A DNA stretch of 63,112 bases, filler included, from Hyphochytrium catenoides (taxonomy: Eukaryota > Protista > Hyphochytriomycota): assembly GCA_900088475.1 (NCBI GenBank). It is 6 parts of 6 records of this genome, joined end to end, with 100 filler letters (N's around TTAATTAATTAA, not from the genome) between each part and the next. Parts side by side here need not be neighbours in the genome. Positions count along the whole stretch, not along the records: positions 20,361 to 48,359 come from FLMG01002625.1; 5 more parts are not named here. One strand, given 5' to 3'. The position numbers and the translations under genes were made by a program. Below the pieces are notes generated by a model, which was not told the DNA's origin, searched no databases, and saw only the letters and a program-made list of their open reading frames with translations. How positions within the stretch are numbered: position 1 is the stretch's first letter; each line of letters starts with the position of its first letter. Of the stretch, positions 1 through 63,112 are shown one piece after another.

Positions 1-364
1 TTCTTTCTCTGCTTTCTCTTCGTCTCCGACTCTTCAGCACTGCGCTGTCTTCCTCTGCTGCCCGCCTCAAAGGTCACCCTATAGCCTCAATCTCCGCCAG
101 GTCACTTTCTCTGCGAAAAAGCTTCAAAATGCGACATAGCCGTTGGAGGAGACGCGGATGGAGCGCCGCAGAAAGCTTGAGAGAAGATCGGCGGATGAGT
201 GAGGCACTTTTTGGACATTGAAGCACCTGCTGCTGAATGAACAAGGGGCAGCGGGGGAGACAGAAGAGAGAGAAGAGCAACAAAGGAAGGAAGGAGATAG
301 ACAGAGAATGGCGAAGAGTCGGTAAAGACCAAGTGACAACGACAAAAGAAGAGGGAAGCGAAAG

Positions 365-409
365 AGAGAGAGAGACAGAGAGAGAGAGAAAGAAAGAGAG
401 AGAGAGAGA

Positions 410-470
<61 letters not shown>
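365..470 (+). repeat. (GA)n microsatellite
   Basis: Long, nearly pure GAGAGA tract. It produces the spurious SLSL/ERER ORFs in the ORF track. Confidence 0.95.
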
Positions 471-471
<1 letters not shown>

Positions 472-696
472 TAGGTCGTGATGGCAAGACGAAAGATCCC
501 TTCTGATAGTTGAACAGGCCAAGGTTTGAGAAAGAGTCATTAGATCTTAGGCTTAGTACTCTATAACCTCACTGATAGATGTGTGACTTACAAAAGATCA
601 GATTGCTTTTCCCACCAATCCCAAGGACCACTGTAACACCCCGAGTACGACTTGTCCCTGTATAGGGGACACTCCCCTTGGACGGAATACCATAAG

Positions 697-719
697 TTTA
701 GGGTTAGGGTTAGGGTTAG
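697..719 (+). repeat. Short interstitial telomere-like repeat (TTTAGGG TTAGGG TTAGGG TTAG)
   Basis: Read directly: tttagggttagggttagggttag. Confidence 0.7.
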
Positions 720-1499
720 AGAAAGCTCCGCCGACCCTGAGTGCAGGGGGACCAATCTCCAAGAGCGGGAACAACGAAGAGATCTCTCTGCCTTTTACAA
801 TTAGAACTGAAGGTTCCTACAGAAAGAAGGCTTAGGTTACGTCGCACATGTTATTCGGAACACCACGTTGTACGCACTGTTTTATATACAGTCTTTGGGT
901 AGAGAGTTTGGCAGTTATCCACCGACGAAGATCCAGAAAGAAGCTCAGCCAGACCATGACGATGAGACACAAGCGTAAGAAGCCATGGCAACGGCATGCG
1001 GCCTATAAGTGCTACTGCAGATAGACTGATCAATGCTAGTAGGGCGAAGAGCAGGGCGAGGATGTCGAAGAGTGCTAGTTAAAGTAGAAGGTTATTCCTC
1101 TGGTTTTGCTAGGCGATTTGTCGACGAAGACGTAGCAAAGACGAGGATGTTATCCGCCGACGGCTGGCCGCCTTTATCGCAATTCACAGGTCAATCTGAC
1201 GGTTAGCAAGAGGAGGCATGAGCTAGATGCAACATGAGGAGCTCGCAACCCACTTTCAAGAGCAGCGACGGCAATGACACTTAAGGCTATCTTATCGTAT
1301 GGTCAATCCCCTGTAAGTGTTATCTTGGCAGTCCATGGGCTCGGAGGCACACATCGAGTCCCCCACCTCGATGGTTAATTTGTCGTCTACTCTTGAGTCT
1401 TCATCAGCTGTTTATCCTCTTAGCGTGTGCTTGTAATGAGTACGGGATGCTAGGCCGCTACCCTGGAGGATAATGGGAACTAAGCTGATAAAAGTCTCT

Positions 1500-2950
1500 A
1501 TTTTTATGATAATCGTGGATACTGGAACATCTCCCGATCTCCGTTTGACACCAAAAATGACCAGAGCTTGTGGGCTTCTAAGCCACATAGCCTTCTGTTG
1601 CTTAGGCATCCCAATGTTAGAGGCCATTGCTCACAGCACAAGCTGCTTAAAAGTACCAAAATGGCAGGATGAGAGATACGGAAGGCGCCCTAGCTTCTCG
1701 CGTTATTGGTCGCTTCTTCGTTGGGATGAGGACGTGAGGTCTCAGCGGGAATGCACCTGGTTCCCACCTGAAAGGAGACTGAAGAAGCAAACGCGTTTCT
1801 ACGATGAGCTATATATCACTATGCCCCCAAAAGTGGTAGTTGATGGCCGCCCGGAAGTCAATGATAACCTTCGCTATGTCTCTCCGTGCTCTGAGACGCC
1901 TACCTGTTGCTGAACCTATCTATTACGTTTGTTGCTTTGACTGGCATTTCTATCGGGCAAGGCGGCAGCAGGGCCGACACGAGTTTGTCTGTCACACTAA
2001 GTCCCATGTAGGGTCGAAGCCAACATCGATGGGAAAGCGGTTTTTATTAGCCATCCTACATGCTGTTGCTGTCGCCGCAAGAGAATAACAGGCAGTAGAG
2101 GTGCCCGGCACTGAAGGGTAGCGGCTTCTTCCGGTTGCCACCGGTTACGATTCAAAGCTGGTGTGCAAAAGACGGATAAGGTGGAGAGAGCTCTTGTGAG
2201 GTCAGCTCCCCGTCCACCCTCATCTTTCTTTTTTGTTCCGTGAAAAGCGGGCACGGCTATTACTGTCGATGCTCGTCATCCAAACGACTCGATCGCTATC
2301 ATCTTTGTTCCGTTCGTTCGAAGAGAAAGACGAGCCATCATGGGATTCTCTAAAATTCTTTCATGAGGTGAAGGAGGCTAACTTTGAATAATGTAGGAGC
2401 CAGAGCCAGGCAGAACTCATCCGCAGGCAAAAGATATCAGCTCTCAACACCAAGAGAATCCGGGAGAGGGGTAACAAGACCACCTTTTGTGCCAATAGGA
2501 AGGTTGTTAGCCTGAGATTCCTTGAAGTACTTGATAGAAGGGTTACGGGGTTTGGTGGTTCATTCGCGGAAGAGTTTGGCTGGCATGGTCACACCAGGAT
2601 CGCTGGCGCGTATTGCCCGTAGCGATATACGCTACGCTTTGGACACTCCTTAAGGTCCCTAATAACGCACTGCAGCACGCTTCAAGAATGTACCTATACT
2701 TATAGAAAACCGGATGGTTAGAAAGAATCCCTTCTTGTTGGCGGTCAGATCGGAAGATCATTGATGAGCTCTCTGGACAAGGAGTCCCTCTAAAATCCTC
2801 ACCGCTAGGAACTAGTTCCTACTGCCTCTTCTGACAAGGTTCCTTGATCAGTACCGCCGGTCATGACTTTCCGTCTCCCCTCGTAGAACCATTTCCGGAG
2901 CCTCTTTGTGGAATCTTTTGTAACTCTACGTGCCGCCACCCCTCAGCTGC
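1500..2950 (+). mobile_element. Possible heavily decayed non-LTR (LINE) ORF2 remnant, APE endonuclease to linker region
   Basis: Frameshifted fragments appear in the expected order: GYWNISRS (~GTWNVRSL) near 1515, EEANAFYDEL..PKVVVDG..EVNDN (~EEKEAFYDEL..VILGDFN..NDNG) at about 1780-1870, and *NHFRSLF (~RW.EHF..L) at about 2884. Many stops and frameshifts. Confidence 0.35.
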
Positions 2951-3939
2951 TTGCAGCCCTGCGGTGCAAAGGACGTACGCACGGGCAGATCAGTAAGCAT
3001 CGCCTTGGGGATCCGATGCCAATAGCACTGGAGACTCTTCACTTCTTCTATTCCTCTACAGAGAGCATAGCTTGAAGTTGCCAGAGCTCAAGATTTGATG
3101 GAGACAGCCAGCGCGGATGCATTCACACAAAGCAGATCAGGAAACAGTAGAACTATGAGGAAGAGCAACGAAGTGCACTTCATCGCAACAGAGAAACGGA
3201 TGGAACAGATGTCTTCCTAGCCAACAAGGTTCTAGGGAAGGGCGAGCCATCAAGGTACATAAATCATTTATTGTTTATTAGATGTTTGATGCGGGCAGTT
3301 CTAAATTTCTAAACGTAAGGATAAGTCGTCTAGATTTCTAAATGCTGCCATGAGGATGCAAGGCATTGTGCTTGCGGCACCCGCAGGCCTAAGATATTCG
3401 AACCCTCGCTTGTCCATTATTGGACAGGTCCAAAGACTCGCAAAGCTTATCCTCTCTTCTGATTGGCTGACAGGAAGAGGAGCTCTACTAGCGCGGAAGA
3501 TTTGGCCGAAGCCTGCCGCTGTGACATTGTTTTGTGAGTGCAGAAAAGGTTATAGTCGGGTTGTACACATCTATTCTAGTAAATTCTCCCTATTTTCGAT
3601 TAGAGGCCGTAGAGAACTACTGAGTAATAATGAAGCTAACGATAACCCCTAGGGATCTCCTTTGGCTTTTTCTAAAAATGTCTGACGTTAGGTTTATTAT
3701 AATAACTCCGACATTGCTGCCGCCAATTGCCGAATAAAATCATGCCCCTCCTTTGATTTCGTTCTGTTCTGTTGTATCTTCTTGAGCGAAGAACAAGTTC
3801 CGTCCCAAATTTTGTCTGCCCTCAGCCTCATCATCGCGGTCATGGCCGTCATCATTGCCTTGTGCCGCTTTCGACAGCAGAGGAAAGAGGAAGAGAAGAG
3901 CAAAGAAGAGAAGATGCTGTTCTGTTGGCCAAGTCTCTC

Positions 3940-3993
<54 letters not shown>

Positions 3994-4587
3994 CTCTCCC
4001 TCTCTCTGCCCTCTCGTTTTCTCTCTCTCTCTCTCTCGTGGTCCGTCTCTTCTTCGCTCTTTGCTCTCTACGGAAGTTCTCATCAGAACCCAGCTCTCTG
4101 TCTCTGTTGCTCTCCTCTCCTTGTCATCTGTCTCCCCAATGTCCCACTGTTCTGTTGGTACTTGTTTACCTTCTTGGTCTCTTTTTCCTTGGCCGGTTGA
4201 TTTTGATCAACATCTCTTTCTCTTTCTTCTCTCTCTCTTGTTGTTGCTCTCTCGCTCTCTCTCTTTCTCTTTCCTCTCTCTCCCTCTCTCTCTCCCGCGC
4301 ATAGCGCCCTGAGACGGTAATCGGCATCTCTGGGTCGGGGATACATCTTGGAAGACCTGGATCGTGCGGATAATAAACAGAAGGCAACAACAGTTATTGG
4401 CAACTCGAAGTGCTTGCACTCCAATCCTAGCGCCCGCTATGCATGCCAGACAGGCATCTATAGGCTCATTGAGGTTTGGGCCCGACTGAGCTCGTGCCTT
4501 GGGATCTCATAGAGAAAGAGAGACATTCGGCGGGGCTTATCAGTAGTATTTGGAGCTGAGCGATCCCGCTCAAGCTCTTCGAACAAA

Positions 4588-7500
4588 ATGGCCGCTCCGC
4601 GCTATTCAGCGTTGGAGCAGCAGCAGGTCATGTGGGAGAAGGCAATGAAGCTTGTAAGCTTAGGAATAGATCTGCAGGTAAGCAAGCGCACCCATCCAGC
4701 TCTATCTCCGCTTACGGCTGGTCCTCAAAACGACACCATCCTGGTCCCTTGTCTCCGCCCGCACAGTCACATGGAGACATCATTGCTGCTGAAGAGAGCC
4801 TACAACAAGCTGTTCTTATCATGGAGTCTGCCTTGACCGACATCCAATACCATCCCAGCGAACTAGAGCAAGCCCAGAAGTGAGTGTACAAGGTCAATAA
4901 TGGTATAGAGAGGGACAGTAGGGCTGACCTGGCTGACTTTTGAACAGGTTGAACAAGAAGATGAAGCGGTACATCAAAATGATCAAGAGCCAACAGAGAG
5001 AGCCAACTTCACCGCCAGAGCAGGCTGCGCGGGGTACGCTGAAGGGAAGAACCCATCGCGTCAATATTGTCAACTGGGCAAATCCTCCTCAGGCAATGAT
5101 ACCTGTACTGCGCGCCCTTGAGAGGTANNNNNNNNNNNNNNNNNNNNNNNNNNNNNNNNNNNNNNNNNNNNNNNNNNNNNNNNNNNNNNNNNNNNNNNNN
5201 NNNNNNNNNNNNNNNNNNNNNNNNTCTCTTTGGTCTTTTCCAGTCCTCAACCTACTTTCACGCACTTTTCTTTAATGTACGCATCTCGCTCGTTCCTTCC
5301 TGGTATATCCGTCTTGCTTCTTCCCTTTTTGAGCTCTTATAAGCTCCTCAGCCGCTGCTCAACCTTGGGACCCTAGCGGCCCTCAAGCCCGATACCTCTC
5401 TTTGCTATGTGAACTCTTTTGCTTTCGTTCCAACTTGCTGCACCTACTTACTCTTTGTTTTACTGCAGCTCTCCAGCATGTGGGGATATCTTGGGAACGT
5501 TGTGTCGACTCTTTGGCTTCCAGGAGCAGAATGCATTGAACCAGAGGGAGAATGTCGCCCTGCTTGTCACCAATCAAAAGCTGCAGGCCCAGCCTCCAGG
5601 TTACGTGCAGCCGGAGGCAGCATCCGCTGCAGGAGATAGAGAAGAAGAGAGAGGTTTGCAGGAGGCGATAGGAAAGGTGCACTCCCACTTGTTTGATAAT
5701 TATCGAAAGTGGTGCAAATACATGGGCATGAAGCCAAACTTCTCTCCCGACCCGCTAGTGGACGTGGTTCTCTTCTTCCTCATCTGGGGAGAAGCAGCAA
5801 ACTTCCGCCAGACGCCCGAGTTTCTCTGCTTTCTCTTCCATAAAATGAGCAGATCTGCATCCACTTGCCTAGGAAGGGACTTTGAAACTCTTGCGCCGGG
5901 TAAGAAAGAAGCGCCTGGAGACCGATCTATCTTCTAGAAGTGACCCTTTCTACGGGCCTTAAGCTGAAACCCGGACGCCGCTGGCATGAACTTATTGTCT
6001 TTTCTTCCTGCAGACAATCTTCTTACTCTGATTTCCATACCTCTGCTTCATACTTTGACATGCGTTCATCCGGTCGTAGTTTGGGAACGGTAGAGGCTAA
6101 GCCTTGGGGCGTTGAGCCTCGCTTACTTCTTCCGTCTCGTGCTCATCTACCGTCGCATCTTAGGCTCATTTCTTAGCGGTGTAATCAAGCCAATGTATGC
6201 CGAGCTCAGCCGCGAGAACAATAAGAAGACCGCCAAAGGCATCAGAGCCGACCACGTGAGGATCATGAACTATGATGACTTCAACGAGGTAAGTAATTCC
6301 TGGCCTTTCTTTTAGGCACCGCCTCCGTAATGCAGTGTCTTGACTTATCTTAGCACTTTGTACCGCGCCAGACCCAAGCTCAATCTAGTGAATAACCCTC
6401 TCTTTCTCCTTGCTTCTCTCTGGATAGTTCTTCTGGGCAAAAAAGTGTCTCAAGTATGAGCCCAACAATGTGGCGAGTGCGTTCACCCCGAGTGCTAAAG
6501 GCGCGAGTAAAATGGCCAAGAAGACTTTCAAGGAGAAAAGAGGCTGGACCTCCGCCTGTCTTGCCTATGGCCGCATCTTCCTCTTCAACTGCGCGCTCTT
6601 TCTTGCGACGGTGGCCTTCTCTTTGAACATGACGGCCATCTGTCCTCAGGCAAATGTCCTCTACACACTGCATCCCCCTCCAATCTTTAGAAACTATAGC
6701 TTCCTCGACCATCCTCTCCAAGTGCTTCCGTCCAATCTGCCATCAGATCACTGGAATAATCTGGTGAAGAAGAAGGCGGACTTAGATCAGAAAGGACCTG
6801 ACAAGGCACCTCGTTCCTGCTCTGTGGGCGCACTAGCTCGCTGTCTGGGAACCACAGTGGCAGTGCTGACTAATACTAAGACTACCTCTACAGCGAAGGG
6901 TAGTAAGAGCGAGACCTCCAGCGCCACTATTGTGGACTTTCCATCTCTGAACTTCGTGATGGACTTTGGACTCTCTTCCAGCACGGAGGGCTGTGTTTCA
7001 TCGAGCACTGGCAGGTGTCAATGCTACTTAAACAAGGTAAGATGACCAGGCGCCTAAAATAGAGAAAAACACCGAGACATCCCCTGTCGCTTCGTTAATC
7101 CTACGTCCATGACTGCTTTGGACTACGCCACTTTCATCGTCTCTCTTTCTGCTGCACCGTATCTATTAACTGATTGGATCCCTGCTTATCTCCTTTCCCT
7201 ACCTTTAGATTGAGAAGTGCTTCAGCCAGAAAGGAAGTTTCCGTTATAGCAATGGCACCTTGGACACCAAACGACAGATGGACCAGAAAACTTGCAAGGA
7301 GATAACACAAGTCAAAACCTTCTACGACAGCGCGAAGAGAGTCATCAATGATGCTGGACCAGGCCTTCTGAACTGCAATAAGTGCAACTTGGCGCTCTCC
7401 TCAATCTTAGACTTTGGAGGAGGGAAAAAGCCTGTTCTTGATCTTATTATGGAGCTTAATCCTCTTCAAAAAAGCGCAATGATAGTGCCGCAAGCGAAGA

Positions 7501-10500
7501 ACGGAAAGGAAGAGACGAGCTTCACGCGGCTGATTGTCTGTGCGGCAGGCGTCGCACTGCTGGCTATCTTCATCATTCTTGAGCTGCAGCGATGTCTATG
7601 CAGTGGAGGTACTAACGGGACGGCTCTGACCGCGTATCTATTTCTTCCCTGCCTCTATCTATCACCTATAGGAGAGAACTTCACCTTATATTTGTGGCGT
7701 TATAAGTGTTCTTTGACGTTGCTGCTGGCCACTTTACCGTTCTCAAGTTGGTGGACGAACGTCAACCGTTCTCCTTATGACTCTTGCTTTCCCTTTCTTA
7801 TAATACTGGCTGCAGTCATTTCTTTCCCCTGCAGTAACAAAGCCTGTTCAATTCATCCTCATGCGTCCATTTTGTCATCCTCCTTGCCGCAGTGGGGATT
7901 GGATTCATCGGGCGCAAGCTTCGCGTGCCTACCGGCGCTTATTGGCGGTACACCTGCTTCTGGATCTTCCTCTACCTCTTCAAGCTCATTGTCTCTTATC
8001 AAGTGATGGTCAAGCCGCTGGTTGAAGCCTCGGTGTTCATTGTCAACTATCCTCACGATAGAGCTCAGGAGAGCTACCACTTTCTTATCCCGACCGACAT
8101 CTTCCAGGCAGACTATCTGGCGGCCATCTGGATCCCTGTCTGGCTTGTATTTATGTACGACGTGCAGATCTGGTACTCTATCTTCTCGGTCATCGTAGGC
8201 GGAGTTCGAGGCTTTAACCTTAGGGTAGGCGAAGTAAGGTCATTCCGGCTGTTGAGACAGACTTTCCGGACCATTCCCGACCTATTCAACAAGAAGATCG
8301 TGCCCAATATTGAGGAGAGAAACAACGATAAGAGAAGAAAGAAGCTGCAGAGGAAACAGAGCCAACCGGGCAATGCCGACTTCGCGCCGCTTCGAAGGTT
8401 TGAGCGCGTCTCATACTCAGAGGGGAACGACCCACTTTTAGCAGAGGCGAAGAAGTATTCTGCGCTGTTGGACCGCTCTCTAGAGAAGTATAACAGAAAC
8501 AGGATGGATCGTAATCATGAGAGACCGTCTATACGGTCATCATCAGTGTCAACCTCGGTTACATCTTCTTCCTCTCCGGTTGGGCTTGTCGGTAGGTTTT
8601 GCACTTCTCTTTTTCTATCCATCCCTTGTTTTCTTGGGCCATCTCTCTCTCTCTCTCTTCCCCTTGTGAGCCTTTGTCTAAAAACCGGAAACACTTCTTA
8701 GATGACTCTTTCCGCCCGATCAACTGCTTTGCCTGAACCTCTCTGGCCCAGGTCCTGCATTTGATCGGAGCATTGCGTTTGCCATGGCGTGGAACAGAGC
8801 TCTCGAGACGCTAAGGGAGGCTGACGTTATCTCCAACAGAGAGCTCAACGTTTTGAGGTAGGGCTTGAGCTGTGGACCTCGCCCCCCTAATCCTCGTCCT
8901 CCTCCTTCTTTCTCTCTCTCTCTCTTTCTCTCTCTAACTCTCTCTCTCTCTCTTTCTTTCTTGTTCTCTCCCATTCTTGTCTGGAGTGCTTCCTGCTAAG
9001 TTGGGACTCTTTCTAAGACCTAAGTTATCATCTTTTGTTCTTTTCGACAGAAAATTTGCGGTCATAGTCCCCCGTTTCTGTCTGTCAATGCTCTCTCTTA
9101 CTTCTTCCTTCTGCGTTGTAGCTATCTTATCGATTCAAAGGACGAAGAGTCTCTGGAGCAGCGCCGGCTGTACATGCCTGCTTTCCTCACTGCTGGCAAA
9201 CTTGATGAGTCTATTGACATCATAGAGCAGTGCGCCGCCACCGCAGCTAGACTGAACCAGGACAGCAAGAAGAGAAAGAAGACTAAGCACGTTCAAAAAA
9301 TAGAGGCAGCGATGAGAGAAAGACTGCTGAAAGATGGTCTGAGAGTAGAAGCAGTGTTAGGGAGTTACGCTTTCGCTTCGCAGGTAAGAATATGCCTCAA
9401 ACTCTCCTCTTTTTCTCATCAACGCTCCGTCTTATGGGCGAGACACCTTAGACTTTGTGCTTAGAAATAGCTCTGAATGCTCACCATCCTGTGTATCAGG
9501 TGTTGTTTCTCTTGTTAGGAGAAGAACATGAGCAAGACCTTCTGCCAGCTTTCCACTTTATAGAGCAATCCATAACCAACGGAACGGCGCTGCAGGATCT
9601 GGATCTCACCAACCTACACGAGCTCCGGACTTGCTGCTCAGAGCTGATGAGGGTAAGAAGAGTCTCCGCTTCCTATTCTTAGGCTCTGCTTTTTGTCCTA
9701 CTCCGGTCCGCTCTATCATTTATGAGGTCGATCTCACATGTTCTCCCCTCCTCTTGCGTGGGTTCTCTCTCGGGTCCCAGGCTATCTTAGAAGAGGTTCC
9801 TGACAAGCCCGGCTCCGAGGAGAGCATCAAGTTCCAGCGCGGCGTTTACTTTGTAATTGGCTGCGTAGAGAGTGTGTTGCATGAGTTGAAGAGAGTCCTT
9901 TCTGGGAGAGAAGATCTAGTCAAGAGGCTGGAAGAGACGCCTTTCCGGCCTAACTCCTTCTTCTTTCCCGGAGACCAAGGGCATCAGTACGCTGCTAAGC
10001 AGCTCAGCGCTGTGGTCAATGATGGCGCTGTAAGAGACGTTGTGTCTAGGGCTTACTACCTGCTTAGCGTTGATAACCTGGTAAGTGCATTGCTCCGTCT
10101 CCCTCTTTCTCCATTTCCTATATTCACATTCTGCGACCTCTTTGTGTCGCTTGCTTCGCCGTATCTGTTGGCTCTAAGACTTTATCCCAGCACTTACGAG
10201 TCAGTACCCTTCAAGGCCTCAATGCTTTTCAAGTCCTCATGGTCCTCGTTTCTACTCTCTCTCTCTCTCTCTTTCTCTCTCGCTCCCCCTCTCTCTCTCT
10301 ATCTCTTTTCTAGGATGCCGAGCCCCGGTCAGAAGAGGGTCGCCGTCGACTTCGGTTCTTCACCAACTCTCTCTTCATGGATATGCCACTGGCTAGAGCG
10401 TTAAAGCAGATGAGAAGTTTTGGCGTGTGCACTCCGTACTATGGAGAGATTGTGCTCTACTCTCTTAAGAACCTTTTGGAAGAGAACAAGGAAGGAATGA

Positions 10501-11493
10501 AGCTTCTCTTTTATCTCGCCACTATCTATCCCTTTGAGTGGGCGAACTTCTTAGAGAGAATTGGCGCAAGTGACACAGACTCGGCGGTCAGAAAGAGTCC
10601 GGAAGAAGTGCGTCTCTGGGCTTCCTACAGAGGACAGACACTGGCGCGCACCGTGCGGGGGATGATGTACTACGAGGATGTCATCCGGTTCTTGCACTGG
10701 CTGGAGATAGGTAAAGAACACACGGGGGCAGAGGGAGAGAGAGATGAGAGAGAGAGAATGAAGGTCTTTTCAACTAACCTTCATGCTTTTCAAGAGCAAA
10801 CCTCCTCTGCAACCTTCCTGGTGTGCTATGTGTCTGGGTCTGTCCTTCCCTGTAGAAGCCTGCATGCCTTTGCCAAGACTCTTTTCCTGGTTCCTGATTT
10901 TCGTAACCACTGCCACGACCGCCGAGTGTACCGCCGATCGTACCGCTCATCGGGTGCTCACAACATTCTCTCTCTTCCTCTATATCCCTTCTTCTCCTCC
11001 TGCTCGTGCCTGCCACCGGCTCTGTTGTCTCTCTCTCTCTCTCTCTCTCCGCTCGCCGATATGTAGGTGAGGATGAACTGATGCACATTTCTGGTTGCAC
11101 TTGCAACAAGTGCCGTAGATTGGACGAGATGGTAGACCTCAAATTCTCTTACGTCTGCACCTGTCAAATCTATGGGAAGATGAAGGACGAACAGCGGCAG
11201 CAGGCGCTGGACATCGACCAGTTGCTCCACATGCATAGCAGAATGCTGAGAGTTGCCTATGTGGACGGTCCCAAGAAGGTCAAGGAAGGGCCTCCAAAGT
11301 ACTTCTCTGTTCTCATTAAGAGCTCTGAGGGAAGGGTCGTAGAAGGTACGGAGAGAGAGAGGGTCCATCTGTACGAGGTGGCTGTCCACCGTAACCTCCT
11401 TCTCTCTTGGAAAGCTGCCTTCCTACTCTGAAAACTCTGTTGATACTCTTGGCGTCTTACTTCCGAAGTGGCTCTTCTCTGTCTGTCTGTCTG

Positions 11494-11551
<58 letters not shown>

Positions 11552-14500
11552 TCCCCTCTTCGGGAGTTCTCCCTTTGTCTCCTCGCCTGTGTTCCCATTC
11601 TCCATCAGTATCTCTCTCATTATGTCTTTCGCTGTACCTATCGCGTGCCTTTCCTTGGCATTCTCTCTCTTTCTCCCTGTTCGCATTTTTTCTCTTTATG
11701 CGTCTCTCTTCTTCAAGCCTTCTGCTCCATGTGTTATGCTTTCCCGCAGTCGCAATCCGCCCTGTTATCCTCCTCCCTTACCAATCATCTAAATGTGTGT
11801 CCCTGACATTGCTACTGTTGGACGTTTTACTCTCTACTCTACCTCTAGTTTACCGCGTGGAGCTACCGGGCAACCCGATTCTTGGAGAAGGAAAGCCCGA
11901 GAATCACAACCACGCCATCATCTTCACGCGCGGCGAGATGCTGCAGGTCATTGACATGAACCAAGATGGATATTTTGAAGAAGCACTGAAGGTCAGCGGT
12001 AGAACCGACAGAGGGAAAGCAGACGGAGAGAGAGTAAAGAGGATAGTAAATCCGTCCTTCTGCATAGCGTACCCTTTAGCACGCATGAAGGATAGAGGAG
12101 AGAAGGGAGACGAGCGAGAAGGAGGGTCATCACGGCGTTAAGCATACACTGACATGTACTCTAGCTTGAGTGTAGGAAGAAGAGAGAGAAAAAGAGACAC
12201 GGAGACGAGGGGAGGGACATATTGGAAAGAGGCTTACCGCTGCCGCTGCCATAGGCTTTGTACCTTCACCTCTACTGTTAGGAGAGGGATAATCTGCTCT
12301 ACTTCGCTCGTCGATTGGCTTATTTAAAACTCTTCATTTCTCTTTCTCTCACCCTCTTGCACGCTCTCTCTCTCTCCCTCTCCCTCTCTCTTTAGATGCC
12401 AAATCTTCTGGCAACCATGGACGGACCCACATCGAAGAAATATCCTGTGTACATTATCGGTTTGTCCCCGCTCTCTTTTATTCTACAGAGACCTCTCTCC
12501 TCTCTCTATCTTTTGTCTGTCCATAGCCCTAGGTCTCATTTTATTATGCTCACATTTCAGTTTCTTTCCCTCACCTCTTACGACGTCTTCACGTTCTGCT
12601 TTCTTTTTCGGAGACTAAGTCCTCTCTCTTACGTGCGGATTTTTTTCGGTCTGTCTTGCCTGTTTACATCTTCTCTCTCAGGTCTCCGCGAGCATATCTT
12701 CACGGGTGGCGTCTCTAATCTTGCCTCCTTCATGGGCATTCAAGAGCTCTCCTTCGTCTCTCTCGGACAGCGCGTCCTGGCTCTCTTTATGATCCGCATG
12801 CACTACGGCCATCCCGATGTCTTCGACAAGCTCTTCGCGGCAACTACTGGAGGGACAGCCAAGGCCTCGAAAGGTGTCAATCTCTCTGAAGATATCTTTG
12901 CAGGCTTCAATGCTACCCTGAGAGGAGGCAGGATCACACATGAGGAGTTCATACAGGTCTGGCCCTTCTCTTCGCCTTGTGTGTGTCTCTCTTTCTCTCC
13001 TTCCTTCCTCCACTAAAAGCTGCCATGGTGATTAATGTAAGCACTGCTTGAAGGTGGGGAAAGGGAGAGATGTTGGCATGCAGCAGCTGACTCTCTTCGA
13101 GGCCAAGCTCGCTTCAGGTGCAGGAGAGGCAGTCATGTCGAGAGATGTCCGCCGACTTGGCAAACGTTTGGACTTCTGGCGTCTCAACACGTTCTACTTT
13201 GGGAACTTGGGCTGGTATATGACACAGTGCGTCACCATGCTGGCAATCTACTGCTTCATCTATGGGAAGCTCTATACCGCGCTAAGCGGGAAGGGTGATC
13301 TCTTCCTCAGGCAAGGAGGATTGAGCATTGCTGGAGTGCTCAACACGTCTTGGGCGTTGCAGATGGGGATGCTCCTGGTGATCCCTATCATTGCGGTTGT
13401 GGGTGTGGAGTCTGGCTTTAGACAGGGCTTTTCCTATCTATTCTGGAACATTCTGACCCTTGGGCCCATCTACTTTGCCTTCCACATTGGGACGAAGAGG
13501 TAAGCAAGCAAGGAGGATCTATTATGAGGGGAGGAGTAGAAGAAGATATAGGAATGTTCCTTGTCTTTTCGGCCACCATGTTATCCTGCTCTTCTATAGG
13601 CCCTGCCCTTCTTCAGTGTAGATATAGAACTTAGACAGCGACAATTTCATTTCTATATCAAGCTGCACTCCCTCGTGCCCACTGCTTTGAGGTTGTTCCC
13701 ATCGACACTTACTAATCACACCCACTCTCTCTCTGTCTCTCTCTCTTTCTTTCTCTCTCTCTCCTCCAACTCTCGTCTCTTTCATTTTGCCTCACTCTCT
13801 TCAGTCATTATTTAGATCGGACATTGCTTCATGGTGGCGCCAAGTACCGCGCCACGGGTCGAGGCTTCACTATCAAGCACGAGAAGTTCGCCGAGTTGTA
13901 CCGCTTCTACGCCTCGTCACACTTCTACCGAGGCGTCGAGCTCATCTTTCTCCTCATCCTCTTTGCCTATTTCGGCACTTTCTCCTGGTGCAACTGCCCC
14001 TGGACCGTTGACGCCAAGTTCTATGACAACATAGAACCGCCAGAGGAAGAGTGGAATGCTCGTTGCTATGCAGCACACTATCAGAGCTGTGTCCTTCCCA
14101 CGAATCAGAACTATGGCATTATCACTTTCTCCCTCTGGATCATTGCCTGCACATTTGTTTGGGGACCATTCTTCTTCAACCCAAGTGGCCTGGATTGGGA
14201 CAGATGCATTGAGGACCTTGCAGACTGGCAGAACTGGCTGAGGGTGGAGAATGAGACGGCAGAAAGTTGGCTGGGCTGGTGGATGGAAGAGAATGCTTTC
14301 TATGAGAACTCTCCGAACTGGGCCCGGATCTTGACCCTCTTCCGGTCAGCAAGGTTCCTTCTGCTGGCGTACATCATGTATCTGGATCTAGTGTACAGGT
14401 AAGACAGACAAACGTTAAGGAGAAAGGGAGTGTGCGCCTCCATCTACTCGCTGAGCAGGAGTTGCTCTTCAACCGCGTGGATGCGGGTTACAGCGTTCTC

Positions 14501-15530
14501 TCGTAGAGATGCTTAGCTCCTGCTTGCGTCTTGGCCCTCTTCTTACTCTGTCTCTCTCTCTCTTTGTCGTTTATACTCATGCCCCGTACTCTGCTTTTAT
14601 GTGCGGAAAGCGATCGCGCGATCTCTTGCTGACTCTCTCTGGCTCTCTCTCTCTCCTCTTCGTCTCAGACAAACACTGGGCGTTGATAAGCCAGAGCTGG
14701 TGAAAGATATCAATATCTGGGTTTATATCGAGCTATCGGGGTTTTTCATTGTCTTCGGCATACTGCTAGTGTTGGGCTACTGGTTCTCAAGGTAAAGAAT
14801 TCGTTGGAAGAGAGGAGGAAGGTGCACTTGGAGGAATGGGAACCGATGAGAGCGAGAAGACATACCAGGAAGTGGGGGAGAGAAAGAAAACAAAGGGACA
14901 GCCCGAGGGAAAGAACACCCGAGACGACCTTAAGTGAGACAGAGCGCCTAGAAAGGACTGCACCCAGAGAGAGAGCATTAACTCACATCTATTTTACCCT
15001 CTTCTCACTTCCGCCGCGTGTTTTCTCTCTCTCTCTCTCCTCTCAGAGTACTGAAGAAGTGGAAGGCCAAGCAGAAAAAGCTTCGCAAGCTGAAGATGTA
15101 TGTCTTCCTGATCATCTGTCTGCTGGCCATCGGTCTCCTGATGCTAGGGCTCAACGTGGCTGCGCTTTTAGAGGTCATCGTCATTTCTCTCTTGGTGCTT
15201 TATTACTGGCAGATGTGGTTCATTGTTAACGGACATACCTCGCACATTACGGTCAGAGCCATCGGTGTCTTCTTCGACCGGCTCATCGGCTGGATTATTT
15301 TTGGTCCTATCCTCGTGGTGGCAATGTTCCTGCCCTTCATTTCGGACTTTCAGAAGCGAGTGATGTTCAACCCTGCATTCACTGCGGGGTTAGAGGTTGG
15401 CAAGCTGCTGGCGAACGAGGAGTCAGGCCGGAGAATCATAAGGAAAGACCATGGGAAAGGTTACAAGGCAGGCGGAGCATCGTCTTCGTCCAAAGGAAAG
15501 AGGAAGTCTGTCGCCGACAAGAAGAAGTGA
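4588..15530 (+). CDS. 1,3-beta-glucan synthase / callose synthase (GT48, FKS1-like), about 20 exons, N-terminal MIT-like domain
   Basis: GT-AG spliced exons (e.g. 4588-4677, 4767-4879, 4948-5124, 5469-, ... 12396-, 15047-15530) encode canonical motifs: [147 protein letters not shown]. An N gap at 5128-5224 lies in an intron. Confidence 0.95.
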
Positions 15531-16880
15531 GAGGACGGTCAGCGAGACATGAGGAAGAGAGAGAGCCTCTTAGAGGCATAAGGGGAACATTGATGTTTTT
15601 ATTGAGAGAGACGCTATTCTAGACTGCAGAGCTTCAAGAAGAGGGGAAAAGAGAGAGAGAGAATTGGGAGAAAGACTGAAGCTATTTTCAAAAACAGAGT
15701 GGCCACTAGAGTGGCTCTCTATGGAGTTTCCTAAATATTCATCATTAGTCAATTTGCTCCTTCCTCTTGCTTCATTTGGAGGGTGGACAAGAGAAAGAGA
15801 GAGGAGGGTGGGGTGAGAGAAAGGGAGAGAGATACGCAAGGACACAGTCATGATGTCATTGAAAGAGAGATTAGCATGTTCGACCTGTTGACTTCTTCCT
15901 TCTAGTTCTCTTCTCTCCATTTCTTATCGACGTCAGCCCTTGCCATGTTTATTTTTGATCTTTGTCCTCTATGACAGTGTGCTGTCCATCAGGCCCCTAT
16001 CGTGCTTCATATCGTGCTTGGCTTTGCCCAGTGTCAACTAACTAACTCTGCGTAAGGCAGCGCCTCCGGTATCATCTTTACCTGCTCCCTAGCACGCTTG
16101 GTCAGGCTAGAGGCTAATCTCCCTTTACATCCCCCTTTGAGTACTTCAGAAAAGCAAGACGTTGGACCTCCAGTCTGACATCAGAGTAGTCAGACCCCAA
16201 CAGAGACACTGGCATAAAGCGGACACGCCCCATCAATGGGAGGAGAGACCGTTCAATAGAACAATGAGAGATGAGACTCACGGCGCGGACAGCGCGAAGA
16301 TGAAAGCTCGACCGCGCCGATGCCGCGCCGCTTGATGGCAATGACCTTTCGCACCCCAGAACTCCCCTCAGTGTTAATGACTAGACCGTTAACGGTTACA
16401 AATGGGTGGTTAACTGTGTATTTTTATAGGTTGTTGAGGGGTTTAGGGTGGGTGGGTGAGCTTCGGAAGTTATTTGTGTAATCCGTTTTGCGTCCCATTC
16501 TTGTCGCAAAATGGGTCTTATATTCCAAGAAAGTCGCATTTGGTAGAGGACAATACAAAGCCTTATCAACAAATTGTGATGGCTTAGTCTTCTAGATACC
16601 TGAGGGATAGAGGTACGATGCAGCCTCTCCTAGGAAGTTCGTATTGCAGCTCTAGTATTCGCAGTGATCGGCGGTCAAACGACGCAATCGGCGCGTGATG
16701 CAAAGTTATCATTGCGGCTTCAGAAATGAGAAAAGAACCTGCTGTCCGGAGATGTCTGTCAGACGTCTGAGACACGATGCGCTTGGAAGTTTTTGGATGA
16801 TGGTGACTAGAACTCCAAAGCCCAATGGAACGTCTCTTGATGTAGATATAATGTGAGAAGGAGGAGACAACAAGCACCCG

Positions 16881-17775
16881 ATGGCGGGGAGGCCGAAGGT
16901 AAGAATCAGTAACCTCTCAACGTCAATGCCAGCAACCACCGCCGGCGTTACTCTTCTTCCCTTTCAAAAGCGGACTCCTAGTGCTAAGAGCAGTAGGATG
17001 ACAGGCTCCTTGCTTCCTTTTCATCTTTCGTCTTCTTCTTTCTCCTACAACCGCTGCCCCCTCGCTCTTTCTCTTTCTGGACGACTCACTTTCTCGCATT
17101 GTCTCTCCTCTCAGAGGGGCTCCACCTACAAGGTGCCTCCTGCTTGGCTTCATCAGCCGAGCCCGCAGCCATCTAACAACCAGAGGGAGGAAGAGACCGA
17201 GAGGCGCAGGGAGGAAGAGAAGAGGAGACAGACATTGGCAACAACGATAGAGAAAGAGTTGAAGACTCTCTCTTCAGATCCTGTAGATCTGGAAGGTATG
17301 CGGGAAGACAGTGGAGTTCTTAGCAGGACAGGGCAAAGACGGGAGAAGAGAGCAATGCTGTTTGTTATGTTCCGGCCGAAGACCGAGGCAAATAGACAGA
17401 GGAAAGAGGGAGCAAAGCGAGAGAGAGCGTAAGAGGGAGGCAGGACCCAAGAGAGAATAAACGAAGTGGGAGAAGAGATGGAAAATAGAGAAAAAGAAAG
17501 AGAGATGAGTTAGGAAGTGATGAAGAGCAACAGGGAGAATGATGAGAAAGAAGAAAAGTGCTCAAGAAAAGAAGAGATAGAGAGAGACAGAGGGAGAGAG
17601 GAGAGAGAGAGAGAGAGAAAGAGTACACGACAAGGAAGGTACAAAAACAACAAACAGATGGAGTGGCATCCTAAGTTCCTACTTCCCATTCTTCTCCTTG
17701 TGTCTTAGACGTTAAACCCTTCTCGATCGCTCTGCTCGCATCGCCTCCTTTCTCTATTTCTATCTCCTCTCCCTT

Positions 17776-17830
<55 letters not shown>

Positions 17831-19302
17831 TTTCTGCAGGTTGGCCTCTGATTCCGCTTCCATCCATTTCTCGGTTGGGAGAGGAGGTGCTGACTCGCTG
17901 CAGAGAAGAGTTGCAGAATCTCAGAGCCGCCCTGGTGTTAGAAGGAGATTCAGAGGAGAGCACACAGCTCCTGAAGGTGAAAATGTCAAACTCTGTCTCT
18001 TTCTTCTCTCAATCTCTGCCCTCTTTCTCTCAGCTCTCAGAGGCGTGGTCTATGTTGCTGGTCTTTCTCCCTCTCCCCTCGGTTCGGGTTTCTCTTCTCA
18101 AGTTTCTCTTCTTCTTCTTCTCAAGCGCTCTGTCAATTTTAAGCCCCTCTCTCTCTCGTGTCTCCCTCTCTCTCTCTCTTTCTCAATGTCTCTCCATCTT
18201 GCTCTCTCTGCCCCTCTCTCTCTCTCTCTCTGTTCCTTCTGCTTTTTCTTTCTGTTCTCCCTCTTCTCTGCCTCTCGATCACTCTTCCTTCGTCCCACTC
18301 CCAAGCTCCGCTGGCAAATTTCTATCTCTTCTGCAATCCGTGTGTTTCTCTCTCTGTCTCTCCTTCACCTCATGTGTCTCTCTTTCGACTCCCCTCTTCT
18401 CTCTACCCTCATCTCTTTCTCTCTCTCCATTCCTCTCTTCCTGAGAAACGATTGTCCTCCTCTTCGTCTTCGCAGTCTTCCTCAGATGGTTATGCTCTCA
18501 GCTTTCTCGTTCTTATGATGAAAGTGGCCTTTCCTAATAACATTCAATAACGCTTATCTCTTCCTCTCTTCCTTTCTTTCCCTCTCTCTTTGTTCCTTCC
18601 CTTTCCCCTCGCTCTCTGTCTCTCTCTCTCTTTCTCTCCCTCTCTCTCTCTCTCTACCTTCTGTCTCTCCTCCGTTTTGTCCCCTCAGTACGTGAACAAG
18701 CAACTCGATGCTGTGCAAAGGGAGTTAACTCAGAGAGACTCTCTTGGAAATACTGGCACTGGCATCACCATAGGGAAACCAAAATCTGTCTCTCTCGCTT
18801 CTTCTACTTCCTTCACCACTAAAGCTTCTCTCCTCTCAACACCAAGGCCTGCCATCAACTCCTCTTCGCTTCCTGTCTCTTCCACGCCTCTTCCTTCTCT
18901 TCGGAGCGGACGAAAGGATGAAGAAAGGAGAGAGAAATTACGATCACCGCTTTCTTCTCTCTCCTCCAAAGAAGAGACATTGCTCATCGGTAGGAAGCGA
19001 GAAGAGAGAGAGAGAGAATCTGCAAGCATCGGTAGTGCAGGGATAAGGCAAAGGGAAGAACCAGAATGCAGGGAAGAAGACGACAAAGGAAGATTCGTCA
19101 GGAGCAAGGATCAAGCTGGGATGCAAGAAAAGCGGGACAAAGAGAGAGAAGCCACTCCTTTAAAGGTTCTCTTTCTCTTGCCCTCCCCCCTCTTTCTCTT
19201 TATCTACGCGCTCTCTCTCTCTCTCGGTTTCCCGGTGATCTTTCTCCCTCGATATCAGTATCTTAGCTCCTTTCAAATCTTCTTTGTCTTTCGACGGGAG
19301 GC

Positions 19303-19341
<39 letters not shown>

Positions 19342-19809
19342 TCCCAAACTCTCTCTCCTCTCTCTCTCTCTCTCCCTCTCCCAAACTCTCTCTCTCTCCT
19401 CTCTCTCTCTCTGTCTGTCTCCCCCTCTTATCGTTTACCACCTCTTTTCTCAACTTCCGCATCTGCTTTTCTTGGCCTGCATGATCTGAGACGCACTGGT
19501 CTTGGTACATATTTCTTGACATATTTCTTCACCTCATTCTATCTCTTCCGCCCCTCTCCCGCCCTCTCTCTCTTCTTCTCTCTCTCTTCTCTCTCTCTCT
19601 CTTCTTCTCTCTCTCTCTTCTCCCTCTCTCTGTCGCTCCTCCTTAAACTACGTCAATGGCAGGAGCCACCAGTGCCTCGCGCCAAAGGTCCGACTGTCCG
19701 TTCAAAGGTAAACTCTAACAACCGCACGGACCAAAGCTCTGAGGAAGCGCTGAAGAGCCGCAGACTGAAGCTCATCAACGACACCTGGGGAACGGAGTTT
19801 GTCGTGCCG
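16881..19809 (+). CDS. Hypothetical protein, multi-exon, 3' end runs off contig A
   Basis: In-frame GT-AG exons 16881-16898 (MAGRPK), 17115-17295, 17840-17976, 18689-19165 and about 19663-19809, flanked by microsatellite-filled introns. Charged/coiled-coil and Ser-rich. No recognised domain. Confidence 0.55.
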
Positions 19810-19831
19810 GTGAGACAAATGGAGGGTGGAA

Positions 19832-19883
<52 letters not shown>

Positions 19884-20035
19884 AAGATAAAGACAGAGAA
19901 AGAGACAGAGAGTCAGAGGAAGAGGAGATAGTTATACCAAAGAGATGAAGAGACGGAGACTCAAATAAAAGAAAAGGAGAGTATATCACCGAGGGAAGAG
20001 GCAAAGAGAGAAAGAGAGAAAGGAAGAGATGGAGA

Positions 20036-20067
<32 letters not shown>

Positions 20068-20260
20068 AGAAGGCACTTGAAACGCATACGAAGCAAAAAA
20101 ACCTACACAGGAAGTACGTGCTGGAGGTGGTCGGCTACTTAAGAAGTCAAATGCAGAAGGACGGCAAAAGGAGAAGAGAGAGAGGGAAAGACATGGAAAG
20201 TAGGAAAGAGAATGGATTGAATCCCATTGGAAGGTCTCAGGCCTGAATGTGTTATGCTAG

Positions 20261-20360
20261 NNNNNNNNNNNNNNNNNNNNNNNNNNNNNNNNNNNNNNNN
20301 NNNNTTAATTAATTAANNNNNNNNNNNNNNNNNNNNNNNNNNNNNNNNNNNNNNNNNNNN
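20261..20360. other. Artificial contig linker N44-TTAATTAATTAA-N44
   Basis: Palindromic six-frame stop spacer flanked by 44 Ns on each side. The identical structure occurs five times. Confidence 0.97.
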
Positions 20361-20727
20361 CTCTCTCTCTCTCCTTTTGACTCCTTGCCTCTGTGTGTGT
20401 CTCTCTGTCTCGCTGTCTCTCTCTTCGTCTGTCTCTTAGCCTCTCCATGTGTGTCTCTCTGTCTCTCTGTCTCTCTCTCTCGTGTGCTCTCACCTCATCT
20501 AATCTTTTTGTAACCCCCATCAGGGAGCAACCTCCTAGGGTTTAGGGACGTCACCCCTTTCTGTTATATTAACAAATTGAGGTAAGTATTTTGGGTGAGT
20601 GGCGTTGTTGTGCCAGCAGCCGGTACCCCTAAGGTGTGATGGCTCGCCGGTTACAAGGAGACGGAAGTTCTGCTATCGCCTGGCCATCAAAGAGACATGG
20701 AAGACAAGGGGAGAGAGAGAGACAGAG

Positions 20728-20770
<43 letters not shown>

Positions 20771-21304
20771 GAGAGAAAGAAACGGAGGGAAGAGGCAGGG
20801 AAATAGAGTGAATGTATTTGTATATATAGAGCACAGCGAGTGTACTGGGAAACTTGCTAGCTAAATGGCTCAAGTGAGGAAGAAAGCGAGGCCAGAACCG
20901 AAGGCCTTGCGGCTGCCTGGTCTTGGAGCTAGCGGCCTGCCATGGAGTCTTTGAAGGTGCTCTGCTGGTTTTGAGGAAGTGAGGAGCGCGACCCGTTGCT
21001 TGGTCCACGGCAAAGTAAAGAACAGCGTACGAAGCTCCCGCTTGGCATAAAGACCAAATCGCCTCCGAAGAGAGAACTGAAGCCTATGAGCAGGAGGTTG
21101 AAGGGCGGTTTATAGGTCACTATCGCGCAGCAGAAGGACTGCGAGCCTTTAACAAAGAGAGAATGAGCGGCCAGTGTCAGCGGCCACGTCGTACGCTGAA
21201 GCCCTTCTAAGAGAGGGCATGTGGAAAGGGAGCAAACGCGAGGAAGAGGCAAAGTAGAAGGACAGATATCGAAAGCGAGGAAGGAAAGTGAAAGTCAAGG
21301 AAGG

Positions 21305-24300
21305 ATGTCGTCCGTTCCCGGAGGCCGTCGTGTGACAGCCACGGGGTCCATGCAGATCCTCAAGGTGAACTCTGTGGGCTCCAAATTGTCCATTCCTCTC
21401 TTGGTCCCGTCCTCGAGTAAGTCAACTGAAGGCCGTCTCAAGGCGATACAGCGCCGAGGAACGAGAGAAAACATTGCTCGGGATGTAGGGCGCCTTAACG
21501 CGGCAGGGCGGCGGCTTAGCGTGGACAGGATGCACATGGACCCTATCGTTGCGCTAGCAGAGAACTGTGTGAGCCTGATCTTGGAGAAGCTTAAACAACA
21601 CGCCACGCAGCTGCGGTACCAGCAACTCTTCAAGGACATTGTGGCCCAAGGAGAACTGGAAGGCTACACATTTCCTTCTGTTACTGAAGAGACCCGGCAG
21701 CCAGGGAAGCAGTTACCAGCGGACCAATACGTGGTCAAAGCGGGAGAGGTGCGGGACACACTGGAAAGCGTCACAAGGGCCCTAGCCGAGCGCTGCGGAC
21801 CTTCAGCGGTGGAATGCTTCTTTGGCGGCACGAAGAGAGTAGAGAGAGCGGAAGCAAAGGCTGACAGACGCTATGGCGGAGACCTTTCTGGAGTCTTAGA
21901 CTACGCCCGAACGTCTATTGTGTTAAAGGACTTAGCCAGCATCCGTGCGTGTGTCCAGGCCGCAGACGATTGGGCTCGACAGGACCCTTCCTGTCCTTTT
22001 ACCATTGCGCGTATAAAGTCACTCTTCTCAACGGAAGAGGAGGCTCTACCCGGAGGATACCGAGATGTGAAACTCAATCTAAAGATTCAAGAGCACATCT
22101 GTGAGGTGCAGCTGCATCTGCAGCCAATGTGGGCCGTGGCTGGTCAGGACGGCTATGGGCTCTACCAGGTCGTTGCCGGACAGGACGAAGATGGGAACCC
22201 GATCCTCCTGACCAGTGGCCTTGAGATCTTAGAGTCGAGTCTCATGACAGAGGAGACTCTGATGATGATGATGCAGATTGCCGCCCGCCGTGCTGAAGAA
22301 CCCACCATCCTTATCCCTGCAATTCTAGCGAGACAAGGAAAGGCAAAGGCTGCGATGGAAGAGTATCAGAAGGCGGTGGCTCACTATGAGGCCAAAGGAC
22401 AGCCAGACCATCCCACGGTGACGTGGTCTAAGAGAGGCATCACGGAGATCCTGCTTACACAGAATGAGAGCGAGGAGGCTGTGAAGCACGCGGCAACCTG
22501 CGTTGAACGTAGCTCCAAGCTGTATGGTCCGGAGCATCCAGAGACTACGTCCGACACCTTCCTCCTCGCCTCAGCAAATGCTAAGAACGCCAAGTTTGCG
22601 GAAGCTGAGAGGTGCTATCGCCAGGTGCTAGAGAGGCGCAGGGAGGTGTTGGGCGAGGAAGATGCTAAGACGCAAGAAGTAGAGTGCGAGCTAGCCGCGC
22701 TATTGGCACAGAAAAAGGAGCGGTCGGAAGAGGCAGAGACACTTTTTCGCAAGGTCCTCGCCAGCAGGGAAGATCGCCTGGGATCACGTCACGTCCTCAC
22801 TTTGGAGGCTGCAGGTCAGGTGGCCTTTATTTGCTCGACAAGGGGGAAGTATGCAGAGGCAGAGCCCATGTACACGCGCTGTATGGAGGGCTTTGAGGAG
22901 GCTTATGGTTCCTCGCACCCTCTGTACCTCACCTCCACCCTTAACCTGGCGAAGCTTCTGCAAGAACTTCGACGCTACGCGGAGGCCGCAAAGCTGTTTG
23001 AAAAAGTATTAGAGAGCTGTCGCACGCTCTACGGCCCAACGCACGAAGAGACTCTGATAGCGCAGAAGTGTCTTGGTATGTCACTGTACCGCTCCAAGCG
23101 GTATGAAGAGGCCGAGAAGCTCCTTCAAGGCACCCTCGAGGCTCGAGAGAAGTCATTAGGGAAAGATGATGAGCGTACGATCAGCACAATGGTAAGCCTC
23201 GGCAGCGTTCTAATCGACGCAGGCAAAGTCGATGAAGGCATCCAGCACCTCCGTCAGGCATTGGATCTCTATGCCCAAACCTTAGGCGAAGATAGCGCCG
23301 CTGTAGTGGATGTCCTACAACTTCTGGCAGGGACCCTGGAAGCGAACGGAGAGAGAGAACAAGCCTTAAAGTACTTCAAGAGAGCGCTTAATGCGGCAGA
23401 AAATGTCTCTGGGAAGGAATCTCATGACATCATTACCTTCAGCTCGGCGGTAGGACATTGCCTGACCTCTCTTGGCCGGTCTCGAGAGGCAGAGCCTCAT
23501 CTCCGGCGCGCGCTGGACCTCTCCTCTCGACTGCAAGGTAATCGCCACAAGGAGACACTATCGATCGAGAACGAGCTTGCGTCTGTTCTGGGTGCAGAGC
23601 TGAAGGTGGACGAAGCAATTGACCTTTATAAGGAGACGCTAGCGGGACGCTCAGAAGTCTGTGGGCCGAAAGACTTAGAAACGCTTTCCACAGCGTACAA
23701 CCTCGCCATTCTTTTGCATAAGACGGAGAAGCTGAAGGAAGCTGAGTCTCTGTACCAGCAAGCCATAACTGGATATGAAGAGATCCTCGGCCCCAAGCAC
23801 CCTCACACGCTAGATGCCGCTAATAACCTGGCATCTCTCTTTGCCGTCCAAGAAAACTATGCTGCCGCAGAGCCACTCTTCCGTCAAGCAGTGGCAGGAA
23901 GAGAAGAACAGCTTGGGAGCACTGACTCCTCAACTCTAGCCAGCTTCCACAGTCTCGGAAGCATGCTCTACAGGCAAGAGAAGTACAGCGAGGCAGTGCC
24001 CATACTGAAGAAGGGCTTTGACGGGCGAAAGCAGGTGCTGGGACAGGAAAACAGTCAGTTTCTCTCTACAATGTACTATTATGCCATGTCCATGGCGAGA
24101 CTGGGGGGTAAAGAGGCAGAGGCGACGGCTCTCTGCCGCGAATGCGTGGCCCTCATGCGTAAGAACCCTGCCACGATGAATGAAGACAGGGTGTTGGAAC
24201 TGGAAGAAGCCGCGCAGGAGCTGACGGCCAAGCTAAAGTGGCAACGCATCACGAGCATTTTTTGCTGCGCCGGTTCTCAGGCGCGGGTCAGCGTAGAGAC

Positions 24301-24310
24301 CGGTGCCTAA
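21305..24310 (+). CDS. RelA/SpoT-synthetase-like nucleotidyltransferase domain fused to about 15 kinesin-light-chain-type (42-aa) TPR repeats; single exon
   Basis: Uninterrupted ORF, first ATG at 21305. NTase motifs TKRVERAEAK..YGGD..V.DYARTSIV..IKSLF..GGYRDVKLN..ICEVQLH lie at about 21830-22120. From about 22320 there are repeats of A..L..G.Y.EAE.LY..AL..RE..LG..HP.TL with a 42-aa period. Confidence 0.85.
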   Translation: MSSVPGGRRVTATGSMQILKVNSVGSKLSIPLLVPSSSKSTEGRLKAIQRRGTRENIARDVGRLNAAGRRLSVDRMHMDPIVALAENCVSLILEKLKQHATQLRYQQLFKDIVAQGELEGYTFPSVTEETRQPGKQLPADQYVVKAGEVRDTLESVTRALAERCGPSAVECFFGGTKRVERAEAKADRRYGGDLSGVLDYARTSIVLKDLASIRACVQAADDWARQDPSCPFTIARIKSLFSTEEEALPGGYRDVKLNLKIQEHICEVQLHLQPMWAVAGQDGYGLYQVVAGQDEDGNPILLTSGLEILESSLMTEETLMMMMQIAARRAEEPTILIPAILARQGKAKAAMEEYQKAVAHYEAKGQPDHPTVTWSKRGITEILLTQNESEEAVKHAATCVERSSKLYGPEHPETTSDTFLLASANAKNAKFAEAERCYRQVLERRREVLGEEDAKTQEVECELAALLAQKKERSEEAETLFRKVLASREDRLGSRHVLTLEAAGQVAFICSTRGKYAEAEPMYTRCMEGFEEAYGSSHPLYLTSTLNLAKLLQELRRYAEAAKLFEKVLESCRTLYGPTHEETLIAQKCLGMSLYRSKRYEEAEKLLQGTLEAREKSLGKDDERTISTMVSLGSVLIDAGKVDEGIQHLRQALDLYAQTLGEDSAAVVDVLQLLAGTLEANGEREQALKYFKRALNAAENVSGKESHDIITFSSAVGHCLTSLGRSREAEPHLRRALDLSSRLQGNRHKETLSIENELASVLGAELKVDEAIDLYKETLAGRSEVCGPKDLETLSTAYNLAILLHKTEKLKEAESLYQQAITGYEEILGPKHPHTLDAANNLASLFAVQENYAAAEPLFRQAVAGREEQLGSTDSSTLASFHSLGSMLYRQEKYSEAVPILKKGFDGRKQVLGQENSQFLSTMYYYAMSMARLGGKEAEATALCRECVALMRKNPATMNEDRVLELEEAAQELTAKLKWQRITSIFCCAGSQARVSVETGA

Positions 24311-24836
24311 CGGGAGAAACACTAGAGAGAGGGAGAGAGCTATAGAGATGCTGCTCTCACTATGAGAGTCATATTTCTTTATTGAGATATATAGACTTTT
24401 TTTTCATGCGCGGTGCCTTATCCCACCGTCACGTCTCACGGTCATGAGGAAGCCAATCGGATGGCGGTTGGCAATGAAAGATGCGTTTGCAGCCATCATA
24501 GATCGGATCTGCCGATGACCGTTAAATGAAACCTCTAACTAGGCACCGGCGAACAAACATTGGGCCTTAAGATAGCATAGCTTATAGCCCTCTCCTACGA
24601 CGACAGTGAGCGCTTTCATAGGCCCGAACTAAATGAGCACGGCAGAGAGAAGTCTTAGATAGTACGAGAAAGGGTCAGGAAAAGCATGGCATGTGTTATC
24701 TTTAGTATTTTGACCTATTGCGAAGCACGTGCTGACTGCCCTGTGCTGGCGCACCTAGCATAGGTCAGCACTTTGTAAGCAGTGTTAGCTCTGAGGTGGT
24801 CGCATAGCCAAAGCAAACGCTGGACAAGCTAAGTTC

Positions 24837-26031
24837 TTATGCGGACAGTCCGAGAAGAAGGTTGCTGCCCTGAGAATTGGGAATGTATGTCACGTTCTTG
24901 GCCCGAGCAAGAGTATCAGCAATCTCCTTGGCAGCGTCAATTCTCTGAACCTCGATGTAGCCCAGCCCTGCATCTGCGAGGGCATCAGAAATGAGCTTTG
25001 CAGCCTCTGACTCTCCCTCAGCTCTAATGATCGCAGCCTAATGAAGACATAGGAGAGAGGGGGTTAACCTTGCTGAATCTTTTGCCGGAATAGTAGTTGA
25101 TAGTTCGACTTACTCTCTTCTCCTGCTCAGCCTTCATGACGACGAACTTTGATCTCTCAGCTTCCTGGTAAGCAACCTGCTTGGCCTCAATAGCTTGGGT
25201 AAACTCCGACCCGAAGGTCAGGTGAGTGATAGACACATCTGACATCAAGACCAGGTCAGATGCCGAAGACGGTTATGAGAGATGTCAAAGATCATTGAGC
25301 CCGGCGACAAGCGCTCTCAGTTAGGGTTACTCACCATCAAGGATCAGGTTGAAGTTTTCTGCTCGAGCCATGAGTTCCTCCCGGATCTGTCGTGAGACCT
25401 TCTCTCTCTGGGTAAGCAGCTGGTCTGCGTTATACTGAGCCTAGGGGCACATCGTCAGCGCTCGTGATCTAACTCTTATCGTCTTTCTACGGTGCTTACC
25501 ACCACAGCCTTTAGCACCTCATTTCCGAGAGAAGGCAGTACACGATCATCAAAATCTAGGCCGAGGGTCTGATAAATCTTTGCGAGAGCAACCTCCTCAG
25601 GACGGGATAGCACCCTCAGTGAGATGTTAACGTTCTGAAGATCCTTGGTTCCTGTTACTGAGCTAATAACGCGCGGTCTAGAGCGTACGTCCATGATGTT
25701 GGGGTACTGCCAAATAGCAACAAGAGTCACTTAGTAACGTGTTGCTTGGGCTGACGAGTCCCAACCAGGTGTTACCTGGATATAAGGGATCCGGAAGTGT
25801 GTTCCCTCTCCGACGCACTCAGGCAGAACTCCGCGGAACCTGTCAAAAATCACAGCTCTCTCACCTCCGTCCACTGCAAGCGCAATGGGCAGTATGAGTA
25901 ATAATGACAGTCGAGATCCAGTCCGGCGTTGGCTTACCATTGTATAAGCATTCCTGGACGGCAACAGTGCCAACACTGACTGCAACACCCGCAGCAGCGA
26001 CTCTATTTAGAAAGCTCACAACCTGTGACAT
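24837..26031 (-). CDS. PHB1: Prohibitin (SPFH family, PHB1-like), 6 exons
   Basis: Spliced translation [139 protein letters not shown], with GT-AG introns. Confidence 0.95.
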
Positions 26032-26845
26032 GATTTACTCTTCTCACACAGCGGGAGTGAGCAACGATTATCTCTTAGACGTCAACTTTGGCAGACAGCT
26101 TAGGCGCTTCTGATCCTTGAACTTTCTGGAGCTCTCAAAGTGCCGATGAGGCTTCAGATCTCTGGTAGTAGCACTGTCTAGGAACCAAACAGAAGAGACT
26201 GGGGAGAGCGCGCGGCGGCAGCCAAAGAAAGGCACAGAGGAGGGTGATGGCTGTAAGAGAGAGAGGAGTGGAGAATTCTGGTACAGTTTGCGGCGGGCGA
26301 ACTTTCCCCAAAGGTTATTTTCAAGCATGTCTCCCTTTTTATAACTAAGACAGCGATGTGTTTCTTTCAAGCTTTTTTATTGCTATCATTCGTTTCAGAA
26401 CTCAGTTTGCCTGGAATTAGTTATCAAATATATAGGTTTTGGGGTGATTCTTTGGCGCATCAGAAGACAGAAGAAGAGTAAGTGTGGGTGATAGACAAAA
26501 AGGCGCTAAAGGTTACAACAGGTACTAAAGGTTACGAGCATGTGTTCTTGAGATAATAAACATAGAGAATCTTCATCTGGTGTGATCACATCAGCGTTAT
26601 TGCCTTCTTTCAATGGTGAGTGATGTGCTGGGGCCATTAGCTACTACTATCGCACACTTCTCCCTCCGCGCGTGGCCACTTAGTGACCCACGCCAAGACT
26701 ACTCGTAGGTGAAGGCAGAGAGTCATCTGCTGAAGGAGCATTGAAGAGGGCCGCGTTACCTCCATGAAATGAAATAGCTTACTAGTGACTCAACAATACT
26801 ATATCATGCGATATCTACGGAGAGAGATATGCACCATGCGATGCG

Positions 26846-26889
26846 CTTCTTCAGACCCTATCTTGCACTGGGCATAGGGTCTGAAGAAG
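26846..26889. repeat. Perfect 16-bp inverted repeat with 12-nt loop
   Basis: cttcttcagaccctat (26846-26861) and atagggtctgaagaag (26874-26889) are exact reverse complements. Confidence 0.9.
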
Positions 26890-27035
26890 AGACAGGATCC
26901 TTGTATAGCGGCTACTAACGTCCACTTTTGTCGAATGCTGATATTGGGTGTAAGGGCGCTTTCTGGAGGAGTGGACGCCTCACCACAAAGAAGGTGAGAG
27001 AACCATTAATGATAAGAACTGGGTTCTTGCCAACT

Positions 27036-28109
27036 CTATCTAGGAGAGGAATAGTCCTGGTTTTCTTCCTCTTTGAAGTCTACCAGCCTCTTCATAAAGG
27101 CCCTCACAGCGCCAGAGGAGTGCATGCAAACCAGAGATGTCTTGACGGCAGGTACACTTGAGAAAGGAGACTGTTTGTGTGACAAACAAGCCCTCTCTTC
27201 CTGTGTCCGAACGAGTCGAAGGAGTTCGTCATGTACCTCATCAGTAACCGGAGCTAAGCCACGGGAACGGGAAGGTTCCGGCAAGACCTGGCTTCGAGAG
27301 TCTAACTTAAAGGTTTGGTCTGGGTATTGGCTGTTATCAGAGGCTGGCATTTGGCGGAGAGTTTGAGTAAGATGGCTGAGAGCCGCTTGTGTAGAGAGAA
27401 AGACAATAATTAGGTCTCTTGACTGACGGGAGATGAGACGGAGAGATAGAGACAGCCCCTCGCGTGGATCGAACGAAGAGATGCTTCGAAAGGCACCAAC
27501 AGCCTTCCCTTCAGTTAGCTCTCGCGAGTATAGGCACACCTTCAGTTTAGTGCGCATAGCGAGAAAAGTGACCTTAGAATATCGCGCAATGACCGCAATG
27601 CCGCAAGCCATACTGATTAGGCTTGGGGCATGGACGTTGTAGCGGTCGCCAATGTTACTGAAGACGAGCTTGATGCTGGAGCTCAACAAAGGGTCTGGGG
27701 TAAGATCCTCTGGCTCTACTAAGGAAGGCCCGGTTTCTTCGCTCTTGTCCTTCCATGGAGTGGACCAGTAACGCGCTAGGATGAGGGCATCATAGTAAAA
27801 GGGTTCTTGAGGGATGCGGGTCTTCACTACTTCTGCCTGAGCCACTCCGCTTTGGAGATTTGGTCTACTTAATCTGTGCTTATTCTGCGCAAAGAGCAGG
27901 CTGAAGTCCTCCTGCAGCGACCTGAATTTTGACTTCGACGCCAAAACCCAGGATCCCAAGGCTCGTCTGCCCTTCTTGGGACGTCGGTGGCTTCCTGTCG
28001 AGATTGGTGTTACCATGCTGCTGAGTACGTCGCAGCTTGGCAGCGGGAGGTACGACTTCCAATCTTGGATCCTATGAGCAGAATGCTCTTGGGGTATGAG
28101 CTCAATCAC
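27036..28109 (-). CDS. Hypothetical protein (357-codon ORF, true 5' end uncertain, possibly with upstream exons to about 28850)
   Basis: Long non-repetitive open frame in a gene-dense contig. No recognised motif. Confidence 0.4.
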   Translation of the reverse strand: MIELIPQEHSAHRIQDWKSYLPLPSCDVLSSMVTPISTGSHRRPKKGRRALGSWVLASKSKFRSLQEDFSLLFAQNKHRLSRPNLQSGVAQAEVVKTRIPQEPFYYDALILARYWSTPWKDKSEETGPSLVEPEDLTPDPLLSSSIKLVFSNIGDRYNVHAPSLISMACGIAVIARYSKVTFLAMRTKLKVCLYSRELTEGKAVGAFRSISSFDPREGLSLSLRLISRQSRDLIIVFLSTQAALSHLTQTLRQMPASDNSQYPDQTFKLDSRSQVLPEPSRSRGLAPVTDEVHDELLRLVRTQEERACLSHKQSPFSSVPAVKTSLVCMHSSGAVRAFMKRLVDFKEEENQDYSSPR

Positions 28110-29202
28110 CGTCGATCATCTTTGTTGCCATTTCCACCCTTTTATGCTCGTCGGCTCGCCTGGGGGTTCGGATTACCTGGACGCGCTTTCGGAACTAGCA
28201 CTCGAGGCCAAGCCACCGGCAACAGGGCTCCTTCTCCCTAGATACATTTCCCCATAGCTATATTAGGTCGATATGTGAAGGAGAGGAAATTTCTACTCAG
28301 CTCATGAAGAAGCTGCCTGTGGTGGGAGACGAAGCGCACAAGGAGAGGAACGAAGAAAAAGTGGAGTCGTGACTTCTTCACTCAGGACGGGCATCACTAG
28401 TAACCCCCGCCTACTCTTGCAGTCTCCTCTGCGATGATAATGGAAGAATAAGAATGAGCGAGCTGATGAAGCCTCCGTCGTTGGGTCCCACCAGCAACAG
28501 GAGAGGAGGAGACACGCTGACAGAGCCGCTGGCAGAGCTCCTGCCAGGCATTTTAAAGGTTAAAGGTTCGTGCTTCGAAAGGTCAAACTCTGAGAGACAA
28601 ACAACAAACAACAGCCTTGGAGAAATTTGATTACCGGAGTCAATGATTCTTTCTTTGATTCGTTTCTCTTTTGATCCCTCTCCACAACTCCACAGAACAA
28701 CCTCCATCAGCCCTAATAAAATGACAGCCTTCCTCTCCCACCGTTTTGGTCAGTCTGACTGACTGACACCTGACCCAGGAGGCTCCAAACCGGAATAGTA
28801 TTAGGTAACTATTCATTTCTATTGATTCTTCTAGTGTCTTCACGGTCTATCTTTGGGTTAGCGCGCAGGCTTTTTTGGAAGGCCGCCATCGCGGTCATTG
28901 GAAGCCCTAACAGAAGGATGAATGTTGGGCAGTTTGCATGGAGAGGCTGAGGGGATGACGGAAGCAGGAAGAGAACGGGGCCAGCACTTTGAAGGGCAAG
29001 GCAGTCAAGAGAGGAGAGGTGGAGATTCATCTACAGCCTTCTGTCACGACGCACAGAGACCTTCAGGATCCTGCGAGTTCAAGCTCTCAGATCTTGACTT
29101 TCGCTGCTACTAGCAAAGGAGAAGAGAAGATCAAGTGCAAAGGAAGTTGGTTCTGCCTGCGTAGAGTATCTGCGTTTTAAGCGAGAGAGTTAAAGAGGCG
29201 AG

Positions 29203-32200
29203 ATGTACGTCTTTCTAGCGGCATCGGCTATTCTGACTAGCGAGCCCGCTAGGGCTGCGCTGGAAGTTACCTTTGCCGAGCTTTCTGTACTGTTTGCCGA
29301 GCATACCTTCGCGGTCTTGCTGCTGGTAGCTGCTGCATCAGCCCTGTGTACCTATGTCTCCATGAGGTCGATGCTGATCACTTCCAACGCCAAGGAGAAG
29401 GGAGCAACAGGATGGGATGGACTGCCTGATGCGGAGAGCGTTCGAGTTGAGACTGCCGCTCTTTCGCCAACCGAAAAGAATGGTCGGTATGCGCAAAGTA
29501 CTAAGGGGAGACAGAGGCCGCAAAATGTCGGAATTCTGGCCATTGAGACGTACTTTCCATCTCAGTACGTGGCGCAGGAGGAGCTGGAAAAGGCAAACAG
29601 CGTTTCCAGCGGGAAGTATACCATAGGACTTGGGCAAGAAGCCATGGCATTCGTATCAGACAGAGAAGATATCAACTCCATCTGTCTCACGGCAGTGCAT
29701 AACCTGCTAGACAAGTATAACATCTCACCACTCTCCATCGGCCGCCTGGAAGTCGGGACGGAGTCGCTCGTTGATAAGAGCAAGTCAACCAAGACAGTGC
29801 TCATGGAACTCTTTCGAGAGAGCGGCAACACGGACGTCGAGGGCGTTACCTCTATCAACGCTTGTTATGGAGGCACTGCGGCGCTGTTGAACTCTGTTGC
29901 GTGGGTGGAAAGCAGCAGCTGGTGAGCAGAAGCCCTTTCTGTCTAGTTGGCTTCTCTCTTGGTTGACTTCTCTCTTACACTGATCATTCCTTTTCTCTTT
30001 ATCCAGGGACGGGCGTTATGCACTAGTTGTGGCTGGCGATATTGCTGTGTATGCTAAGGGACCAGCAAGGCCTACTGGAGGCTGTGGAGCCGTGGCGATG
30101 CTTGTAGGACCGAATGCTCCTATTGTTCTTGAGCCAGGGCTACGAACCACCCACGCTGCTCATGTCTGGGACTTCTTTAAGCCTGACATGAACTCTGAGT
30201 ACCCAGTAGTGGACGGACAGTTCTCGAACGCTTGCTATCTCACCTCGCTGGATGACTGCTACTCGCGCTTTGCTGCAAAGCATGAAGATCGTGGGTTGGA
30301 CGGCAAACGCTTCAAGATTTCAGACTATGACTTCGCTGTGTTCCATTCCCCGTATAACAAGCTGGTCCAGAAGTCCTTTGCGAGGGTAAGTCTCGAGGCG
30401 GCTTGCCTCTGACGTCTCTTCCACTCCTATCCCTAGGTCTCTCTCTGTCTCGATCTATATCTTGCTTCTTTGTTTAAAGCATTTGCTTAGCCCATCGGGA
30501 CACTGGCGGTTGTGCTGCATGAATGTCTTTCAAATGCAAGAGAAACAAGTGGGGACGATAAGGGTTGAAGTCCATTCTACACTGCTTCCCCCTTCTTCAT
30601 CCTCCACGCTTGAACTGCGCTTTTCCTCCGTCTACCTAAGCTTCTTCTTGTCAACTGAAGAAGCCCTTAGGCGAGCGCAGACAGCTTATTCTTCGTAGCG
30701 CCGCTGCAGCTTAGTCTTCTGGCATTGTAATGCCTCCACTCTGACCGCTTACCGCCTTCATCCGCGTTTCTTTTGCAGATTCTTTTCAACGACTTCCTGC
30801 GCGATCCCACCAACCCTGCATATGCTGGCCTTGAGAGGTTCTTGACGATGCCTCGTGAGAAGACGTACAATGATCGCGAGCTGGACCTGGAGCTACGGAA
30901 GCTGTCCACGGACTTGTACAGGAGGATGGTAGTGCCTTCCGTGAAGCTAAGCCAGCAAGTGGGCAATTGTTATACAGCGTCTGTCTTCAACAACCTTGTC
31001 TGCCTCATCGACGCTATGAAAGAGCAACTGCTGGGCAAGAGAATCGTCATGTTCTNNNNNNNNNNNNNNNNNNNTTCGTGATCGCGTCCATGACCGGAAT
31101 GACTATGCGTCGACGGAGCCAGTGGAGCTCCTCTTCCCAGGAACCTACTACCTTGTGAAGGTCTCTAAGAACTGGCATCGAATCTACAACCGAAAGCCGC
31201 TGACAGACCGGAAGCTCACCCTAGACCAGCTTCCACCTCATTCTCTTCCTGCCGCAGTTGACTTTTCTCACGAAGCAATCCCGGAGTTGGGGGTGAGTGT
31301 GCCGAGGCAATCGCAGGTCCGAACTGTCATCGCTGCAACTTCACTAGGCCTCCCTGGTGGCCAGCGAGTGTTTGCCCCTGAGAACCTTGATCGTCTTTTA
31401 AATGGGGACAACGCCATTGGCCATGTGACGACGGCTGAACAACAGCAAATGATTGAGATGTCGATTGTTCAGCTGAAGAAGACAAAGCAAGGAGCGCTCC
31501 GCTTGCCAGTCACTTCACATGAGCAGTGCATCAAGCTCGCAGGCCTCCTAGGACAATTCTCTCTAGACCAGGACTATGGCATCCCTAGGAATGTCGTGTT
31601 GGCCATGGAGGAGCCCTCTCAACTGGCGGTGGCTGCTGGTTTGGAAGCCATGAAGTCAGCTGGTCTGGTGGCTGGGGACATTGTGAACGGCTGGGGCAAC
31701 TGGCGGCTCCCTGACGGACTTAGGGACAGCACAGGCATCATCTTTGCCACGTCTTTCCCTTTACTCCAGACGGGTGTCAAGGAGGTAAAGCGCTTCATGG
31801 CCAAAGGGAGGCCAATGGAGAGTGACCGCCTGGTCGAGACGCTCAAGGAGCGGGCGCTGTTGGCGGGCTTCTCTGAGGACTCGGCAGAACTGTCCTTGCT
31901 TGAACAGCTGCGTTCTCTGCCTTCAGAGGAGGAGGATGCCTTTGAGTTTGATCGCAAGTTCCTCTTCCGGGTCCTAGTCCTTGCAAATGCACAGCTGGCG
32001 CAGATCACTGGCGCGCGTGGTCCTAATTCGCAGATCAACGCTGCTTGCAGTGGCACCACGCAGGCGCTTGGGATGGCACAGGACTGGCTACGCTCTGGCC
32101 GTGCTGAAAGGGTTGTTGTCATTGCGGCGGACGACGCTTCCTGTGCCGACCTCTTTCCTTGGATTGGTAGCGGTTTCCGCGCTCTGGGTGCCTCCTGTCT

Positions 32201-32867
32201 AGCGGGAGATGTTACTGATGGTGCGCTGCCATTTGATAAGAGGAGAAGCGGGATGATCCTAGGTGCAGGAGCCGTGGGCGTAGTTTTGGAGAGAGAGAGC
32301 GCTTTCAAGCAACGTATCAACGGTCTGTCTGCGACCACTGCAGCTGCTCTGGCGGGACCCAAGTGCGAGCTGGTGGCCTCTCGCTTCACCAACTCCTCCT
32401 ACCATGGAGCCGCAATGGACAAGGATCACATTGCCATGGAGCTTGAGGCGTTTCTGAAAGAACTAAAGGAGCGGCAGGGAATCACTAAGGAGATGCTGGC
32501 GACCGATGGCGTGTACTTCAGCCATGAGACATGCACCAACGCCGCTCCGCAGACTTCCTGCGCTTTCTCTGAAGTGTTTGCCCTGCACCAGGTATTTGGC
32601 GAGCCACTTGTGAGTCAACTGCTGATCGCCAACACGAAGGGCTTCACTGGCCATCCGATGTCCGTCTCTTTTGAGGACATCGCAGCGATTGAGGGACTAG
32701 TCCGCGGCCTGCTTCCGGCAGTAGTAAACTTTAAGGAACATGATGAGAATTTGGGGGTCAAGTTGAACCTCTGGCGTGGCGGTCCTTGCAAGAAGAAGTA
32801 TGCGCTGCGGTTTGCTGCAGGGTTTGGCAGCCAGTGCGCCTTCACATTCTACCGCGTCCAGGGCTAA
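29203..32867 (+). CDS. Fusion protein: hydrophobic N-terminus + HMG-CoA synthase + C-terminal beta-ketoacyl synthase (KS) domain
   Basis: HMGS exons 29203-29921, 30007-30385 and 30779- carry [16 protein letters not shown] (Glu), NACYGGT (Cys), ARPTGG, FHSPY (His) and GNCYTAS. After the N gap 31056-31074, one open frame carries the HMGS C-terminus ([12 protein letters not shown]) and continues into a KS: [12 protein letters not shown] (Cys), [22 protein letters not shown] (His), NTKGFTGH (His), AGFGSQ. Confidence 0.9.
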
Positions 32868-33300
32868 GGGGCTCCATCGCGGGTAAGATCATTCTTGCGA
32901 GACATACTCAGCACAGCTGAGGAGGTAAGCTCGTGCGCCCATAGTGGGCCCCGTGTCAGCGCTGTACCTATGGTCTAATAATAGCTAATCAAACGCAAGG
33001 GCTTCACGCACACATGTTCCTCTATTCACATTTACGCCTCTTCATGTCTCCTTGTTGACCACCCTACCCTGTGAGTGGACCTCTCGCTTATCACAAGGTC
33101 CTGTCGCCGTTCTGTGGCCAGAATGAGAGTACACTCCACTCGCCGCTCTTTTTGTCCTAGTGCCGCTGCCTCCAAGATAAGCCTTCCACCCTTCGCCATA
33201 CGTTCCTCTCTGCAAACCATTCTTTTACTTCTATCTTCCTCTCTCTCTAAGGAGCTAAAGCTCCAAAGGTCATCCTTGGGAATAAATAGTGTTGCTGCTG

Positions 33301-34405
33301 TTAGTCGGGTTTAGATCTACTACTGATGCCTATAGAGTTATTAAAAATGGGGCCAAGAGGATTGTCCTTGTAAGCCGGCATCGAACGTGTCTCAGCCTTT
33401 GACAGTTGGAGTGCCTTCTTCTTCGTCAAATAGAAGACAACCAGCGCCAGAACTCCAACCAAATAGAGGAAGTCAAGGACGTGGCGCAACTCTGAGTGTG
33501 GCACGCTTCCTCCCGGTGCAGACCGAATGTAGGAGTGACGGCTGCCGTGGTTGGGGTCTATGGTGCGAAGAGTGGCGCACCAATCTTGAGGAGGGAAGGT
33601 CTCGATTCGTTGATGCATTAGAATGAGCTCATCAGGCTGGAGGTCGTGGGCAACTAACATCTTCGGGTCGCAGCGGAAGATGCCAAGAGAAGACTCTGGA
33701 ATGTAGTTCACGGTCTTCAATGGCAGTTGGGGCTGGGAGATCAATGCGTGGAGAAGGTCTAGTGATAGGACGAAGGATCTAGACTCCTGCAGCTTGTCCC
33801 TGACCGACAAGCTGGGGTCACTGTCACCGGGAGGAGCCCACAGGAACATCTCTCTGCTATTGGAAGAGAACTGACCAAAGGCGGAGAGCAACCCACGCAT
33901 AAATACGAAACTGGAGCTGTCAGTCTTAACAATGAAGGGCTGTCGAGCTGTTACTTGTGCGCTATAGCTCTCAAAGAACCAGCGCAGAGCGTGGTCCATT
34001 TCCACGCTCCTCGTGCCGTCCACGGCAGGATCGGCGGCTGGGAGAATGACCATATCAGCGTTCTGCTGATTCTCTGCTGCCAGAGCCTCTGACACAGCGT
34101 TGATTGCATCGCCATTTGCTGTCTGAGGGACAAAGAATTGATAGCGAATCGTATCCCCCTGCAAACCCGTGTTTAGCTACTCCTCAAGCCCCATCTCATT
34201 GCGCTGTCGAAAAGAATTAAGGATACCTTCGTAGTCTGAAGCCAAGTGCTCCGGATAGCATTTCTGGCTTGCTGCTCCTCTGGGAATGAGAATATCGCAA
34301 TATGAAGCTGTTCTTCATTCTGAAGCGTCGGCCTCTGTGGTTCCTCCTCTTTCGTAGCTGAAGAGCCATCGATCAGCCCTCGGTCCAGCGGCGACTCCAT
34401 TCCTT
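33301..34405 (-). CDS. GT31 (beta-1,3-galactosyltransferase)-like protein with degenerate DxD and C-terminal TM helix; 5' end unresolved
   Basis: LHIAIFS..ARNAIRSTW, intron about 34159-34228, then YQFFV..ALAAENQQNADMVIL..ALRW..FIVKTDSSSFV (family consensus FVMKxDDDxFV). TM segment VLDFLYLVGVLALVVFYL followed by KKK. Confidence 0.55.
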
Positions 34406-35151
34406 GGTACGCTATGCTATGTCGCACTATTACTTAGCCTCATTTCCTCGGTGGCCCCAACAACTACATAAGCAGGTTTCCGCCCTTTCAAACCGCTACC
34501 TTCTACACTTGTCACACATCCACAACTATCACCGAGGGCAGAAACCCAGCTCCCTCCCGCCTGGGAGTTGCTCGCTTGGGAGCTTGAATTAACGCGAGAA
34601 CTCGGCTAAAGGTTATCCCAGGGAAGACAGCCAGACAATGACGAAGAGATTAATAAGGAAGACGACAAGGGATGTGAGACAACGGGAAGGTAAGGTGCCC
34701 GTACATCGCTTGCCCATCCGATGACAGCTCTCACCAACAGCTCATCGGTCTCTCAAGCTGCGCCATCGTCCATCGCCCAGCCCGGCGGCCAGAGCTGCCA
34801 GGTCATCCTGCGCTGGCCAAACCAACGCGCCAAAGAGCTTGGTTACTGATATACACACATCCCCCAGGATCACTGGAGTTTCCTAGTTATGGTAGTTATC
34901 ACTGAATCGCTGCTCATTAGTAATCTTTTGAAACCGCTGCAAAGAACTTCAGCGAGCAAGCCACCATCACATTGAACAGTTGAGCTTCTATTACGAATAA
35001 GGTTGAGCTTCATCTAAGTTATGGTCGTGTTGATCATGAATAATGATGCGAAGTTCAACTTCCGCATTCTCTCTGTCTCTTTCCTGTCACCTACTCTCTC
35101 TCTCTCTCACTCTCTCTCTCTCTCTCTCTCTTCCTCTCTCTCTCTATCTGT

Positions 35152-35194
<43 letters not shown>

Positions 35195-35585
35195 TTCGTT
35201 TTCTTACTGTGTCTCTCACGCATGACTGATGACTGTTCCTGTGGCTGCTCATATGATGGATGATTGTTGATGCTGCGACACAGTGCCACACATTATGTAT
35301 AGGAAAGTCGATGAGAACGAGGGTCAACCAAAGGAAGGGAGAACCAGCGTAGAACCTGGGACAGTACGAAGAGGAGAGGCTCAGTGAATCATTGAGAAAG
35401 CTGCTCGCTGGCTGCTGCAAGCTTCCCATCCGCAGACACTTCAATCCTTTCTCTCTGCGAGAGACCTACTACCCTATTCACAGAATCTGCGGCGAGTGAT
35501 AAGAAGGAGCTTCTTCCCGACTTGCTGTCTGGATCAGCTGAACTTGCCACAAAACGAAGCTGCCCCAAGACCTGAACAGGGAAGG

Positions 35586-36781
35586 ATGGTGAACCCCGTG
35601 ACTGCCGTCGTTGACGCTGCCAAGGAGATTGTCTCCCCGCTAGCGAAGCGCTCAAAGCCAAGTAAGTACCGTTGATCGCCAGGGAGACGTCGGGGTCTAT
35701 TAACAATGTGGCTGGCACAGATCGCAGGCCGATGACGCTGCCTGAGAAGATTCTCTGCCATCACGCTATCGGCCTTCGTGAATCGTATGTCGAGCCTGGG
35801 CAAATGATTTGCGTCAAGGTTCAGTGGACGCTAGCGAGGTGGGGCTCTTATTGTGCTATGTGGTGCAACGCTAGAGAATATGGGCAAAGCTAAGCTCGTC
35901 CTCTGTTCCTAATTCAACAGCGAAGTCACGTGGAAGTCAATGGATAAGACATATCAGGTAGGAGACACCTTNNNNNNNNNNNNNNNNNNNNNNNNNNNNN
36001 NNNNNNNNNNNNNNNNNNNNNNNNNNNNNNNNNNGTCGAAGCAGCAGATGATGATCAAGGCGTCTAGAGATTTTGCGGAAGAAGCGAACCTCGTGGACTT
36101 TTACGAGCCCAATGAGGTAAGTAACCGGCATCGTTATGAGGCATATGGTAGTTGCCTGGCACTCTAACCTTCACGCTACTTACAGACTATTCTCCACACT
36201 GAGTTCTATCGCCAGCGAGCGCAGCCTGGCCAAGTGGTGGTTGGTGCGGACAGCCACAGTTGCAGCACAGGCGGACTTGGTGCCTTTGCCATTGGACTGG
36301 GAGCTGCGGATGTGGTGATGCCTCTGGTAACTGGAGAGACGTGGATCAAGGTTCCTGAGACCGTGAAGGTTGACTTCACCGGCTCACCGCCATTCGGCGT
36401 GGTGGGGAAGGATGTGATGCTGTACACGCTCCGACAACTGAAGTGCAACACGGTACTTCTCAATTTGGCGCTGGTTAGCGGTGCCTCACCTCTACTAACG
36501 GTGCCTCCTCTATCCAGGTGGCGGTTGAGCGCGCGATTGAGTGGGGCGGAAACATTGAAGCGCTCTCCTGCGACTCACGCTTTGCCATTTCCAACATGTC
36601 AGTTGAGTTTGGCGGCATTGCCGGCGTTTTCCCTGCGGATGAGCAGACGGCCGCCTACCTCTCAAAGCGCAAGTCTCACAATGAAGATGCGATCTACTTC
36701 CGTGCGGATGAGGATGCCAAGTATGCTGAGAAGTAAGTACCGCTTGCGTTAGTTAGTATATCGTGCTCTCCATCTCTAACG

Positions 36782-36816
<35 letters not shown>

Positions 36817-38647
36817 TGCATTTTGTCTAGGTTCGAGATCTCCATGGACAACTTGGTTCCTCAGGTTGCTCTCTACCCTTCTCCTGACAACGGCGTTGAC
36901 GTAACAGAAGTGGAGGGCAAGCACCTTGACGGCGTCTTCATTGGTGCCTGCACTACAGCAGAGGAGGAGCTTATCCTTGCCGGATTGGTGCTGAAGGCTG
37001 GCCTGGACAAAGGACTAACCCCTGTCAACAGAGGACGGAGGTGAGGCAGCCTGCTAGTATCTTGAGTGACAACAGTTTATGCTGACCCGTGTGACTTTGC
37101 TATTCCAGACGAGTGACTCCAGGCAGTCGTATCATCGTCGAGCGACTGCGTGAGCTTGGACTGATCGATGCTTATGAGAAGGCTGGGTTCACAGTCGGAG
37201 CTCCAGGATGCAGTTTCTGCCTAGCTATTGCTGCAGATGTTGCAGGGGAAGGCGAGGTGTGGCTGAGCAGCCAGAATAGGAACTATAGAAACCGCATGGG
37301 CAAGGGATCGGAAGGGAATCTTGCGTCTGCCGCTACGGTGGCGGCTTCAAGCTTCGGTAAGGCGCTTTCTATTAGCTGAGAACGACAGCTGCAAGAGATG
37401 CTAACGGTTTCGCCGTTCTCCGTGTCTTCTTATAGATATGAAGATTGCTGATCCACGCCCACTCTTGGCCCTGGTAGATCAAGATGAGTACATGAAGATG
37501 CTTAACAGGGTAAACTTCCTCTTTGGCATCATTTCCGTCTTCTCACACCTCCAAGACTAATCTCCCTCTCTAAACCTGGTCCCGCAACACTCAATAGGCT
37601 CCCGCGATCCCCATCACTCTTTCTGAACCTGAGCCAGAGCTGGTTGGTTCCTCCTCTTCTGAGGCCGATGGGCCAGCCGAGCAGTTGGAGACCTTCGATG
37701 CCCCCATCACAGGCCGAGTACAGGCCTTCGGGGACAACATTGACACGGATGCGATTCTTCCTGGAGAGTATCTTTGTGAAAATGACATGGCAGAACTGGG
37801 AAAAGTAGCATTCCTGCACACTAACCCAGACTTTAGAGACAAGGTGAGAGCGAGGGAGACAGTGGGGGCTGGAAAGAATAAAGAAGAATTCTTCTCAGCC
37901 GCAAGTGCTGAGCCTTTTTTCTATAGGTCAAGGCAGGCCAGGATATCATTGTCGCTGGCAACGGCTTTGGCTGTGGTTCATCAAGAGAACAGGCGGTGAC
38001 GGCACTGAAAGGTGCTGGTCTGAAGGCTGTCATTGCCAAGTCCTTCTCCTATATCTTTTCTCGGAACTATCAGAACTTCTCCTTGGTCGGCATTCAGATC
38101 AAAGATCCGAAGTTCTATGAGCTTGCAACTGAGAACACTGAGATCACCATCAATATGAAGGTCGGTCCCTGTTATCTTTAGAGAGTCTAGTCAATGTTCA
38201 CCGAGCTGCACTGACAGCCTCACTCTCTCCATCCTGGTTTTGTTATCTTCCAAATGTATCCCTCTCTTCTCGCTTTAGTCGTGGTAGCTCTGCCTCAGCT
38301 ATCCTCCCGATAGGCTGGTCTTGTCTCTTCAACCAAGTTTCAGTCTTCTTTTCAATCGCTAGCCCTTATACTCATGACGTCGGGTGCTGCAGGGACGCAC
38401 GATTGAAGTGAAGGGTGAAGTCTTCCGCTTCAATATGTCTCTCTTTGAAGAGCGGCTGTTGGCAGGTGGCGGCATCATGCCCCTCTTCAACAGATTCGGA
38501 GCTAGACTATTCCGTGTTGCAGTAGATGACTCTGTTACGGGAGGCAAAGAGACCGCTTCAGGTTCGTGCGGCACGACATCAGAGTGTGGCACTGATGGCG
38601 ACCAGAGCAGCGCCGCGGCGAAGGCCGCAGCCGCAATATCGTGGTGA
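35586..38647 (+). CDS. Single-chain aconitase-family dehydratase (LeuC+LeuD / homoaconitase-like), multi-exon
   Basis: [58 protein letters not shown] and APGCSFC (three 4Fe-4S Cys), [12 protein letters not shown], then small-subunit motifs [33 protein letters not shown] gap at 35972-36034. Confidence 0.9.
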
Positions 38648-39296
38648 GAAGTTAAGGGAGCACAGGATAAGATAGAGCCCGAGGCTTGGAACCAGATGGG
38701 CAGCTAAGGCGATGGAACACTGGTCGCGCTCAGCCTCTGAAGAGTCCTTTCAGCCATCCCCCAGGTCCTGCTAGTCATAAGGATTAGGAATAATGACACA
38801 TTATCAACCACAATTTGCAATTTCTTCTGTAATATCATGAATGGACACCCGGAATGAATGTATGTAACGCCTTTGGTCTGGGTGCTGACGGAACGACCAC
38901 GCCCGGAGATCCTGGTGAGCTGCAGCCCGAGCCGAAGGCTGCAGGAGACAGCGTAAGGGCTGGTGCCCGTCCAATGCTCGGCACTAACAGCGTCTGCGAG
39001 CATCTCCGAGAGGTTTTGAAGAGCTAGTGGATCACGATAGAGACAGAACTAAGATAGGTGGGCGTCACGAGGAAAGCAGGCGACAATCAGGAGAGCGCTC
39101 TACCATGAGCCTGCCACTGGTCGCTGCGGTTTATCTCAGGTGCTGCTGGGGCGACATGTAAGAATGGCCCGATTGACACGTTCGAGGGGTAGGAATATCC
39201 TAAACAATCGCCGTAGAATGTTCCAGCTTGGTCGGTGGGTTGCGGGGTCGGGAGATTGGTAGTGCACAGCTAGCCCGACAGCTCCCAGCTAGAATC

Positions 39297-42200
39297 ATGC
39301 CGAGCGCGGAGGGTTTTGAGGAGGACCTGCCTCCAATGAGCTCAGGCGTGGATCCCTCCGTTGACTCTGCAAAGGTCTCTTTACGGTTGGACCATGCGGT
39401 TGGAATGCTGGACGATATGCCAGACTCTGCGGCTTTCATCGATGAACGCCGCGTAGTCTTTGCTGTAGGTAAACGCGCTGGGATCATTGATGTTGACTCA
39501 AAGATCACCCGCTGGCTTGAAACAGTGGGCACTTCCTCGAGCACCAGCAAGGGTGTGACGACACACAGCATCAGTGTGCAGCTCTGTGCAGTTAGACTTT
39601 GCCCAAAGCACCGCTATGTAGTCCTTGCCGAGCTGATTCAGGCTTACAAGGAGAAGAAGAACGGTCGAGGCGCAGGAGACTCTGGTGGGTCTTCGTCTTC
39701 CCTTTCTCTTGGTGACAGCGTGCTCAAGGGCTCCACTGGCGCTCTGCTGGAGGCTCAGGGTTCAGGGCAGTTAGACGTCTCTGGGAGGGAGGACTACTTT
39801 CTACTTTCATTCTTTGACCTCGGCAACCTGGCCACGCAATTTGAGCTCAAGTCGCCCCTGTTGCCCGTCAAGCGCTTGATTCAGCGAGGACACAAGGACA
39901 CTTCGGTCAGGGGACCGCTGAGCTCCATTGCCTTTAGCAGCGATAGCAAATTTCTTGTCACTCTTAGCAGCCCAAGCGATAACCTTCTCTGCATCTGGGA
40001 GTGGGGCCGCAGCCGCTTAGTTTGCGCTCATTTGTTGAACACTAAAATCCAGCGCGTCACCTTCAATCCTAAGGATAAAACCCAGATCGCCACGAGTGGG
40101 CCCCAGTCTTTGCAGGTCAGAGAGAATGCCTAAGACCTCTACTCTTGATCTGTTGTTCCGTTTCCATTGCACTCCCTCTCTCGCGTGCTGCTCGTCTCCA
40201 GTGCTAGCCCCTTATTGCATCTCATGCCGTCTACGGCAGCTCGCTGAGCATATGCTTGGCCTCCCTGTAACCTAACTCGCATTAGTTTGCCTGTCGGCTT
40301 CACCTCTTGTCTCGATGCGACCGCCTTTTACACTGCTCCGTCTATTTCCCCATCACCGTAGCTCTGGAGAGTGGCAGAAAGTTCGCTACGGCCGTTCCCG
40401 CCCTTTCGGCGGCTGCGGAGTGGAGACTCATACACAGACCAGAAATGGACGAGGGATGGCGTGATGGTGGCGTTAACCGAAGGTGGCGATGCCGTACTGA
40501 TGCAGGGCAGCGACCTGCTGCAGAGGTTCGAGAAGGTTCTAGGGAATGACACACCTGAGAACTTAGTGGTAAGACCATCTAAAGTTCCTCCTTCTCGTGG
40601 ATCGACCCTTTGCATCTCCTTTTGACTCGATCGGTAGCCACATACCTTCTTGCGCTTTGGCTCTCTGACCTTTGTACCCCAGCAGCCTCTCCCCGCTGCC
40701 ACTCGAACACTATGAGCTTCCTCTCACATACTACATCTCCGTCGTCCCAGCCTACCGACCAGGAGCTAATCATTTTCGGGGCTACGGGCACAATCGCCAT
40801 TCTCAGAAAGGAAAAGAGCGTTGAGCCGGTAAGAGTCCAACCTCTATACAGTGATCTATGAGGAAATGAGAGGTAGTAGGCTCCTAAGATAGCTGAACGG
40901 AGGAAAAGCGAGGATGAAAACAAAGAGAGCTGGGGAGAGAGACAGGGAGGGCTGACCACAAACCCGCAGTAGACGCTTTGCGACAAACCTGACAGTCTCC
41001 TCCGTTACCTTCGGTCCTAGATTTCCTATAAGGTGGTCAACACCTTGGCCCTCAACCATCGCGCTCGAATCTACTCAGCTACCATCTGCCCCCGACAAGA
41101 GACTCTTCTTCTTCTCTTCAAGGGACAGGCTGGCGTTGTATTGCTCTCTGCTCTCAACTCTATTCCCCCAGGAGACAAAGACAAGCCACTCGCCTTCCTT
41201 AGTCCTCTGGACCCTTGGCACCAAGCACCCGTCAGCTGTCTGTCTGTTTCCACCTGTAAAAGTCTGCTAGCTACTTGCACCAGTAGGGACGATGATACGA
41301 CCGTTAGAGTATGGAACTATCGGAAAAGAAGGCTCATCAGCGCCAGTGTGTTCAAGTCCAGACTCCCCGGCGTTAGCGACCCTTTCGGTCTGAAGAAAGG
41401 GCTAGAAGGAGCAGACAGAAAAGGAGAACGAAGCTCGTCGAGAAGAGAGCAGGACAACAACGGCGGTCCCTCCATCAGGCGTATTCCTCTGTCTGTTTCT
41501 TTCCATCCTGACGGGTACAAACTCCTCATCGGCTTCGCAGACGGCCTTCGACTCTACCACGTGTTAGCTGGCTCCACCCTCAAATCTCAAGCGCAGGCTT
41601 GGAGCAGCACCGATATCGAAGCGTCAACCCTCTCGCATCCTGCAATAACTCTGGAAGAGGACGAGCAAGGTGAGGCAGAGGGCATGGGGGCTGGACAGTA
41701 TGGCGAGGGAGGCCCTATCGCAGACGGAAAGGCGACCGCAAGAGACAAGGAAGGTCTCTCTTTAGCTTTGGAAGTCTCGAACAACTCTGTCCATTACGTT
41801 TCATTCTCTCCAGGCGGAAGCCTCTTCGTCACCCTAGAAACTGCGCCATCCTCTTTGTCAGCAGCCTCCTCTGGTCTTGACTCTCCAAAGAAGGCGGAGG
41901 GCCGTCCAACTCGTGCTTTTATCTATTCCTTTTTCGGAGCAGGGTGTGGGAGCAGCCCACGCCGTATGATGGAGCTCGTAGGACACCGAAGCGCTCTTTG
42001 TTGCCTATGCTGGCGTGGGATGGACCAAGGAGTCGTTGGTGCTGACAGAGCAGGCCGCATGTATGACTGGAGGATCGCTAGTGGGCTCGATGGACATGGC
42101 ACAGACGCCAGCACCCAAGGCGAAGCTCCAGGCCGGGAGGAGGATGACACCTTATGGGCCTTAGAAAGCGATAAAGGAGAGAGCAGCGTGTGTTCAAAGT

Positions 42201-45200
42201 CCTCTGTGCCCAAAGTCCGGCACAGTCAGGAGACCTACGAGAAGAACCTTCTCTTTTCAAGCTTGCAGGCGGCCTCAGATTCAGTTCTCGCTGCAGGAGA
42301 GAAGATCCAACCCATTTTGGCAAACTATGGCCATCGTCCAGGAACCGGCCCTTCCTCTCCTACCGCAGGCAGCCTCGGTCCTAGCTCTCCAACAGGCCAA
42401 AGAAGGAGGCAAAGCCTCATACCGGTCTCGGAGGGGAGGAGTTCCTCTCTCTTACTCAGCTGGACGAAGAACTTGGCCCAGCGAAGTGGTCTCTTCGTCG
42501 TTCCTGGGCCTCCCTTAAGCTCGTCCATTACAAGGATTCTGGTCAGCGATCAACAGCACCAAACACTTTTTGCTGCCACCAATGCCGGCAGTGTCCTACT
42601 ATTTGACTATCCACTGAAGATCGACACGAAACTAGGTGCGTTTATCTCTCTTCTCCCCTCGCGCTCTCCTTCTCTCTCTCTGTCTCTCTCTCTCCTTTTC
42701 TTATCAACCTGCCTCTCTTTCTTTTTCTCTTGCTCGTATCGTACCTCTCATAGTCTATCTCATAGTCTCCGTCTATCCACTGTCTGGCATCTTGTTCCTT
42801 GCTAAAGATACACTTTCCTCTTTCCAAACCTTCGGCTGTCTACTAAGCTCGTGCGTTTTCTCTACACCTCTAGGGCACTCCTTTCTCAGCCATTACTTCT
42901 CTTCTCACCTCGTTTCATGCTTTAAAAAGAACCTTTGTCTCACTCCTCCGATGTCCTGTTCGTTGTCCCTTGTCGGCTTCCTGCTGCTTCCTTCGCTTTC
43001 GCTGGCAGAGTTGACTTTGGATGGCGTGATAAAGCTTCATCCCAGGCAACAAATCATGCTCCACTCCCTTCCTATAACAGCGCTATCGCTATCCGGAGAC
43101 GGATCCTTTCTTCTATCCACTGGAGAGGATGGAGCAATATTCTGCTGTGAGATTGTCCGCCGGAGGGAAAAAGAGAGACACAGCGGAATTCAGAGAGAAA
43201 CAGACCGGGAAGAAAGGAAAGAACGCCTTCAGAGGCTCGCACAAGCTGAGGAAGATCGGCTGTGTCTCATCAACTCTGAGAGCTTCTCATCTGAGCGAGG
43301 GCAGCTGGCGCAACTTGCCCAGGAGTTAGCAGAATTGCGGTCATTGAGAGAATATGAGCTTCAGAGCCTAGTGCAGTCGCATCGCCTGGAGAAGGCAGAG
43401 ATGGAGGTCTCCTTTCTTGAGCAAATAAAGGAGAAGGACTTTCAAATAAGGTTAGGAAACCGGCAGGAGAGGGAGGACGAGAAAGAACTTGAAGAAGAGA
43501 GGAAGACGTGGGAAAGACAGAGAGATATGGCAGGATGTGACCTGGCACTGGGATGCGTCTCCTCAATGCTTTTCTCTTTCCCTTCCGGGTCCTCTCCCCT
43601 CTCTCTCACCCGAGTCTGTCTCTACTTTGTGACTTCAGCTAATGGTTATGTTCTTATGTTTCCTCTTTAGCGTTCTAGAGGAAAATCAGAAGCAGCTCAA
43701 AGCTAAGGCTGCGGAGGATCTTCAGCGGATGGAGGCCTCTCGACACGAGATGATTGGAGAGATGGAGAAGAGATTCGAGGCAGAGAAAACAAGGATCGCT
43801 CACGATCTAAAGAGAGAGCGAGAGCGGGCAGACGATATTCTCGTTCTGTCACAGGAGAAAGAGGAGGCTCTTGTTCTGGCTCGTAAGGAGGAAGAAGAGA
43901 AGCACAAGAAAGAAGTCCAGCAGCTAAAGCATCTCACAGTCCTGGAGAGGGAGAGTCTTGAAGCGTACGAAGACCATCTCTGTTTCTCCTCTTTCCTCTT
44001 TCTCTTCCTTCTCCCCTTGCCCTCTTCTTGAACACTGTCCTACAGCCCCTACTTCTCTTCCCAGCTCTTATGTCCTCTGTCAGCTCCATCGCTATTGTCT
44101 CCCTTAACGCTGACCATCTCTTCGCTTACTGTCTCTCACCCTCGGACCTTCAGATACGTGCTGGATATGAAGCGTGCAGCTGACAAGGCGTCTGAGCAGG
44201 AGGAAGAAGAGGCGAACGTTGTGATAGCTAGGCTGAAGGCTGAGATTCTGCAACAGAAGGAAGAGAGCCATAAGAAGGTAGGTAGTCTCTCCTCATTTCT
44301 GCCCCCCTTCTTGCTCTTTCGCTCTTTAGAGAGGGTAAAGTGCCAGCTCTCTCCTGGCTCCTCTTCCCTTCGCGCTTCGTGTGAGACACATATAAGTGTT
44401 CTGTGACATCGACGCCGTTCCTTACGCTAGGAGAACTCTTCCTGATTGCTGCTCACAGAGATTCGCTGTTTAATTGTCTAAAGTTCTTTTCACCTCTCTT
44501 TTCCGTCGTAGTCCCTCCTCTTTGCTTTTCTCTCTCTCTTCTCTTCTCTTCTCCCTCCTGTGCTGCTGTCACTCAGTTGCTCTTTGTGGGCACCTTCCCT
44601 GTTCTTGCTCTTCTTAATCATCTGTCCCGTTATCCACAGTTTCTGCACCAGGAGTATGAGAACACGCTGCTTCAGGATGCCGTGAGAGTGATGAAAGGGG
44701 AGCTTAAAACCAAAGAGGATGAGCTGAAGCGAGCAGCAATGTCTAAGGAGGCAGCTGAGGCTCAGAGGAGAGGACTAGAAGAGCAGCTCAACCTCATTCG
44801 CGAGGAGATGCAGGCTTTAGAGAGGAAGGATGAGCTTTTGAGAGAGCATGTTTGGAAAGAAAAGCAGTCTCGGGAAAGATTGGAGAAAGAGAGGAACATT
44901 TTGAACCATAAGGTAACGTTGCAGGCCCCTTCCAGGGCCATCTTCCTTCTGGGCACTTTATAAACTTCTAAGGTCCATTTAAAAGTCTCACAGCAAAGCG
45001 AGAGCATTGTCTTTCTCAGAGCCACATGTCCACTGCAATACGAACACGCCTCTACGAAAGCCTCTAAACGTTCTCACTGAGTGTGTCGCTCTCTTCGATT
45101 CCTTGCTGTGTCTCTGTCTGTCTGTCGCTCTCTCTTTTTCTGTTTTGCTTTCACTCCCTCGATCATCCTTTTCACTTTCTGACCTCATCGTTCATAGCTT

Positions 45201-46707
45201 GACGACATTCAAGGCACAATTCAACCTCGTGATGAGAAGATCAAGGACATGCTTCATACCTTTCAGGCGATGGACGAGGAGTGGATTAAGGTTTCTCACT
45301 CACTTCAGGCCAAAGATAGCGCACAGAACAAGAAGGAAGCTCAAGTTAGGGAGCTGCAGAGCCGTGTAAGAGAGCTTGAGGAGTCTCTGCTGCAGAGAGA
45401 AGCGCTGCTGGATAGGTTCCGCCTTGACCTCGACGATGTGGTGCATGAGCCCGACCAGCGTCATTGGAAGACAGCAATACTGGAGCTTCATAGAAAGTAA
45501 GACTTGACATCTCATTTCTTCCCCTTCTGTCTCTCCCTCTCTCTCTTCTCTCTCTCTCTCTCTCTTGCTCTCTCTCTCTGTCTTCTTGAATCGTCTCTCT
45601 GTTCCCTTGATTCTGCACTTTATCACCTTGCCGCAGTCTGAAGCCAATTCTGCTTTCCTTTAGTCGTTCATATCAGTCACTTCTTCATTGTGCTTCTTGT
45701 CTTCTGAGCTTAGTAAGACTACTGCGAGAGAGCGGTGGGGCGGAATCTCCGCCCTACAAGGGGCAGTGGCTCGCCTGCCTTGGTCCCTTATCCTCGCACC
45801 CCTTCTCATTCTCTCTCTCTCCCTTTCAATCGTTTCATACGGGGCCAACCCTACCTGTTACGCTCTCTGTAGGTATACCGACGCCAAGACAAACGCCCGC
45901 TTCTCTGCAATGAAGCGAGAAGAGGTGTCCCGGGCTAACGAGCTTTTGCGAAGCACGTCGTGCCTCAGAGACATGCTCAGCGTGCAGGATCGTGCCTTCA
46001 CAAAGGCAAAGGGTGTGCTGGAGCACAAGACACACACTTCAACGCTGGAGAATATGGCGCTTCTAGAGCAGCTGAATGCCCTGAACAAGGATAACCAGAC
46101 CCTCAACCAGCGGGTAAAGGCACTACAGAAGACGAAGGAGGAGCATCTACAGCCTGGTGTGAGGAGAGCTTCTGCCCTCGAGGAAAAGCGCCCAAAGACT
46201 GCAGGAGCCACACCTGGAAGTCGTGTTGCTCGTTCATCCTCACTCTTCACGCCACCACCTTCAAATGCACCTTCAAATGGCGAAGCTAACGTTCCTTTAG
46301 CCAGCGCGGCGGGTCCGGTCGGTGGGCCACAGAGTGAGGAGCCAAAAGTGCCACCAGAGGTCACTAGCTCTCAGTCTTCTACCTCGGACAAACCACAATG
46401 GACATATCTCACCCAGCAGGACAGCAAGACTCCACGAACCGTCTCCTCTACCAGGACACTCTCTAGACCTAAATCTGCCGCAGCCATGAGAAACCGTATG
46501 GCCAGCAGCCCAGCGGTGGTCGCTCCTGTTTCTGCCAGTCCAACACACGGCAAGTTGAACGCCTCTACCAGCAAGGTCGGGATGAGGTTACGGAGCTCTC
46601 TAATGCGGCGAGTGCAGGTCGAAGCAGCAAAAGACGAACCTGGTAGCACTGATAAGGAGCAGGCCCCGGACCCCGAGGTCCATCAGCCACTAGAGGCAGC
46701 GCAGTGA
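39297..46707 (+). CDS. CFAP57: Cilia- and flagella-associated protein 57 (WDR65/FAP57)-like: WD40 propellers + long coiled coil; multi-exon
   Basis: Family-typical segments AFSSDSKFL..LCIWEW..VTFNPKD..QIATSG, WHQAPVSCLSV..LLATC..VRVWNY, SVSFHPDG..LIGFADGLRL, HSLPITAL..D..FLLSTGEDG, NILNHK..IQPRDEKIKDM..MDEE, ENMALLEQLN. Could be a divergent paralogue. Confidence 0.8.
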
Positions 46708-47379
46708 TTGAAATGAGGAAGGGAATAACTAAGAAAGGAGTGTGATCGTGATGGGCATGCAGTTGTCCAATGTTCTTGAGAGTCCTAGGCATGGCAGATC
46801 TCTTTGTCTCTTCTTACGTTGTACTATTAGCGAGCTATTTATTGGGCACACACTGAATCCAGAAGGGTCGCTCAGCCGCCCGCTTAAGCTCTGCGACGAG
46901 CATGATAAATATATATATAATATATATATAAAGTTGTCGGTATGTCTCTGATGCTCTGATCAGCCCATCAACCTCACGCCCTCAGGTCCCTGTTGTCCGT
47001 TATAAAAGTGATCCCTGGACTTGCAAAAAGCATGGTCGCGGGCAGTGTATACCCGAAGAAGATAAGGAAGGACTATTATCTCCAGAAAGCTGCTATGTTA
47101 TGATGGCCCTGTAGCCCAAGCGTCTTGGAGTTGGACGTCTGCTCCCTGCTGGCTTGAGCTTGTTGATGCAGTTTCACCCTCAGATCCACGGATTTCATGC
47201 TGGCCCTCGACTCGCTAGCTGGCGGGTAGCGTCTCTTGGCACTACTACTTGATGCTGCTGCTGCGTGTGAGCATGGACTGCTGGCGGGCGTATGTGCCGC
47301 TGGTACTCACAGCTATTGGGGCCATTTGGTGAGGAAAGTGCCAAAGGTTGCTGCTCACCCATGCAGTTGGTGTCGCTGA

Positions 47380-48066
47380 TGCTGGAAGCTGCTGCTATGA
47401 CTAAGCGCTGCTGCTGACCCTCATGGTGATGCTGCCGCTGCCCGTGCTGGCGCTAATTTCGAAGCTGCTGTCAGGATTTAGTGTCGTTGCTGATCCTGAT
47501 CCTGACTGATCCTGGCCCTGGTGCTGATGCTGATGCTGCTACCGGGGCTGGTGCTGATGCTGGTGCTGGTGCCTAGGGCTGTCCTGAAAGCTGCCGTTAG
47601 GATCTGGGTGCTGCTGTGGATAGTGATCCTGGATACTGCTAGTGCTGATGCTGCTGGTGCGGTGCCGATGCTGATGCGGGACTGGTGCTAATGCTGGTAG
47701 GGGTGCTCGTGCCATCCTGAAAACTGCTGTTAGGATCTGGTGCTGCTGCGGATCCTGGTCATGATACTGCTGGTGCTGATCCTGATGGTGCTGGTGCTGA
47801 TCCTGCTGCTGCTGGTGTTGCTGCTGTTGCTGCTAGTGGTGGCTGATGCTGCTGCTGGTGCTGATCCTGATTCTGCTGATGATGATCTTTTATCTGATGC
47901 TGCTGCTGCTGCTGATCCTGATTCTGCTGGTGCTGATCCTGATGCTGCTGGTACTGCGGCTGCTGATGGTGCTGGAGCTGGGCTGATCCTGAACTTGATG
48001 CTGCTGGTGCTGGTGCTGGTGCTAGGGCTGTCCTGATCCTGGTGCTGGCGCCGCTTCCTGGTGCCG
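47380..48066. repeat. GCT/GGT/GAT triplet-based minisatellite with about 130-bp higher-order units
   Basis: The anchor motif aa(g/a)ctgcYgtYaggatYt recurs at 47462, 47588 and 47721 inside tgctgatcctga / tgctggtgctg arrays. Confidence 0.8.
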
Positions 48067-48359
48067 CTGGGCCATGACCTTTCACTTTCTTCCCTTGTCT
48101 CCTCCAAACATCCTCCACTACCGTTGGTATTCCGAATCATCTGTTGCACATACGAGACTCTTGTAACCTCGAACAATAAGACCGGTGTTTATGATCCGGA
48201 ATATCACTACTTAAGATTCGTAACCGCAGCCCTGTCATCATCCCCCCGCAGCTGTCCATTCTCCTTCCTTTTGCTCTTCTTCCTCCCTGCCTCCCCGTCC
48301 GTCCTCCGACACCCGTCAGTCATCCTGGCAATCCACCCTTTCTTTTCTCTCTCTCTCTC

Positions 48360-48459
48360 NNNNNNNNNNNNNNNNNNNNNNNNNNNNNNNNNNNNNNNNN
48401 NNNTTAATTAATTAANNNNNNNNNNNNNNNNNNNNNNNNNNNNNNNNNNNNNNNNNNNN
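48360..48459. other. Artificial contig linker N44-TTAATTAATTAA-N44
   Basis: Same spacer structure. Confidence 0.97.
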
Positions 48460-48889
48460 GGGGCGGGGGGCCCTGTGAATGAGACAACCAAAAACAGCAG
48501 CAGCAGCATAACACTCTTTCGTTTCCATCACCCCAGACCTGTCACCCTTACCACCACATTCACTTTGACCCTCGGAGAACCGGCATCATCATCATCATCA
48601 CCACTTGTTTCCATCCTTCTCTCCATTTATTTTTATACTCGTCCTACTACAACTTTGTTTTTACAAGAAAAAAGAATAAAAAATAATGTGTAGCGAAGTC
48701 TGGTTGTTGGAGAATATTCAAGAGGCATCGTAGTACAGGGAGGAGGTAGGGTAACAACCCGTGATCCACCATCGAAAGTCTTCAAGCACCCGTTTCTCAC
48801 CACCTCTTACTTCGCCTCAACAATGCAGTTTCACCGGAGGTTACTCCTTCGTCTTGTCAACGCTCCTCGCTCCTCCGAGACTACCATAT

Positions 48890-49630
48890 TAGATCTTTAT
48901 TCATTATGGAATGATAAGGCGACGCCGAAATGCCTACAACGGTAGCCAATCTGTTGTTATCTGTTGTTGTCCAGCTAGAGGTGGTTGTGGCGGAGGCGGG
49001 TAGTGAGATAGAGGGCGGGTGGTGCACCGTTCTATTGTAAACCAAAGGAGGGTCAACAAGGAGTAAAGGCTTTACCGCCAGCGAAGCGACTACACTGACC
49101 ACTAGCAGCTCTTACCCTTTATAGTCGGGTACAGGAAGTAAGAAGCAAGCTTTTAGAATAAGGAAACCTTACCGTCCTCGTCCTCCCAACTGCCATTATA
49201 ATAAGTAAAAGAACGAAACTTTGCCTGTGCTGACCGTTATATTCTCTCCTCATTAACTCAGCTCCCCTGCTTACTGCTGTTCAATACTACTACGACGGGA
49301 GACTGCCAACCGAAAGGTCTTTCCCTCCCACCAGACTGCAAATCCCAAACACATTCAGCCGCGGCTTGCACAGTCTGCCACTGGAAGTGTTGGAATTGGA
49401 GATACAGCTCACCCTTCCTGTAACGGATGGTTAACGACAAGGAGACCCGGTAGATAACACCAGAAGACTCTAGCGAAAGCTTTACGGAGTATGGAGATTG
49501 TCGTCGTTTGATAAACACAGTCTTGGTCACCCATTTGTTAGGACTTGTTGAAGGATTAGGACTTTGACACCTAACCAGCAGGCTATGATAGGCAGCCGGG
49601 ATTATGCTTTTCATAGCAAGAACTGTCTCA
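48890..49630 (+). mobile_element. Decayed non-LTR retrotransposon reverse transcriptase fragment
   Basis: Ordered degenerate RT motifs across frames: LWNDKATP (~IW..G.IP), TVLL*TKGG (~TVLIYKKG) at 49026, RNFACADRYIL..LPCLLLF (~RSCADHIF..PLYLLF.D), ATGSVGIGD..PVTDG*RQGDP (~GVRQGDP) at 49429-49449, INTVLVTHLL (~ING..ITHLLFADD), AAGIMLFIART (~GL.IN..KT). Confidence 0.6.
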
Positions 49631-51194
49631 ACTCCTTGACTTTGACACAAGCATACAAGGATTTGCTCTGGGTATTATAGACAGACTTGTCAGGAGCCTT
49701 CCTAGTCCTGCAGAGGAGGTGCAAGTATCAAGTCAACAGCAGGAATGTGTCAGAGCTCAGAAGTTTTTTCTCTCCTCTCACCCCTTACTCTATGGGCTCC
49801 TTCTTGGTCTTGCTTTGCGCTATCTGATCTTATATGCATGTTTAGAGTAGAGCCTTAGGATAAGAGGCTTGCGCTTCTTCCTTATGCATGTTTTTTTTAT
49901 TAAAAAAAAAAACAATAATGAGAAGAGACTCTCAGTCTCGCTTTTCTCATCTACAGAGAACACATTCTTATCGCGGACAGGACCTGCTGTCGCGCTTAGC
50001 GAAGACTCACAGACACTCGTGTTACTGACTTTACTTTCACTGAGTTCAAATACTTTCTCGTGACTAGGTTATCTTTCTCTGTGACTTTATGTAGTATGAG
50101 AAACTGACGCAGATCTCAAGAGAGTGAGAGAGAGAGAAGGTGCTCTGTCTGTACCTTGGCTGGCCAGGCCTCAGTTCAGACAAGCACCACGCAGAGGAAG
50201 ACTTCGCAGGAACACACGCAAGTAGCAAAGGGTCTTCTATTTCAGAAAGAAGTTTATTAACTAAGATGTAGAGGTTGAGAGGGAATCTCCCTTGCGAGAG
50301 AGTCAGTCTATCTGAGTATGCAAAGATAAAAGAGCAACATGCAAGAGAAGTAAAGTCAACAGGCTATCTTAATAACATGCAAAGAGAAAGATGAGAGAAA
50401 GGGAAAAGGAAGAGTGCATCCTTCGTCAGAGCCATTCGTTGATGACTCTAGTCGGGACTACCCGTCCTGATAGTGCTTTCCAAGAGAAGAGGTCCCATCC
50501 CATACACCGGTCGGGTCCAGAGCGATAGCAGCCGGCTGGGGAGATATACATATAACACTTTATATCTCACCGCAAGGGGCGGGGCAGCATGGTTCCCGCT
50601 TACCTTCATTCACTCGACCACCCATACAAGTTCTACATCCTAAAAAAAAAGTTCTACTCAGTTCCAAAACTGTTAGTAGTCTAAATACTGTACAGTAACT
50701 GTTTTTTATAAGAAAAAGAGTTAATAAATTCAATAGGCAGAACCAAGTGTCATCAATGATTGTATCGATCTCCCTACGAAGAGGAGGGGGTTGGAGTTCC
50801 CACGTCGCAAGGTGAGGAAGGCGCTTCCAAGTCAGTCATCAGTGCAGAAGCTGCTTCTTTTACCCGCCTACCCTCACCTTTATCTTTGTACTTTAGTCTG
50901 TAGCAGCAGTATCTAGTCTAGCTAACGGGGCAAGTTCCTCCTACCGCGCGTCCAACATTGCCGGCGCCGGAGCTTGCCCAGAGCCACTAATAATGTACCA
51001 TCAATTGCCCCCTACCTCACTCCATGGACTTACTCATTGCTCACTGCTCTTGCTGCTCGAGACTTCGGACGGTCGAGACTTAGCGTCGGCGCAGGGAACT
51101 GTTGTTTGTACCTCCTCCAACCTTGCAGGTACAAAGCATCTGCATTGTATAGCAGCCAGCCAGGTGGGCCTCCACCCCTTTCCCCACTCCCCTT

Positions 51195-51294
51195 NNNNNN
51201 NNNNNNNNNNNNNNNNNNNNNNNNNNNNNNNNNNNNNNTTAATTAATTAANNNNNNNNNNNNNNNNNNNNNNNNNNNNNNNNNNNNNNNNNNNN
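51195..51294. other. Artificial contig linker N44-TTAATTAATTAA-N44
   Basis: Same spacer structure. Confidence 0.97.
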
Positions 51295-52249
51295 CGTGAA
51301 AGAGTGATAAGAAGACTGCAACCACGCTATTGAAGGGACTAGTTCCTAAGTGCCAGGGCGACGACTTTATGTGCGTGGAAGGAATGGCAGGATCTCCTTC
51401 AGGAGGTCGCTCGAAGCGCAACCTCAAGTGAGTGCTGTAGAGCACGATGGGAAGAACGAAGGCAGAGGAGGAGAGAACGAGACCTATTCCTTCGAGGGGA
51501 AGAGGGACAAGGAGGAGGAGGAGGCATCGAATTGTGAGAAGCGAGGAGTCTGTCCTCCTCACTCAGTGGCCGTACTCTAGGAATACTAAGGAGGAGGGCA
51601 AGAGGAAGAACGAAGGGAGAGGGACGGATAAAGCAATGTCTTTTATGTCTATCATCCATCGGAAGGTAGCGCTGTTTGTTATTCACCACAGTGTCCTTTC
51701 ACTTTCCTTCATGGAGCGGTTACTGGCTAGGGCAGCTGATCCATGACTTGGATGATTGTTTGATGATGAATTTCTTCAACCACAACGCGAACGGAAGGCA
51801 GTCTGTGGGTGACCTAACCGTTACCTCTAGGAGCGGTGGGCCATTGTGAACCTTGTTAAATATAGAATAATGTCACATACGGATAAGAAAGAAGAAAAAA
51901 CTTCCGCAAAGAATCTCATCCTCAATAATGAAAATCACCGGTGGAAATAAACGATCACAATTAATGATGACATTGCTGCTGCTTCGCTTCTTGTTGCAGA
52001 GAAAAGGAAAAGGTTCGGCCCCACGACAAGAACCCAGGAAGTGAAAGAATATATAAGCCGTCAAGAAGACGAAGGGTGAGATATATTCTATTGCCATAGG
52101 TGGATGAGAACATATAAGTTCCAAGGATGGAGAAGGCTGGACCTCTTTGACGACTTTGCTGGGGCAAGGAGGCAGGTTACCATTACTACGTGATGGTTGT
52201 GTACTACGTGTACTGCGTGCGCCTGATGGTGCTGAGGAGACCTCCCCTG

Positions 52250-52325
52250 CCTACCACTACTACGGTTACTACTACACACTACTAATCACTACTGCCACTA
52301 CTACTCTACTTGCTACCGCTACTAC
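52250..52325 (+). repeat. Imperfect (ACT)n microsatellite
   Basis: Run of actact/actacc/actgcc units. Confidence 0.75.
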
Positions 52326-54494
52326 GTGCCATAATGGGAGAGTGGAGGGTGGGGTACAGGAATCTGATACTCCCGTTGGCCCACAACATCAGCGTTGATG
52401 CTGCAGCTTCTCGAGATCTCCGTAACTGCTGCGATGCTCGTGACGATCTGCCTGCTCACTTTCTCCTTCGTCGACAGCTGGTGGAAGGAAGGTTGAGTCT
52501 TCTCTCCGTTGTTCCTTGAAGTGATGCTCATCGCCTTTGCCCTTCCTCTCTTCTTCACCATCTTCTTCCCTTCTCTACGTTATTACTACTACTACGCCTG
52601 CTAGTTACTTGCTGCTCAGGCTGAATCACTGCTAGCTTGTTGGATCCACCGTGACTATTACTAGCAAAAGCCACGGAACCTTCTTCTGTTATGGCGGTGT
52701 TGTTGTGAATCTTTGGAGTGTTTGCAATGAGGGAGGTGTGGGCAGTTCCTTCTTTTTCCCCATCCGGAACAACCATTATCCAACATACCGCTTTACTTAA
52801 GCGGGATGATTGTCCCGTACCTACCCTGGATCATGGGAAAGAAGAAGGATCAGATATAGTCGAGGAAAGAGGACGTCGAGGTAGTGGAGCAGGAGGAGAG
52901 TTTAAGGGCACACAGAAGGATGATTAGAAGAACAGGAAGGAGGAATGCTGCTTATGCTATGCTGCTACGTCGTGTCAGATAATAGTTTATTTCTTCTAAT
53001 TGATGGCTGGATGGGTGGTGAGGCCTCCAGTGAGGTTACATTGACACCGCCCCCTTGGGGAGCCCTGCCCCTTGTCGGTCACTGCCCCTGCCTAAAGGGA
53101 GGAGGTAGTGGTGCTGGGGTTGGGTCATCATGATGCCCTAGGTAGGCTAGACTCTCGGTGGTGGTGCGCCAGGTTCGTTGCTGGCCTCCCGTGTCTGATC
53201 TCTCTTCTCTCCATTTATCGCTCTTCTCCGTCTTCTTGTCGTTTTGAGCCTATTATAGGGCATGATGCTTTCTAGGGCTCCCCTTACCTATACTCTAATG
53301 TTACATAACGACGTTCTTGGAGATCATCCTGCGCTGTGGCGGCCGTTGTTATCTCCCCCGATTGGTGCTTCAGCTGTTATAATTAGTGGGTTAGGAGGAG
53401 GACGCTCTGGTTGCTGCTCTTGCTGTGGTCGGACTCGTCTCTGAAGAAAGAAATCCGTTATGCGGTGGTGTGTCCCACTTGTTGCTGCTGGCGGTTGTTG
53501 TCGTCTGCCACGTTGGCGACCTATCACTTGTGTGGCTCTTCTCCCTGTCCCTTCCGCTCTTGTCCTTCTATCGTTCCTCGTCGTCGCGTTTCTGTCTTCT
53601 GGGGCTTCGTTGAGGAGTAAGGCTGAGGTAATGGTCCCTCTTGCACTCGGGGTCAGATAATAATATATACATACGCCGCCAATTCAACATGACCGCGGTC
53701 AACAACTGACAGCAGCACGCACGACTTACGGTCCTCGATAACGTTTGTTGATGAGGTTACGGCCGCTGCCATCTTTATTGCCAGCTGCGAGTGGTAGAAG
53801 TAAGGCCGTCTTGGGCTGCTAATGCTACTAAGGTAGTTCTTCATCTTTTTAATAGCAGCAAAGAGGAACTGCTGCCTGGTGGTGGAAGAANNNNNNNNNN
53901 NNNNNNNNNNNNNNNNNNNNNNNNNNNNNNNNNNNNNNNNNNNNNNNAGAGAGAAGTTCTTCCTCCTACCAGAAATTATACTGCCGCCGACAAGTTCCAG
54001 AAAGTTGTTGTTGAGTAGGCGGAGTTATCTATAAAAAAAGACGCGTAGTGGTGGTTAGATCGTGCCTGGGTGGTAGAAAAAAACCGGTAGCTCATCATCA
54101 TGATCTCCATATACATCATCATTCTAGTCAGCCAGCACAGATTTCAGTCGAGTACGTAAGTCTTTTTGTTACAGCCTGCTCAATAGGAATAGTAGATACT
54201 TCAGGAGAAGGCCACATTCAATCGTCAGTCAGATGGATTGGCAATAATAACAACAAATTGGAAGTTTCCGTTCCAAAAAGCCTAGGAGGATTACTACCAA
54301 AAGTGTCAGTGAACCAGATCGGCTGCCAAGGATGGAATGCTTTGGTTTGTACTGTAAACCCTACCTCCTTCCCTATCATTGTTGTTGCTGCACTGCTCCT
54401 GCTGCTGCTTTTTTAGGCTTTGCGCGGTAAGATGCGCTCGTCCTTTACCATTATCATATTCCTCCATTGCATTGTTAATGCCGTCACATCCCTA

Positions 54495-54805
54495 TACCCA
54501 TTGTCCCTTGTTGTGCTCGTGTAAAAACTACTTGAAAGCACGTCGGTCATGACGACTTCCTTCAGCGGCCTGCTGCTGTATATGAAGACAGGACAGCTGC
54601 TTACAGCACCTTACTTTTTCCATCCTATTTGACCTTATTTGTGTTGTCTTAGCTCCTTTCGTCATCTTCATGTTAGAATGCAAACAGAATGCATACTCCT
54701 TTCCATCTCAAAATATGCCGACCTCGCGGAGATTAATGAGTTGTCAAGAGAATGGATACATTATAGAAGTGATACACCTTTTCTGACACTGGTCTATTGG
54801 GACGA
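54495..54805 (+). mobile_element. Possible decayed C-terminus (zinc knuckle + restriction-like endonuclease) of an REL-type non-LTR element (HERO/NeSL/R2-like)
   Basis: Frameshifted CPL(C)ARVKTT*KHV..HDDFLQR (~CPLC...TLEHIL..RHD.VL), then FDLI...VIFMLE...NAY..SKYADLAE..CQENGY.IEV (~PDIV...LIELT..A..RK..KY.DL..C...GW). Confidence 0.4.
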
Positions 54806-56084
54806 GCATCTTATATAACTACTAGCTGTCGTTGACTTCGAAGTACTACCACCACGACGTAAAGCAACCTCATGCAGCAATCGCAATCACCTTCTCCCAA
54901 ACAACCAACAGCAGCGAAGAGGTCCTCAATGCAGAGCTCTCTTTACCAGACTCAGATAGTAACAGCACCACCAAAGAAAGGAGAAGACAGTGATTCTCTA
55001 AACAAGCTAGCCGTCGCTTCCAGATTATTAGATTTTACGATAACGTTGAGGCCTCGGGTTGAAAGAGATAATGATGGAGGTTACACCCAAAAACCGGAAG
55101 CCAAGTAGTCATTGTGGTACGATGGAATAAAGACGCCGCAACAAAATATCAAAGGGTTTTCGGAGGTCACAGAAGTATAGGTCCAAATATTGCTTCTTTG
55201 GACGTAATGTGATGGCACTTGAGCTCACAATCTGTTGTCACTCCTCGTTATAGGTGCAGTAAGATACTAACTGATGAGGTTCGAAGTGCTACAATGATCA
55301 TCATCCACGACTTCAAAAAAAAAACAGCTACAGTTTCTAGTTATTATCTCTCTGCGAAGAAGGACGTCCTAATGTGGACGGCCTGCTAGGAACAATGGCA
55401 AGCGGGAGAAGTAGTGATTGTTGTTGTGTGCACCAGGTTTCTGCAGAGCAAAAAGACAATATGTATCAATGGTTGATGGACCGACGATGAGGGCATGGAC
55501 TTGAAGAGAAAGCCCAAATGTAAGTATTTCGGACGGCCCATGTGACGGAGGACAGCTCCGTGATGAGTGATGATGACCGGGGAGAAGGTCCTCGGCTAAG
55601 AAAGCGAGAGGAGTGCTTTTGATGACATATGGTGATGCCTGCCTTTCGACGACAAACAAGAACCCCCACACTAGCACTAAATTGGAAGAAGAAATGGTAA
55701 ATTTTGACTTGCTGTAACATAAGAAAAGGCACAAATCGAGCAACAATGAGGCGTTCTGACGGACATCATCTCGTCGGGAGTAGGTAGCTCGTACCCCTCA
55801 GATGTTACTGCAAGATGAGCGATGATGATGTGGTTTGAAATATTTACCCTGACCATCCACAATTTACTTCCTGGTCGTAAACTTGCTTGCTTGGGCCTCC
55901 CTCTTATTGGTTCTCACGGTAAGAACAACATTAATGGTACACGTCGAGCCCCGCCTGCTGCTTCAAACCCTGCCTCTTCCTCTCAATGGTAGAGAAGTGA
56001 TGGCTGTGGCAAAAGTGTCTCATTTCGGTGGCGGTGTATCACAGCCCGCGGTGTCCTTTCTGCAGTAAGAATTCTTACTCACTT

Positions 56085-56140
56085 TAAATTCTTCCTCAGA
56101 ATTATTGCAGTATAAATTCTTCCTCAGAATTATTGCAGTA
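56085..56140 (+). repeat. Exact 28-bp tandem duplication
   Basis: taaattcttcctcagaattattgcagta x2. Confidence 0.95.
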
Positions 56141-57076
56141 GCGGGAGCGCAAAAGGGATGATAAATAAGAAGCTGTAGCTGGCTGTGGGGGTTTCATGCC
56201 ATAAATATCAATCATTTGCATGTTGACCTACCATTACTCCACGCCCCTCCTACCGCCGCAAATTACACAACGTTCGCCCACTTATGACGTTAAACAACCT
56301 CCAAATGTAAGTTATTGTTTGACATTCGGGGAATTGGGGTGTTGGAATCTCTTGTGAAAAAGGGAATTCATGACGTGCATGCTAATATAATATAAACCGT
56401 ATTGACTCTGAACGTGACACCACATTTAATGGGATGGATGCACCAAACTTGGTGAAAGGCAATTCAATCAAGCTGTCTCTTTGCCGCCGCGGGCACCACC
56501 GTCGTCCTGCTGCTCGCTGCTCTGTCGGCTATTGCATCGGCGCCTCCTATTGAAATAAATATCGCAGAAACTTTCTGCGTGGGACCTCTACTGTACCATA
56601 TCAAGAAGAAGCTGAGAGACGACAATTCTTCTGGCGTTTCATGGTTCGCTTAGTGTTAATGGACAACCGTGTCGTCTTCTGAGGAATGATAAAGATAAGC
56701 AGCAACAGCAGGAAAGAGAAAGAAAGACAGCTAAGAAGATGGCTGGCTCCGGCTTCAGAAGGTCTAGCAGCTGTAGTTAGCGCTCTGAAACATGCAAGCC
56801 TTAATAGGATATACCGGGGAATGCATATTTTAGCTCACTGATGATTACAGTCAACTCACCACTGACGTCCCTTATTAACAAGTTATAGATTGTGATCATG
56901 ACTTCTTCTCGAGGAGGAGGCCTTTCATTCCTCTCAAACGTCAACATCACCCGATTCGGCTTGTGCTCTCTTCCTTCAACAGCCACCGGCGCTTTTTGTG
57001 GTTGGGCCCTTTGCTTGCATAGGAAGAACTGCCGTTTTCTTTCCCTTGTTCTTTCGCTTCCAGCAGCACCAGTGTG

Positions 57077-57124
57077 AGCCATCTGGAATGACCTGTCATT
57101 AGCTATCTGGAATGACCTGTCATT
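57077..57124 (+). repeat. 24-bp tandem duplication containing the palindrome AATGAC-ct-GTCATT
   Basis: agc(c/t)atctggaatgacctgtcatt x2. Confidence 0.9.
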
Positions 57125-57488
57125 GTTGGCAGAGCTGGGACTGTATAACTCTATGTAAGCCTGGGTAGGCCGTCAAAACCGTGACAATTCCTCATTATTT
57201 TTGTAAAAGTTACCAAGAGAACCCATTTACTATCAGCATTTTTGATAAAAACTTTCCTTTTCCTATCTGTTGAGCGCACCGTCATCACTTCAGGCGGAAA
57301 GGCTAATACATAATTCCCCAAATGTCAGAATCTATGCGCGTAGGAGCATTCGCCACTGGTAATGTCACCCCTATCTTCAAATCCGTCACCTATACGCCTT
57401 TTGATGTATGGGATTTGGAGACAATAATATTGAGTTCTGCTCGGCTTATAAGTCAGAAAGGGTAGTCTCTAGATTGTGGGACCCTACT

Positions 57489-57557
57489 GCATTTAGGATT
57501 TGAACCCAGGACCTCTGTCTTTGATGCCGACACCCTAACCAGTATGCACCATACCCC
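57489..57557 (-). mobile_element. tRNA-derived SINE head or tRNA pseudogene
   Basis: The minus strand reads GGGGTATGGTGCATACTGGTTAGGGTGTCGGCATCAAAGACAGAGGTCCTGGGTTCAAATCCTAAATGC. It has an A-box-like TGGTGCATACTGG and a perfect B box GGTTCAAATCC at tRNA spacing, but the acceptor stem does not pair. Confidence 0.55.
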
Positions 57558-57882
57558 AAACGTACTCTTGACTAATCTCCGTTTTTGTTTATATACCAGG
57601 GATTTTCCCCTCTGCGTCGTCCGCTGTACACTTTTTGGTTTCAGCGTCGATCACAGTTCAACATAGAGTATCCGGGAAGTGTACAGAGCTAGACACTCTT
57701 CTCTGTTCATCAGCCATAATACGGTTGATGGCCTCATTTGCAGGCAGAGAGGAAGTCCCTAGGACGTACAGGTGGCTCACTATAGAGCCAAAGGAGGGAG
57801 GGAGGCTTTGGAGAACTGAAGAGTTCAGGATTGTCTCATAAATGTCCTGCTGGTTCTCTTTCTTCTTTCTCCTTTCGAAGAT

Positions 57883-57982
57883 NNNNNNNNNNNNNNNNNN
57901 NNNNNNNNNNNNNNNNNNNNNNNNNNTTAATTAATTAANNNNNNNNNNNNNNNNNNNNNNNNNNNNNNNNNNNNNNNNNNNN
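57883..57982. other. Artificial contig linker N44-TTAATTAATTAA-N44
   Basis: Same spacer structure. Confidence 0.97.
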
Positions 57983-58804
57983 GGATTAAAACTATTTGTT
58001 AAAGAAACTATTTTACCAAGCCATGCAAACATCCTTTTATTTGTGTTTGCTCCAGTTTTGACTTTTTTTTTAAGTATTACAAGCTGGTCAGTAATACCTT
58101 TTACAAAAGATGCAAATTATGTAGATTCTGATTTAGGTATTTTGTTTTTATTTGCTATGTCTTCTTTAGGTGTTTATGGTATTATTATTGCAGGTTGGGC
58201 AAGTAATTCAAAATATGCTTTCTTAGGAGCACTTCGATCTACAGCACAAATGATTTCATATGAAATTTCTATGGCATTTGTTCTTGTCAACATAATGCAG
58301 TTTACTGGTTCATTAAATTTATCTAAAATTATTGAAACTCAGAAACAAGGCTTTTTTTTTTATTATCTTTTTCCATTATTTTTAATGTTTATTATTACGA
58401 TGCTAGCTGAAACAAATAGACATCCTTTTGATTTGCCTGAAGCGGAAGCTGAACTTGTTGCAGGTTATAATGTAGAATATTCTTCTATGGGATTTGCTTT
58501 ATTTTTTTTGGGAGAATATTCAAATATGATTTTAATGAGTGCTTTTTGTTCCATATTGTTTTTAGGTGGATGGTTACCCCTTTTTAATATATTTCCTTTT
58601 ACCTGGATTCCAGGTTGTAGCTGGCTTGCATTAAAAACAATATGTTTTTTAATTCTTTTTATTTGGGTTCGGGCAGCATTTCCTCGTTATCGTTATGACC
58701 AATTAATGAAATTAGGTTGGAAAGTTCACTTACCGACTGCCATGGGCTACACAATGATTACCTCTTCAATGATTGTAACAATATTTACAATTCAACTTTC
58801 ATAA
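57983..58804 (+). CDS. nad1: Mitochondrial NADH dehydrogenase subunit 1 (5'-truncated by contig end)
   Basis: GLKLFVKE.., [65 protein letters not shown]-rich. Confidence 0.97.
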
Positions 58805-58824
58805 TTTTATATAAAAAAACCACG

Positions 58825-59139
58825 ATGATTCTTTTGAGACTTCTTAGAAAATGTATAACACTTTCCATTATATTATTTGTAATTGGGGTGTTAGGTATAG
58901 TTTTTAATCGTAAAAGTATTCTTGCAACTCTAATGGCTATTGAAATTATGCTTTTAGCTGTAAATTTAAATTTAATTGCAAGTTCAATTCTCTTAAATAA
59001 TTTATATGGTCAAATTTTTTCTCTTTTTGTTATTACTGTCGCTGCAGCAGAATCTGCCATTGGTTTAGCTATTTTAGTAGTATATGCAAAAACAAGAGGG
59101 AATATTTCCATTGATGAGATGTGTTTATTAAAAGCATAA
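58825..59139 (+). CDS. nad4L: Mitochondrial NADH dehydrogenase subunit 4L
   Basis: LFVIGVLGI.FNRK..LMAIEIMLLAVN..GQIFSLF.ITVAAAESAIGLAILV...RG. ATG at 58825. Confidence 0.95.
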   Translation: MILLRLLRKCITLSIILFVIGVLGIVFNRKSILATLMAIEIMLLAVNLNLIASSILLNNLYGQIFSLFVITVAAAESAIGLAILVVYAKTRGNISIDEMCLLKA

Positions 59140-59195
59140 TTTTGTTATAATCAAACATTCAGCTGTCGTTACAATAAAATTATTGAAATCTTACA

Positions 59196-59268
59196 AGGTG
59201 TATAGCTCAGTTGGTAGAGCATCAGACTTTTAATTTGAACGTCTTGGGTTCGATCCCCAATGCACCTA
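59196..59268 (+). tRNA. trnK: Mitochondrial tRNA-Lys(UUU)
   Basis: Full cloverleaf: acceptor AGGTGTA/TGCACCT, anticodon loop CTTTTAA, T loop TTCGATC. Confidence 0.95.
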
Positions 59269-59270
59269 AA

Positions 59271-59344
59271 GGGGGTATAGCTTAATTTGGTAGAGCGTAT
59301 GTTTTGCATACATAAGGCTAGCGGTTCAAGTCCGCTTATCTCCA
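59271..59344 (+). tRNA. trnA: Mitochondrial tRNA-Ala(UGC)
   Basis: Cloverleaf GGGGGTA/TATCTCC with the G3:U70 Ala identity pair, anticodon loop TTTGCAT, T loop TTCAAGT. Confidence 0.95.
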
Positions 59345-59372
59345 TAAAAAATCTAGTTATTATTAAAAAAAC

Positions 59373-59669
59373 ATGTTAATTAAACGAGCTGTTAGAAAAG
59401 AAAAAAAAAGACGGGAAATTTTTTTTAAAAATTATATAAAATATTTAATTTATAAATCTTTATATAAAAACCAAAAATTAGAACCGGAATTACGTCAAAA
59501 AATATTTAAAAAACTTAGCAAATTTAGACATATAAGTATTGCAAAACAATATAAATATTGTGTTTTTTCGTCTCGTGTTCGAGGGACTTATAGTCAATTT
59601 AAAATGTCACGTCATTTTTTAAAAGATTTTGCATCGCGCGGAAATATTCCCGGGTTATTTAAACTTTAA
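59373..59669 (+). CDS. rps14: Mitochondrial ribosomal protein S14
   Basis: 98-aa basic protein, KEKKRR..F..; C-terminal CVFSSRVRG.YS.FKMSRHFLK..AS.G.IPGLFK. Confidence 0.88.
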   Translation: MLIKRAVRKEKKRREIFFKNYIKYLIYKSLYKNQKLEPELRQKIFKKLSKFRHISIAKQYKYCVFSSRVRGTYSQFKMSRHFLKDFASRGNIPGLFKL

Positions 59670-59729
59670 AAATTTAGAAATATAGTTTTGATATATTTAT
59701 GTTGTACGTGCTTTGGTTTTTAGTTTAGC

Positions 59730-60986
59730 ATGCATATTAATTATACTAAAAACCGCATTTTTAATAATAATCCATTATTAAGCTTAATTAATAATCATAT
59801 TATTGATTACCCAACGCCAACTAATTTAAACTATTATTATGGTTTTGGGTCATTAGCTGGTATCATGTTAGTTGTACAAATTATTACAGGTATTTTTTTA
59901 GCCATGCATTACACACCACATATTGATTATGCTTTTAGTAGTGTTGAGCATATTATGAGAGATGTTGAGTATGGTTGGTTAATTCGTTATGCTCATGCAA
60001 ATGGTGCTTCTTTTTTTTTTATGATTGTTTATATTCACCTTTTTCGAGGCCTTTATTATGGTTCTTATATGTATCCTCGTGAAGCATTATGGTGTTCTGG
60101 TGTTATTATTTTTTTATTAATGATGGCCACTGGCTTTATGGGATATATTTTACCATGGGGGCAAATGTCTTTTTGGGGAGCCACGGTAATTACTAATTTA
60201 TTTTCTGCGATCCCTTTAATTGGTCAAGATATCGTTCTTTGGTTATGGGGTGGTTTTGCTATTGATAATCCAACTTTAAATCGTTTTTTTAGCTTACATT
60301 ATTTTTTACCATTTATTATTGCGGGATTATCTTTTATTCATTTAGTCTTATTACATCAAACAGGATCTAATAATCCTTTAGGAATTTCTGCAAAAACAGA
60401 TTATTTGCCATTTTATCCTTATTTTTATGTTAAAGATTTATTAGGTGTTATTGCTTTATTTTTTATATTTTTATTAATTATTTGTTTTAAACCAAATGTA
60501 TTAGGACATCCAGATAATTATTTAATGGCAGACGCATTATCAACACCTGCACATATTGTTCCAGAATGGTATTTTTTACCTTTTTATGCAATTTTACGAT
60601 CAATTCCGGATAAAATCGGAGGAATTGTTGCAATGTTTGTTTCTATTTTAATTTTATTAGCATTACCTTTTATAAATACTTCAGAAGTTCGAAGCACAAC
60701 ATTTCGCCCTATTTTCAAAATTTTCTATTGGATGTTATTTGCAGATTTTATTCTTTTGGGATGGGTCGGCCAACAAGGTGTAGAAGATTATATCATTTTA
60801 ATTGGACAAGTTGCAACTGCATTTTATTTTATTTTTTTTATAATTTTAGTGCCATTAACTGGTCTTGTAGAAAAATATTTAGTTTATCGGTCATCTGACA
60901 TTTATTTTGATATTTATGAATATCTTCGACGATATTTTTTTGCTGTTTTTGTAATTCCTATTTATTATTTTTTAATTGCATATTAA
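59730..60986 (+). CDS. cob: Mitochondrial apocytochrome b
   Basis: [74 protein letters not shown]. Confidence 0.98.
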
Positions 60987-61061
60987 AATCATAATTAAAT
61001 AAAAATGAGCTTTCTTTAGTATTTAAAAAAGATTAAAGGTGTTCAATGAAATTTAAATGAT

Positions 61062-61161
61062 NNNNNNNNNNNNNNNNNNNNNNNNNNNNNNNNNNNNNNN
61101 NNNNNTTAATTAATTAANNNNNNNNNNNNNNNNNNNNNNNNNNNNNNNNNNNNNNNNNNNN
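61062..61161. other. Artificial contig linker N44-TTAATTAATTAA-N44
   Basis: Same spacer structure. Confidence 0.97.
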
Positions 61162-62025
61162 ACACTATGTCTAGAGAGATCAAAGGTGTTCCAGCTTTCT
61201 TTCTCTTATCTCTTTCTTTTTTTTTGACATTTTTGTCATTTTTGACAAACGTTGAGACGACCCACTCCTATAGGTAGTTCGCCTAGTTCTCTCGATCTCT
61301 CTCATCACTTCTTTGCTGAGAGCAGTATTTTCCGTTTCAAAAGTGGTGGTTCAGTACCTTAACACTATGGCGGCAGAGAGTCCTTACGGTTCAAAGCGAA
61401 ATATACGCTTTCCACCTGCTACATGGATCAACAATCATAATGGTTCTACACTAAATCATCATGGTATTTATTCTCGATAGGCTGCTGGGTATCAGATGTG
61501 TATCTTTCTGCATCTTCGGCGTCATCTGCCCGTCAAATTTTCGGGTGGGTGGGCCGTTGGAGAACATTATCTTAGGCTACCTGTTCGTTATCTTAGGCTC
61601 CACCCTTGTCTATCCTTGAGAAAGATGTGAAGAAACAAGAAGGAGGGGGGAAGAGGGGGGGACCTACACTGGGGATGAAATGCTTCCAATGTTTCATCAT
61701 TGATATATTTCATTTCCATATATTTGCAAAAGGAAAGAACAGAAGGAAAGATTGCTTTATGAATGTTTCCCTAACTAATGGGCAGGAGGACCATAGAGAC
61801 AGAAAATGCAAGTGCCTTGTGAATTGCGAAGAAGAGGGCGGGCTGACCGAATCTAATAAGAAAACCTCGTCTGAAAGTTTTAAAGGAAGGTTTACACGTA
61901 CCTTTATATAGTGTACTCTTAGATTTAAAGAATAAATTTCATCAGTAATAAAGAATCCGAATTTATGAGAAGAGAGACGAGGGGCAATTGCTCACTTTTC
62001 TGACACTTTGACCTGCCTCTTTTTC

Positions 62026-62026
62026 C

Positions 62027-62071
<45 letters not shown>

Positions 62072-62285
62072 CTCTCTCTCTTTCTTTCTCTCTCTGCATT
62101 TGATCATCTCATCTCGCTCATGATGATCAGAGAGAGAGAGAGAGGAAGAAAAGTGATACACTAGAATGGGCAGTCTTCGTGGTCAAAGTCTCTTTCTCTC
62201 TTGTCTTTCCTCGCATCTGCCCTTCTCTCTTCTGCCACTGCCGCTGATCTTCATCTTGTCACTTTTGGGGCTTCTCTCTCCTCTC

Positions 62286-62319
<34 letters not shown>

Positions 62320-62737
62320 TGCATCTCTTCTACTACTCTAACTGACCGTCGTGTGGCTCTTTCCTGTTCTCTCTCCCTCTCCTCTTTCTCTCTCTTCTCT
62401 CTCTTCCAGAAAAAGACAAGCTGACTCTTCTCAATAACCCGTCGACAGCAGTCTCAGCTTTGCCTCTTCTCTCTCTTGTTTCCTCCTCTCCAGATTCCGT
62501 TCTTTCTCTTTCTGCGCACCAGAGACTCTTAAGATAACGATAGAGATAAAGAAGAAGAGAAGTACTGCAGGAAGACGAGCAGCAACTCTCTCTCTCTCTC
62601 TCTGTCTCTCTTTCTTTGCTTTTTTGTCTCTCTCACTCTTAATTTCTCCCTCTCTTTCTCTCAGTGAAGTGGAAGAAGACGAACCTTGAGTAACACCATG
62701 ACACGTTCGCGCTGAGGAGAAGCCCCGACGTAAAAGC

Positions 62738-62775
<38 letters not shown>
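62026..62775 (+). repeat. (CT)n/(GA)n microsatellite-rich non-coding region
   Basis: Multiple pure (CT)n tracts (about 62028-62067, 62290-62319, 62739-62773). Confidence 0.9.
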
Positions 62776-62778
<3 letters not shown>

Positions 62779-63112
62779 CACTCTCCGTCACTCTCTCCCT
62801 CTTTTTCTCCTCTCTCGCTTCTCCCCTCATAGACAAGAACAATGTTCTGGAAGACTATTCGAGAGACAAGGCAGCAAAGGAAGAGAGAGAGAAGTTCCAA
62901 ACCTTTCTCTCTCTCTCCAACCACAAGAGAACAAGGTGAAGAGGAAGAAGAAAAGGAGAGACTAACGGAAGAGAAAGGAACACGGAGAGACGACCCACAA
63001 GGAGAGAAAGAGACTAAAATGGAGGATCAGCAAGAAAAGAAGGAGAGACAAAGAAGGGAGAGAGACCAAGAAGAAGAGAGTCTTCTCTTTCTCTCTTCCT
63101 CTCCTGTTATTA

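Follow-up and report, generated by a model that had tools for sequence, protein, structure and literature searches.

Does a gene of the protist Hyphochytrium catenoides encode an alarmone-synthetase-like enzyme controlled by a repeat array, and, if so, of what kind? Alarmone chemistry, i.e., the production of (p)ppGpp and (p)ppApp and the pyrophosphorylation of tRNA, is regarded as bacterial and plastid biology. Outside plastids, to our knowledge, the eukaryotic candidates are limited to the RelA_SpoT heads carried by fungal NLRs and to divRel sequences, which are uncharacterised. The gene lies at positions 21305-24310 (+) of the window, by which we mean the whole stretch of 63,112 nucleotides that was analysed, and a preliminary description of it proposed a RelA/SpoT-like (RSH) synthetase fused to TPRs. 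Here, we describe a candidate Tas1/Apk1-like RSH synthetase, regulated by its TPRs and with a nucleotide as output, encoded at one of at least nine such loci, a reading to which we give a probability of about 0.7. Tas1-like toxSAS and the RelA_SpoT effectors of fungal NLRs are kinds already known, and the H. catenoides protein varies on them.

An intact and constrained single-exon gene

The ORF spans 21221-24310 (+). Its earliest in-frame ATG is at 21305, an in-frame TGA lies upstream at 21197-21199, and the stop codon at 24308-24310 ends a product of 1001 aa. The ORF, the ATG, the upstream stop, the pattern of variants, and a spanning contig all point to a complete single-exon CDS of 1001 codons plus the stop (21305..24310, +). 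This single contig of 4.8 kb, independently assembled in run X1, covers the whole CDS and has zero indels inside the ORF. An assembly chimera at the junction between the enzyme domain and the TPRs was rejected on the evidence of this contig, which comes from another run and crosses that point. We also rejected bacterial contamination, since the adjoining genes are ordinary eukaryotic ones, at least one of them bearing an intron. Judging from its sequence, 21305-24310 is a candidate functional intron-less gene in a gene-dense eukaryote genome, probably that of a non-photosynthetic stramenopile. An adjoining gene encoding a fusion of HMG-CoA synthase and ketosynthase has its top matches in oomycetes and diatoms, and a Toxoplasma-like coccidian as the source was discarded.

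Variants were called among the contigs of three runs from one study and two samples, a small sample of genomes. Purifying selection acts on the gene: the CDS has 27 synonymous variants and 1 non-synonymous one (pN/pS ~0.01), a ratio that implies strong constraint with no sign of diversifying selection. The 4 variants directly upstream of the CDS all fall at codon positions 1 or 2. Diversifying selection is typical of NLR-type sensors. Within the TPR array, there is one amino-acid change among 630 residues, and neither hypervariability of the repeats nor diversifying selection was seen in the contigs of the three runs.

A synthetase-fold domain closest in sequence to Tas1

The family profile, an AlphaFold (AF2) model, Foldseek, and VIA place an RSH synthetase-fold domain of Tas1/Apk1-like type at aa 140-300 (21722..22204, +). 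Its homology to RSH enzymes is visible through family profiles only, not in single-sequence searches. The preliminary description had looked to HMMER and PF04607 (RelA_SpoT) for confirmation, and here the sequence itself failed to reach the gathering score: searched alone with its N-terminal 350 or 220 aa, it gave no match in Pfam, PF04607 included, at E up to 10 and none to PDB sequences. PF04607 is weakly matched by 32 of the 61 family members (best E 1.9e-7). We searched the profile built from these 61 sequences (A3) against PDB sequences. Tas1/Apk1 came first (E 2.2e-14), at least seven orders of magnitude ahead of the next solved RSH (YwaC/SAS2, 8.3e-7; RelSeq, 2.7e-5; RelA, 1.8e-4; and others), and an earlier profile search had also reached Tas1 (E 1e-8). 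These matches indicate that the nearest solved relative is Tas1/Apk1, a toxin making (p)ppApp, rather than a housekeeping (p)ppGpp synthetase, the assignment to the Tas1 clade being made among solved RSH enzymes and not among the 30 named SAS subfamilies.

The AF2 model of the domain has a pLDDT of 86.7 and a pTM of 0.80. In the Foldseek comparison that had been suggested for this region, RSH synthetases fill the top 50 matches (CapRel at 4e-5). VIA gives Z scores of 13.7-12.1 for SAS2, RelP, SAS1, Tas1 (13.3), CapRel (12.3), and Rel, against at most 9.5 for other NTases; nine RSH entries lie at Z 13.7-10. The predicted fold is the one on which the preliminary description depended. Taken together, homology at profile level, the fold of the model, and the conservation of the catalytic residues argue that aa ~140-300 are a genuine RSH synthetase-fold domain. 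NCBIfam matched TPR families alone in the 1001-aa protein, the sole PADLOC match was a TPR model, with nothing for the enzyme domain, and PHROGs gave no match for this domain. The bacterial relatives weakly match a MuF-type head-morphogenesis family in PHROGs. Ahead of the domain lies a putatively helical lead-in, aa 76-139 (21530..21721, +), poorly conserved relative to the diatom-like homologues; AF2 covers only aa 130-139 of it, and the first helix of the model begins at model residue 10 (aa 139).

Catalytic residues and acceptor

The four motifs quoted in the preliminary description occur in the order claimed: TKRVERAEAK at aa 176, DYARTSIV at aa 199, GGYRDVKLN at aa 250, and ICEVQLH at aa 265. 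A chance resemblance can be dismissed: profile alignments put them on the Syn motifs of solved RSH enzymes, and their key residues do not vary among the 61 homologues. The roles below are predicted from conservation in these sequences and from (profile) alignment. The Syn1-type basic helix (aa 176-185; 21830..21859, +), whose K177, R181, and K185 would bind ATP phosphates, follows the Tas1-type pattern K-x3-R-A-x2-K; neither K177 nor K185 varies, and the two align with RelSeq K243 and K251 and with the Tas1 segment IKSRERAMQK. The Arg of the canonical R-x-K is missing, as it is in Tas1. In the Syn2 strand (aa 199-206; 21899..21922, +), the invariant D199 is predicted to coordinate Mg2+, and R202, conserved in 90% or more of the sequences, to stack on the donor adenine (counterparts RelSeq D264/R269 and D-L-A-R of Tas1). 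Syn3, at the end of the G-loop (aa 250-258; 22052..22078, +), has invariant G251, Y252, and R253, with D254 and N258 at 90% or more; Y252, predicted to stack on the acceptor base, aligns with RelSeq Y308. The Syn4 strand (aa 264-271; 22094..22117, +) carries the invariant H264 and E267, the latter the predicted catalytic Glu, together with Q269 and H271 (at least 90%), and E267 and Q269 correspond to RelSeq E323 and Q325. Across eukaryotic and bacterial members, K177, K185, D199, K238, G251, Y252, R253, H264, and E267 are invariant. Seen from RelSeq, the positions of K243, K251, D264, K297, Y308, and E323 are invariant in the family and those of R269 and Q325 nearly so; a lack of conservation among homologues, which would have told against an enzyme, is not what we found.

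The domain shares with Tas1/Apk1 (the P. aeruginosa T6SS (p)ppApp synthetase toxin, PDB 6OX6; profile match 2e-14) the elements K-x3-R-A-x2-K, Y-x-G-D, and D-x-A-R in its first half, plus G-Y and E-x-Q. Its second half has a signature of its own, GGYRD...N and H-x-C-E-x-Q-x-H, unlike GYSGV and GEIQVN in Tas1 and unlike GYxSxH and EIQIRT in canonical RSH enzymes. Because this half departs from both, the sequence gives no sure guide to the acceptor. The product of Tas1 and FaRel is (pp)pApp, other toxSAS pyrophosphorylate tRNA (10.1101/2021.04.30.441581, PMC11782079), and the Tas1-like clade includes both A- and G-specific enzymes (PMC12691689).

A TPR array without a NOD

Pfam and the repeat register place fifteen TPRs of the TPR_10/TPR_12, kinesin-light-chain/NPHP3 type at aa 331-960 (22295..24184, +). 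The earlier estimate of about 15 units of 42 aa proved accurate, each of the 15 having exactly 42 aa with zero indels. Pfam E values are 5e-106 for TPR_12, 2e-82 for TPR_10, and 6e-42 for TPR_NPHP3, with 11 TPR_12/TPR_10 matches for the 15 repeats recognised by register. The repeats follow the consensus TL..LA.LL..EEAE.L..L..RE..LG and are old and mutually divergent, with no recent homogenisation. The array is presumed to be a solenoid that binds a protein ligand or has a regulatory function; a predicted complex between the domain (aa 125-312) and the TPRs (aa 325-965) scored 0.00, which has no bearing either way. The short linker, aa 301-330 (22205..22294, +), has no P-loop, NOD, or Pfam family and is putatively helical; AF2 confidence is low for its helix at aa 299-309 (model residues 170-180; block means 59 and 41), and aa 311-330 lie outside the model. 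The C-terminal tail in the translation, aa 961-1001 (24185..24307, +), has a CC pair close to its end and no family match.

In agreement with the preliminary description, Pfam matched no HD, TGS, or ACT domain in the 1001-aa protein and no NB-ARC or NACHT domain between the enzyme domain and the TPRs, a gap of only ~30 aa. Plastid RSH1-4/CRSH and the long bacterial Rel/RelA/SpoT share their catalytic fold and aligned catalytic residues with the H. catenoides protein, but they carry HD, TGS, ACT, or EF-hand domains and match PF04607, none of which holds for the latter. Pfam found no Zn-finger-like family after the enzyme domain, where the protein is helical TPR, and no delivery module (PAAR/Rhs, LXG, or eCIS), TPRs being its only matches.

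The N-terminal extension, aa 1-75 (21305..21529, +), is basic and rich in Ser/Thr (R11 K4 D2 E2 S11 T4, i.e., 15 basic, 4 acidic, and 15 Ser/Thr residues), and its first 40 aa have no acidic residue. Five synonymous and no non-synonymous variants fall in aa 5-65. The absence of a targeting peptide had been claimed, and this stands for a hydrophobic signal peptide but not in full, since the composition of aa 1-75 resembles that of a mitochondrial-type presequence. On this composition, the extension is a possible presequence of that type or a disordered regulatory tail, and its presequence-like look makes a cytosolic location uncertain. The paralogues in the genome lack it.

A deep eukaryotic branch with ancient paralogues

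The family comprises 5138 cluster representatives. In our tree, one clade contains C-termini of bacterial secreted toxins and the other is eukaryotic and diatom-like, with the H. catenoides copies at its base and the 21305-24310 copy as sister of the diatom-like clade (support 99/90). These copies thus appear as deep branches of a eukaryotic diatom-like clade, itself sister to bacterial secreted-toxin domains. Many family members carry the domain at the C-end of proteins of 1000-4300 aa, one with an eCIS_core marker; in many bacterial members, these are very long secreted proteins. The closest known system is Tas1 with its bacterial "exported alarmone synthetase" relatives. The H. catenoides protein differs from Tas1 in its eukaryotic host, in the position of the domain N-terminal to a TPR array, and in having neither a secretion or PAAR/Rhs/LXG/eCIS module nor an immunity gene. 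Pfam found no domain whatever in the diatom-like homologues tested. A TPR remnant downstream of their domain was considered and discarded, the three weak matches (E 0.014-0.13) not being significant.

At least 8 additional loci in the 61-Mb genome encode the enzyme domain (at least nine in total), and six have downstream TPR matches. Branch lengths of 0.9-3 substitutions per site mark the paralogues as ancient rather than recently expanded. In the copy on contig C1106, GYRD and the Gln of E-x-Q are gone and low-complexity inserts are present, so the family can degenerate. TPR genes of this type are only a handful in the genome; a further TPR_12 gene, found on contig C666, lies apart from any RSH-like domain, and TPR arrays are therefore not exclusively tied to the enzyme domain. 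Neither PF04607 nor HD_4 had a detectable match anywhere in the 61-Mb genome.

Discussion

A TPR-regulated synthetase of this kind could work as follows. ATP-Mg2+ would be bound through K177, R181, K185, D199, and R202, and, with E267 and Q269, the domain would pass the beta,gamma-pyrophosphate on to a purine substrate stacked against Y252, the 3'-OH being the point of attachment. The acceptor would be an adenine nucleotide (giving (pp)pApp), failing that a guanine nucleotide, and last an RNA 3' end; we put adenine first because the closest solved relative makes (p)ppApp. The protein-binding TPR solenoid would hold or release the enzyme on a signal from a protein partner, and the output would be a burst of growth-arresting nucleotide. 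No hydrolase or immunity partner was detected, which makes a reversible signal harder to picture.

The immune role and the ligand gating put forward in the preliminary description are things that we infer at most, and a possible, if rather unlikely, alternative gives them full weight. In this alternative, the protein is an NLR-like sensor-effector of immunity or allorecognition without a NOD, whose TPRs sense a viral or non-self protein and release a suicidal nucleotide toxin. RelA_SpoT is an N-terminal effector, presumably enzymatic, of fungal NACHT/NB-ARC NLRs with WD, ANK, or TPR_10 sensors (Dyrka et al. 2014, PMC4986451; PMC12258605), where TPR_10/12 is the NB-ARC-associated repeat type, and at superfamily level these proteins resemble ours in setting a non-plastid eukaryotic RSH-type domain before a repeat "sensor." Unlike ours, they have a central NACHT or NB-ARC NOD, their domains reach PF04607, and their repeats often show high similarity and positive selection. 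The bacterial relatives of the H. catenoides domain are secreted toxins (PMC12691689), the domain is multi-copy, and no hydrolase was detected that could reverse the product, all of which would fit an immune function. The missing NOD does not fit it, nor does the strong purifying selection on the TPRs (27 synonymous changes to 1, one change per 630 TPR residues), which argues against an arms-race sensor. The same holds for the divergence of repeats without recent homogenisation, the age of paralogues that have not recently expanded, the small number of such TPR genes genome-wide, and the enzyme domain's lack of a PADLOC match.

The domain is unlikely to act as an RNA 3'-end (tRNA CCA) pyrophosphokinase like CapRel, FaRel2, and PhRel2, stopping translation without making a free nucleotide. 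In structure, CapRel ranks with the closest matches (Z 12.3, Foldseek 4e-5), and since tRNA-targeting toxSAS have no clear sequence signature (10.1101/2021.04.30.441581), the motifs do not exclude such an activity. CapRelSJ46 (PDB 7ZTB), an anti-phage fused toxSAS-antitoxin, is likewise a single chain joining an RSH toxin-type domain to a C-terminal regulatory or sensing module (PMC11782079); it differs in that its regulator is a small pseudo-Zn-finger domain instead of TPRs, that it pyrophosphorylates tRNA, and that it is bacterial or phage-borne. Against a tRNA target, the sequence tie to Tas1 is far stronger than that to any other solved RSH, and we identified no homologue of the basic N-terminal extension with which FaRel2 binds tRNA. 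[quoted passage not shown]

We find it quite improbable that the protein is an organelle-directed (mitochondrial) or housekeeping stress synthetase producing (p)ppGpp, with the TPRs as a scaffold for chaperones or conserved partners. The basic, acid-poor, Ser/Thr-rich aa 1-75 under purifying selection and the very strong constraint along the whole protein are consistent with it, as is the preference of some Tas1-clade enzymes for guanine acceptors (PMC12691689), but the extension is not common to the paralogues, searches of the genome turned up no RSH hydrolase, and the closest characterised relative is a toxin that depletes ATP. The divergent SAS of diatoms, fungi, and Dictyostelium (divRel; Atkinson et al. 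2011, PMC3153485) have long been suspected of making ppGpp; going by their description, these are also eukaryotic single synthetase domains without a hydrolase, and the nearest relatives of our domain are diatom-like proteins, whereas TPR arrays are not part of that description. Finally, a catalytically dead pseudo-enzyme, retained by a TPR scaffold protein to bind nucleotides or for structure, is very improbable, because, whatever the degenerate C1106 paralogue suggests, all RSH catalytic and substrate-binding positions are intact in the 21305-24310 copy and (nearly) invariant over the 61 sequences of the bacterial toxin-type and diatom-like clades.

The candidate Tas1/Apk1-like, TPR-regulated synthetase that we favour could be part of something broader, although we regard this extension as doubtful: heterotrophic stramenopile-like protists, possibly diatoms too, may use Tas1-like pyrophosphokinases switched by TPRs, without NOD or RSH hydrolase, in abortive infection or cell suicide or in mitochondrial (pp)pApp/(p)ppGpp signalling. 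In the first case, the protein would be, by analogy, a single-chain device comparable to bacterial CapRel; the second would hold if the basic N-terminus is a presequence. The Tas1-like family has a deep eukaryotic branch, and 21305-24310 is a clear case, intact and under strong constraint, of a Tas1-type domain joined to a presumed protein-binding solenoid. H. catenoides, with at least nine loci of this kind and neither a canonical synthetase nor a hydrolase detected, is a concrete system in which to ask if eukaryotes produce and employ these nucleotides, which acceptor they would modify, and how a toxin-type enzyme may be silenced without an immunity protein.

A Tas1-like synthetase domain joined to a TPR array

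The gene at 21305-24310 (+) encodes a Tas1-like domain of the RelA/SpoT (RSH) fold with a full set of catalytic residues, fused directly to 15 TPRs. Searched as a single sequence, the N-terminal 350 aa matched no Pfam family at E values up to 10 and no PDB sequence. A word-indexed search gave four relatives, three of them eukaryotic-looking (one from MMETSP) and one bacterial-looking, the latter a protein of 1512 aa with the domain near its C-end. A 5-sequence profile matched Tas1 (6OX6) in the PDB at 1e-8, and an exhaustive profile search covering 1.84 billion cluster representatives recovered 5138 proteins with E values no higher than 1e-3 (1782 at 1e-10), many of which place the domain C-terminally in proteins of 1000-4300 aa. 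The profile of our 61-sequence family alignment (A3) matched Tas1 (2.2e-14), B. subtilis SAS2 (8e-7) and RelSeq (3e-5) in the PDB, followed by RelA, Rel, RelP and SAS1; PF04607 matched 32 of the 61 members weakly (best 1.9e-7).

Nine residues are invariant in this alignment (K177, K185, D199, K238, G251, Y252, R253, H264 and E267, numbered on the 1001-aa protein) and R202, D254, N258, Q269 and H271 are nearly so. HMMER aligns them to RelSeq as K177/K243, K185/K251, D199/D264, R202/R269, K238/K297, Y252/Y308, E267/E323 and Q269/Q325. We take these RelSeq positions to be the ATP-phosphate, Mg2+, donor-base, acceptor-base and catalytic sites, with roles assigned from the RSH literature. The equivalents described in FaRel2 are R64, K66, S70, K74, R77, D90 and Y128 (PMC11782079). 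The four motifs that the preliminary description had read as Syn1 to Syn4 are thus true counterparts, since they align with active-site positions of RelSeq, and their key residues are conserved among homologues.

The proposed fold is also upheld. AlphaFold2 modeled aa 130-310 on the family alignment with a pLDDT of 86.7 and a pTM of 0.80, and each of the top 50 Foldseek matches of the predicted model in the PDB is an RSH synthetase domain (Tas1, RelSeq, SAS1/2, RelP, SpoT and CapRel). A second structure search, independent of Foldseek and using 48,161 representative chains, ranked SAS2 (Z 13.7), RelP (13.6), SAS1 (13.4), Tas1 (13.3), CapRel (12.3) and Rel (12.1) at the top, with other nucleotidyltransferase folds (RsfS, TENT5, cGAS-like, pol X) at Z 9.5 or less.

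Over aa ~340-960, Pfam reports TPR_12 (5e-106, 11 stretches), TPR_10 (2e-82) and TPR_NPHP3, among others. A period of 42 aa starting at aa 331 yields 15 in-register, indel-free repeats with the consensus TL..LA.LL..EEAE.L..L..RE..LG, which diverge from one another. Only ~30 residues separate the enzyme domain from the first repeat, and Pfam found no NACHT, NB-ARC, HD, TGS or ACT domain anywhere in the protein, in agreement with the architecture first described. Among the top 150 database relatives, the combination of the domain with TPR_12 recurs only in P0124, a protein from metagenomes.

Gene integrity and constraint

The open frame at 21221-24310 (+) runs uninterrupted for 1029 codons. The earliest in-frame ATG lies at 21305, with an in-frame TGA upstream (21197-21199) and the stop codon at 24308-24310, giving 1001 aa. 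For comparison we used Logan-assembled contigs from three other runs of the same organism (X1-X3), which together cover the gene. A single 4.8-kb contig of X1 covers all of it, with 25 substitutions and zero indels in the frame. When the three runs are pooled, 27 of the 28 variant positions in the frame are synonymous (pN/pS ~0.01), and the sole non-synonymous one, A429G, lies inside a TPR. The four variants immediately 5' of 21305 affect the first or second base of codons in this frame, which fits a translation start at 21305. Given the spanning contig, the 27:1 ratio of variants and the pattern at the start site, this is a genuine coding sequence under strong constraint; an assembly artefact at the domain-TPR junction is excluded by the X1 contig, which includes both halves. 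No RNA run containing the gene was found. Across 21000-24600, the window and the X1-X3 contigs, whose runs belong to the same study, differ by ~0.7% substitutions, which could be allelic heterozygosity or different isolates and can be used as a polymorphism sample.

Paralogues, relatives and genomic neighbors

Six-frame searches of the genome (G000; 61 Mb in 4759 contigs) revealed eight further domain loci, on contigs C3807, C1183, C2692, C1721, C1414, C1106, C3618 and C2423. In six of the eight, TPRs are matched in the frame of the domain itself or in frames downstream of it. The two others, G000:C1721:6301-6684 and G000:C1414:3146-3478 (the L010/L011 pair), have intact catalytic motifs and a long helical C-terminal region of another kind, unmatched by the TPR model; they are sister paralogues (support 100/98) with the same enzyme head and a different tail. 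The paralogue at G000:C1106:17583-17783 (locus L012:3412-7737) has a 1442-codon frame interrupted by Glu/Ser/Arg-rich low-complexity inserts. Both the GYRD motif and the E-x-Q Gln have been lost from its RSH-like domain; it keeps TPR-like repeats downstream and, to judge from these losses, is likely inactive. Six-frame searches of G000 with PF04607 and HD_4 (PF13328, RSH hydrolase) found neither, a negative limited by introns and incompleteness; the controls of these searches matched in 11/14 and 10/14 genomes. The organism seems to have toxin-type synthetase domains at nine loci without a canonical alarmone synthetase or hydrolase.

We built a maximum-likelihood tree of 67 domain sequences, including seven testable copies from this genome. 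One clade (support 100/99) holds 34 sequences, with bacterial secreted-toxin architectures where examined. Its member P0004 has a coiled coil and TM segments with the domain at the C terminus; another, P0010 (3127 aa), has an eCIS_core (DUF4157) marker, carries its Tas1-like domain at aa 2620-2763, has a calpain-type peptidase at the C terminus, and looks like a two-warhead contractile-injection-system effector of a bacterium. The other group comprises the seven copies and 24 diatom-like sequences; one cluster holds a Discostella protein, and the ESM Atlas neighbors are mostly Bacillariophyta. This "eukaryotic clade" rests on few labelled members, most sequences having no taxon label. The copy at 21305-24310 branches as the sister of the diatom-like clade (99/90), and the other genome copies form a weakly resolved basal grade on branches of 0.9-3 substitutions per site. 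Such long branches show that the multi-copy paralogy is old, in a genome where the canonical partner enzymes were not detected.

The same contig carries eukaryotic genes, including prohibitin, aconitase-family and WD-repeat genes, at least one of which has an intron. Two adjoining prohibitin-like (band-7) ORFs lie at 25476-25988 (-), separated by an intron of ~80 nt that starts with GT; this call was read by eye from the translation, the 83-aa piece being unscored by Pfam. At 29203-32867 (+), an HMG-CoA synthase (HMG_CoA_synt_N, E 1.5e-63) precedes an ORF that resembles a ketoacyl synthase. Both parts are united in single proteins of 950-1000 aa that are the best database matches (45-50% identity) and belong to oomycetes (Phytophthora, Aphanomyces, Thraustotheca) and diatoms; the region is probably one multi-exon fusion gene. 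These matches hint at a stramenopile, probably a heterotrophic one, as the source of the DNA. Further on, 39228-46707 (+) holds one or more multi-exon genes with WD40/EML/POC16-like beta-propeller pieces and then long coiled-coil segments; the product may be associated with cilia or centrioles, as would suit a life cycle with a flagellate stage. Long (CT)n/(GA)n microsatellites, among them those at 20361-20480 and 20700-20790, occur in many places, where they flank this contig's genes and are the source of the SLSLSL runs in many spurious ORFs.

Acceptor and possible function

The first half of the domain resembles Tas1 (P/G-x-K replacing R-x-K, K-x3-R-A-x2-K, Y-x-G-D and D-x-A-R). The second half, however, reads GGYRD...N and H-x-C-E-x-Q-x-H, whereas Tas1 has GYSGV and GEIQVN, and canonical RSH enzymes have GYxSxH and EIQIRT. 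Tas1/Apk1 produce (p)ppApp with ATP depletion, as does FaRel; CapRel, FaRel2 and PhRel2 pyrophosphorylate the CCA end of tRNA, and such tRNA users have no distinguishing sequence signature (10.1101/2021.04.30.441581; PMC11782079). The Apk1-like family also includes exported enzymes with guanine-preferring or promiscuous acceptor choice (PMC12691689). Since Apk1-like acceptors vary, tRNA users lack a signature and the second-half motifs are distinct, the acceptor is not deducible from sequence. On relatedness we rank adenine nucleotides first as the putative acceptor, and the invariant basic residues beside Y252 would suit a pocket for nucleotide phosphates more than an enzyme that acts on tRNA. 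We propose that the domain would transfer pyrophosphate from ATP to a purine 3'-OH, with (pp)pApp as the most likely product, and that the TPR solenoid could control the enzyme via a protein partner.

An immune role, as an NLR-like sensor-effector, is attractive by analogy with the RelA_SpoT effector heads already known in fungal NLRs (PMC4986451, PMC12258605) and with CapRel. Yet the protein has no NACHT/NB-ARC domain, its repeats are under purifying selection and its paralogues are old, all of which argues against a sensor engaged in an arms race. The cytosolic location first suggested is not established, since the first 75 residues have a basic, Ser/Thr-rich composition and are likewise under constraint; the protein may instead be mitochondrial.

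The survey of the Apk1/Tas1 family reportedly concerned bacteria only. Divergent eukaryotic SAS ("divRel") were described earlier from diatoms, fungi and Dictyostelium (PMC3153485). What is new here is a eukaryotic branch placed in the Tas1-like clade, a long KLC-type TPR array joined to it directly without a NACHT/NB-ARC domain, its multiplication in one genome without canonical RSH enzymes, and direct evidence that it is under strong constraint.

Follow-up and report, generated by a model that had tools for sequence, protein, structure and literature searches.

A fused HMG-CoA synthase and ketosynthase gene in Hyphochytrium catenoides

We found in Hyphochytrium catenoides a gene that is almost certainly genuine, encodes an HMG-CoA synthase (HMGS) fused to a ketosynthase (KS), and belongs to an HMGS–KS family of stramenopiles. 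It lies at positions 29203-32867 of the window (the whole 63,112-nucleotide stretch analysed here), within the part derived from FLMG01002625.1. At least three exons form one gene, whose product consists of a possible N-terminal membrane anchor and a complete eukaryote-type HMGS, joined through a flexible linker to a divergent FabF-like KS (Table 1). The full reading, in which this is the H. catenoides copy of a stramenopile bifunctional HMGS–KS gene and its KS supplies the acetoacetyl unit to HMGS, falls just short of an even chance.

Table 1. Features of the H. catenoides HMGS–KS gene, in positions of the window
Feature	Position	Strand	Remarks
Exon 1	29203-29921	+	First ATG; N-terminal extension of ~105 residues; most of the HMGS N domain, including Glu183 and Cys221
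Hydrophobic stretch, 19 residues (residues 36-54)	29308-29364	+	Kyte-Doolittle mean 2.13; upstream of the HMGS core
Intron 1, 85 nt	29922-30006	+	GT..AG; sole stop-free junction; restores a protein motif
Exon 2	30007-30385	+	End of HMGS N domain, start of C domain, His353; PF01154 and PF08540; TIGR01833 positions 137-265
Intron 2, 393 nt	30386-30778	+	GT..AG; predicted by homology
Exon 3 to gap	30779-31055	+	HMGS C domain, Asn429; PF08540 positions 90-186; TIGR01833 positions 266-361
Assembly gap, 19 N	31056-31074	.	HMGS coding sequence, 225 nt by contig bridge
HMGS C-terminal tail	31075-31196	+	LFPGTYYL at 31131-31154; PF08540 positions 241-280 and TIGR01833 positions 418-457 on post-gap residues 1-40
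Inter-domain linker, ~42 residues	31197-31322	+	Predicted disordered; length and sequence differ between species
Ketosynthase domain, 514 residues	31323-32864	+	FabF-like thiolase fold with N-terminal extension and helical insert
Stop codon TAA	32865-32867	+	End of post-gap open frame

The ATG of exon 1 is preceded by an in-frame stop four codons upstream, and the exon matched PF01154 with an E value of 1.5e-63 and TIGR01833 with 228 bits. Judged by its composition, the hydrophobic stretch in the N-terminal extension is a possible membrane anchor. Similar N-terminal stretches are present in Aphanomyces (P0097 and P0072) and also in P0123 and P0124, whereas they are absent from the diatom and Phytophthora copies compared. 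Intron 1 was skipped exactly by a contig of run X5, which is from a relative (~92% alike). When intron 2 was removed, the joined exons read on from KSFAR in agreement with the homologue P0002 (FARVLFNDFLRNP). No spliced read across intron 2 was seen, and an X5 contig continues from exon 2 into this intron.

The profiles PF01154, PF08540, and TIGR01833 (HMG-CoA-S_euk; NCBIfam) matched the three exons at profile positions 2-361, and the HMGS score summed over four coding pieces was ~508 bits, compared with the TIGR01833 cutoff of 286. TIGR01833 positions 362-417, which correspond to the stretch inside the N gap, were unmatched, and this is consistent with the gap containing 225 nt of HMGS coding sequence. 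The expected HMGS residues were in place: Glu183 (29749-51) in LEVGTES, Cys221 (29863-5) in NACYGG, His353 (30344-6) in FHSPYN, and Asn429 (30965-7), and these motifs are common to the homologues. Of the P0002 residues, Cys136 and His270 hardly vary in the homologue alignment A2, and Glu102 is conserved in at least 90% of sequences. An earlier note on this DNA had described a eukaryote-type HMGS with a Glu/Cys/His triad, which is borne out by the profile matches and the residue positions. The score of the HMGS half against the TIGR01833 equivalog model is that of an ordinary eukaryotic enzyme.

Continuity of the fusion across the assembly gap

Since the N gap sits within the gene, we considered whether two adjacent genes had been read as one through an error of assembly or gene modelling. 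The HMGS-to-KS junction, however, lies entirely in uninterrupted sequence downstream of the gap. The frame from 31077 is free of stops up to the TAA and takes in the HMGS tail as well as the KS. Two earlier observations are upheld: the LFPGTYYL tail runs on into the KS in one open frame (31077-32864), and the fusion is not a product of the gap. Closing the gap had been named as a check, and an independent contig bridged it in frame: Logan contig X1 record 5 (2462 nt) aligns with 30453-31055 and 31075-32708 and replaces the 19 N with 225 letters. The bridge of 1 + 225 + 2 nt makes 76 in-frame codons, and the first 30 of the 225 letters were read. The loose end of X2 beyond 31055 reads S-Y-G-S-G-M-M-A-T-M, the 'FSYGSG' motif of HMGS. 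X3, one of the H. catenoides contigs of uncertain kind, covers 31119-31307 and 31646-31920. Independent contigs span the junction without indels, and none was reported within 31075-32867 in the contig comparison. The fusion recurs in dozens of other genomes, and a Cylindrotheca MMETSP transcript (P0289) encodes the entire 1073-residue fusion in one transcript. The position of the junction, the bridging contigs, and the recurrence of the fusion elsewhere effectively refute an artefact.

The linker had pLDDT values below 50 at residues 59-78, and the family alignment is gappy in the linker. In the model of the full-length homologue P0002 (pTM 0.56, pLDDT 86.6), the linker was also disordered and a fixed HMGS–KS interface was not supported. 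Rigid packing of the two domains, or a fixed channel between their active sites, is not predicted by this model. The flexibility and variability of the linker count against the acetoacetyl supply discussed below.

The ketosynthase retains a complete catalytic set

The KS residues of the window copy are Cys324 (32046-8), His483 (32523-5), Thr485 (32529-31), Thr487 (32535-7), Lys521 (32637-9), His526 (32652-4), and Phe583 of the GFG loop (32823-5). The coordinates given previously for Cys, His, and His proved exact, and in alignments with solved FabF structures these three residues fall on the catalytic Cys, His, and His. The Cys, said before to be kept in this KS, is Cys324 and is invariant in 54 of 54 members. 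The other six residues are likewise invariant, both in a 24-sequence alignment and in all 54 members examined. Judged from the alignments, every residue that a decarboxylating condensing enzyme requires is conserved throughout the family. The aromatic residue of an S-F/Y-P motif, near the expected acyl pocket although its place is not fixed on a structure, is also invariant family-wide. No equivalent of FabF Ile108 was assigned, as the profile-to-PDB alignment does not reach the S-F-P segment.

The AF2 model of the KS (pLDDT 81.7) gave FabF/KAS II structures as its best Foldseek matches, with a TM score of ~0.85 by target. The KS resembles FabF/KAS II in its thiolase fold, Cys-His-His triad, Lys, and GFG loop. 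It differs in its low identity (~20%), in having ~100 more residues, with a helical insert and an extension at the N terminus, and in its fusion to HMGS. TIGR03150 (FabF) scored 92 bits on the KS, below its cutoff of 493.75. The Pfam search gave a partial PF00109 match and no PF02801 match above threshold. Of the Pfam families that the earlier note named for an architecture search, homologues carry PF01154, PF08540, and PF00109; PF02801 is not detected above threshold in the window KS. A profile search of the coding pieces found no ACP, AT, or PPT domain in the protein, nor did any thiolase-family or DUF35 profile exceed its threshold.

NphT7 of Streptomyces is a FabH-type enzyme (KAS III) of ~330 residues with a Cys-His-Asn triad. 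FabH-family models matched only ~36-45 residues around the KS Cys. We rejected the possibility that the KS is an NphT7 homologue on account of these short matches, its FabF-type Cys-His-His triad, and its best structural matches to FabF.

Distribution of the fusion and origin of the ketosynthase

The match goes far past what chance would give: more than 100 homologues were found with E < 1e-143. Full-length homologues are 950-1090 residues long and carry PF01154, PF08540, and PF00109 in the order HMGS then KS. The fusion is present in oomycetes, diatoms, the chrysophyte Chromulina, and Phaeothamnion, with NCBI and UniProt entries from Phytophthora, Aphanomyces, Lagenidium, Hyaloperonospora, Fragilaria, and Cylindrotheca. 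The suggestion that similar fusions exist unannotated in other stramenopiles was therefore right as to their presence, but they are neither rare nor unannotated in NCBI and UniProt. The fusion itself is already known: it is in public annotations, and Morris et al. 2009 tabulated the domain pair for P. sojae, T. pseudonana, and P. tricornutum (PMC2705460). In the literature searched, this table entry was all that was found on the fusion, with no functional, biochemical, or genetic study of the KS half.

In the KS tree, the HMGS-fused KS formed a clade of 33 rows (SH-aLRT 100) that included the window KS and oomycete, diatom, and chrysophyte sequences. The window KS had a long branch of its own on the oomycete side of the stramenopiles, inside no named genus, and its KS region was 42-58% identical to those of other fusions. 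It shares the domain order, catalytic residues, and KS clade with the known stramenopile fusions, whose entries in Phytophthora, Aphanomyces, Fragilaria, and Cylindrotheca bear the annotation HMG-CoA synthase or KS3-domain protein. By sequence the window gene is a further, fairly divergent member of the family. The fusion is older than the split between oomycetes and ochrophytes.

The closest non-fused relatives of the KS were the internal second KS of KS-AT-KS-ACP-KR-DH-PPT megasynthases, with 36-44% identity over the full length. Their records are labelled Heimdallarchaeota or Asgard MAGs in NCBI (e.g. P0135 and P0139). The two KS types share the full span of ~510 residues, including the extension and the insert, and the same invariant residues. 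They differ in context: the megasynthase KS is embedded with AT, ACP, KR, DH, and PPT domains, whereas the window KS is joined to HMGS and has none of these. The recognition of the megasynthase second KS as the nearest non-fused relative is new here, and by these comparisons the fused KS descends from the same family. A sister, eukaryote-like KS clade (Cyanophora and contigs) has a methyltransferase-like region in place of HMGS, and a hidden HMGS was looked for in this clade but not found.

Proposed acetoacetyl supply to HMGS and its alternatives

We propose that the KS feeds an acetoacetyl thioester to HMGS by decarboxylative condensation, a plausible function to which we give somewhat less than an even chance. 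An acetyl group would be loaded on Cys324, and malonyl-CoA would be decarboxylated with the participation of His483 and His526 to release acetoacetyl-CoA; malonyl on a separate carrier is a less likely donor. The tethered HMGS would then condense acetoacetyl-CoA with acetyl-CoA to form HMG-CoA, and the initial reaction of the mevalonate pathway, unfavourable by itself, would become irreversible. This scheme resembles Streptomyces NphT7 acting with HMGS, except that a Cys-His-His KS would take the place of a Cys-His-Asn KAS III; the likeness, in the proposed conversion of acetyl-CoA and malonyl-CoA to acetoacetyl-CoA for HMGS, goes no further than function. Enzymes that are fused often act in successive steps, which counts in favour of the proposal, as do the invariance of the full decarboxylating-KS catalytic set, the absence of ACP, AT, and PPT from the protein, and the ordinary eukaryotic score of the HMGS half. 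Two points count against it: FabF-type enzymes generally use CoA thioesters poorly, and the nearest relatives of the KS lie beside ACP domains in megasynthases, which indicates an ancestral preference for ACP-bound substrates. Also against it, oomycetes that bear the fusion keep annotated acetyl-CoA C-acetyltransferases (SPRG_00258 and PITG_01783; PMC5289490), so the thiolase route could still operate.

An archaeal thiolase-HMGS-DUF35 complex and a related complex of Streptococcus (PMC12960953) are non-covalent assemblies in which a true thiolase is held by a DUF35 scaffold. Like these, the window gene would couple an acetoacetyl-forming enzyme to HMGS around unfavourable thermodynamics, but by covalent fusion to a predicted decarboxylating KS, and no DUF35 was found in its coding pieces. 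We advance only tentatively the more specific idea that the KS is a FabF-type (Cys-His-His) malonyl-CoA-dependent acetoacetyl-CoA synthase. Stramenopiles would then begin the mevalonate pathway with an irreversible decarboxylative condensation tethered to HMGS. The thiolase problem would have been solved independently a third time, besides NphT7 and the archaeal thiolase-HMGS-DUF35 complex, by capture of a KS domain from a megasynthase lineage now present in Asgard-labelled genomes.

It is rather unlikely, but deserves weight, that the KS serves a separate acyl carrier protein, as part of an unrelated pathway for lipids or polyketide-like products, and that its fusion to HMGS provides co-expression, co-localisation, or regulation and not the transfer of a substrate. 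This is favoured by the nearest non-fused relatives, which stand directly before ACP domains in megasynthases. The joining of the same KS to a methyltransferase-like region in the sister clade, the lack of a predicted fixed domain interface, and the presence of thiolases in oomycetes point the same way. However, the pairing with HMGS has been kept in all sampled stramenopile groups since before the oomycete–ochrophyte split, and no ACP partner is known for a protein that itself has no ACP, AT, or PPT domain.

Bacterial HMGS cassettes for polyketide beta-branching pair HMGS with a KS-family decarboxylase (background in PMC11522927), and the decarboxylation residues His, His, Thr, and Thr are invariant in the present family. 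The KS could by this comparison be mainly a malonyl decarboxylase that gives an acetyl unit to HMGS, but we regard this as improbable: a cytosolic HMGS takes abundant free acetyl-CoA, so that a dedicated decarboxylase would bring no evident gain. The cassette decarboxylases are without the active-site Cys, and a cassette-type KS-like decarboxylase was rejected for the window gene since this Cys is present and invariant in 54/54. Least probable among the functions considered, and very doubtful, is that the two domains together yield not HMG-CoA but longer 3-hydroxy-3-alkylglutaryl or branched-acyl compounds. A KS could in principle extend acyl groups beyond acetyl, and the invariant S-F/Y-P aromatic residue may lie near the acyl pocket. 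In opposition to this, the HMGS half strongly matches the eukaryotic equivalog model, and oomycete surveys annotate the protein as the HMGS of the mevalonate pathway. Longer 3-hydroxy-3-alkylglutaryl products are without support because the HMGS half is that of an ordinary eukaryotic enzyme.

If the proposed formation of acetoacetyl-CoA from malonyl-CoA is true, textbooks would describe the start of the mevalonate pathway wrongly for a large group of eukaryotes, among them diatoms and the oomycetes that attack crops, and isoprenoid flux would be tied to acetyl-CoA carboxylase. Isoprenoid engineering could profit from a module that carries out two steps irreversibly in one fused protein, and the KS would be a lineage-specific enzyme that is absent from plants and animals.

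Structure of the HMGS-KS gene

A single plus-strand gene occupies the region (table). The product of exon 1 begins with an extension of ~105 residues, which contains a 19-residue hydrophobic stretch, and continues into the HMG-CoA synthase (HMGS) N domain. Precisely the 85 letters of intron 1 were absent from the contig of a related organism (sequencing run X5). The NCBIfam eukaryotic HMGS equivalog model was matched by the gene pieces at model positions 2-135, 137-265, and 266-361 and by the post-gap piece at 418-457, and Glu183, Cys221, His353, and Asn429 were all present in their usual motifs. The HMGS tail forms the first 40 residues of the stop-free post-gap frame, and it is followed by a linker (residues ~41-82), disordered in the AlphaFold2 model, and by the ketosynthase (KS). 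The fusion of HMGS to a KS that keeps its Cys, as described in the earlier note, is correct, and the Cys and two His codons of the KS lie exactly where that note placed them.

Features of the HMGS-KS gene and of other regions in the window
Feature	Position	Strand	Remark
Exon 1	29203-29921	+	begins at first ATG past in-frame stop
Hydrophobic stretch	29308-29364		precedes HMGS core
Intron 1		+	85 nt; sole stop-free GT..AG junction; restores conserved motif SSSW-DGRY
Exon 2	30007-30385	+	HMGS, continued
Intron 2		+	393 nt, GT..AG; inferred from homology alone
Exon 3	from 30779	+	HMGS, continued
Contig variants	29919-30073, 30402-30422		within and near introns 1 and 2
Assembly gap	31056-31074		19 N
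Post-gap frame	31077 to TAA at 32865	+	no stops before TAA
LFPGTYYL	31131-31154	+	in HMGS tail
KS fold	from 31323	+	from ~residue 83 of post-gap frame
Antisense ORF	31619-32392	-	257 residues; Ser-, Ala-, Arg-rich; within KS coding region
14-nt insertion	after 33020		downstream of gene
Repeat ORF	21221-24310	+	1029 residues, single ORF
Propeller ORFs	39228-43670	+	several ORFs

The 19 N of the assembly sit at the expected place of HMGS profile positions 362-417. A 2462-nt Logan contig from run X1 matched both sides of the gap with 225 letters between them; together with the one- and two-letter codon remainders these make 76 codons in frame. Of the 225 letters, the first 30 were read, so an internal stop is formally possible in the remainder. 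A contig from run X2 extends past 31055, and its continuation reads SYGSGMMATM, the HMGS 'FSYGSG' motif. Both runs possibly derive from the same sample as the assembly. As far as these contigs allow, the gap is settled, and the fusion is independent of it.

The X1 and X2 contigs occur as two variants of about equal depth, with several substitutions and small indels at the introns and the downstream insertion, which looks like allelic or strain variation. The hydrophobic stretch, also found in Aphanomyces and two other homologues, is missing from the copies of diatoms and Phytophthora; as a possible membrane anchor, it would put the enzyme at a membrane. The antisense ORF is most likely a by-product of sense-strand codon composition. 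Elsewhere in the window, kinesin-light-chain- or NPHP3-like TPR repeats (TPR_12 and TPR_10, E 7e-106) are densely packed along the repeat ORF. The propeller ORFs match WD40 or EML-type beta-propellers weakly and probably belong to one or two WD-repeat genes as exons.

Distribution of the fusion

The post-gap frame gave 420 matches in a word-indexed search; the best 120 all had E < 1e-143 and 42-56% identity. Full-length homologues have 950-1090 residues with PF01154, PF08540, and PF00109. The homologues with a named source are from oomycetes (Phytophthora, Nothophytophthora, Hyaloperonospora, Pythium, Lagenidium, Aphanomyces, Thraustotheca), diatoms (Fragilaria, Entomoneis, Cylindrotheca, Bacillariaceae), the chrysophyte Chromulina, and Phaeothamnion. 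Numerous matches of ~640 residues correspond to fragments from the last exon in which the HMGS tail is retained. In one MMETSP transcript, from Cylindrotheca, the complete 1073-residue fusion is encoded; the breaks in its shorter isoform ORFs fall within the N-terminal part of the KS rather than between the domains and look like intron retention. Morris et al. 2009 (PMC2705460) listed the HMGS-KS pair among multifunctional proteins older than the diatom-oomycete split. Given this listing and the widespread, annotated homologues, the architecture is already known, and the novelty implied by the earlier note was overstated.

The ketosynthase and its relatives

The thiolase-fold KS domain was confidently folded by AlphaFold2 (mean pLDDT 81.7, pTM 0.82). 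Its top structural matches were FabF/KAS II enzymes (TM ~0.85 by target, 19-21% identity), and in HMMER alignments to solved FabF chains Cys324, His483, Lys521, and His526 (numbered along the post-gap frame) fell on catalytic positions. The KS scored 92 bits with TIGR03150, under the cutoff of 494, and is therefore no FabF equivalog; at ~100 residues longer than FabF, it has an extended N-terminal part and a helical insert that varies in length. The Cys, His, Thr, Thr, Lys, His, and GFG Phe were identical in essentially all of 54 KS sequences, apart from a single Thr-to-Ser substitution and a single C-terminal truncation. The KS half is strongly constrained to remain a decarboxylating condensing enzyme with complete catalytic residues.

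With the KS alone as query, exhaustive HMMER searching gave 453 cluster representatives below 1e-30. Outside the fusions, the closest relative was the internal second KS of megasynthases of 1.6-3.9 thousand residues (36-44% identity over the full 510 residues), laid out as [NMO]-KS-AT-KS-ACP(n)-KR-DH-PPT; this kinship, based on sequence comparison, is a new observation. Three of these proteins, P0140 (L001:10001-19828), P0135, and P0139, have 2.9-3.6 thousand residues. For two megasynthases, the NCBI record carries the label of a Heimdallarchaeota or Asgard-group MAG. One megasynthase gene lies directly downstream of acetyl-CoA carboxylase genes (biotin carboxylase, BCCP, carboxyltransferase) on a 1.1-Mb contig, which also encodes an Arf-family GTPase nearby.

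The HMGS-fused KS sequences formed one clade (SH-aLRT 100) in a quick maximum-likelihood tree; within this clade, the window's KS had its own long branch adjoining the oomycete group (SH-aLRT 91). In the sister clade (Cyanophora and other contigs), a methyltransferase-like region instead of HMGS is joined to the same KS type, which is a second, different fusion. This region, 300-560 residues long, precedes the KS in P0154 (L003:8001-11618), P0144, P0187, P0136, and P0148 (Cyanophora), and the contigs look eukaryotic.

Possible function of the fusion

Our literature search found no paper that gives the KS half a function. The thiolase-independent entry to mevalonate suggested in the earlier note is reasonable as a proposal, and three findings weaken it. 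Acetyl-CoA C-acetyltransferases are annotated in oomycetes that carry the fusion. In the model of one full-length homologue the domains were well folded (pLDDT 86.6), but because of a pTM of 0.56 and a disordered linker no fixed HMGS-KS channel is predicted. The KS relatives act beside ACP domains in megasynthases, and the main alternative, which we regard as unlikely, is that the KS is ACP-dependent, works in another pathway, and was fused to HMGS for other reasons; the fusion protein itself contains no carrier, acyltransferase, or phosphopantetheinyl transferase domain.

We tentatively favor acetoacetyl supply by the KS, which a flexible linker ties to an ordinary HMGS. The KS would condense an acetyl primer with a malonyl extender, both most simply as CoA esters, and the resulting acetoacetyl thioester would be consumed by the adjacent, tethered HMGS.
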